A DNA stretch of 37,365 bases, from IMG/VR virus record IMGVR_UViG_3300025018_000064, positions 1-37,365 of that record; one strand, 5' to 3'. The DNA comes from a virus (lineage: Duplodnaviria > Caudoviricetes). The notes beneath the pieces were generated by a model. The model ran no database searches. It saw only the letters and a list, made by a program, of their open reading frames with translations, and was not told where the DNA came from. A program made the translations under genes and the position numbers. Below are positions 1-37,365 of the stretch, in pieces; position 1 is the stretch's first letter, and the number at the start of each line of letters is the position of its first letter.

Positions 1-127
1 CATACCAAATCTGGCGTAAACAATCAGACCCAATCGTTGAAGCCCCGATATAGTCGCGGGTCTTTCGATCATCCCGCGACTGTATCTTTTCTATTTTTTT
101 ACTTAGTTCATTTTTACTCACTTGATG
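1..127. repeat. Terminal direct repeat, copy 1 (circularisation overlap)
   Basis: Identical to 37239-37365; minus-strand gene order is continuous across the junction (SSB-like gene stops at 148, Cas4-like gene starts at 121 = 37359). Confidence 0.95.
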
Positions 128-147
128 CCTTCCTATTGTTGCTCAGG

Positions 148-738
148 TTAAAAAGGCACGTCGTCCATATTGGGGCCTGGGTCATTATTATCAAATGGCA
201 TTTCTGGCTTTTGACTGGACGAGTAATTGCTTACAGATGTATGCGCAATCACTGGTAGACCGGCCCCCGTTTCACTTTTAAATCCCTGTGATGGATGTAC
301 CTCGGCAACCCAATTATATTGTTTGCCTTTATCATTTGGCTCTGTTTCACGAATCTTGATACCGGCAATTTTACCTGCAAATGAGGCAAGGTCTTGATCG
401 GTAGGTGGGTTCGTGTGCTTAGGCTTTATGTTGAATAACTGATACAAAAGCTTAAGCATGTTTAAAGCACGATGACGTGTTTTAGCGGGGTCTTTATCAT
501 AATGGTCACCGCCATAAACCTTTATTTTTTGTTGCACTTTCTGACCTTTAAAATCACCATCTTGTAATACCCACTCAAGATTCAAATATTTAAAACCAGT
601 ATCTTTGTATTCTTGATTGGTAAAAGATGCAATTTTAGCAAGCGCTAATGTTCCATCCGGTATTTGAATATATGATTTTGCATACGCATCTTCCGGTTTA
701 CCGGTTACATCGCCTAACTCTGAATCCCAAAAACTCAT
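148..738 (-). CDS. DUF669-like single-stranded DNA-binding protein
   Basis: Follows AAA_24 ATPase; SSB-type acidic tail MDDVPF; start moved to ATG 738 (GAGG RBS). Confidence 0.65.
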   Translation of the reverse strand: MSFWDSELGDVTGKPEDAYAKSYIQIPDGTLALAKIASFTNQEYKDTGFKYLNLEWVLQDGDFKGQKVQQKIKVYGGDHYDKDPAKTRHRALNMLKLLYQLFNIKPKHTNPPTDQDLASFAGKIAGIKIRETEPNDKGKQYNWVAEVHPSQGFKSETGAGLPVIAHTSVSNYSSSQKPEMPFDNNDPGPNMDDVPF

Positions 739-742
739 GGTC

Positions 743-1405
743 TTATTCCTCATTAAAGTAATTTTCGACTGCATTTTTTACCGCAACTAAATCGTTAGGT
801 ATTAAATGCTCCTCAAACATACCCATCGGGCTTTTTGCTAAGAACTCACCGTCGTATTGTGTTTGAAAAAGATACTGTCCATCAACAACACGAGAATGCA
901 GCACGGTAGTAAATAATCCTTCGATGGTAATTTTCTCATCGAGCATTTTTCCTATCGTTTTACATTTGGAACGTCCGGTCGCATCAACATCACTGTGTGA
1001 CAAAATAAAGTTAGTCAATGTATCTCGCGTGCCTAAACATGCGTTAATCGTTGACCAACCGTGATTTGCAAGTTCGGAAAATTTATCAAATCCTTTTTCT
1101 GATACGCGTCGCATAAATTCATAGGATAGAATGTATTGCCAGTCATCAATAACAAGCGTGGTAATTTCTGGACGCTCTTTGTTGACCATCTCAATGCACT
1201 TCACTACATGCGACCAATCATTTGTTGTAAAGTAATTCCCTTTTTTATTTTTCGATGTGCATGGTTGATAGTTCTTTTTAAAAGCCTTAAACGGTAGAGG
1301 CTTGTCTAACACGTTAATGATGAACGTGGTTTTTGGGTCGAGGTTTCGCAGGGAAGTGGACTTGCCACTTCCCGACTGACCAATGACTAATATTGTATTG
1401 CTCAT
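743..1405 (-). CDS. AAA_24 / Sak4-like P-loop ATPase (recombination)
   Basis: Walker A GQSGSGKS, Walker B LVIDD; ATG overlaps upstream stop (TAATG). Confidence 0.8.
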   Translation of the reverse strand: MSNTILVIGQSGSGKSTSLRNLDPKTTFIINVLDKPLPFKAFKKNYQPCTSKNKKGNYFTTNDWSHVVKCIEMVNKERPEITTLVIDDWQYILSYEFMRRVSEKGFDKFSELANHGWSTINACLGTRDTLTNFILSHSDVDATGRSKCKTIGKMLDEKITIEGLFTTVLHSRVVDGQYLFQTQYDGEFLAKSPMGMFEEHLIPNDLVAVKNAVENYFNEE

Positions 1406-1860
1406 TAGCATCTCTCCTTGATTGTTACGCTTGCCTTACCTGGCTTTTTATCGATTAACTCAATAAGCGCATCACGAACTTTTTTCGGTGCATCCACTAA
1501 ATACTTATCACAAAGGAGTTTATCCACTGAATAAGACACAGATTCTTTAATTGGATTAAAATTGTCTGGTAGTTTGATACTTCCTGATTCATACAATTTT
1601 TTATTGAGTGAATATATAAAAGGTGTTTTAATCTCGACCTTCCATACTTCGTGTTCGTATGAGCGCTGGCCTTCGTGCTGATGACCCATCGCTGTTATAA
1701 TCGAATCGGTTAATTCTTCTTTTCGCAAAGACAGTCTCGCTAACTGCTTATTAACCTTTTCCAGTTCTTTGATATTGTCTGATAAACCCATTTCGCGCTC
1801 CATTGCATTGCTGACATCCTTGAAATCTCTCATATTTACTACGTTTTTAGTGGCTCTCAT
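1405..1860 (-). CDS. Hypothetical protein, first gene of leftward early operon
   Basis: 151-aa ORF, AAGG RBS, N-terminal coiled coil, coupled to ATPase gene. Confidence 0.75.
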   Translation of the reverse strand: MRATKNVVNMRDFKDVSNAMEREMGLSDNIKELEKVNKQLARLSLRKEELTDSIITAMGHQHEGQRSYEHEVWKVEIKTPFIYSLNKKLYESGSIKLPDNFNPIKESVSYSVDKLLCDKYLVDAPKKVRDALIELIDKKPGKASVTIKERC

Positions 1861-1909
1861 GTTTATTACCTTTTTAGTTTATGTACTGCGTCGGTATTGA
1901 CGTGAGGCC

Positions 1910-1944
1910 AGTTTATGACAACACTTGTACTATGTCAACACTTG
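1910..1944 (-). promoter_or_regulatory. Sigma70-type leftward promoter with two CAAGTGTTG repeats
   Basis: Minus strand TTGACA (1938-1933)-17 bp-TAAACT (1915-1910); CAACACTTG at 1919-1927 and 1936-1944. Confidence 0.7.
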
Positions 1945-1988
1945 GTGTAAACTATTTTTATAAATTATTGAAGGAGGGAGGGCTTAGG

Positions 1989-2174
1989 GTGAAACCAGAA
2001 GATGTGAAAAATTACTATGGAAGCCAATATAACTTTAGAAAAGTCACAGGCATGTCTGTTTCTACGCTAGGGAATTGGCTCAAATGGGGCTTTGTGCCAG
2101 AGGACGCTCAATATAAGCTTGAGCGATTAACTAAGGGTGAGTTGAAAACGGAATGGACAAAAGACAATGAATGA
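1989..2174 (+). CDS. Cro-like HTH regulator
   Basis: 61 aa from GTG with GGAGG RBS; YYGSQ..GMSVSTLGNW..VPE..Q..LERLT.GEL pattern typical of Cro/YdaS-like proteins; divergent position. Confidence 0.75.
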   Translation: MKPEDVKNYYGSQYNFRKVTGMSVSTLGNWLKWGFVPEDAQYKLERLTKGELKTEWTKDNE

Positions 2175-2358
2175 AGATGTATATAATTTGTACAAATATG
2201 TTAGATCAATAATTGAAAGGGCTTCTCGCTGCTGCAACAAAGACCATAGCGGGGACGAGACTTTTCAATATTTTAAGAATGCAATCGAATTTTTTGATGC
2301 AAGTGACAAAGGTTACGCGGAACGATACGAGAAGGAAAAGCAAGATGCCACTGTTTAG
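2167..2358 (+). CDS. Hypothetical protein
   Basis: Overlap-coupled small ORF in rightward operon. Confidence 0.55.
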   Translation: MNEDVYNLYKYVRSIIERASRCCNKDHSGDETFQYFKNAIEFFDASDKGYAERYEKEKQDATV

Positions 2359-2647
2359 ACGACAACGCGCCATGCTGGATGAATCGCTAGCCACAACAAT
2401 CATCGTCAAAAACATGGAAGAACTGCGCCATGCCATTTGGGTTGATTGGCATGAGTGGTTAGGGCATCCCGAAGCTGCGCACTGTAATTTTAAAAATTTC
2501 CATGTCAAAGTGGAAGCACCTTTTAATTTAAGCATAGAAGATACCTTTGACCCTAGATGCGGCTGGTACACGCATTATGTATCGGCTGATTTGATGTGCG
2601 AAGGGGAGTTTCATATTGTTGGATTTTTGAGTGAACCATTGCAGTAA
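2345..2647 (+). CDS. Hypothetical protein
   Basis: Start reassigned to ATG 2345 (AAGGA upstream); fits operon packing. Confidence 0.65.
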   Translation: MPLFRRQRAMLDESLATTIIVKNMEELRHAIWVDWHEWLGHPEAAHCNFKNFHVKVEAPFNLSIEDTFDPRCGWYTHYVSADLMCEGEFHIVGFLSEPLQ

Positions 2648-2664
2648 ATATAAAGGAATGATAA

Positions 2665-2856
2665 ATGAAATTTGAAATACATGGATTTGGAACACTATTG
2701 TTTTTGATATTTTTAATATTAAAACTCACGGGTGTTATTGCATGGTCATGGTGGTGGGTAACTTCACCTCTATGGCTACCAATAGCGATTGTCTTATTAT
2801 TCTTATCAATAGTTTTTATTGGTAAGGGAATTATTATGTTGATGGAAAGAAAATGA
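2665..2856 (+). CDS. Small two-helix membrane protein (LKL.G.I.WSWWWV.SPLW type)
   Basis: Hydrophobic, AAGGA RBS, similar to 30905-31099. Confidence 0.75.
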   Translation: MKFEIHGFGTLLFLIFLILKLTGVIAWSWWWVTSPLWLPIAIVLLFLSIVFIGKGIIMLMERK

Positions 2857-3194
2857 ATAACACATTATATAATTGGTATGAAAATTCACGTGACGCATTA
2901 AATAACTATGAATTAGAAAAACAAGGTCATGAGTTGCATGAAATAGATGAACAAATAGACGAAATGGTGCGAGGTTGGCAAGAAGCTATTGACCTGATTG
3001 AAAGCAGCTATCCTCACGTTAAAGTGTGGTATGACCGGAAAAAGGAAATGCAAAAATCATTCACGCCTGACCAAATTAATTACATTTGCGAACAAATCGG
3101 TGACTGGTATTTGATGATGAAACCTTTACTCGAAGGGCAGCACAATTTAGGACACATGAAAGAGAAACTTAAAATAATGATTTGTGGAGAGTAA
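2853..3194 (+). CDS. Hypothetical protein
   Basis: ATGA overlap with previous gene, 113 aa. Confidence 0.7.
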   Translation: MNNTLYNWYENSRDALNNYELEKQGHELHEIDEQIDEMVRGWQEAIDLIESSYPHVKVWYDRKKEMQKSFTPDQINYICEQIGDWYLMMKPLLEGQHNLGHMKEKLKIMICGE

Positions 3195-3197
3195 AAA

Positions 3198-3584
3198 ATG
3201 ATGGACAGCATTACCGATTTTTCAAGAAGTTGTTGTGAGGATAGAATTACTTTTTTAAAGAAAATGATTAGAGGTCAAATCGCATGGGCGCTCTTTATGT
3301 TAGCTATTACTGCTTATGATTGTCAGACCTTATATCTATCACCAAGTGCATTTTCAGGATTAGCTGTAGGCGCAATGTTAATCACTCTTTTATGGGCGCT
3401 TTTATTTTTAAGCGAATCGATGTCTGATTTGAAAGGTGAAAAACTTAAATTTCGATATTTAACGGAATTGCGTGATAAGCAACTTGCATCGGGTGAGCGT
3501 GAGCAATACATCAATGCTAAAAAATTCTATGAGCAAGCACTGGCGAATCTTACTAAGGCGACCCCCACCGATGAGCAGAAATAA
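3198..3584 (+). CDS. Hypothetical membrane protein
   Basis: Two hydrophobic segments; GGAG RBS. Confidence 0.65.
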   Translation: MMDSITDFSRSCCEDRITFLKKMIRGQIAWALFMLAITAYDCQTLYLSPSAFSGLAVGAMLITLLWALLFLSESMSDLKGEKLKFRYLTELRDKQLASGEREQYINAKKFYEQALANLTKATPTDEQK

Positions 3585-3759
3585 TTTCTCACATGAGCAA
3601 AAGGATGACTTGATCAGCACTCTTAAATGTGCATTGGAACTTGCTTGCGCTCGATTAGCTTGTTATGACGGTATGGGTTCACCCACTACCGACCCCGAAG
3701 AATGGCTTAAACGTGCTTATTTAATGCAACAATCAACAGGATGGAAAAGACATGACTAA
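3571..3759 (+). CDS. Hypothetical protein
   Basis: ATG 3571 fits operon packing. Confidence 0.5.
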   Translation: MSRNNFSHEQKDDLISTLKCALELACARLACYDGMGSPTTDPEEWLKRAYLMQQSTGWKRHD

Positions 3760-3979
3760 GGAATACGATACAGTTTTAGAGGCAAAGAAAAGCGTCAAGG
3801 CACACATCGAATTTTTTGAAAACCTGCTTCAACATTTGAAGGGAACTGATAAAGTTTTGCGCAACCGTGCAGTCTGGGCTGCCTGGTGTTTACACCGGTA
3901 CATTAATGACCATCTCATTACTGATGTGAATGAAGCTGTGAGGATTCATGCGCCAAAGGCTGCCGAAAATGTTCAGTAA
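3752..3979 (+). CDS. Hypothetical protein
   Basis: Overlap-coupled 75-aa ORF. Confidence 0.6.
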   Translation: MTKEYDTVLEAKKSVKAHIEFFENLLQHLKGTDKVLRNRAVWAAWCLHRYINDHLITDVNEAVRIHAPKAAENVQ

Positions 3980-4124
3980 ACTTTGGAAAGACCTTCAATG
4001 TTATTGGAAGATAATTCGGTGCCGCTGGTCTGGAAAGCATCACGTTGAAGTTGTCAACCTGGGTGGCTGGCAACGGTTGCGCGGGTGCCGACAATGTGAT
4101 TTATGGCGTTACTTGCCGGACTGA
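3969..4124 (+). CDS. Small Cys/His protein, 51 aa (not in ORF track)
   Basis: MFSKLWKDLQCYWKIIRCRWSGKHH...GCRQC; overlaps upstream stop; possible zinc site. Confidence 0.5.
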   Translation: MFSKLWKDLQCYWKIIRCRWSGKHHVEVVNLGGWQRLRGCRQCDLWRYLPD

Positions 4125-4186
4125 GCTAATATCGACCTAATGCCAATGTCATCGTTGGCATTAGCCATCTAAGGAGTAAGGGAAGT

Positions 4187-4345
4187 ATGGATATACACGC
4201 CAAGGCAATTGAACTTTTGGAGAAGATAGCAAACTCAGTACATGAGCGCGACCCTAAAAACCCAAACTTACTTTGCTTTACTGTGGCCGAAGTCCAACTG
4301 GTCGAAAAATGGCTAGGTGATTTCAAAAATGAACAACAGTTATAA
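4187..4345 (+). CDS. Hypothetical protein, 52 aa (not in ORF track)
   Basis: AAGGAG/AGGGA RBS; MDIHAKAIELLEKIANS...; ends directly at terminator. Confidence 0.6.
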   Translation: MDIHAKAIELLEKIANSVHERDPKNPNLLCFTVAEVQLVEKWLGDFKNEQQL

Positions 4346-4381
4346 AAAAGCCCATACTTGGTTTATCCAGTATGGGCTTTT
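4344..4381. terminator. Intrinsic terminator, probably bidirectional
   Basis: AAAAAGCCCATACT...AGTATGGGCTTTTT. Confidence 0.85.
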
Positions 4382-4724
4382 TCATTTTTGGACACTTAGG
4401 AGATAACACATTAATCAACAAATTTACTCTAGCATAGTAAATTTTTTATGGGTAGAGAATGATATTATTATTAAACGGTAGGGCATCCCTGCCAAAAATT
4501 CAAACAGTGTAAATGCGAAAGTTTGGCGACCAGTCATTTACAGCTAAAGATTCCCTTGAACATCGTGTTTCTAGGGCAACTACTACACAGTCATAACAAC
4601 TATGAGAAGGCTCATTATATCATGCCAAGCCTAAAAGAAAACAAGCAACATACCTGCTTTCACTCATTATTAATCCTGTTTCGCTTTATCAAAATGGACT
4701 TTTGTATTCAAGGAGATGAATTTT

Positions 4725-5384
4725 ATGTCAATTGAAAAACTGGATATTGCCAAACTCACGCAAGAAAAAATCCCTTTTACCATGCACTTAAATTACGTGC
4801 TGCAAAACGTCCGGCATCCTTTGGCACTTGCTATTTGGGTTTACCTCACGAGCCTACCGGAAGGGTGGGAAGTCCACCGCAATCAACTGATGGAACACTT
4901 CAACGTAGGACGTGACAAATTAAAGGACGCTTTATCATATCTGCACAAAAACTACCTACTTGAATACTCACAAGATAAATTAGAGGACGGAACATTCGGA
5001 ACAAGTCACATTTTAGTCAAAAGCGGTCATGAATTTGAAGTTATCCACAGAAACGCCACCGGTGGACTGAAAAACCGTTGGACGGAAAAACCGTTGGACG
5101 GGAAAACAGCACCTATAAAAGAAATAAGAAATACAAAAGAAGTAAGAGATAAAAATAAAAGCTTTTGTGCTACTGCACAAAAAAAACCCAAAAGCGAATG
5201 GCGAAAAGAGAATGCGAAGGTGCATGAGTTCGCAGAGAGTAAAAACAATCAGGTTGCAGGCAAGCAACAGATGGAACGGGAGGCGAAGCACATCGAAGAA
5301 AGCGAAGCCTTCAAAAGATCGGCTATGCCTGATGCCTTGCGTGAACAAATCAAAAGTTTGAAATGTACACTGCCAGGGCATTGA
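4725..5384 (+). CDS. HTH replication initiator protein
   Basis: N-terminal FT..N..L / YL.SLP.GW / GRD.L..AL..L winged-helix pattern of phage/plasmid initiators; internal iterons; AAGGAG RBS favours ATG 4725. Confidence 0.7.
   Translation: MSIEKLDIAKLTQEKIPFTMHLNYVLQNVRHPLALAIWVYLTSLPEGWEVHRNQLMEHFNVGRDKLKDALSYLHKNYLLEYSQDKLEDGTFGTSHILVKSGHEFEVIHRNATGGLKNRWTEKPLDGKTAPIKEIRNTKEVRDKNKSFCATAQKKPKSEWRKENAKVHEFAESKNNQVAGKQQMEREAKHIEESEAFKRSAMPDALREQIKSLKCTLPGH
5041..5160. promoter_or_regulatory. Putative replication origin inside initiator gene
   Basis: DnaA box TTATCCACA 5041-5049; three 16-bp-period iterons CCG(G/T)TGGAC(T/G)G at 5059, 5075, 5091; A-rich tract follows. Confidence 0.7.
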
Positions 5385-5641
5385 TGATGGCGACTCCTAA
5401 AACAATAACTGAATGTAAGACCATGCTTTTTAAGGTGGCAATCAAGCATGGCATCGCGCCTAAACTGATTTCTGGTTTGCTCTTGAGCAATGAGGACAAA
5501 GAGGATATGTTAAACGGGCTGGTTACATTTGAAACGCTCGATTGTCACGTCAAGGTGTGGAAAGAGTATGGAATGTGCAACTACGCAGATGGCACCATGA
5601 AGCCATACGAGCATTTTAAGGCGTATGTCTCTCAAGGGTAG
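5384..5641 (+). CDS. Hypothetical protein
   Basis: TGATG coupling to initiator gene. Confidence 0.65.
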   Translation: MMATPKTITECKTMLFKVAIKHGIAPKLISGLLLSNEDKEDMLNGLVTFETLDCHVKVWKEYGMCNYADGTMKPYEHFKAYVSQG

Positions 5642-5728
5642 GTTAGGGTAGGTAAGAGATGAGATCGTTCAACAGCGGCCAAAAATACCCCCTAGAAATC
5701 GATTTTTAAATGACAGGAAGTATCGATA

Positions 5729-5929
5729 ATGAAAAATGGAATTGTAAAATGGTTTAACGACCAAAAAGGATTCGGATTTATTGCCTCAGACAACCAGGAT
5801 TACTTTGTGCATTTTAAAGAAATCCAGGGTCAAGGCTTCAAGAGTTTAAAAGAAGGTGACAAGGTTAGTTTTGAATCAGGCTCATCACCGAAAGGCCCTA
5901 TTGCCAAAAATGTAGTTGTCTTAGGCTAG
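5729..5929 (+). CDS. Cold-shock domain protein (CspA family)
   Basis: GIVKWFN, RNP1 KGFGFI, RNP2 YFVHF, GFKSL.EG..V.F. Confidence 0.95.
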
Positions 5930-5953
5930 TGCAATACACAAGACCACAATTGC

Positions 5954-5982
5954 CCCCACTATTTTCAAAAAAAGTAGTGGGG
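5954..5982. terminator. Hairpin between convergent genes, probable terminator
   Basis: CCCCACTATTTT...AAAGTAGTGGGG; no strong U tract. Confidence 0.55.
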
Positions 5983-6023
5983 AGTAAAATATTAATCCAA
6001 TCCAGAAAACACATTTTATAAAT

Positions 6024-6434
6024 TTAGATAGGCCCATGGGCTGGTACTCCGTAGTAGTAACTGGCGGGTTTTATATGGCCACCATCGTCGTTTAAATCAT
6101 AAATGGCATCATCAATCAAAGCTTGCATTTCTTTGGTCATGTAATCCGTGACACAATCACGCCATACATCATTGAATTCTATTTGAGCATCCTTGTCGGT
6201 TGAATTTGATAAATATTTATTCAAAGCTGGTAACATTTTAGAATCCCAATATTTGTTATCAGGGCCAGTCGCTTCGGCTGCGTAGTAGTCTTTATGCGCC
6301 ATGATAAGCGCTGCAAATTCATGTTGCATAAAATCGGGCAGTTCTGTCACCTCTAAGCTGTAAAATTCATCACAGTTATCGAATGTGGCATAATTATTTA
6401 CACAATCTCTTGCAAATCTTTCTAATTGGTTCAT
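6024..6434 (-). CDS. Hypothetical acidic protein
   Basis: AAGGAG RBS before ATG 6434; Asp/Glu-rich. Confidence 0.75.
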   Translation of the reverse strand: MNQLERFARDCVNNYATFDNCDEFYSLEVTELPDFMQHEFAALIMAHKDYYAAEATGPDNKYWDSKMLPALNKYLSNSTDKDAQIEFNDVWRDCVTDYMTKEMQALIDDAIYDLNDDGGHIKPASYYYGVPAHGPI

Positions 6435-6455
6435 CGTTATCACTCCTTGTGAAAG

Positions 6456-6842
6456 TTAAATCCGTTTAGGTGTGGCGACAATGAAACTGCCACAACAGTT
6501 GTACACATCGTATCCTATAAATTGATCATCCTCATATGGTGTAAATGAATCACGGCTATCACGCACTAACCAGATACCATGATAACCGAGTGTGTTTTCA
6601 TTCATGGCGGTGCGGGCTTCAATTTCTTCGCGTGTACGTCCTTTTTCTATGCCGTAAATATAATCATGTTCACTAGGTATGCGCTTTTCTATTGGTTTAA
6701 AAACACGGGCAGATTTTGGGGCATATTCAACACAATCTGTCATGCCATCAAAACTTGAGATGCATTGTATAAAAAGCTTACCTTCATTTTTTTTCATAAA
6801 GCTTTTAAATGTCGCCAGCGTAATTCGTTTTGTTTTGTTCAT
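6456..6842 (-). CDS. Hypothetical phage protein
   Basis: 128 aa, GAGG RBS, downstream of a clear promoter; SFDGMTDC and YNCCGSF motifs. Confidence 0.75.
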   Translation of the reverse strand: MNKTKRITLATFKSFMKKNEGKLFIQCISSFDGMTDCVEYAPKSARVFKPIEKRIPSEHDYIYGIEKGRTREEIEARTAMNENTLGYHGIWLVRDSRDSFTPYEDDQFIGYDVYNCCGSFIVATPKRI

Positions 6843-6874
6843 TTTCTTGCCCTCAGTTCGTTGTTGATAAAGCT

Positions 6875-6924
6875 AGTATGCCAACACTTGGAATACATGT
6901 CAACACTTGTTATATCAACAATTG
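6875..6924 (-). promoter_or_regulatory. Sigma70-type leftward promoter with three CAA(G/T)TGTTG repeats
   Basis: Minus TTGACA (6903-6898)-17 bp-CATACT (6880-6875); repeats at 6882, 6901, 6916. Confidence 0.7.
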
Positions 6925-7115
6925 GAATATTTACCGCAATTGCGGTGATGCGTACTGCAACTGCGGTGGTCACTGCCACGCTGATACGCAAAATCGGTGG
7001 CTATTGATTCACTTTCGTTCACAACTGCTTGACTTTTGTGATATTGTTAATTTGCTAGCGTAGGGAGAACGTAAAAGCAGTTATTAATCGATTAATACCA
7101 CAGGGAGTACAATTT

Positions 7116-7292
7116 ATGAGCGATGTTAAAGACTACACAGACGATGCGGGCAATAGCCATTATTGTGGCGTGCCTAGCGAGTACGGCAAGCGCGTTGATT
7201 CACAAAACAAAATGCAGCCTAAATATTGCGAGCCAGGGGAAGCCACTGGCGAGATGAAAGGCGAGAAAAGCAACGCACAAAAAGGGCCGTAA
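7116..7292 (+). CDS. Small hydrophilic protein, 58 aa (not in ORF track)
   Basis: AGGGAG RBS; MSDVKDYTDDAGNSHYCG...; stops 3 nt before terS. Confidence 0.65.
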   Translation: MSDVKDYTDDAGNSHYCGVPSEYGKRVDSQNKMQPKYCEPGEATGEMKGEKSNAQKGP

Positions 7293-7295
7293 CTA

Positions 7296-7778
7296 ATGGC
7301 CTCTCCGAAAAAGAAAACGGAGAAAAAGAAAGTAGGTAGGCCGACTCTTTTTACCCAAGAGTTGGCCGATCTTATTTGCGAGCGCGTCGCAACTTCCACG
7401 ATGGGTCTTGCGCGTCTCTGCGCACTCCACCAAGACATGCCCGATAAGACCACGGTTAATCTGTGGCGCTATAAATATTCCGAATTTTCCACCCAATACG
7501 CACAAGCTAAACTCGTCCAGGCTGATTTGCTTGCTGAGGAGATGCTTGACATTGCCGATGATGGGTCGAATGACTGGATGGAAACGTTAGGTGATGATGA
7601 TACACCGATAGGCTGGAAACTAAATGGCGAGCATGTGCAACGGTCACGCTTGCGGATTGATACCCGAAAGTTTTTAGCTGCTAAATTATTGCCCAAACAA
7701 TATGGACAACATGCAGAGGAAGACAAGCAGGTTGATAAAAGTGTCGTTGAGATGCTTATTGATAAACTGGCGGAATAG
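7296..7778 (+). CDS. terS: Terminase small subunit (Sf6/P22-like)
   Basis: GRPTLFT..ICE..P...T...W...F..QY..A; RSRLRIDTRKF.AAKL.PK.YG; precedes terL. Confidence 0.92.
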   Translation: MASPKKKTEKKKVGRPTLFTQELADLICERVATSTMGLARLCALHQDMPDKTTVNLWRYKYSEFSTQYAQAKLVQADLLAEEMLDIADDGSNDWMETLGDDDTPIGWKLNGEHVQRSRLRIDTRKFLAAKLLPKQYGQHAEEDKQVDKSVVEMLIDKLAE

Positions 7779-7780
7779 CA

Positions 7781-9304
7781 ATGGATGAAGCTAAATTAAT
7801 ACGCGTACTAAAAAACCTTCCGTTATTTGCGAAAAACTTTCTTATCATCCATGACAAATCAGGTGTTGAGCGTAAGTTCGAGATGAACCGCGCACAACTC
7901 TACATCCATGAACGATTGGAAGCCCAATTAAAAGCAACCGGCAAAGTACGAGCGCTTATTTTAAAAGGTAGGCAACAAGGCGTTTCAACGTATGTACAGG
8001 CGCGATACTTTCACAAGATCGTCACCAAGAAAGGCAAGAAAGCTTTTATTTTGACACATCTATCTGATGCCACTAGTGCCATCTTTGAGATGACAAAGCG
8101 CTACAGTGAAAACATAGACAATGCTTTGTTCCCGCAACCTGACAAGAAAAACGACAATAAGCTGATGTACAACGGTTTGGGGTCTGGCTATCGTGTGGGA
8201 ACCGCTGGTAGTGCTGAAATTGGACGCTCGATGACTAACCAATATTTGCACCTATCGGAGTATGCGTTCTATAAAGATGCGGCACGCATCAGCATGGGTT
8301 TATTGCAAACGGTTGCGGAGATGGCAGACACCGAAGTCATCAAAGAATCAACCGCAAACGGTATTGATAATGATTTCTATTCAGATTGGAAGGAAGCCAA
8401 AAACGGTAAGACCAGATACCAGGCCATCTTTGTTCCTTGGTATTGGCAGGATGAATATTGCATTGATGACCCTAACTTTAAACCCAATGATGAGGAAACC
8501 GAATGGCTGGAAAAGTTTGCATCCAATGGGTTGCGCCCTGGTCATCTCCACTGGCGACGCATCAAGCTACAGGATTTCAAAGGGGATGATGACCAAAAGT
8601 GCCGGAAGTTTCGCCAGGAATATCCATTCACTGATGATGAAGCTTTCCTGTCATCCATTACCGATACATTCATTCATGTAGATGCGGTGCAACGTGCCAG
8701 AGTCACCAAGGTAGACAGCGATGCAGCATTAGTGATTGGGGTTGACCCATCCCGCATGGGTGATGATCGAATTGCCATTATCAGGCGCAAAGGTCGAAAG
8801 GCATACAAGCTTGAGACGCATTACAATATCGATACAATGGAATTGGCCGGTATGGTTAAACGCATCATTGACAATGAGCGTCCAAAACGTGTTTGTATAG
8901 ATTGTATTGGTATTGGTGCTGGTGTCGTTGATCGCTTGCATGAACTTGGCTATACCTCAGTGGTCATCGGGGTTAATGTGGCAAGAAAGCCAGAGCAACC
9001 GAAGAAATACCGAAACACACGCGCTGAGTTATGGGATAGAACAAGAGAATGGCTTACTCAAGATATGCCGGTTGAAATACCTGATAGTGATGAGTTGCAG
9101 ACTGATTTGACAGTCTTTGGTTACAAGTACGATTCAAGCGATAGATTATTGATTGAGAGTAAAGAGGACATGAAAAAGCGTGGGTGCTTATCGCCAGATT
9201 GCGGTGAAGCACTTATGCTAACATTCCACGGTGGGGAATATGTGACAGAGGGGAATTATCAGGTAACAAGATTGCCAGAGCGACACGCTGGAATGCTGAT
9301 TTAA
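7781..9304 (+). CDS. terL: Terminase large subunit
   Basis: Walker A LKGRQQGVST, Walker B LHLSE, motif III ESTANG, nuclease IGVDP...SPD. Confidence 0.95.
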   Translation: MDEAKLIRVLKNLPLFAKNFLIIHDKSGVERKFEMNRAQLYIHERLEAQLKATGKVRALILKGRQQGVSTYVQARYFHKIVTKKGKKAFILTHLSDATSAIFEMTKRYSENIDNALFPQPDKKNDNKLMYNGLGSGYRVGTAGSAEIGRSMTNQYLHLSEYAFYKDAARISMGLLQTVAEMADTEVIKESTANGIDNDFYSDWKEAKNGKTRYQAIFVPWYWQDEYCIDDPNFKPNDEETEWLEKFASNGLRPGHLHWRRIKLQDFKGDDDQKCRKFRQEYPFTDDEAFLSSITDTFIHVDAVQRARVTKVDSDAALVIGVDPSRMGDDRIAIIRRKGRKAYKLETHYNIDTMELAGMVKRIIDNERPKRVCIDCIGIGAGVVDRLHELGYTSVVIGVNVARKPEQPKKYRNTRAELWDRTREWLTQDMPVEIPDSDELQTDLTVFGYKYDSSDRLLIESKEDMKKRGCLSPDCGEALMLTFHGGEYVTEGNYQVTRLPERHAGMLI

Positions 9305-9374
9305 GGTTGACAATCGAACGTGTTAAAGTTGTCAATCAACTACGGAATAGTTGACAAATCACAAAGGAATGACC

Positions 9375-11744
9375 ATGGCCAGACTGAATGAAAAGGTAGC
9401 GCGTCAAGCTCGTATTGCTTATGAGAAGTTCTACGAGTCGTTCAAGCAAAATATCGATTTATACCATCTCATGCACAACTTCGTTTTAGGCTCGCAGTGG
9501 TCGGACGAAGAAGAAGACGACATGATTAAAACCTATCGCAAGGTGCCGCTAACCTCAAACAAACTTGGCACCATGGCCAATTCATTGCTGGGTGAGCAAC
9601 AACAAAATACCCCACAATTGCAAGTTGTGCCAATGACTGGCTGTGATGAAAAGGTTGCATCCTTACGTGAGATCATCACCAAAGATATTATGTTTTCATC
9701 CGCTGCAACTCTTGCATATCAAGTCTCAGCCGGACAAGCGGCCATTGGTGGTTACAGTGCATATTGTCTTGGTACAGATTATACGTTTAGCAAGTCATTT
9801 AATCTTGATATTGAATACTACTATTTCAGGGATGCAACCCGCTGTTATTGGGATTTGGGTGCGGAAACCATCAGCAAAACAGATGGTACACATTGTGGTT
9901 ACCTATCCCGCATGACTCGCCAGAAATTCCGTGACGTTTACGGGAAAGAGATTGAGCAAAATATTTTGAAATCAAGCAGCATCACCCAGACTGAGGAAGA
10001 AATCGCGCTTGCTGTCGAGCCGAATGATTCTGGTAACCCCTTTATGTGGGCTGATGATGAATCCATCACGATCATTGACCACTATGTGCGTAAGTATGAA
10101 AAGGACACGCTTTACAAGCTATCCAATGGCAACGTGCTAAACCAGGAAGAAATGGACGAGATGATCGAAAAGTCCAAGGAGATCAACGCACGTAATGCTG
10201 AGATGCAATCTCAAATGGCAGCGCTTGAAGCGTATGGCATGGGTGGACAACCAGATCAAATGGGCGGTCAACCTGATTTGGCTGCACAACTTGCCCAGAT
10301 GGGTCAAGGACAGCAACCGCCAATGGATGAAACACGCACCAACCCAACCGGCCAGCAATATGACCCGCAAGGTTATGGCATGGATGGTGACCATGACATC
10401 TTGCCACAAGATACTGGTGTTGATGTTACCCCAAGCGATAAATCAGCGGTGCTACCTGATGATGATGAACGTATTACGCTGTGGGATGATGGCGAGATGG
10501 TACGTATTGAAGAAAAGCGCCCATCCAAAAAACATAAAATTATTCATTATCGCATAGCAGGTGAATATGAACTTGATAAAACAGAATTCCCAAGCGAGCA
10601 ATTGCCTTTGGTGTTCGTTGATAACAATTCTTACTATGACAAATCCGGTAAGCAAATCACACGATCATTTTTTGGTGACTGTCGTGATACTCAAAGGTAT
10701 ATCAATTATCTTCGTACACAATCAGCATATATCCTCAAGGTGTCGCGTTACGATCAATGGATTGGGCCAAAGACTGTGGTTCAAGGGTTAGATACTCAAC
10801 GTAATTGGAAAGACCCAACCAATACACAGGGATTGCTAGCTTATGACAAAGACCCCGACGGACTTAAACCTGAGCAAGTGCGACCGCCTGAATTGTCACA
10901 ATCTCTTTTCCAGCAATACGAACTCGCCATCCAAGACTTGTACACATCAACCGGATTGTATCCTGCTAGAATGGGCAACAACGGTGATGAAGCATCAGGC
11001 AAAGCTATTGATGCCCGTACAAGACAAGGCAGTTATGCTACGTATGTGTTTTTTAATTCAATCAATCGTGCCATTGCCACTGGCGGTGAAATCGTCAACG
11101 AAATGATACCGCGTGTTTATGATAGTGAGCGTGTCATGACGTTGATGATGCCTGATAAAGGTATGCAAAATGTGAAGATAAACCGTCAAACGGATGAGTA
11201 CGGCGAGCAAATTGAAAATGACATCAGAAAAGGCACCTATCAAGTCAGATTGAAACCTGGTCCATCCTACGAAGGCCAGAAAGAGCAAGCCTTGCAATCA
11301 CTTCGTGAAGTGCTGCAAGTTGACCCAACCACATTCAATTTGGTTGCCGACCTATACGCTGAAAATCTACCGCTTGCTAACACCATTGAGATTAAAAACC
11401 GTCTCAAGACACGTGTATCACCTCAAATCATCGAAGCTGGTAAGACAGGGGAAATGCCAAAACAACAAGGGCCTACACCTGAGCAAGAAGCATTACAAGT
11501 TGAGCAACAATATAAACAGGCACAAATACAAATTAAGCAGCAAGAATTGGTGTTAAAGCAGAAACAAGCGCAAGCAGATATTGAAATGGAACAGATGAAA
11601 CTTGAGATTGCCAAGCTTGAAGCAGCAGCGGGTATTGAAGAAGGCAAGATGCGTTTCATGGCTGAAACTCAGCGTACCCAAACTGATAAAGAAGTGGCAC
11701 ACGCAGATAATTTGGTGAAAATTTTAACATCTAAGATTCAATAA
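9375..11744 (+). CDS. Portal protein (P22 gp1-like)
   Basis: Position; G.QW N-terminal motif, ASGKAIDAR, C-terminal Q/E coiled-coil barrel; AAGGA RBS. Confidence 0.9.
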   Translation: MARLNEKVARQARIAYEKFYESFKQNIDLYHLMHNFVLGSQWSDEEEDDMIKTYRKVPLTSNKLGTMANSLLGEQQQNTPQLQVVPMTGCDEKVASLREIITKDIMFSSAATLAYQVSAGQAAIGGYSAYCLGTDYTFSKSFNLDIEYYYFRDATRCYWDLGAETISKTDGTHCGYLSRMTRQKFRDVYGKEIEQNILKSSSITQTEEEIALAVEPNDSGNPFMWADDESITIIDHYVRKYEKDTLYKLSNGNVLNQEEMDEMIEKSKEINARNAEMQSQMAALEAYGMGGQPDQMGGQPDLAAQLAQMGQGQQPPMDETRTNPTGQQYDPQGYGMDGDHDILPQDTGVDVTPSDKSAVLPDDDERITLWDDGEMVRIEEKRPSKKHKIIHYRIAGEYELDKTEFPSEQLPLVFVDNNSYYDKSGKQITRSFFGDCRDTQRYINYLRTQSAYILKVSRYDQWIGPKTVVQGLDTQRNWKDPTNTQGLLAYDKDPDGLKPEQVRPPELSQSLFQQYELAIQDLYTSTGLYPARMGNNGDEASGKAIDARTRQGSYATYVFFNSINRAIATGGEIVNEMIPRVYDSERVMTLMMPDKGMQNVKINRQTDEYGEQIENDIRKGTYQVRLKPGPSYEGQKEQALQSLREVLQVDPTTFNLVADLYAENLPLANTIEIKNRLKTRVSPQIIEAGKTGEMPKQQGPTPEQEALQVEQQYKQAQIQIKQQELVLKQKQAQADIEMEQMKLEIAKLEAAAGIEEGKMRFMAETQRTQTDKEVAHADNLVKILTSKIQ

Positions 11745-11766
11745 ACCAACGTAGAGAGAGGGAACT

Positions 11767-12744
11767 ATGAGTAATATAAGCAGCATCGATGACTTGTTAG
11801 CAGGGATGGGTAACACACAGCAAGCAACAACGCCTGAGCATAAGGAGAAAGCCCAAAAGCAACAGGAAGAAAAGGCACCGGTTGAAGAATTGGAAGATGA
11901 TAACACAAGCTACGAGGATTCAGACGACCATGCCGATGATACAGACGATCATGTCAGTGATTCTGACGACGATGCCGATGATGAGTCGGACAATGAAGCC
12001 GATGAATCCGAAGATGATGAAAATGATTCTGATGTAGATGAGTATGGCAACAAAAAAGAACGCATGAGCAAAGGCATGAAAGAACGCCTGGAACGTAAAG
12101 ACAAGCAATATCAACGTGAGATTGAGCAACGTGATAGGGAATTGCAAGCGCTACGTCAACAACTGTCGAACCAAGGCGCTAGTAAAGAAGTCCAGCAAGC
12201 GGTCAAAGATTTCAAATATGACCCAAATGAGGAAGTATCTTGGGAGCAACAACTATCGGATTTTGTGAAGCAGACGGTAACCAATTTACAACAAGATGAG
12301 CAACGTGTTGCCCGTGAACGTAAAGAGCAAGCAGCCCATCAAGAGTTTGTACAGAAATTCCAGAAAGGTATGGAACGCTTCACTGATTTTCGTGAGGTTG
12401 TCGGTTCACAGCCCATGGATGATGCCATGACATTATCACTGCGTGGCATGAATGACCCTACCGCTTTTATTTATGCAGCAAGCAAACGTGAACCGAAAGA
12501 ACTTGAGCGTATTTCTCAATTACCCGACCCTTACGCACGCATGGTGGAAATGGGTAAATTAGAACAACGCATGAGGCGAGGCAAGAGCGTTACCAAGGCA
12601 CCAAGACCATTGGGGCGAACGAAAGAGGACACAACCGCGAAAGTAAAACCGAAACAAAAGGATACGTCAGGCGATGATTTGTTGGCGAAAGCTGATGCAA
12701 AGCGTCTCTCAACTGTTAGAAAACGTCATAGTGCTAATCGATAA
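11767..12744 (+). CDS. Scaffolding protein
   Basis: Acidic N-terminus, coiled coil, basic C-terminus; between portal and coat. Confidence 0.75.
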   Translation: MSNISSIDDLLAGMGNTQQATTPEHKEKAQKQQEEKAPVEELEDDNTSYEDSDDHADDTDDHVSDSDDDADDESDNEADESEDDENDSDVDEYGNKKERMSKGMKERLERKDKQYQREIEQRDRELQALRQQLSNQGASKEVQQAVKDFKYDPNEEVSWEQQLSDFVKQTVTNLQQDEQRVARERKEQAAHQEFVQKFQKGMERFTDFREVVGSQPMDDAMTLSLRGMNDPTAFIYAASKREPKELERISQLPDPYARMVEMGKLEQRMRRGKSVTKAPRPLGRTKEDTTAKVKPKQKDTSGDDLLAKADAKRLSTVRKRHSANR

Positions 12745-12757
12745 AGGAGTTTAAAAA

Positions 12758-13000
12758 ATGGTTTTAGATATTCGTTTGGATTTCATCACTAAAATTGACC
12801 CGCAATATATTGAAGCAATGATTAATATTCGTCAAAACTTCATTGAACTGGATAATTTGTTGACAGGCATGGCCTTAGAAGCTGAAAGCAAAAAAGATGG
12901 TGCTGCATCACGGTGTGTTGCTTTGGCGCGTACTGCTAATGAATCAGCATGTCAATCTACCATTAAGGCGCTATGTCTTTTAGGTGAAGCAAAAGGTTAG
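12758..13000 (+). CDS. Small helical protein, possible Acb2/Tad1-like nucleotide sponge
   Basis: AAGGAG RBS; helix-hairpin with SRCVALARTANESA...KAL, resembling by recall the family R..ALA.T..E.A....KA helix. Confidence 0.45.
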   Translation: MVLDIRLDFITKIDPQYIEAMINIRQNFIELDNLLTGMALEAESKKDGAASRCVALARTANESACQSTIKALCLLGEAKG

Positions 13001-13010
13001 TGATAAACAG

Positions 13011-13090
13011 ACCGAATTCGGTTATCACAAAACCGAATTCGGTTTACTTGGACTTGACATTTGACAAAACCCTATACAAAAGACTACATT
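13011..13090 (+). promoter_or_regulatory. Tandem palindromes and candidate coat-gene promoter
   Basis: ACCGAATTCGGT at 13011 and 13032; TTGACA (13061)-18 bp-TACATT. Confidence 0.5.
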
Positions 13091-13233
13091 AAGCTTGATG
13101 CGTAAGGGATTCCATCACCCACAAATAAATAGACGCGTATGTTGTTAGTAGTCGCCCGTCGGACGAATGAAAGTAAATAGGCGCTCATAAGAGCAATTAT
13201 CTAAAACATTTGTTTGTTCAGGGAGAACAACGC

Positions 13234-14478
13234 ATGGCTAATTTATTTAGAGAAAGTCAGTACGTTCTGGATGACGTATTTGTACGTTTCTGGAACAGTT
13301 TATCATTCGCAAGAACAGCTAATCGTAATCTTGAAGGCGACTTCAAAAACCTACGCTTTGCAACCGGTCAGACCCTAGACTATCGTTTAGAAGAAAGATA
13401 TTTAGGCGGTGAAGGTGCATCAGCGACAGCCGAAGCTCGTGTACAGATCATCAGACCTTTAAGCATTACGAAGCAGTTTCGTATCATGCTTGAATACACA
13501 GGTTTTAACTTAACCTTTGATCGTGCGCGTGACGAACCTTACCTTGAGATGGCAAACGCACCACGTGCCAAGCGCCTTGGTAACATGGTTGAGCGTTTCA
13601 TTGCCGAAGAATTCCAAAACAAAACCTACCAAGCAGTCGGTACACCTGGCGTGCCAGTAGACTTCAACACGATTTTAAGTGCTGATGCCTACATGACAGA
13701 ACTTGCTATCCCAGAAGATGGCAAACGCTATGTCGGTGCGGGTCCTCGTGTGACTGCTAACCTGTCAAATGATCTTTACAATACTTTCAACAACACGGTT
13801 AATACCGGTGCGTTGATTGATGGTTTTGTAGGCCATTTATCAGGGTTTGATTTCTTCAAGACCAATTTCTTGAAGCGTCAAATTGCAGGTTTAGGTCAGG
13901 CAGGTGGTACACCACCCGCAGGATTTAAACTTGGTGGTGTGGTAACTAACGGTCCGATCGTGAGTGGTAACACGATTTCCGTTGGTAGTTTAGGTCAAGC
14001 CCCAGGCGCACTCGTGTTCAGACTTGGCGACATCATCGAAGTTGATGATGACGACGGTGTGTTCATGATTAATCCTTTGACCTACGAAGCATTAGAGCAA
14101 CGCGCACAGTTCGTTGTCACTGCTGATGTTATATCAGCGGATGGTGCAACGGCTGACATCCCTGTCAATCCAACCATTGTTATCGATGGCGCACGTCAAA
14201 ACATATCTGCTGCTATTCCTAATGGCGCTCAGATGTTATTGCGTGATTCACATAACGTATCGTTGGCTTATCACACTCAAGCTGTGGTATTTGCAGCGCC
14301 GCCAATCAAAGAATTACGCGGTGGTGTTGAAGCAGTTACCCGTTATTCCGACTTGTACAAGTTGGCAATGACGTATTCCTTGGGTGCTGACATCAGGAAC
14401 TACGAACAGTTAGACCGTATCGACGTTATTTGCGGTGTCGCAATTAACCCAGAATTTGCGGTTCGTATCTGCTCGTAA
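13234..14478 (+). CDS. Major capsid protein (P22 coat family)
   Basis: 414 aa after scaffold; G.T....., GFDFFKTN, LAYH..A, RIDV..G...NPEFA; followed by terminator. Confidence 0.9.
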   Translation: MANLFRESQYVLDDVFVRFWNSLSFARTANRNLEGDFKNLRFATGQTLDYRLEERYLGGEGASATAEARVQIIRPLSITKQFRIMLEYTGFNLTFDRARDEPYLEMANAPRAKRLGNMVERFIAEEFQNKTYQAVGTPGVPVDFNTILSADAYMTELAIPEDGKRYVGAGPRVTANLSNDLYNTFNNTVNTGALIDGFVGHLSGFDFFKTNFLKRQIAGLGQAGGTPPAGFKLGGVVTNGPIVSGNTISVGSLGQAPGALVFRLGDIIEVDDDDGVFMINPLTYEALEQRAQFVVTADVISADGATADIPVNPTIVIDGARQNISAAIPNGAQMLLRDSHNVSLAYHTQAVVFAAPPIKELRGGVEAVTRYSDLYKLAMTYSLGADIRNYEQLDRIDVICGVAINPEFAVRICS

Positions 14479-14488
14479 GCTAATGGTT

Positions 14489-14519
14489 GCCCCTCGTTAT
14501 GCGGGGGGCATTCTCTTTT
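14489..14519 (+). terminator. Intrinsic terminator after coat gene
   Basis: TGCCCCTCG-TTATG-CGGGGGGCA followed by TTCTCTTTT. Confidence 0.75.
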
Positions 14520-14534
14520 AAAAGGAAATGTTGC

Positions 14535-14906
14535 ATGAAAGGAACACCAGCAATTTATTTAGGCAAATTAGTCGATAAAGCTAAGTTTCGTACCAATATT
14601 TACGATACCACCGGTAAAAAGAAACTTGTTGAGTCATGGGCTGAGTATGAAGCTGCGATGCAATCTGGCCTTTGGTTTGCGACTAAAGAAGATGCGATGG
14701 AAAGCACGGAATTGGCAAAAGATTTGGAGAAAAGCGAAGATGATGCAACATCCAAGCCTAAATCCAAATACAAGCCAAGGTCCAAGTCCAAGGCCAAGCC
14801 CATGAAGGTTGAGCCAGTGGAAGAAACAAGTGATGAAGATTTTAATGATGGATTAAATGATTCTCTTGGTGAAGATGTTTTTGAGGTCACCGACGAAAAT
14901 CGGTAA
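14535..14906 (+). CDS. Hypothetical protein after coat gene
   Basis: AAGGA RBS before ATG 14535; basic then acidic low-complexity tail. Confidence 0.7.
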   Translation: MKGTPAIYLGKLVDKAKFRTNIYDTTGKKKLVESWAEYEAAMQSGLWFATKEDAMESTELAKDLEKSEDDATSKPKSKYKPRSKSKAKPMKVEPVEETSDEDFNDGLNDSLGEDVFEVTDENR

Positions 14907-14915
14907 GGGGTAGAC

Positions 14916-15860
14916 ATGGCAAGTACCGTGCGACAATTCGTATTTGATATGTACCGTCTTATCACGGCATCAACGCCGACCGTGCCGTTGCATGGTGACG
15001 ATGAAAATTTAGCTATTCGTACTCTCAATCGGATTCTTGCTGAATATGCTTCAACCGGTCTGCTTTTGACAATTGCCAAAACCGTGTCGGTTGATATTAA
15101 CTTGCCAGTTAAAGAGATTTATTTTGTATCACCCAATTACGTTGGGCCTGTGACCACGCAACAGGAAACTTGCACCCTAACTGCGGTGTCGCCAAGTTTT
15201 AACGTGGTGGATGGGTCGCTTTATAACGTAGGCGATGGCGTTTCAGGTGGGGGAATTCCAGCCGGTGCAGAGATTTTAACGATAGTGGGCAACGTGGTCA
15301 CGATGACCTTGAATGCCACACTAACTGGCGCATCCGTTCTTACCTTTTCACAGGAAATACCTACGCCAAATGTTGCTTATATCAGGGAAGGCCGACTCGC
15401 TAACTTGGACAGCGCATGGCTTCAATTAAATGGTGTCACCTACCCCTTGATTGACCAAAGCAGGGATGAATTCTTGGCGGCATGGAAATATGAACCCCTA
15501 CAGGGTTTGCCGCGCTTTATTATTACTTTCCCCGAAACGCAAGTGGTAAGGGCGCAACTTTATCCTGCGCCTAGCCAGTTTTATACATTCTACGCACGGG
15601 GAAAGTTTCAGAAATTGCCATTAACCGCTAATGATACGCTGGAAGGATTGCCAGATTATCAAGAGTTATTTTTGCTCTATGCAACAGCAAAATACGTGGC
15701 TAAGTTTAAAGGACGTGGGTCTGCATGGACGCAAGATTTGGAAGCAGACTATCGGGAGCTAAAATCCAAAATGGAAGCGGCTTCCGAGGTCAATCTATCA
15801 ATTGCCGGCGATGAGCAAAGTTTACTCAATGGCGCATGGCGTGTCAGGGCGGGTGTTTAA
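14916..15860 (+). CDS. Head-tail adaptor (P22 gp4-like) with inserted beta module
   Basis: Synteny; N-terminal A...LN.....  helix and LYP.P motif; GIPAG module insertion. Confidence 0.6.
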   Translation: MASTVRQFVFDMYRLITASTPTVPLHGDDENLAIRTLNRILAEYASTGLLLTIAKTVSVDINLPVKEIYFVSPNYVGPVTTQQETCTLTAVSPSFNVVDGSLYNVGDGVSGGGIPAGAEILTIVGNVVTMTLNATLTGASVLTFSQEIPTPNVAYIREGRLANLDSAWLQLNGVTYPLIDQSRDEFLAAWKYEPLQGLPRFIITFPETQVVRAQLYPAPSQFYTFYARGKFQKLPLTANDTLEGLPDYQELFLLYATAKYVAKFKGRGSAWTQDLEADYRELKSKMEAASEVNLSIAGDEQSLLNGAWRVRAGV

Positions 15861-17650
15861 TGAGTGCTGCCAGACAAGATTTAGCCAAAACTGAGCAATT
15901 ACCCATATTCTGCTATTACGACAAGCAGCGATTTCCACAATTTGGCGCGATGGATTGCGCGAACTGGTATGGGATACAAGTTGAGTCGGGCAAGAAAAAA
16001 CAGGCACTTTATCCGGCCATGGGTCGCCAGCATGTAAGATTTCTTAATCAGAATCGATTGGTATTCAATGCGCAACCCCGTGTTGAGTACAAATCCATCA
16101 ATTATTTGTATGTGGTAGATGGCACAACCGTCTATCAATACGACCGGTTTTATAACCGAAAAGTTTTACCGATCAGCGTGGCATTGGGTACACCCATTTG
16201 GTTTGCGACCCTTGCTGTTGGCACGATGGTTTACAATATGATGACGGATGGCAACCAAATCTTCATTATCAAAGAAGATGGCGCATCCGTCACAACCGAG
16301 GTGGTTACCGACCCGAACGCCCCAGGTGGCTCAACCACTGGTGGAAAACCTCTCTACGTTGCGGCGTTCGGTAACCGCTTTGTGGTAAGCGTAGCAGGTA
16401 CACCTGATTTTTATTTAACGACAACCAATCTTTCCGGTACGGCAAGTACCTATTTTACCGTTAATGGTCAAGCGTTGAATGCCCGTGCATCAGGTGTCAT
16501 CGGGCAATTTGCAGTCTTGCATAATCAGTTATATATCATGTGTGATTTCACCACAGATGTGTGGGCCAACATTATCACGCAAATCACAGTTGGGAGCGTA
16601 ACTAGGGAATTCCCATGGAAGTTGAATAGCTCGTACAACTTCGATTTTGGGATTGCTGACCCCAATAGCTTATCAGTTAGCTTTGGCATGATGGTCTGGC
16701 TTGCTAAAAATTCCGATGGCTTGGTGTCATTTATGATGAGTAACGGCCAAACACCACAGGATATATCCTCTCAGGCGATTAATGTCTTACTTGAGAATTC
16801 AACGCATCCAGAAACATTAAGTCCATTTTTAGTCACCGAAGTAGATGGATTTTTATATCAATATGAAAATACCATTTTCTATCGCGCCGCTGCCGGTACA
16901 TTTGTTGGGTTTGGTGATGTGGATATTACGGATAACGCCAATTCCATTGAATATAATTTTGAAACCCAAACATGGGGTCGCTGCATTGAATTAAACGGTG
17001 AGCGAAACCGTATTAAAAAACACGTTTATTTTAACAATCAGCATTTAGTGATAGTGCAAGATGACCCAGCCATCTATCAGATGGCCGGTAATATTTATCA
17101 CAATGAATTGCGCAATCCAAATCAACCTGATGAACAGGCAGATGATGCGTTTTTAAAATACCCGATGCGCTATGAATTGGTGACAAAGCAAATATTCCTC
17201 GATGATTATGCGGAGTTTGCCGATGAATATGTTGAAATCGATTTTGTCTTTGGGAATCAAACTTTTTATCGAAACTGTTCTCCTTTTCTTAATACTACCT
17301 TTATTGTTGGCGAAGATAGTACGCCTGAAAACCCAATTTACATGCTTACGGAAGATGACAAGTACATTATTGCGGAAGGTAGCAACACACCAACTTTTGA
17401 CGATAATCATTATTGTGATTTATTTAAGCCTCACCTTGAGCTGTATTTTTCTGATGATGGAGGAGAAACCTTTTTACCGGCAGACCTTCGAGAATTTAGT
17501 CCATTAGGAAACTACCGATGGCGAATGCGATGGTATGAGCTGGGATGCTCAAGGAATCGATGTTATCGACTTGTGTGCGTTTCATCAGCCCCTATTGTTA
17601 TTTTAGGCGGTGTGCGTAATACGAAAAGGGTATCGGGAGGGGCAAATTAA
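15860..17650 (+). CDS. Tail hub / DNA stabilisation protein (P22 gp10-like)
   Basis: Beta-rich; C-terminal SDDGG.TF...G.Y..R..W..LG..R.R motif; TAATG coupling. Confidence 0.8.
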   Translation: MSAARQDLAKTEQLPIFCYYDKQRFPQFGAMDCANWYGIQVESGKKKQALYPAMGRQHVRFLNQNRLVFNAQPRVEYKSINYLYVVDGTTVYQYDRFYNRKVLPISVALGTPIWFATLAVGTMVYNMMTDGNQIFIIKEDGASVTTEVVTDPNAPGGSTTGGKPLYVAAFGNRFVVSVAGTPDFYLTTTNLSGTASTYFTVNGQALNARASGVIGQFAVLHNQLYIMCDFTTDVWANIITQITVGSVTREFPWKLNSSYNFDFGIADPNSLSVSFGMMVWLAKNSDGLVSFMMSNGQTPQDISSQAINVLLENSTHPETLSPFLVTEVDGFLYQYENTIFYRAAAGTFVGFGDVDITDNANSIEYNFETQTWGRCIELNGERNRIKKHVYFNNQHLVIVQDDPAIYQMAGNIYHNELRNPNQPDEQADDAFLKYPMRYELVTKQIFLDDYAEFADEYVEIDFVFGNQTFYRNCSPFLNTTFIVGEDSTPENPIYMLTEDDKYIIAEGSNTPTFDDNHYCDLFKPHLELYFSDDGGETFLPADLREFSPLGNYRWRMRWYELGCSRNRCYRLVCVSSAPIVILGGVRNTKRVSGGAN

Positions 17651-17946
17651 TGACCCTTTTTCTTGACAGAATCGATGCGGTGCCAGTGGCTAGTAACACG
17701 CAATTCGACCCGCAATTTTTGCAATGGCTTTGGGTATTGGTCGATGCGTTAAATGAAAATTGGGCTGATATTCAGCTTGCATTAAATTTATTGACTGCCA
17801 TGAGTTACACACAGGCTGAAATTGTAGCACTGGATGGTGCGGGTCAGTTGAATAACGGCGTACTACTTTATGACACGACTAATGACGAATATGTAGGACG
17901 ACAGGCGGGTTCGCTGGTAAAATTTACAACGACCGCATATCCATAA
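17650..17946 (+). CDS. Small virion protein
   Basis: TAATG coupling; within tail module. Confidence 0.7.
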   Translation: MTLFLDRIDAVPVASNTQFDPQFLQWLWVLVDALNENWADIQLALNLLTAMSYTQAEIVALDGAGQLNNGVLLYDTTNDEYVGRQAGSLVKFTTTAYP

Positions 17947-17955
17947 GGAGATGAT

Positions 17956-18609
17956 ATGAGCTGGTTAGACCCATTTGGTGTTGGGGATATGGCAGATAGC
18001 TTTCTGCACCCCGAAAAAGGATACAAAAAAGGCCAAGAGCAACTTGATAAATATTACAAAGATGCTCAGGGGAATTTACAACCCTACAATCAGTTTGGGC
18101 AACAGGCTTATGGCAATTATTCTGATGCCATGAAGCGTTTGCTTGACCCCGCTGGATTACAGGCTGAGTGGGAAAAAGGGTATTCTGAATCCCCATCAGC
18201 TAAATATGCGGAAGGTTTGGCACAAGAACATGGCCTTGATGCAGCAAGCGGTTTGGGTCTTATGGGTTCCAACACTGCCTTAAGCGCTATTCAAGGTGGC
18301 ACCTCTCAGATTGGACTGGATGACCGGCAACGGTACATGGATAACCTCATGCAGAAATATTTAGCTGGCGCTGGTATTGCTGGCAACATATTTGGCACGG
18401 GCGCAAATGCTGCCGGTGGCATGGCAAATAATGCGATGAACATGGGGCAAAATTCAGCGCAAATGGCCTTTGGCCAACAAAATGCACCTGGTAATCTTTT
18501 CGGTAATCTTTTAGGTACCGGCATTGGATTTATGGCCGGTGGCCCTGCGGGGGCGGCGGCTGGCGCTGGGGCAACCGGTGGCGGCGGGTGGTCTACGGGA
18601 GGTAGATAA
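17956..18609 (+). CDS. DNA ejection protein (gp7-like)
   Basis: Gly/Ala/Asn-rich, LQPY...G motif, position after tail hub. Confidence 0.7.
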   Translation: MSWLDPFGVGDMADSFLHPEKGYKKGQEQLDKYYKDAQGNLQPYNQFGQQAYGNYSDAMKRLLDPAGLQAEWEKGYSESPSAKYAEGLAQEHGLDAASGLGLMGSNTALSAIQGGTSQIGLDDRQRYMDNLMQKYLAGAGIAGNIFGTGANAAGGMANNAMNMGQNSAQMAFGQQNAPGNLFGNLLGTGIGFMAGGPAGAAAGAGATGGGGWSTGGR

Positions 18610-19823
18610 TGGCTATTAATGTACCTATGCCTGATTTGCCAGGTAATAGCTTGATGAAGGGTGTTGATACCGGTTCCAGCTTGTGGAGTCGCATCATGCA
18701 ACCTGCTATCGAGCGCGAACGTATGCAGCAACAGCAACAGCAATTTTTGCAAAATCTTGCTTTGCAAAAGCAAGCACAAGGTCGTGCGCAGCAATTATTG
18801 CCACTCATGATTCAGCAATATCAGGATGCCCACCGTACAGCCCAAAGCGAGGCTCAATTTAAAGAGATGTATCGTAATTTGATTCGGGATGCGGTAAGTC
18901 CTGATGCTGGCACGCAACCTGCACCCAATACGCCATTGATGTCACCTCAAGCTGGCGCACAGGCTGATGCGATGCTTGGCGGCCAACCTGGAATGGGTCA
19001 ACCTGCTAATGTGGCACCACCCGTACCAGGTGCAAGCGGTATGGCACCTAATTCGCCAAATATGCCCGCAGCAGCACCACCTGCACCGGCGATTCCAGGT
19101 AATATGATGCCCAACATGGCAACTACGCAAGAACGTGAATTGCGACCTGGTAATCCAAGGCTGTCAAAACTAGATCAGATTGCAGGGTTAGTACCTGGCA
19201 TCCCAAAGCCAACTCAGCATATTCAAAATGGGATGGTATTTACGACCTATCCTAGTGGGCGCATGACTGTGCAGCAAGTACAAGGACAAGCTGGTCAAAC
19301 TCAAGGTGAGCGCAATGTTTCAGCAAAAGAAGCATCCAAAATTCGAGATCAGGCAACCGCTTTAATCAACAGTGCGAATCTGGTTAATCAGGGTTATGAA
19401 TTGCTGGATAACAACGACGATTTAACCGGTATTGGGTCTGGTATAGTCTCTGGTTTAAATTTATCGAGTAACCCAGAACTTGGGAAGTTTACCTCAGTGA
19501 CAGGTAAGTTACAGGCAGAACTTGGCAAATATGCGGCCTCTCGTGGTGGCATACAGGCAGTTAAATGGGCCGGAAGTGTCAAGCCCAGCACATGGAAGCC
19601 AGAGGATTACAATTATGGTATGTTTGAAGGCATTGAGCGTAATTTAAAAGACGACTATGCGACATTAAATGCCCAATATAAGGCAGCCACAGGTGAGGAT
19701 TTACCGGTGCCGCTTCCTCAAGTCACTCGCAAGTCAAAAGGGAAAGTCGGTAGTGGTGAATCATCCACTGGCGATAAAAAAGTTAAAAAGGTATGGAAAC
19801 TCGTCAATGGCGAATTAGTTTAA
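18609..19823 (+). CDS. DNA ejection protein (gp20-like position)
   Basis: Gln/Pro-rich, second of three ejection-type genes. Confidence 0.55.
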   Translation: MAINVPMPDLPGNSLMKGVDTGSSLWSRIMQPAIERERMQQQQQQFLQNLALQKQAQGRAQQLLPLMIQQYQDAHRTAQSEAQFKEMYRNLIRDAVSPDAGTQPAPNTPLMSPQAGAQADAMLGGQPGMGQPANVAPPVPGASGMAPNSPNMPAAAPPAPAIPGNMMPNMATTQERELRPGNPRLSKLDQIAGLVPGIPKPTQHIQNGMVFTTYPSGRMTVQQVQGQAGQTQGERNVSAKEASKIRDQATALINSANLVNQGYELLDNNDDLTGIGSGIVSGLNLSSNPELGKFTSVTGKLQAELGKYAASRGGIQAVKWAGSVKPSTWKPEDYNYGMFEGIERNLKDDYATLNAQYKAATGEDLPVPLPQVTRKSKGKVGSGESSTGDKKVKKVWKLVNGELV

Positions 19824-19833
19824 GGACGAACTG

Positions 19834-22407
19834 ATGGTTCAACAGGTCGATGTTAATGGCGAAATACATGAATTCCCTGATGAGGCAACGCCTGACATGA
19901 TGAAGGCGGCACTCAAAAAGGATATTGCTCGCCAGCAATTTATAGATGCCACTCAAAATGGCATTTTTGATCGACCAATTAAAAAACTTGGGCAAGATGC
20001 GTGGGGTCTTGCTAAAAATGTTGCTGGCACCGCCCAAAGAGGCATTCCCGCACTTATCAATCAAGGTGTTTCTCATCCTGGTACCGCATTAAAAAACGTG
20101 GGTGCAGGGCTTTCCAGTATTCCATTTAACATGATGAATGCACTTTTGAATGTACCGCAATATGTAGTTGGCCTCGAATCAAAAGGCGGTTCAGACTTTT
20201 TGAAAAAATACACTCCCGAAGTACCGGTTGAGGGTATCGTTAATGCAAATTGGGGTGAGCCTACTCAATCTGACCAGGCCGTGCGGGATGTTGCAGCATT
20301 AGCACCGATATTAGGGCCTTTGGGCAAAGCTGGTGGAAAAGCGGCTATTGGCGGTGTAACGAAAGGTGCAAGTCGCGTCATTGGTAAAACCGACCCTGTG
20401 CTGCAAGCCACTGAGGAAGCGCTTACTGGATTGGGTGCAAGTAAAGAGGCCGAAGTCGAACAGGCAACGACGGCAGCACAAGCGGCTGATGAAGCCAGTA
20501 AACAAGCTATTGCGGAATCAAAGCAACAAGTCGGTAAATCCGATGCGGATTTGATGCAATATAATGTGAGCAACCGACAAAAAGCGATTGATGAACTAAC
20601 GAATCAAAACGCCGCTTTAAAAGATCAACTTTCTCAAGTAAAGCCAGAGGAAGGCGCTGTTGATAAAGCGCAATCAAAAGTTTTAGCACGCCAAGAAGCA
20701 CAATTAAAAGCGCTGCAAGATGCTGAGGAAAATGATGCGGCATATAGCGGTGCTATCGAGCAATCGAAACAGCAAACGGGAAAATCAAATCCAGATTTAA
20801 TGCAAAATGCGGCTGAAAAAAGGCAGCAAGACATTAGCGGGATGATGGATGAAGCAAACGCACTTCAAGAACAACTTACCAGTACCAAAGTTGGTGAAGC
20901 GGAAGTGCCACAAGCCGAAGAAAACTTGAATGCAGCACAATTTCATCAACAAAATTCTGAGAATACCGCAAACAGTATTGAGTCAAACATTGGTCAATTC
21001 CTAAATCAAGGTGCCGCGCACGATGTGCGTGCAGCGCAAGGGATTGCAAATCGCGTCCAATCAATCGAAGATTATTGGAATAACGCTTATAAAACATTCC
21101 AAAGTAACATTGCTGATGCCAATTTTCAGATGCCACAAACGGCTATGGAAAAGCTTGATTATGATGCAATGTCACCGAGCCAACTTATTCAAACATTTGG
21201 TGCCGATGCTTTTGAGGCATTGAAAAAAGGCAAGATGGATGAGTTTATCAAAAAACAAAAAATCAGTGATACAAAACAAGCTGTGGGTACGAATCCATAT
21301 TTACAAACACTGATGGAAGTCGCGCCCACTATTACTGATACGAATGCGGCTGATTTTTTAGCGAAATACAAAGACTTTCGTGACCGTACATTTAAGTTAA
21401 GCCAGCGTTTGCGTGACCCACGCGTTGAAGAAGTGGAAAAGCAAAAAATGCAAGATGCTTTATCACAGGCACGAAAGATGCAAACCCAAATGAAAGAGGT
21501 ACTCGATGCTGGATTGGGTGAATACAAGCCTGAGTTTGAGCGCGTAAATAAAGGGTATTCAGAGCAAATCTATCCATTGCGTGATAATCCCGTTGTCCAA
21601 AAAGCACAAGAAGGGAAATTATCTGACAATATCATAAAATCCTTGCGTACCAATGAAGAAGGAATGCCACTGGTACGTGAACTCGTTAAGCAAGACCCTG
21701 AATTGCTACGCAATATCATAGGACAGCGTTACTTTTCACCCACTGGCGCTAAATCTATCATGAATCCGAATGAGATGGTGCGCGAATATCTGGATGAAAT
21801 GCCTCAATTAACGCGTATGTTAAATGAAAAGCAAACCGCTAATGAAGTGCTGGAAAAATCACGCGCCAATGCCAAAGCTGCTGAAAAACAACATGCAGAG
21901 ATCGTAAAACGTCAAGCCCAATCACAAAAGATTGAAAGCAATTTAACTGAACTTAAAGACAAGATCGGCAAGAGCAAAAAGGAACTATCGACACTTGAAA
22001 AACACATTAGTACGTTGCGTGAGGCTGCCAGCAAAAAAAATCTATCATTAGAAAACAAAATGAAGATTGAAAAGCAACTTTCAGAGGCAAAAGCAGAACA
22101 GGCAGAGCTTCAAAAAAATCAAAATGAAGCTGAAAAAATAGAGAAAAAGATTAACGATTTGACCTCAGATATTGAGAAACACAATACAGAAATACCCAAA
22201 TTGAAAGCGCATATTGAGAGATTGCAAGAGACGGCCAAGCAAAAAAATATTACGCTAAAAGCTAAAATGGAAGCAGAAAAAGAGTTGAAAGAATTACGCA
22301 GGAAATTGAAAGAGACTTCAACTAAACTTGATGAGAAAACGACAGGATTGAAAAAGTATTGGAGAATAGCTAAAACTATTTACCGTGTCGGAAGAAAGAT
22401 TATTTAA
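19834..22407 (+). CDS. Large DNA ejection protein (gp16-like position)
   Basis: 857 aa helical/coiled-coil; N-terminal G..HEFPD.AT motif; internal duplications. Confidence 0.6.
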   Translation: MVQQVDVNGEIHEFPDEATPDMMKAALKKDIARQQFIDATQNGIFDRPIKKLGQDAWGLAKNVAGTAQRGIPALINQGVSHPGTALKNVGAGLSSIPFNMMNALLNVPQYVVGLESKGGSDFLKKYTPEVPVEGIVNANWGEPTQSDQAVRDVAALAPILGPLGKAGGKAAIGGVTKGASRVIGKTDPVLQATEEALTGLGASKEAEVEQATTAAQAADEASKQAIAESKQQVGKSDADLMQYNVSNRQKAIDELTNQNAALKDQLSQVKPEEGAVDKAQSKVLARQEAQLKALQDAEENDAAYSGAIEQSKQQTGKSNPDLMQNAAEKRQQDISGMMDEANALQEQLTSTKVGEAEVPQAEENLNAAQFHQQNSENTANSIESNIGQFLNQGAAHDVRAAQGIANRVQSIEDYWNNAYKTFQSNIADANFQMPQTAMEKLDYDAMSPSQLIQTFGADAFEALKKGKMDEFIKKQKISDTKQAVGTNPYLQTLMEVAPTITDTNAADFLAKYKDFRDRTFKLSQRLRDPRVEEVEKQKMQDALSQARKMQTQMKEVLDAGLGEYKPEFERVNKGYSEQIYPLRDNPVVQKAQEGKLSDNIIKSLRTNEEGMPLVRELVKQDPELLRNIIGQRYFSPTGAKSIMNPNEMVREYLDEMPQLTRMLNEKQTANEVLEKSRANAKAAEKQHAEIVKRQAQSQKIESNLTELKDKIGKSKKELSTLEKHISTLREAASKKNLSLENKMKIEKQLSEAKAEQAELQKNQNEAEKIEKKINDLTSDIEKHNTEIPKLKAHIERLQETAKQKNITLKAKMEAEKELKELRRKLKETSTKLDEKTTGLKKYWRIAKTIYRVGRKII

Positions 22408-22424
22408 TTGACAGGGAGTCATTA

Positions 22425-24032
22425 ATGGCAACATTAGGTGTAAGAGGTGCAAACCCAATTTGGTCGGAAGTAGACCTTCAAGGCCAGCTTTTTGATGACA
22501 CGTTTTATTTATTCGTGTTGGAAAATACCATTCCTTATCAACCTGCCACCGTTTACCATGACCCTGATTTAAACGTGCCATGGACGAACCCAATACAATT
22601 TTTAGCGAATGGTACGTTGCCAGTGGATATTTATTTTGAGACTGATACGGTGTATCGGCTTGAATTTCGTCAAGGACCAACTCAGCAAGACCCGCTTATC
22701 TATGAAGTCAATAATTACGTGGCCGGTAGTGGTGGCTCAACCCCTGTTGATACAGTGGCATTTGCATCGAGTAATCAGGTTACCAACCCTCAGTTTGCTT
22801 TATTAAGTCTGGAAAACCCTGTCACCATTGGTGGCACGAATCCTGACCCCATTGAGATAGCACCAGGCTGGACACTTCTTTTATCGGGTACTGGTACCGT
22901 CACCATTACCCGTGTCGCACTCGATAATTCAAATGAAAACCCATCAAATGCGCCCTATGCCATTCAATTGACCATGAATGGCTGGACCGCTGATTCGGTG
23001 ATGTTAAGGCAGCGATTTGAGCAAAATGGGATGTTATGGGCTAGTAAAAATGTTTCAACCACACTCACTGCTCGTTTGCAGGGAAGTCCACAGTCCATCA
23101 AGGCTGATTTGATCGATTCTAATAGCTCGGTGTTAGGCACAGTGTTGCCATTAACACCTATCAACGATTCATGGAACGAATACACCGGTTATGCTGAATT
23201 ACCAGCCACCACGAATCCTGATACACCACCGGCCGCCTACATTGATTATCTGTTGCATTTGCCTAGCAATATTGATATTTACCTGACGAGTTTTCAGCTT
23301 GTTGTTCAAGACTTGCCTATTCAACCATCATTTGAACAAGACTCTATTAATCGCCAAATAGACCATACGTATAATACTGCTTATCCCATTGTGCCAGTTG
23401 GTGCGATTATTGATTATGCGGGTTTTGTAGTACCGGAACATTTTTACGTATGTGATGGTTCAGCAAAAGATCGTGTGCGAGACTATCTTTTATTTAACGC
23501 TTTAACCACGACTGAAACGGTGACTTTAACAAGCGGCGTTAATACATTTACTGTAGCTGATAGTTTTAATTATCGCGTAGGCGGTCCCGTTGAGGGAACG
23601 GGTATTCCGGCCGGTACAACAATCAGTAATATTGCTGGTACCACTATCACAATGTCTGCTAATGCAACAGCAACGGGGCCATCATTAGTTAGGTTTTTTG
23701 CATGGGGTGATGGGGATGGGTCAACGACATTTAATGTGCCAAATTTACAGGGGTTTGTGACAGCCGGTGCGAATGGAACATTATTTGCTGGTGTAAATAA
23801 TGCGATTGGTTATGGTGCGGGTGAAGCAACGCATGTACTAACGATTGCTGAAATGCCAGCGCATACGCACACTGTGCCATTTAATATACCCAATAATGCT
23901 GTTTTATCGTCTGGTGGTGGCTTTAACTCGACTAACCAAAATGTAACAAACACGAGTAGTACGGGCAGTGGCGATGCCCATAATAATGTTCAGCCAACCT
24001 ATTGCGTTAAAAAATGTATCAGGTATCAATAA
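22425..24032 (+). CDS. Tail fibre with head-binding-like N-terminus and tail-collar domain
   Basis: VY.DP.....TNPI...ANG N-terminus; collar PVGAI..YAG..CDG...GDGSTTFNVPNL; EMPAHTH and HNNVQP. Confidence 0.8.
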   Translation: MATLGVRGANPIWSEVDLQGQLFDDTFYLFVLENTIPYQPATVYHDPDLNVPWTNPIQFLANGTLPVDIYFETDTVYRLEFRQGPTQQDPLIYEVNNYVAGSGGSTPVDTVAFASSNQVTNPQFALLSLENPVTIGGTNPDPIEIAPGWTLLLSGTGTVTITRVALDNSNENPSNAPYAIQLTMNGWTADSVMLRQRFEQNGMLWASKNVSTTLTARLQGSPQSIKADLIDSNSSVLGTVLPLTPINDSWNEYTGYAELPATTNPDTPPAAYIDYLLHLPSNIDIYLTSFQLVVQDLPIQPSFEQDSINRQIDHTYNTAYPIVPVGAIIDYAGFVVPEHFYVCDGSAKDRVRDYLLFNALTTTETVTLTSGVNTFTVADSFNYRVGGPVEGTGIPAGTTISNIAGTTITMSANATATGPSLVRFFAWGDGDGSTTFNVPNLQGFVTAGANGTLFAGVNNAIGYGAGEATHVLTIAEMPAHTHTVPFNIPNNAVLSSGGGFNSTNQNVTNTSSTGSGDAHNNVQPTYCVKKCIRYQ

Positions 24033-24048
24033 TCACAAGGACGGAAAT

Positions 24049-24384
24049 ATGACTATCAATTACAATGCAAATTACATCGAAACAATGCCATTTAGCGATA
24101 CCTGTGGTCAGGTTCATTGTTTGGCTAATACAGAGGAAACTTTTACCGTTCCTGGCACCACTGAACAGCAATTCCAGGCTTATTTTGAGTATGCTTCCAA
24201 TTCAAACGTATTTGTTCGTAATAATGCAACTCCAACGATACCTGCTGGCGGTACGGTTGGCACACAACAATACAATGAATTTAAGCCAAAAAAACGTTAT
24301 GTTCGCGGAGGCGATGTACTGCATTTTATAACCCCTGATACGAATGCTTATATCGGCGTATCATTGAGAAAACTCCAAGGCTAA
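24049..24384 (+). CDS. Small beta-rich virion-associated protein
   Basis: AAGGA RBS; between fibre genes. Confidence 0.65.
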   Translation: MTINYNANYIETMPFSDTCGQVHCLANTEETFTVPGTTEQQFQAYFEYASNSNVFVRNNATPTIPAGGTVGTQQYNEFKPKKRYVRGGDVLHFITPDTNAYIGVSLRKLQG

Positions 24385-24409
24385 TATCACAGAATCACAA
24401 GGAGTCGTG

Positions 24410-26218
24410 ATGGTTGATACTATCAAGTTTAGTGAAATGACAGATGGCGGTGACATTGATAATAATAAAAAAGTGCCAGGTTTAAAGGATGGCGGTAATG
24501 TCCTTTTTAATAACCCGTGGACTTTTTTACCGCCTGGAACAACTGCGGAAAGGCCAACTCCTTCGGCTGAGATTAATTATCGTCTGCGTTTTAATACCGA
24601 TGAACAACTCTATGAGTATTATGATGCAACTCTTGGTGCTTGGACGCAATTGCAAGAAAGTTTATTTACCGCCGGTCCATTTATTATTTATGAGGCCGAC
24701 CCCAGTATTCCGGATGCGCAAAATCTAGGTGCTTTGGCAGATGGTATATTGAAACAAACTATCGTTGCCGGAGTTGCAACATTAGATATTGCTATTCCAG
24801 GTACGGATTATTATGGCCCTGGTGATAATGCCACATTTTCTGGCATTACCATGACTGGTAATATTGATATGGGTGGGTTTAAAGCCACCAATGCGGCTGA
24901 CCCCACAAACCCACAAGATTATGCAACTAAATTTTATGTTGACCAAACCGCATTAAGTGGCAAATCAGTTTATGCAGCGACCACGACAAACTTGCTCGTT
25001 ACTCAATCAGGGAGTGGGGTTGGTGCAACATTAACTGATGCCAGTGGCACATTTGCACCCTTGACTTTGGATGGCGAAGCAGTGCCACTTGGGGATGATT
25101 TTTTAGTCAAGGATTTAATATCGCCAGAAAATGAGGGGATATATACCTTAACCACCAATGGTGATGGTATTAGCATTCCTTGGCAGGGAACGCGTTCAAT
25201 CAATTATGATACGCCATCACAAATTAATTCCACCGGTTTGATAGTCGTGAGAAATGGAACGACATTAGGCGGTACAACTTGGTATAACGCTGATACTATC
25301 GTCACTGTTGATACCACTCCATTTGATTATGTTCAATTTGGTAGTTCGTATGTTGAAAGTGTTACCGGAACCGCAAATCAAATTGATGTCGATAATACTG
25401 ATCCTCAGAATCCTATATTGTCACTATCTGCAACCCTTGATGCGCCTGGCACCTTCACCATTCAAGGTACGGTTGCCCTAGATGCCATTATTGATGATGA
25501 TACGTTTGCGACTGCTACAGATAGCAATGTACCAACAGCCGAATCTGTAAAAGCCTATGTTGATAATCTGGTGAATGTACCAAGCCCGACAAAACAAACG
25601 TTTATCACAGGTTCCGGAACTTATACAACGCCAGCCGGTGTTAAATGGTTACGTGTTCGCATGGTGGGTGCTGGTGCTGGCGGTCAAGGTAATTCCTCTA
25701 ATGGTAATATCGTAACAACTGCTACCGTTGGTGGAAATACTACTTTTGGTGGCGCAACTGCCGGAGGCGGTCAAATCTCCACGACTGTTAATTATAATTC
25801 TGCATCAGGCGGTACTTTTAGTGGTTCTATTACTGGTGCGCTTTCTACTAATGCTATAACTGGTGGAAAAAGTGGCGGTGGTAGCCAAAATAATTCCACT
25901 GCTAATGTCAATCAATTAGCTGGTGGTTCAGGTGGCGCAAGTGCCTTTGGTGGCGGTGGCGGTGGTGCCTTAAATACAACTGGTACTGCGGCTGCGGCTT
26001 ATGGTGCTGGTGGCGGTGGAGGGGGCACAACTACAAACGCGGGATACGTTTCTGGCGCTGGTGGCGGTGCAGGAGCTTATGGAGAAGCAATTGTGGCCAC
26101 ACCTTCTGCTTCTTATGCTTATGCTGTTGGTGCCGCTGGTGCTGGCGGTGTAGGCGCAAACTTTAATGGAGGAAACGGTGCCGGTGGCTTAATCATCGTC
26201 GAAGAATTTTATATTTAA
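24410..26218 (+). CDS. Tail fibre with Gly-rich C-terminal domain
   Basis: GTTAERP, ADPT.PQD.ATK.YVD, ENEGIY; terminal SGTYTTPAGV..GAGAGG..G.IIVEE domain. Confidence 0.8.
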   Translation: MVDTIKFSEMTDGGDIDNNKKVPGLKDGGNVLFNNPWTFLPPGTTAERPTPSAEINYRLRFNTDEQLYEYYDATLGAWTQLQESLFTAGPFIIYEADPSIPDAQNLGALADGILKQTIVAGVATLDIAIPGTDYYGPGDNATFSGITMTGNIDMGGFKATNAADPTNPQDYATKFYVDQTALSGKSVYAATTTNLLVTQSGSGVGATLTDASGTFAPLTLDGEAVPLGDDFLVKDLISPENEGIYTLTTNGDGISIPWQGTRSINYDTPSQINSTGLIVVRNGTTLGGTTWYNADTIVTVDTTPFDYVQFGSSYVESVTGTANQIDVDNTDPQNPILSLSATLDAPGTFTIQGTVALDAIIDDDTFATATDSNVPTAESVKAYVDNLVNVPSPTKQTFITGSGTYTTPAGVKWLRVRMVGAGAGGQGNSSNGNIVTTATVGGNTTFGGATAGGGQISTTVNYNSASGGTFSGSITGALSTNAITGGKSGGGSQNNSTANVNQLAGGSGGASAFGGGGGGALNTTGTAAAAYGAGGGGGGTTTNAGYVSGAGGGAGAYGEAIVATPSASYAYAVGAAGAGGVGANFNGGNGAGGLIIVEEFYI

Positions 26219-26273
26219 TTAATATAAAATGTAAAAAATATGAGAGTTGACTTTAATAAAAGGGAGCAAAAAG

Positions 26274-26588
26274 ATGTCTGATTTAGAAAACGTAAAGCAA
26301 GAAAACGAAAAGTTAAAGAAGGAAAATGAATCTTTAAAGGTACAAATGATGAATAACAGTCAGGGTACCGATAATATTTCAAATCAGTTGGAAGCTTATA
26401 AAGGTGAGCTAACTGATGCTCGAAGTATATCATTTCAATTGCGCATGGCATTAGGTAAAGCAATAAATACCAACCAAGCCATGGCTGAAAGAATGAAGGT
26501 TTTAGAAGCACAAATTGATAAAATGAAAAAAGAAAAGACAGATTTAGTATCAGTCAATGATTTAGAAAGCAAGAAAAAGATAGCTTGA
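26274..26588 (+). CDS. Coiled-coil protein
   Basis: AGGGAG RBS; heptad-rich. Confidence 0.65.
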   Translation: MSDLENVKQENEKLKKENESLKVQMMNNSQGTDNISNQLEAYKGELTDARSISFQLRMALGKAINTNQAMAERMKVLEAQIDKMKKEKTDLVSVNDLESKKKIA

Positions 26589-26628
26589 CTATAGTATAAT
26601 CGATACTGATTAAAATGGAGTTTACATC

Positions 26629-26853
26629 ATGGGTAAGTTGTCAACAAAAGCACGGAAAGCGTTACCTAAATCTGACTTTGGCTTGCCTGGTCAAGAGAAG
26701 TATCCCATGCCCGACAAATCCCATGCTGCAAATGCCAAAGCCCGTGCTACTCAAATGGTGAAAAAAGGCAAGCTTTCACCTTCATCTAAAGCCAAAATCG
26801 ATGCTAAGGCAAACCGTATTTTGGACAAAGGCCACCGTGGGGGAAAGGGATAA
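26629..26853 (+). CDS. Small basic phage protein
   Basis: GGAG RBS; L....RK.LP.SDF.LP...YPMPD..HA.NA.AR. Confidence 0.8.
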   Translation: MGKLSTKARKALPKSDFGLPGQEKYPMPDKSHAANAKARATQMVKKGKLSPSSKAKIDAKANRILDKGHRGGKG

Positions 26854-27050
26854 TGAAACTTGAAAAAGGGAAAAAAGCTGCAACCAAAGCCGGAATGAAG
26901 CATAACGTAAAAACCATGGAAAAAGCTGGCTACTCCAAAAAACGTGCCGAAGGTACCGCCTATGGTGAAGTCGGAATGGAAAAAAAGGGTAGACGCAATG
27001 AGTCCAAAGGCATGAAACGTGCTATGGAAAAGAAAGGCTCAAAGCGATGA
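26853..27050 (+). CDS. Small Lys-rich protein
   Basis: TAATG coupling; very basic. Confidence 0.7.
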   Translation: MKLEKGKKAATKAGMKHNVKTMEKAGYSKKRAEGTAYGEVGMEKKGRRNESKGMKRAMEKKGSKR

Positions 27051-27154
27051 GAAAAACCGCTAACAAGTTATCTGAAAAGACAATTCGTAATTTGGGCGAC
27101 AAGCAGCCAAAGCTTGTCAAAAGGAAAAAGCCCGTTAATGCAGGTCGTAAATAA
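27047..27154 (+). CDS. Tiny basic peptide, 35 aa (not in ORF track)
   Basis: ATGA coupling; MRKTANKLSEKTIRNLGDKQPKLVKRKKPVNAGRK fills the gap. Confidence 0.55.
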   Translation: MRKTANKLSEKTIRNLGDKQPKLVKRKKPVNAGRK

Positions 27155-27169
27155 TCAAGGAGCGAAATC

Positions 27170-27379
27170 ATGGCTTATGACGATGTTCCCCGTAAACCGA
27201 TAGAAGTAAGAGAAGGAAAAGGAGCTGGTCGCGCTGGTCATGATGAGCTGATTGATCGTGCGGGTGACTCTGGCAAGTATGGCGTGCGTACTGATGCGGC
27301 AGCAGAGGGCGCGGGCTATTTAGGTGTAGATGATTTAGACCGTATCAGACGTAAAAACCTCAAACATAAAACCCGATAA
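27170..27379 (+). CDS. Small hydrophilic protein
   Basis: AAGGAG RBS. Confidence 0.7.
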   Translation: MAYDDVPRKPIEVREGKGAGRAGHDELIDRAGDSGKYGVRTDAAAEGAGYLGVDDLDRIRRKNLKHKTR

Positions 27380-27390
27380 CTAAGGAGATA

Positions 27391-28224
27391 ATGGATATGT
27401 CTATTACAGCAATTGGACGCTACTTTGTAGGTGACCCAAACATCGTTGCAGTCGTGACAGATGACACGTTAGCAACGATTACGACAGCCGGTTATTTAAC
27501 TGGTGCTGCAATTAAAGCTGATATTGAAGCTTTGAATAATGGTGAATTTGAGTGGCTAGACACTGACATCGTTTTAATTTCATACGCACCTGATTTCATA
27601 GTGAATTGGTTTAAATACGACGCTGCTAACGCAACATTCGTGGCTAACCCTGCGGCTGGTGGTTTGAGCAATTCATTGTTAGACGGGCGTATATTTGTTG
27701 GTAACGTTTCTAACGTTGCAACAGGTGTTGTTATGTCTGGTGATGTCACCATCAGCAATGCCGGTGTAACGGCCATTGGTGCGGATAAAGTGCTTTCTTC
27801 CATGATTTCACCGTTGGTAAGAAAGTATGTTGCAGTACCAATCGCAGCAGCCGAGTTTAATGGCATGTATGCGGCTCCTGTTGAATTGGTTGCTGCCCCT
27901 GGCGCAGATACATTACTGGTATTAGACCAAGTACAGTTAGCAATGACCTACGGTGCAGCAGCGTATGCGGCTGGTGGTGTTGCGGCTGTACAGTATGATG
28001 ACACAGCAAATGGTGCAGGTGTTATTGCCTCAACAACCTTGGCAGCCGCCGTGTTCCAAGCAACGGCTAGCACGACTTGGACATTCAATCCAGGTGTGGT
28101 TGCATTACCATTTGCTACAACTGTTAATACCGGACTCTATCTGTCTAATATCACAGGCGCGTTCACAACCGGTGATAGCGACATGGTAGCCCATGTTTGG
28201 TATAGAGAAATTCCAACAGCATAA
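27391..28224 (+). CDS. Putative virion structural/decoration protein
   Basis: AAGGAG RBS; Ala/Gly/Thr-rich; MSGDVTISNAGVTAIG fibre-type motif. Confidence 0.6.
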   Translation: MDMSITAIGRYFVGDPNIVAVVTDDTLATITTAGYLTGAAIKADIEALNNGEFEWLDTDIVLISYAPDFIVNWFKYDAANATFVANPAAGGLSNSLLDGRIFVGNVSNVATGVVMSGDVTISNAGVTAIGADKVLSSMISPLVRKYVAVPIAAAEFNGMYAAPVELVAAPGADTLLVLDQVQLAMTYGAAAYAAGGVAAVQYDDTANGAGVIASTTLAAAVFQATASTTWTFNPGVVALPFATTVNTGLYLSNITGAFTTGDSDMVAHVWYREIPTA

Positions 28225-28230
28225 TCCTTC

Positions 28231-28773
28231 ATGAGAATAAAAGGATTTGTTCTTGGATTAATGATACTCACTCTTGGTGGATGCTATGCTAACAAAGATA
28301 GCATTCACACAGAGTTTGCTAGCGCGTGTTGTATTAAGCCCTACCACGATTATATTTATAAAACCTGTAAGCAAATGAAATTCTCGATTAATAATCGTGA
28401 ATTTGTCATACCCGCAAATTTTGAAACTGACCTTGCAAGCATTCCAAAAATAGCATGGCCAATCATGGCCCCTGCTCATTCATCATTAATTCGAGCCGCG
28501 ATTGTTCATGACTGGTTTTATCGAAAAACCTGTGACTTTACGCGATATGAAACTGATTTGATTTTCTATCACATGCTAAAGAATGATGGCATATCCACGA
28601 TAAGAGCATCCATCATGTATTACGCAGTACGTTTATTCGGATGGAATTATTATCAGGAGGATTACTGTGCTAAAGAATTTAAAGGAATGGGTGAAGAAAT
28701 GCGAGGAGTGCGTCTTGCATCCTTATATCGATACAGCGGGGAAATTAACTATCGGATACGGCAGGAATCTTGA
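28231..28773 (+). CDS. DUF1353-like protein with lipoprotein signal
   Basis: IP..F.TDLASIP...AAIVHDW.Y...D.IF...MY.AVRLFG; lipobox LGGC. Confidence 0.8.
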   Translation: MRIKGFVLGLMILTLGGCYANKDSIHTEFASACCIKPYHDYIYKTCKQMKFSINNREFVIPANFETDLASIPKIAWPIMAPAHSSLIRAAIVHDWFYRKTCDFTRYETDLIFYHMLKNDGISTIRASIMYYAVRLFGWNYYQEDYCAKEFKGMGEEMRGVRLASLYRYSGEINYRIRQES

Positions 28774-29074
28774 TGATCGTGGCATTTCTCAAGCGGAAGC
28801 TGATTTCCTTTTTGATAATGATTTTGCTAACTGTCAACGAGAACTTTCCGATTGTGACTGGTATCGAGATCAGCCCGAAGGTGTACAGGCGGCCTTAATT
28901 AATATGTGCTTTAACCTTGGGCTTCCACGCCTGAAAGGATTTAAACGCATGATTGCCGCGCTAGAAGCCAAAAATTACACGCTGGCAGCGCTTGAAGCTT
29001 TGGATAGCAAGTGGGCGACCCAAGTCGGGCAACGCGCTAAGGATGTGGCAGTGATGCTCAGGGAGGGCAAATGA
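28667..29074 (+). CDS. Endolysin, GH24 lysozyme
   Basis: E-x8-D-x5-T triad then IGYGRNL; NMCFNLG, SKWATQVG.RA; AGGAGG RBS before GTG. Confidence 0.9.
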   Translation: MLKNLKEWVKKCEECVLHPYIDTAGKLTIGYGRNLDDRGISQAEADFLFDNDFANCQRELSDCDWYRDQPEGVQAALINMCFNLGLPRLKGFKRMIAALEAKNYTLAALEALDSKWATQVGQRAKDVAVMLREGK

Positions 29075-29190
29075 GGATTATTCTATGCTGGTTAGGATGG
29101 CACAAATGGACTGTCTCTAAGGCAACAGGGTTAAATCGGCATGTGTGCGCGGTCTGTGGCAAGACGGAATTTCGCTATGGCCAAGCCTGA
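29071..29190 (+). CDS. Small Cys/His peptide, 39 aa (not in ORF track)
   Basis: ATGA coupling, GGAGG RBS; LCWLGWHKW...CAVCGK. Confidence 0.55.
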   Translation: MRIILCWLGWHKWTVSKATGLNRHVCAVCGKTEFRYGQA

Positions 29191-29548
29191 GCAAATAGAT
29201 CATATCAATACGGTGAACTGGTTCAAATGGCAATATCCTGAGCTTGATGATGACTTTCACCATTTTGCCAACGAAAGGCGTTGCTCTCCACGTGAAGGTG
29301 CGATGTTAAAACGGATGGGAGTCAAACGTGGGGTTTATGACTTTTTTCTGGCCTTTCCCTTCAATAGCCATGCTGGGTTGTGGGTTGAGCTTAAAGTGGG
29401 CAAGAATAAGCCCACCAAAGAACAGGTTGAATTTGGCGAGCGTAAACGGCAACGTGGTTATGACGCTGTGGTCGTCTGGGGCTTTGATGCCGCACGGGAA
29501 GCCATCAACAACTACTTAACGGGGTACGTTAAGTCACGTTCCATGTAG
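29177..29548 (+). CDS. VRR-NUC domain nuclease
   Basis: HFANE..GVKRGV.D...ELKV......Q. Confidence 0.88.
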   Translation: MAKPEQIDHINTVNWFKWQYPELDDDFHHFANERRCSPREGAMLKRMGVKRGVYDFFLAFPFNSHAGLWVELKVGKNKPTKEQVEFGERKRQRGYDAVVVWGFDAAREAINNYLTGYVKSRSM

Positions 29549-29555
29549 AACAATC

Positions 29556-29635
29556 CATCATCCTATCTTGACATTTACATATCTTGACATCATTATATCA
29601 TGCAATCAAAATATTAAGGCATCATGATATGATAA
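29556..29635. repeat. 8-bp-period array upstream of parA (operator/centromere candidate)
   Basis: About ten in-phase degenerate units, e.g. TATCTTGA, CATCATTA, TATCATGC, CATCATGA. Confidence 0.7.
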
Positions 29636-30261
29636 TTTCTATTTTAAATCAAAAAGGTGGTACGGGTAAAACCACGCTTGCAGTCAATATTGCAAGAGAG
29701 TATACCAAGCGCACAATGAAAACACTGCTCGTTGATTCGGATAGCCAAGGGTCGGCTTTGCGGTGGCATGAGGAATCCGGCGGTGAATTGATAGATTTAA
29801 CCTGTTTGCCTGTCACTACCCTTGACAAGGATGTCATCAAATTCAAAGACCGTTATGAGCGCATTATCATTGACGGTATCCCAAGGGTGTCACCCTTGAC
29901 TGTGTGCGCTATCAAGGCGGCTGATGTTGTTTTAATCCCCGTGCAGCCGTCACCCTATGATGTGTGGGCGACTGAGGACTTGGTGAGGCTCATCAAGGAA
30001 CGTATCGAAATCACGGAAGGCAAGCTTAAGGCAGCTTTTGTGATATGCAGACGGATAGCTGGCACGATATTAGGCCGTGAGATTAATCACCAACTTTTTG
30101 ATTCCGGATTGCCTGTCTTTGCGCATGGCACGTTCCAGCGACAGGAATACGCCAAATCCGTACAGGAAGGCCGAACCGTTTGTGAAGAAATGACAGAGGC
30201 CACCAAAGAAATTGTGGCTATCGTTAATGAACTTGAGGATTTTTATCATGGCCAAAATTGA
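29629..30261 (+). CDS. parA: Type Ib partition ATPase (ParA/ParF-like)
   Basis: [32 protein letters not shown]; 210 aa, no N-terminal HTH. Confidence 0.93.
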
Positions 30262-30448
30262 ATCAGGTGTTGAATTTGACAAAAATGCTAATCATGAGAA
30301 ACTAGCCCGACTTGCGGCTGATACTCAGCAATATACGTTGCGCATTCCTAAGCATCTTTATAAACAGGTGAAGATGAAACTCGTGAAGGAAAACCAAAAG
30401 CTGCGTCCTGTTTTGATTAGAATGTTAATGGAATACATTAAGACATAA
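30248..30448 (+). CDS. ParG-like centromere-binding protein (probable ribbon-helix-helix)
   Basis: 66 aa overlapping parA end; YTLRIP..L...VK strand-helix-helix pattern; GAGG RBS. Confidence 0.7.
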
Positions 30449-30500
30449 TGATATAAAGTCATCATGATATGTTGACATCTTCATATCATGATGTTAAAGT
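30444..30500 (+). promoter_or_regulatory. Second 8-bp-period array overlapping a sigma70 promoter
   Basis: CATAATGA TATAAAGT CATCATGA TATGTTGA CATCTTCA TATCATGA; TTGACA (30472)-17 bp-TAAAGT (30495). Confidence 0.7.
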
Positions 30501-30508
30501 TTTACTCG

Positions 30509-30658
30509 AAGTATCACTTGAGAGGGGAACCCTCTGGCGCTCATCATCGCTGGATGACTCTACACTCAGCATAGCACTCCTTGGCGGTTTCCGAGGGTTG
30601 AGATGGAAAAATGTGTAGGAGGCTGGTTGATTACCAGCTCTCCGTTCAAGTGATATTT
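30509..30658 (+). ncRNA. Structured RNA domain 1
   Basis: 13-bp closing stem AAGTATCACTTGA/TCAAGTGATATTT enclosing four helices; starts just after the promoter. Confidence 0.6.
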
Positions 30659-30660
30659 AT

Positions 30661-30784
30661 GGCGCAGGAGGCTCACAACGTGAGCGACTGTCGTAGGGAC
30701 TTGATGGGAAAAAACCCAGATGAGAGATGACGGTCACGAACTTCCCTATTTCGCGGAGAGTGAAACTCTCTCCCTGCGCCACCA
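30661..30784 (+). ncRNA. tRNA-like RNA 1 (124 nt)
   Basis: Acceptor-like stem GGCGCAG/CTGCGCC + ACCA; arms GCTCAC/GTGAGC, GACTGTCGT/ATGACGGTC, GAGAG-TGAAA-CTCTC; no canonical anticodon arm or TTC loop. Confidence 0.7.
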
Positions 30785-30790
30785 GTTAAT

Positions 30791-30889
30791 GGGGTAGAGG
30801 CTCAACAAACCTAGTCGTTCCTAATCTATTGGGACAGGCGCACGAGGTTATCGATTGAGAGATAACGCGATGTAGGAGCTACCCCACCA
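30791..30889 (+). ncRNA. tRNA-like RNA 2 (99 nt)
   Basis: GGGGTAG/CTACCCC + ACCA; internal CCTA/TAGG, TCCTAA/TTGGGA, GTTATC/GATAAC. Confidence 0.65.
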
Positions 30890-30904
30890 ATTAAGGAAAA
30901 GAAA

Positions 30905-31099
30905 ATGAAGTGGAACAAAGAAAGGCAAGACTTTTTAATATCAGTTTTAACAGTGCAAATGCTGTTTTTGATTTGTAAGTTTTTTGGAATATTTACGTTA
31001 TCGTGGTTTTGGATACTGTCACCATTTTGGTTCTCTCTCTTTTTGATAACAATTTTAAAAGTTTGGTTTGAAATTTTTATTATGGGTAGAGGTTGGTAA
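30905..31099 (+). CDS. Small membrane protein similar to 2665-2856
   Basis: CKFFGIFTLSWFWILSPFW; AAGGA RBS. Confidence 0.7.
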   Translation: MKWNKERQDFLISVLTVQMLFLICKFFGIFTLSWFWILSPFWFSLFLITILKVWFEIFIMGRGW

Positions 31100-31411
31100 A
31101 TGAATAAGTTAATGGTGAGGATGACTCTTGCCGATATTTTGTTAATGGAAGCATTAATTTCGCAATACATGCGAGAAAAGAATATCAAAGATATTAATAA
31201 AGTTGACGAAAAAGTCATCCAAGAGCGCTACGATGAAATTATAAAATTAGAAACGTGGAAAAATCCCTCAGACGAACCAAGCATCAAATGCCCACAATGC
31301 AGAATGGTCAGTTACAACGAAAATGACATCAAGCATAAATTCTGCGGGAACTGCCATGAATGGCATGAGGATATGAAGCTTAAGGATAACTCTAGTGAGC
31401 AAATGGATTAG
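31100..31411 (+). CDS. Protein with C-terminal zinc ribbon
   Basis: CPQC..SYN.ND....CGNCH. Confidence 0.7.
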   Translation: MNKLMVRMTLADILLMEALISQYMREKNIKDINKVDEKVIQERYDEIIKLETWKNPSDEPSIKCPQCRMVSYNENDIKHKFCGNCHEWHEDMKLKDNSSEQMD

Positions 31412-31685
31412 TGTGGAAGATGAATTACCATCGGAAATAGATGATGTATTGCTTTTATGTAAAAGTAAAGATGAGAGATATACTTCTATCCTTGTCGGAA
31501 GAAGATCGCCAGAGATGCACCCAAAAGTTTATGGTGAATGTCCATGGTCAGTAAAAATATTTGCTATGGATGCTTATCTCTGCATGGAAGCTAATAGGAT
31601 TTACAATCCGCATGATAGAAATCATTTCTTTTTTGGAGAAGTAACCCATTGGATGCCTTTACCCCCTTTACCTAATAATATTTGA
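31395..31685 (+). CDS. DUF551-like protein
   Basis: WISVEDELP ... VTHWMPLPPLP. Confidence 0.85.
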   Translation: MSKWISVEDELPSEIDDVLLLCKSKDERYTSILVGRRSPEMHPKVYGECPWSVKIFAMDAYLCMEANRIYNPHDRNHFFFGEVTHWMPLPPLPNNI

Positions 31686-31725
31686 TATAATATCTTGTGG
31701 TGCCTTCTTACTATAGGGGGTTGAT

Positions 31726-31923
31726 ATGCCATTACATAAAAAGAAGAAAAAACACACATCTGTCGCTAAGAATGCAAACTCTATGTTTAATGAACCAAAA
31801 ACAGAAAATAAAACGCCAGGTTGCACGCAAAACGTCAATGTCGAGGTTAATATCGACCAGAAAGATGATTGCTTGACGGGGTGTTTTCAGGCTTTGATTG
31901 GGGCGTTTAAAAAGGGTGCTTAA
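31726..31923 (+). CDS. Small moron-like protein
   Basis: Extended -10 TGATATAAT at 31683-31691; AGGGGG RBS; poly-Lys N-terminus. Confidence 0.65.
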   Translation: MPLHKKKKKHTSVAKNANSMFNEPKTENKTPGCTQNVNVEVNIDQKDDCLTGCFQALIGAFKKGA

Positions 31924-31925
31924 GA

Positions 31926-32176
31926 TGGCGAATCCAGGGGAGTTTAAACCCCTGGAATCTCATAGTCTAACTACCCCAAAAGTAGGTTTACCGTCCTCTG
32001 CTTTCGCTTTGGAATGCTTGTCTCTCCAAGCTGTCAAGCCTCTGGTTTCCCAAGTTTATGTCTGCATGAGTTCCGGCTTTCTACTACCAGTATTTAGGTG
32101 ACACTTCCATCAAGCCAACACGTGATTCGGCTTGCCATCGTCCTCAAGTTTTTAGGATGAGTCCACGTGATCGAAG
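31926..32176 (-). ncRNA. Candidate ~250-nt structured ncRNA
   Basis: Minus promoter TTGCGC-17 bp-TATATT (32210-32182); many hairpins, two GAAA tetraloops; G-U pairs form only on the minus strand. Confidence 0.6.
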
Positions 32177-32193
32177 CGTATAATATATACAAA

Positions 32194-33930
32194 TTAATCC
32201 AGATGCGCAAAATGTTTTTTGACCACTTTCAGACTTTGGTTTTTTTCTACACACTCAATTTTTGTGGGTGAATAGAGCCAATTTTGCTGAATAACATCTT
32301 TCAAAAACTCCATGTCCTCTAGGTCATAACACAAATTTTGTTTATGGGTTGGGTCATAATTTTTAAAATGCTTTTTGACGATAGTATGGTAGAAAAAGTT
32401 CCGTGATTTTTCGCTCTGTAATGAAAAATTCTCTTGAATTTTTTTCTTTGAAATATGACCAAATTCACCCCTAGTGGTATACCTTATGATGAAGTAGGGA
32501 TAACCATTAGACATAGAGAGTAAATATTCTGTTTCATGCACATCAAAAATGAATCTTTCTTGTTTAAGCGCTTTGTCTTTTAATTTACGGTTGGGGTCCA
32601 GTAGTTCGCCCTGGCATGACCGGCATTGGCGTGAAACAATATCGTTTTTTGTTCCACAGTAAAGGCAATCTTTCCACTCAAACCAATGGTCACAGCGTTT
32701 ATCATTCTTGCTGCCAATGCAACGCCTTGCCATAAGGGTATTTAACGCATTGCAGTTAAAACATTGAATACAATAATCAGGGTCATTGTCTTTAGGTTTA
32801 AGTGCTTTATTGATGACAGGGTTATCAATGTCGCCATGCCGATCAAGATTACCAGCATAATCCAGAATGAGACAGTCAGTTTTCCCGTCTGCTAGACGTA
32901 GACCACGCCCAAGGCATTGCATGTATAAAACAAGCGATTCAGTAGGGCGCACGAAAACCACTGTATCAAAAGTAGGTACGTCTACGCCTGTGCAAAGTAC
33001 ATTGACATTCACTAAATATTTAATCGTTCCGGCACGGGCTTTTGTGATGTATTCCTCGCGCAGTTTATCAGGTGTATCACCCGTGATGACGGCTGTTTCA
33101 TCAGGTGGCAACCATTCTGCACATTCCTGGCAATGCTTAACGCTGGACGCAAAAATAAAGGCTCCTTTGCGGTTTTTTACCACGGCTGCGACTTCTTGCA
33201 TAATCTGACCCGTAAGACGTGGTTTTTTATGGATGGCTTGATCTAATTCGCCCGCATTAAACTTACCCATAGAATTTACTTTAAGTTGCTGAAAATCATA
33301 TTGCAGCGACTTTTCGCACACGCCCCATACAGGCGGCGTTAAATAGGAATTTTCAATCAACCATTCAGCGGTGATAGCGCACACTTCTTCTTTAAAAAAC
33401 AAATCATCGCCAACGATGGTGTAACCTTTACCGCGATAGGGAGTGCCGGTTAAACCAACAAAACGAAGCTTATGACCCAGCAATTGCGATTGGTGTGAAT
33501 AATGATTGAATATTCGCATGTAAGTGGTGCTTCGATCGTTAAAGTTAATATTGTGGCATTCATCCACTACAATTAGGTTAAACGGTATCTTGGAAAGCTT
33601 GCCTGATTTTTTAATGCTCCCACGCACAGACATAGGCGATGCAAAAATGACTGGCTGAGTGAAATCTTTAACGCCTAATGCAGCACAATAAATCCCCGCA
33701 TGACCACCTTGGGCAATGTAGGTTTCTGCGTTTTGACGAATGAGAGTGCTATTCATGGTTAAGCATAATGCTCGCCATCCAGCGCGTTCTATTAAGAGCA
33801 ACAATTCTGCGATAATAAGCGACTTGCCAGCACCTACGCTTGCATTCACCAATAAAGGATAGTCCGTTTCTTTTAGCTTTACCCTTAATGTATCTAGCAC
33901 TTCCTGTTGATAGGGCCGCAGTTGTTTCAT
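32194..33930 (-). CDS. SF2 DExH helicase (RadD/YejH-like) with zinc fingers
   Basis: LRPYQ, GAGKS, DECH, TGT, TGVDVP, QCLGRGLR; CxxC pairs. Confidence 0.92.
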   Translation of the reverse strand: MKQLRPYQQEVLDTLRVKLKETDYPLLVNASVGAGKSLIIAELLLLIERAGWRALCLTMNSTLIRQNAETYIAQGGHAGIYCAALGVKDFTQPVIFASPMSVRGSIKKSGKLSKIPFNLIVVDECHNINFNDRSTTYMRIFNHYSHQSQLLGHKLRFVGLTGTPYRGKGYTIVGDDLFFKEEVCAITAEWLIENSYLTPPVWGVCEKSLQYDFQQLKVNSMGKFNAGELDQAIHKKPRLTGQIMQEVAAVVKNRKGAFIFASSVKHCQECAEWLPPDETAVITGDTPDKLREEYITKARAGTIKYLVNVNVLCTGVDVPTFDTVVFVRPTESLVLYMQCLGRGLRLADGKTDCLILDYAGNLDRHGDIDNPVINKALKPKDNDPDYCIQCFNCNALNTLMARRCIGSKNDKRCDHWFEWKDCLYCGTKNDIVSRQCRSCQGELLDPNRKLKDKALKQERFIFDVHETEYLLSMSNGYPYFIIRYTTRGEFGHISKKKIQENFSLQSEKSRNFFYHTIVKKHFKNYDPTHKQNLCYDLEDMEFLKDVIQQNWLYSPTKIECVEKNQSLKVVKKHFAHLD

Positions 33931-34193
33931 TGAAGTTTTGATTCCTTATAGTGAATCATAGCTATCGTGAATTGTTTATGCCGAATATCTTTTAAATCGT
34001 CAACGTCAAGTTGACTTACATTAAATTTTATCAAATTCATTTCTTCATTAAACTCGGAAACTTCACCGCATTTAATACACAATGTTATATCGCCCTTACT
34101 AGGCAATACTGTTTCATCAAATTCATTTATTGCGCTATCAACCTTATGCAAACAATAAGGACATTCGCATTTTTTAACAAAATTTTTATTCAT
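33927..34193 (-). CDS. Zinc-ribbon protein
   Basis: CPYC...CIKC; ATGA coupling to helicase. Confidence 0.7.
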   Translation of the reverse strand: MNKNFVKKCECPYCLHKVDSAINEFDETVLPSKGDITLCIKCGEVSEFNEEMNLIKFNVSQLDVDDLKDIRHKQFTIAMIHYKESKLQ

Positions 34194-34202
34194 GTATTTT
34201 TC

Positions 34203-34397
34203 TCATGGTAAAGGTGGTAATGGTTTGTTTTCATATACGACAGCTTGTAATGCGTCAAAGAACCATTTAATTTTTTCATCATCGTCGTGATAAACTTCTA
34301 ATTCTCGATAGCTCATGACAAGTGAGCTTGCATATCCCAATAAAAGCAATATGCGAAAATTTGCATCGATTAGATTTTGTATTTGACTTTCGTTCAT
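34203..34397 (-). CDS. Hypothetical protein
   Basis: AGGTG RBS; tightly packed operon. Confidence 0.65.
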   Translation of the reverse strand: MNESQIQNLIDANFRILLLLGYASSLVMSYRELEVYHDDDEKIKWFFDALQAVVYENKPLPPLP

Positions 34398-34404
34398 ATA
34401 TCAC

Positions 34405-34695
34405 CTAATTATGTTTTGACCTATTCCACTTAAGGATTTCGTTTGAATTCATATCAATGTAGTTTTCTGTACATATGCCAAACTCAGGGTTTCCTTTTGC
34501 TAAACTCTGTATCATAAACTGCACCTCTTTTTTCATTGCATCTATTGCAGTTTGTTTATCGGGATAAGTGTCATGTGACCGGAATGCTTCACATATATCA
34601 CCACCGCCTAAAATGCTTACGTAAATTTCATAAATAAAACCACCTTCTACTTCTATTGCATTACCTCGGAATCGTGGTATAAAATCCGTACTCAT
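34405..34695 (-). CDS. Hypothetical protein
   Basis: ATGA coupling; GAGG RBS. Confidence 0.7.
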   Translation of the reverse strand: MSTDFIPRFRGNAIEVEGGFIYEIYVSILGGGDICEAFRSHDTYPDKQTAIDAMKKEVQFMIQSLAKGNPEFGICTENYIDMNSNEILKWNRSKHN

Positions 34696-35090
34696 AATTC
34701 ATCCTCTTTACATCCATCTAAAACCCATTGAATTGCTTTTTGATGACCTTCTTCGGCTTCTTGCCATGTGGTATAACGTTCGCAATAAATGTCACTTCCT
34801 TCTTTGAATATCATGGTTTCAAAAACAAGAGGAGGGCCACCCCAATAATTATGATCTGTGCCAAGCCAGACAGTAGAAACTCGACAATCATTAAAATTAT
34901 CATCAGCAACCTGCCTATCCATGGTTTGTAATTGTTTTCCCCATTCCATCAAAGAGCATTTTCGATAAGTATGGTCTGGATTTAAAAAATAATGGTCTGA
35001 CATAGTTTTCCCGTTACATCTTGGACGAATTAATATAAGTTTTTTTATATGTACAAGTTTTTCGGCAATCATTTGTTGGTAAGGTTTCAT
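34692..35090 (-). CDS. Hypothetical phage protein (start may be 35003)
   Basis: VSTVWLG.DH....PP..FETMIF...RY.T..EA..GH motif. Confidence 0.7.
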   Translation of the reverse strand: MKPYQQMIAEKLVHIKKLILIRPRCNGKTMSDHYFLNPDHTYRKCSLMEWGKQLQTMDRQVADDNFNDCRVSTVWLGTDHNYWGGPPLVFETMIFKEGSDIYCERYTTWQEAEEGHQKAIQWVLDGCKEDEL

Positions 35091-35202
35091 CTTTTGTTTG
35101 CGCCAAGATTAACATGAATAAATAAGTCCATTTTGACCAACCACACCAACCAACCAAATAGGTCGTTCCGGTGATTAAAAACATATAATATAAATATTTC
35201 AT
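35014..35202 (-). CDS. Possible small membrane protein
   Basis: ATGA coupling; hydrophobic N-half; overlaps next ORF if that starts at 35090. Confidence 0.45.
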   Translation of the reverse strand: MKYLYYMFLITGTTYLVGWCGWSKWTYLFMLILAQTKDETLPTNDCRKTCTYKKTYINSSKM

Positions 35203-35534
35203 CTGAAATTCACCGGACGCATACTTCCCAGATTGCGCTTAATGCCATCCAAAACTTTTTGGTAAGCATCAGTGACAATGTGCATAATTTCAGTGGCATT
35301 TACTTCGTGATGACCAGATTGTAAATAAGCATCAATATTTTTAATTGCCAAATTCACCATGTTAAACAGTGAAATTTCCATGAAGTCATGAATGCCGCCA
35401 CGTTTGGCATGATCGAATTTAGCCAAAAAATCCTTGAGAAATTGGTGTGCATCCAATATTTGTTGTTCCGGTGGTAGCAAGCTATTGGCTTGTGGTTTGG
35501 TTAATTCATTCATGATTAAATTCCTTACCATCAT
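35199..35534 (-). CDS. Hypothetical protein
   Basis: Operon packing; true start probably slightly downstream (after AAGGA). Confidence 0.65.
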   Translation of the reverse strand: MMVRNLIMNELTKPQANSLLPPEQQILDAHQFLKDFLAKFDHAKRGGIHDFMEISLFNMVNLAIKNIDAYLQSGHHEVNATEIMHIVTDAYQKVLDGIKRNLGSMRPVNFR

Positions 35535-35763
35535 ATTTGTATTCGATACGTAACCACCTATCGATAATAATTTTGTTTCCTATTCTTATTGAATAGCGCA
35601 AAGGTTCGTGACGATAAAAGCATAATTCCAATTCGTCCTTTGAATAACCTTCTTTATTGATTAAATTTAAACAATCATTTTCGATAGTTTTATTAATTTG
35701 TTGCGCGACATCATTCGCAAAACTAGCTATTTGCTTATGAATAGAAATTTTTACTTCATTCAT
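35506..35763 (-). CDS. Hypothetical protein
   Basis: AAGGA RBS. Confidence 0.6.
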   Translation of the reverse strand: MNEVKISIHKQIASFANDVAQQINKTIENDCLNLINKEGYSKDELELCFYRHEPLRYSIRIGNKIIIDRWLRIEYKYDGKEFNHE

Positions 35764-35765
35764 GA

Positions 35766-35957
35766 CTATTTGTCCTTTAAAATTGCTTCCAATATTTGCC
35801 TACACCGATTTACCGCCATAACATAAATATTGGCATAATCACTATATTGAGGCTTATCTTTGGCGCTCTTGATACTTGCATCTATTTCAAATTCAGTAAG
35901 GGTGTTGAATGCCTCTAAAATAACTTTTTTATACTCTGTCATACGCCACGTTTCCAT
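35766..35957 (-). CDS. Hypothetical protein
   Basis: Operon packing. Confidence 0.55.
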   Translation of the reverse strand: METWRMTEYKKVILEAFNTLTEFEIDASIKSAKDKPQYSDYANIYVMAVNRCRQILEAILKDK

Positions 35958-36445
35958 TCATCAAGTTGCCATTCTGCTTCGTTTTGTGTAGCAAAAATTT
36001 TACTTTCATCCACATAACCAAAAACATCACTAAGGCTATACCGTGGATATTTATCGATAATATCAACACCATTCACAATATGATAAGTTATTCTGTTGTT
36101 GTGTTCGTCTGCATAATAAACTTCATCGCCAGCTTTAAATTTAAAGCTTTTCATTAACTCAAAATATTTCTTATCCGTTGGTGGAAGTGTTTTGGCAATA
36201 GGATTTAGAGTTCTCTTTAAGTGAGGGTTTTTGACAGCAACATCACTTCCCACTCTGGTTAAGTAATCATAAACCATTTGGATATTTCCTTGCCTATCGG
36301 ATAATGCTTTCAACTCACTTTTTAACTGCATGTACAAGTTTTTGTATTGGCTTGCTACCGCTTCACAATATTGAACTCGCTTTTCTAAATCTTTGATTCG
36401 AGAATCGCGCTCGTCAGGCGCGACTTTTTCTATTTCGTTGCTCAC
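35939..36445 (-). CDS. Hypothetical protein (coiled coil plus small beta domain)
   Basis: GAGGAG RBS; KFKAGDEVYY...ESKIFAT..EA C-terminal domain. Confidence 0.7.
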   Translation of the reverse strand: MSNEIEKVAPDERDSRIKDLEKRVQYCEAVASQYKNLYMQLKSELKALSDRQGNIQMVYDYLTRVGSDVAVKNPHLKRTLNPIAKTLPPTDKKYFELMKSFKFKAGDEVYYADEHNNRITYHIVNGVDIIDKYPRYSLSDVFGYVDESKIFATQNEAEWQLDEWKRGV

Positions 36446-36718
36446 TTAATACTCCTCGATTTCTTCACGAACCGATAGACGAATAAGTTTTATTTTTTTA
36501 CCGCTTTCCTTGGCAATTTTTTTTGCTAATGGTTTAAGTGATTCCATCCGCGCTTTATCTGCACACACGAACGGCATAAAAACTGGTGCGCCCATCATTT
36601 GAATTGTTTGACCAACAATTCCTTCACCATCTTTATCTACGGAGACAAACACATATACTTGCTCAATTTTTAGTAACTCATTTTTATGGTTTAAATAGAC
36701 CTTTGTCATTTGTGACAT
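36446..36718 (-). CDS. Hypothetical protein
   Basis: TAAGG RBS; overlaps Cas4-like gene end. Confidence 0.7.
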   Translation of the reverse strand: MSQMTKVYLNHKNELLKIEQVYVFVSVDKDGEGIVGQTIQMMGAPVFMPFVCADKARMESLKPLAKKIAKESGKKIKLIRLSVREEIEEY

Positions 36719-37359
36719 ACCTTATTAAATTTACACATTTTGCACTGATACCACAAAGGTGAACCATTTATCTTTGGTGGTGCAGCATGTGCGTTTGCAA
36801 TCATTGAAGCCTTTTCTTGTAACTTTTGATAAAACACTTCGTCAAACAATACAATTTCATCTGAAATATCGCTGGTATCTTTGTTAAGCACTAAGATGTA
36901 CGCCCGATGTATACCACTCATCCCCATGTAGGTTTGGATTTGGGCATAATATTGTGGCTGCCATAGCTTTATACCCTTTTTAACAAAAATCACAAAGCTG
37001 GCATCTTTTGCGGTTTTTATTTCAAGAATCGCAAAAGGCTTTCCGTTTTTCATCCAAACAGAATCAAGGTGACCTCTAAAATAAGGCATATCATTTGCTA
37101 CTAAATCACCCCACGTCCTGGTAATGTCTAGCCCCGCTTCGGTGAGCCAATCTAAAATGGTACCCTCAAGCACTCTGCCAATCGTCCAGGTTCGACGCAT
37201 TTTTGTTGGCACTTGGGTTGCCTGAAATCCATTGTATTCATACCAAATCTGGCGTAAACAATCAGACCCAATCGTTGAAGCCCCGATATAGTCGCGGGTC
37301 TTTCGATCATCCCGCGACTGTATCTTTTCTATTTTTTTACTTAGTTCATTTTTACTCAC
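36706..37359 (-). CDS. Cas4-like PD-(D/E)XK exonuclease
   Basis: GAS.IG..C.R..WY, GHLD, EIKT, Q.Q.Y, C-terminal CKMC.....C (1+3 Cys arrangement). Confidence 0.85.
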   Translation of the reverse strand: MSKNELSKKIEKIQSRDDRKTRDYIGASTIGSDCLRQIWYEYNGFQATQVPTKMRRTWTIGRVLEGTILDWLTEAGLDITRTWGDLVANDMPYFRGHLDSVWMKNGKPFAILEIKTAKDASFVIFVKKGIKLWQPQYYAQIQTYMGMSGIHRAYILVLNKDTSDISDEIVLFDEVFYQKLQEKASMIANAHAAPPKINGSPLWYQCKMCKFNKVCHK

Positions 37360-37365
37360 TTGATG
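37239..37365. repeat. Terminal direct repeat, copy 2
   Basis: Identical to 1-127. Confidence 0.95.

Follow-up and report, generated by a model that had tools for sequence, protein, structure and literature searches.

The window, that is, the whole stretch of DNA analysed here, is a complete virus record of 37,365 bp with direct repeats at its ends, and it carries behind its partition genes a row of RNA units that have tRNA-like ends around bodies unlike those of tRNAs. Comparison with related viral loci indicates that this row is one version of a family-wide, apparently undescribed cassette system, and covariation marks one of its units, U1 (type A), as a new conserved RNA family. Our preferred, still tentative, reading is that the array is an accessory operon of tRNA-ended RNA cassettes, which would be released by RNase P and would serve as decoys or mimics for host RNA-binding proteins by their shape and not by base-pairing. 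A preliminary description of this DNA had placed U1 and U2 and the 6-nt gap between them correctly, and the GG start and ACCA end that it reported are present in both; it had overlooked the promoter and U0, the third unit, both of them upstream. The features of the locus are given in table 1.

Table 1. Features of the array locus, in positions of the window
Feature	Position	Strand	Basis or remark
ParA-like partition ATPase	29629..30261	+	PHROG 164, E 6.8e-41; Pfam AAA_31/CbiA
Small ribbon-helix-helix (Arc/ParG-like) protein	30248..30448	+	PHROG 582 Arc-like, E 7.7e-4; longer frame 30212-30448
12-bp inverted repeat around the -35 box, likely site (centromere/operator) of the ribbon-helix-helix protein, predicted	30460..30493	.	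sequence
Sigma-70-like promoter, extended -10, TTGACA-17-TAAAGT	30472..30500	+	10/12 matches, TG present; consensus match only
U0, leader unit: long closing stem and three-arm junction, without CCA	30509..30656 (start approximate)	+	frame and topology kept in relatives
Leader ATTTAT ahead of U1; predicted RNase P cut 30660/30661	30655..30660	+	type A leader conservation
U1 (type A RNA), 124 nt	30661..30784	+	9 homologous sequences, covariation in all helices counted
U1 acceptor	30661-68/30773-80	+	type A alignment
U1 D-like stem	30671-85	+	type A alignment
U1 long arm, anticodon position	30686-30735	+	type A alignment
U1 pseudoknot, 30694-30699 with 30743-30748	30694..30748	+	TA, AT, GC, GC invariant in 9/9; pairs 5 and 6 doubly changed
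Kink-turn-type arm, A-rich apical loop	30700..30726	+	tandem GA and 3-nt bulge in 7/9; longer bulge in 2/9
U1 variable hairpin	30737-53	+	type A alignment
U1 T-arm	30756-72	+	type A alignment
T-loop analogue TGAAACT	30761..30767	+	7-nt UG..A loop in 7/9; TGCAA version in the two closest homologues
Spacer/leader GTTAAT, 6 nt; predicted RNase P cut 30790/30791	30785..30790	+	matches junction of related arrays
U2, 99 nt: 7-bp acceptor and ACCA around two hairpins, without T-arm	30791..30889	+	fold z -2.40
First downstream ORF, 64 aa, hydrophobic, RBS directly behind U2	30905..31099	+	PHROG 1374

The units follow the genes of a ParA-like ATPase and of a small ribbon-helix-helix protein, for which no relative was found in the PDB. 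Because the predicted promoter lies inside the likely site of the latter protein, expression of the array may be tied to the plasmid-prophage state. The ORF behind U2 is likely co-transcribed with the units, the first terminator-like site after U2 being found only at 31113. Reads of one sequencing run, only possibly of RNA, yielded two short pieces, neither of which lies over U1 or U2, and they bear on expression in neither direction. Repeats downstream of the ribbon-helix-helix gene (30446-30500 in the window, and in L001-L017) covary with the beta-strand motif of the protein, three protein variants going with three repeat types, which suggests a recognition code between centromere and protein. 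A 130-aa ORF lying over U2 on the minus strand was rejected as a shadow, its homologues being absent from the relatives' loci examined.

A homologue of U1 stands behind the ribbon-helix-helix gene in 3 of 18 loci found via ParA, and further searches brought the type A set to nine distinct sequences, the window's U1 included, which split into two subfamilies. They fold into a five-way cloverleaf with an acceptor of 7-8 bp, a D-like stem and a T-stem of 5 bp each and an NCCN end. One strand of the pseudoknot lies in the long arm, below an element of the kink-turn type, and the other in a hairpin loop. The acceptor/T branch is 8/5 in U1 and 7/5 in six homologues. When only the three closest type A RNAs are compared, both sides have changed at 15 of 42 pairs (0/500 shuffles; 0-3 in slid controls). 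Over all nine sequences, in a count that took in the pseudoknot and left out the kink-turn arm, 293 of 297 cells were paired and 20 of 33 pairs were doubly changed, two of them in the pseudoknot; since the nine sequences form two subfamilies, these cells and counts are not independent events. A model built on these three sequences recovered the six members of the other subfamily (E 2e-10 to 3e-5, 1.8 Mb searched) along with four weaker matches, which were other tRNA-ended units. The sole host match of the type A model was tRNA-Ser (E 0.002), whose T-stem is also that of the two closest U1 homologues. Acceptor pairs 3-6 vary freely among type A RNAs, and a fixed synthetase identity is therefore unlikely; charging of U1 by an enzyme that ignores the anticodon could still be envisaged. 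Of the simpler pattern searches for U1, the first gave four matches, all unrelated coding DNA, the second ten matches, of which five were chance, and the third nothing beyond the already known L294 contig.

Several details of the preliminary description change with this fold. The closing stem has the reported 7 bp in U2; that of U1 has 8 bp. The word GAGGCTCA, taken as an echo of tRNA, begins in the last stem base of U2, and because six of the nine type A sequences alter it with compensation, it represents one side of a stem rather than a constant echo of tRNA. That the bodies lack a TTC loop is literally true, but U1 has the equivalent of a T-arm, with a 5-bp stem and a 7-nt loop (TGAAACT), stacked on its acceptor; similarly, there is no anticodon-like loop, but a long arm fills the anticodon position in U1. 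The TAGGGA/TCCCTA pseudoknot proposed for U1 is borne out by double changes at two of its six pairs.

U0 stands directly ahead of type A in the window, in the related genome G018 and in a sister phage; its frame and topology are kept in all three and its closing stem is compensated, signs by which it is conserved at the level of RNA structure. This long stem ends right before the U1 leader. U2, known from one sequence, is accepted as a candidate unit, judged by position, leader, stem, ACCA end and folding only: nhmmer found no homologue over 2.5 Mb of loci, and the 2 and 14 matches of two pattern scans were coding DNA, ordinary tRNAs or chance. Its acceptor is identical to that of phage tRNA-Leu/Ser/Tyr genes elsewhere. 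Compared with 200 shuffles, folding gave z -4.30 for U1 (0/200) and z -2.40 for U2 (3/200), and when the whole window was put through 100 dinucleotide shuffles, a tandem GG..NCCA pair closed by 7-bp stems appeared in one of them. Words that U0, U1 and U2 have in common with host rRNA reach at most 8-10 nt, a chance length.

The slot behind type A is filled differently from one virus to another, by U2 in the window, by a type D unit in the sister phage (whose order is U0-type, type A and type D exactly in the place of U2), and by a type C unit in L004. The longest row, in G018, has nine units: a U0-type leader, type A, six others and a tRNA-Gln, called by ARAGORN at a lowered threshold. A pattern drawn from the neighbouring type C unit gave 90 matches in 86 viral loci, 44 of them with a matching 3' scaffold, and a junction pattern gave 14 metagenome loci. 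Many more units lie in the surrounding loci; they are closed by a stem and end in NCCN-like sequence, the same short and A/T-rich stretch linking one to the next. The 112 distinct candidate units fall into 53 clusters, six of them with at least two members; since the unit detector gives false positives (57 raw matches, and 30 when the sequence is reversed), the number of clusters is at most 53. Class A, C or D was found by pattern, which detects known classes only, in 6 of 31 near-complete genomes selected by capsid and in none of the reversed controls; one more genome with an array, G030, was recognised by eye. A search of 86 genomes from the order of the likely host did not find the type C pattern, which was restricted to inserts of 15-45 nt. 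In the window, L003, L017 and the sister phage, an RBS and ATG come directly behind the last unit, and in several loci lone single units precede genes.

Type C (L004 3141-3246 and 40+ other loci) has a fixed scaffold resembling 5S loop E and a variable hairpin insert of about 20-75 nt. Type D (L004 3253-3372, L298 1652-1871) has an 8/5 shell like that of tRNA-Sec and a TGCAA T-loop; its bodies are very variable, and 17 units fall in one cluster. A longer tRNA-ended class (a 206-nt unit in L053, L045, and L294 1339-1489) has common internal conserved blocks and a T-loop-like hairpin. Beside type C matches in L041 and L067 stands a unit whose core, judged by eye, is hammerhead-like, Rfam being silent at E<=0.05. 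Elsewhere in the window, a second conserved tRNA-like element lies on the minus strand behind the helicase gene (31923-32008); it has a covarying T-arm-like hairpin, an end that reads CCA and homologues in G001, G010, G018, L001 and L003, without a match in Rfam. Just upstream of it, a conserved and apparently non-coding stretch of the minus strand (32010-32190, also in L001, L008 and L017) could belong to a second array as another RNA unit.

Maturation of the units by RNase P is likely. A review lists A(-2)U(-1), the acceptor/T helix, the T-loop and a 3' RCCA as what bacterial RNase P recognizes (PMC10731613), and the leader agrees with the optimum described there. Type A leaders have U(-4) in nine of nine, A(-2) in eight and U(-1) in seven, the leader of L116 being imposed by the search pattern, and A(-2) is present in 7/7 type D leaders; the counts for type C leaders are circular, because the search pattern contained the leader. 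C4 RNA is cut by RNase P although it has no T-loop, according to the same review (PMC10731613), and cutting of the T-arm-less U2 would therefore be covered. Polycistronic tRNAs can be separated by RNase P alone (PMC2190699), and the likely host carries a type A RNase P RNA. CCA is encoded in 5/9 type A, 32/47 type C and 2/7 type D units, so that CCA addition by the host would be needed for the remaining type A RNAs. In the mechanism that we propose, one transcript would run from the promoter through U0, U1 and U2 into the downstream ORFs; the acceptor/T helix and the 3' RCCA would direct RNase P to its cut after A(-2)U(-1); 3' ends would be trimmed, the host CCA-adding enzyme completing units without an encoded CCA; and the tRNA-like ends would be a tag for maturation and stability, the body being the working part. 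The central proposal of the preliminary description, tandem tRNA-ended RNAs that are not tRNAs and are likely matured by the tRNA machinery, is thus upheld by the covariation, the A(-2)U(-1) leader, the tRNA in one related array and the RNase P RNA of the host.

We compared the units with known RNAs of similar build. The P4 CI RNA is reportedly a phage RNA of the same maturation as C4. C4 itself, of phages P1/P7, is likewise a non-tRNA phage RNA with a GG 5' end, a closing stem and a cut by host RNase P (PMC5320573, PMC10731613). However, C4 is a single RNA of about 77 nt with three stems and a'/b' loops that have matching targets, whereas the array has tandem, varied units, a T-arm, a pseudoknot and a kink-turn; U1 and U2 matched no Rfam C4 model. 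RNA C and RNA D of phage T4 lie within a tRNA cluster and undergo tRNA-like processing, and their maturation is probably like that of the array. In contrast to the array, whose reshuffled units are of many kinds and for the most part unaccompanied by real tRNAs, they are two fixed RNAs of a lytic myovirus; the sequence comparison, a blastn search of a phage collection only, was empty or at chance level. They appear as species 1 and 2, small phage RNAs of unknown function, in PMC9697503.

The polycistronic allo-tRNAs are also odd cloverleaves with long acceptors, some of them outside translation (Mukai et al., PMC5389517), and the TGCAATT T-loop of the closest U1 homologue recurs in tRNA0, an irregular tRNA-Ser-like RNA of the supplement. 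They have 8/4 or 9/3 branches and anticodons and belong to Acidobacteria, unlike U1, which has 8/5, or 7/5 in homologues, and no anticodon loop. Three unit-start motifs were absent from the supplementary spreadsheet; the figures of five-stem and polycistronic RNAs in that work could bear on novelty. The bacterial Y RNA YrlA is a noncoding RNA of bacteria and phages with a tRNA-like domain that is a substrate of tRNA enzymes (PMC4201824), but Y RNAs adjoin Ro60, and no TROVE gene was found in any of four records (the phage, two relatives and the likely host assembly). The combination of a 12-13-bp acceptor/T helix, T-loop and NCCA, as in canonical tRNA or tRNA-Sec, is found in U1 and not in U2; the tRNA covariance model did not match, ARAGORN called no gene in U1 or U2, and the 7-nt anticodon loop on a 5-6 bp stem is absent. 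Rfam gave no match at gathering score, its five weak matches (E<=10) all lying upstream of U1. tmRNA was rejected on the third acceptor pair (C3-G70 in U1 and G3-C70 in U2, not G3-U70) and on empty ARAGORN and Rfam results, and an intron-containing tRNA on an insert of about 45 nt without a ribozyme match. The array units are not tRNA, tmRNA, allo-tRNA or Y RNA, and what was found does not place them with C4/CI or with T4 RNA C/D; no account of such arrays was found in the literature searched.

The window encodes P22-like head and ejection proteins, Sak4/SSB, a helicase and a Cro-like regulator besides ParA and the small Arc-like protein. No tyrosine integrase was found among its genes, and the only regulator found is the Cro-like one. 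At least 179 relatives by capsid were found among viral contigs, and capsid identity to the best cultured phages is below 30% among the matches listed; blastn of the locus against cultured phages and plasmids gave nothing above chance level. Of the relatives found, the nearest (capsid 96%) belongs to the single-cell genome BBSC-SA01, described by its authors as an uncultured soil Legionellales bacterium (PMC7453286); it is a contig of 36,484 bp that bears a terminal repeat of 55 nt. Because this one relative sits in that genome, the phage is likely a plasmid-type prophage of Legionellales-like hosts; two further genomes that matched the phage are MAG bins of Bacteroidota. In a gene-content comparison covering two of three genomes, no repressor or integrase domain appeared among the 20 ORFs scanned of the 22 extra ones in an array-less relative. 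An 80-aa ORF between the scaffold and capsid genes (12758-13000) has a sub-threshold match to the Acb2/Tad1 hairpin domain (E 0.0015). A cold-shock protein gene lies at 5729-5929, and in L048 another one comes after a type C unit.

A possible partner emerges for type C, the commonest unit, which is absent from the window. Its two fixed strands share 18 of 22 positions with loop E of the likely host's 5S rRNA, the top-scoring site of the whole rRNA operon, and the four mismatches are confined to two pairs; 1 of 49 type C units has the host letters on both strands of one differing pair. Judged on sequence only, the match is moderate, a score of at least 18 being reached by 10 of 200 shuffled operons (p about 0.05), and the same version of loop E occurs in 15 of 86 genomes of the host's order. 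The protein bL25, which the likely host encodes, binds 5S loop E. It is named as one of the 5S-binding proteins in PMC10931766. The likeness may simply be that of a building block. If it holds, at least one cassette class would mimic a site to which a host protein binds, and the array would by extension be a set of shape-based decoys.

In our preferred reading, then, the released, stable RNAs would act as shape mimics or decoys of host RNA-binding proteins, and such a general decoy role remains the best guess. A bolder form of it, which we regard as doubtful, makes the tRNA-style ends an expression tag used throughout the phage family for dozens of reshuffled RNA folds, each a mimic or aptamer that would jam a different host or defence protein or bind a signal molecule, with U1 as a new kink-turn/pseudoknot/T-loop fold and type C as a ribosomal 5S decoy; if true, the library would be an RNA-only counterpart of anti-defence gene islands.

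The units could also be uncleavable tRNA-shaped decoys for defence enzymes that target tRNAs, such as anticodon nucleases and toxins that modify or clip CCA. U1 does retain an acceptor, a D-like arm, a T-arm and a CCA end, the type A model finds a tRNA-Ser as its only match in the host, the patchy distribution is typical of counter-defence loci, and the Acb2/Tad1-like match lies elsewhere in the genome. We nevertheless consider this unlikely, as CCA is encoded only in part of the units of each class and the bodies are more diverse than a CCA decoy needs; the anticodon-nuclease version put forward in the preliminary description fares poorly because the apical loop is A-rich, variable and of 4-9 nt, not anticodon-like. 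About equally unlikely is a role in cis, in which the units would mark cuts in the mRNA of the accessory genes behind them and stabilise its 5' end, the freed RNAs being by-products. The start sites right behind the last unit in four loci and the single units before genes would fit such a role, which is nonetheless exceeded by rows of three to nine different units, four invariant pseudoknot pairs and a kink-turn.

The preliminary description had offered as one possibility antisense immunity, in which processed RNAs pair with phage transcripts and hold lysogeny without a CI repressor, as C4 and CI do. The maturation logic is indeed that of C4 (PMC5320573), and the phage is temperate and plasmid-like, with only a Cro-like regulator and no integrase. 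Yet complements in the phage genome are 10-11 nt at most, inside the range of shuffles, and those of the loops only 6-7 nt; the check on the host chromosome was a blastn search of the sister phage's host, insensitive to short sites. Moreover, pairing in the pseudoknot occupies the conserved loop, the loops left free differ among the sequences and have no evident target, and Rfam gave no match to the C4 clan. Because no antisense target exceeds chance and the array is unrecognised in most close relatives (6/31 have a recognised unit), C4-like immunity is quite improbable. A kink-turn and pseudoknot around an invariant core is the architecture of the SAM-I and c-di-GMP-II riboswitches. The similar core of U1, with four pseudoknot pairs invariant while other stems change, recalls it and could point to an aptamer set in a tRNA scaffold that would bind a small molecule and so soak up a metabolite or immune signal; with no riboswitch family matched in Rfam and few invariant unpaired bases, we hold this equally improbable. 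Finally, descent from tRNAs is likely because the T-stem of the closest U1 homologues and the U2 acceptor equal those of host tRNA-Ser and phage tRNA-Leu/Ser/Tyr, but that the units are merely decayed tRNA genes or neutral DNA repeats is scarcely credible given compensatory changes in helices foreign to tRNA, G-U pairs kept on this strand and a U0-type A order conserved in three phages, the covariation refuting decay for U1, whereas U2 might still be a decayed tRNA.

Phage RNAs that are matured like tRNAs and have other roles have been known for decades, as isolated cases only (C4, T4 RNA C/D). What is new here is a system of interchangeable cassettes, as many as nine in a row, with the covarying fold of U1 and a class that has a testable partner in 5S loop E and bL25. 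Engineered expression scaffolds made from tRNA and 5S rRNA likewise combine a constant, stable shell with a variable RNA cargo; these are synthetic, whereas the array would be a natural, arrayed version. It thus offers a natural library for the function of such RNAs, several new RNA families, and a natural design for making many stable RNAs from one promoter.
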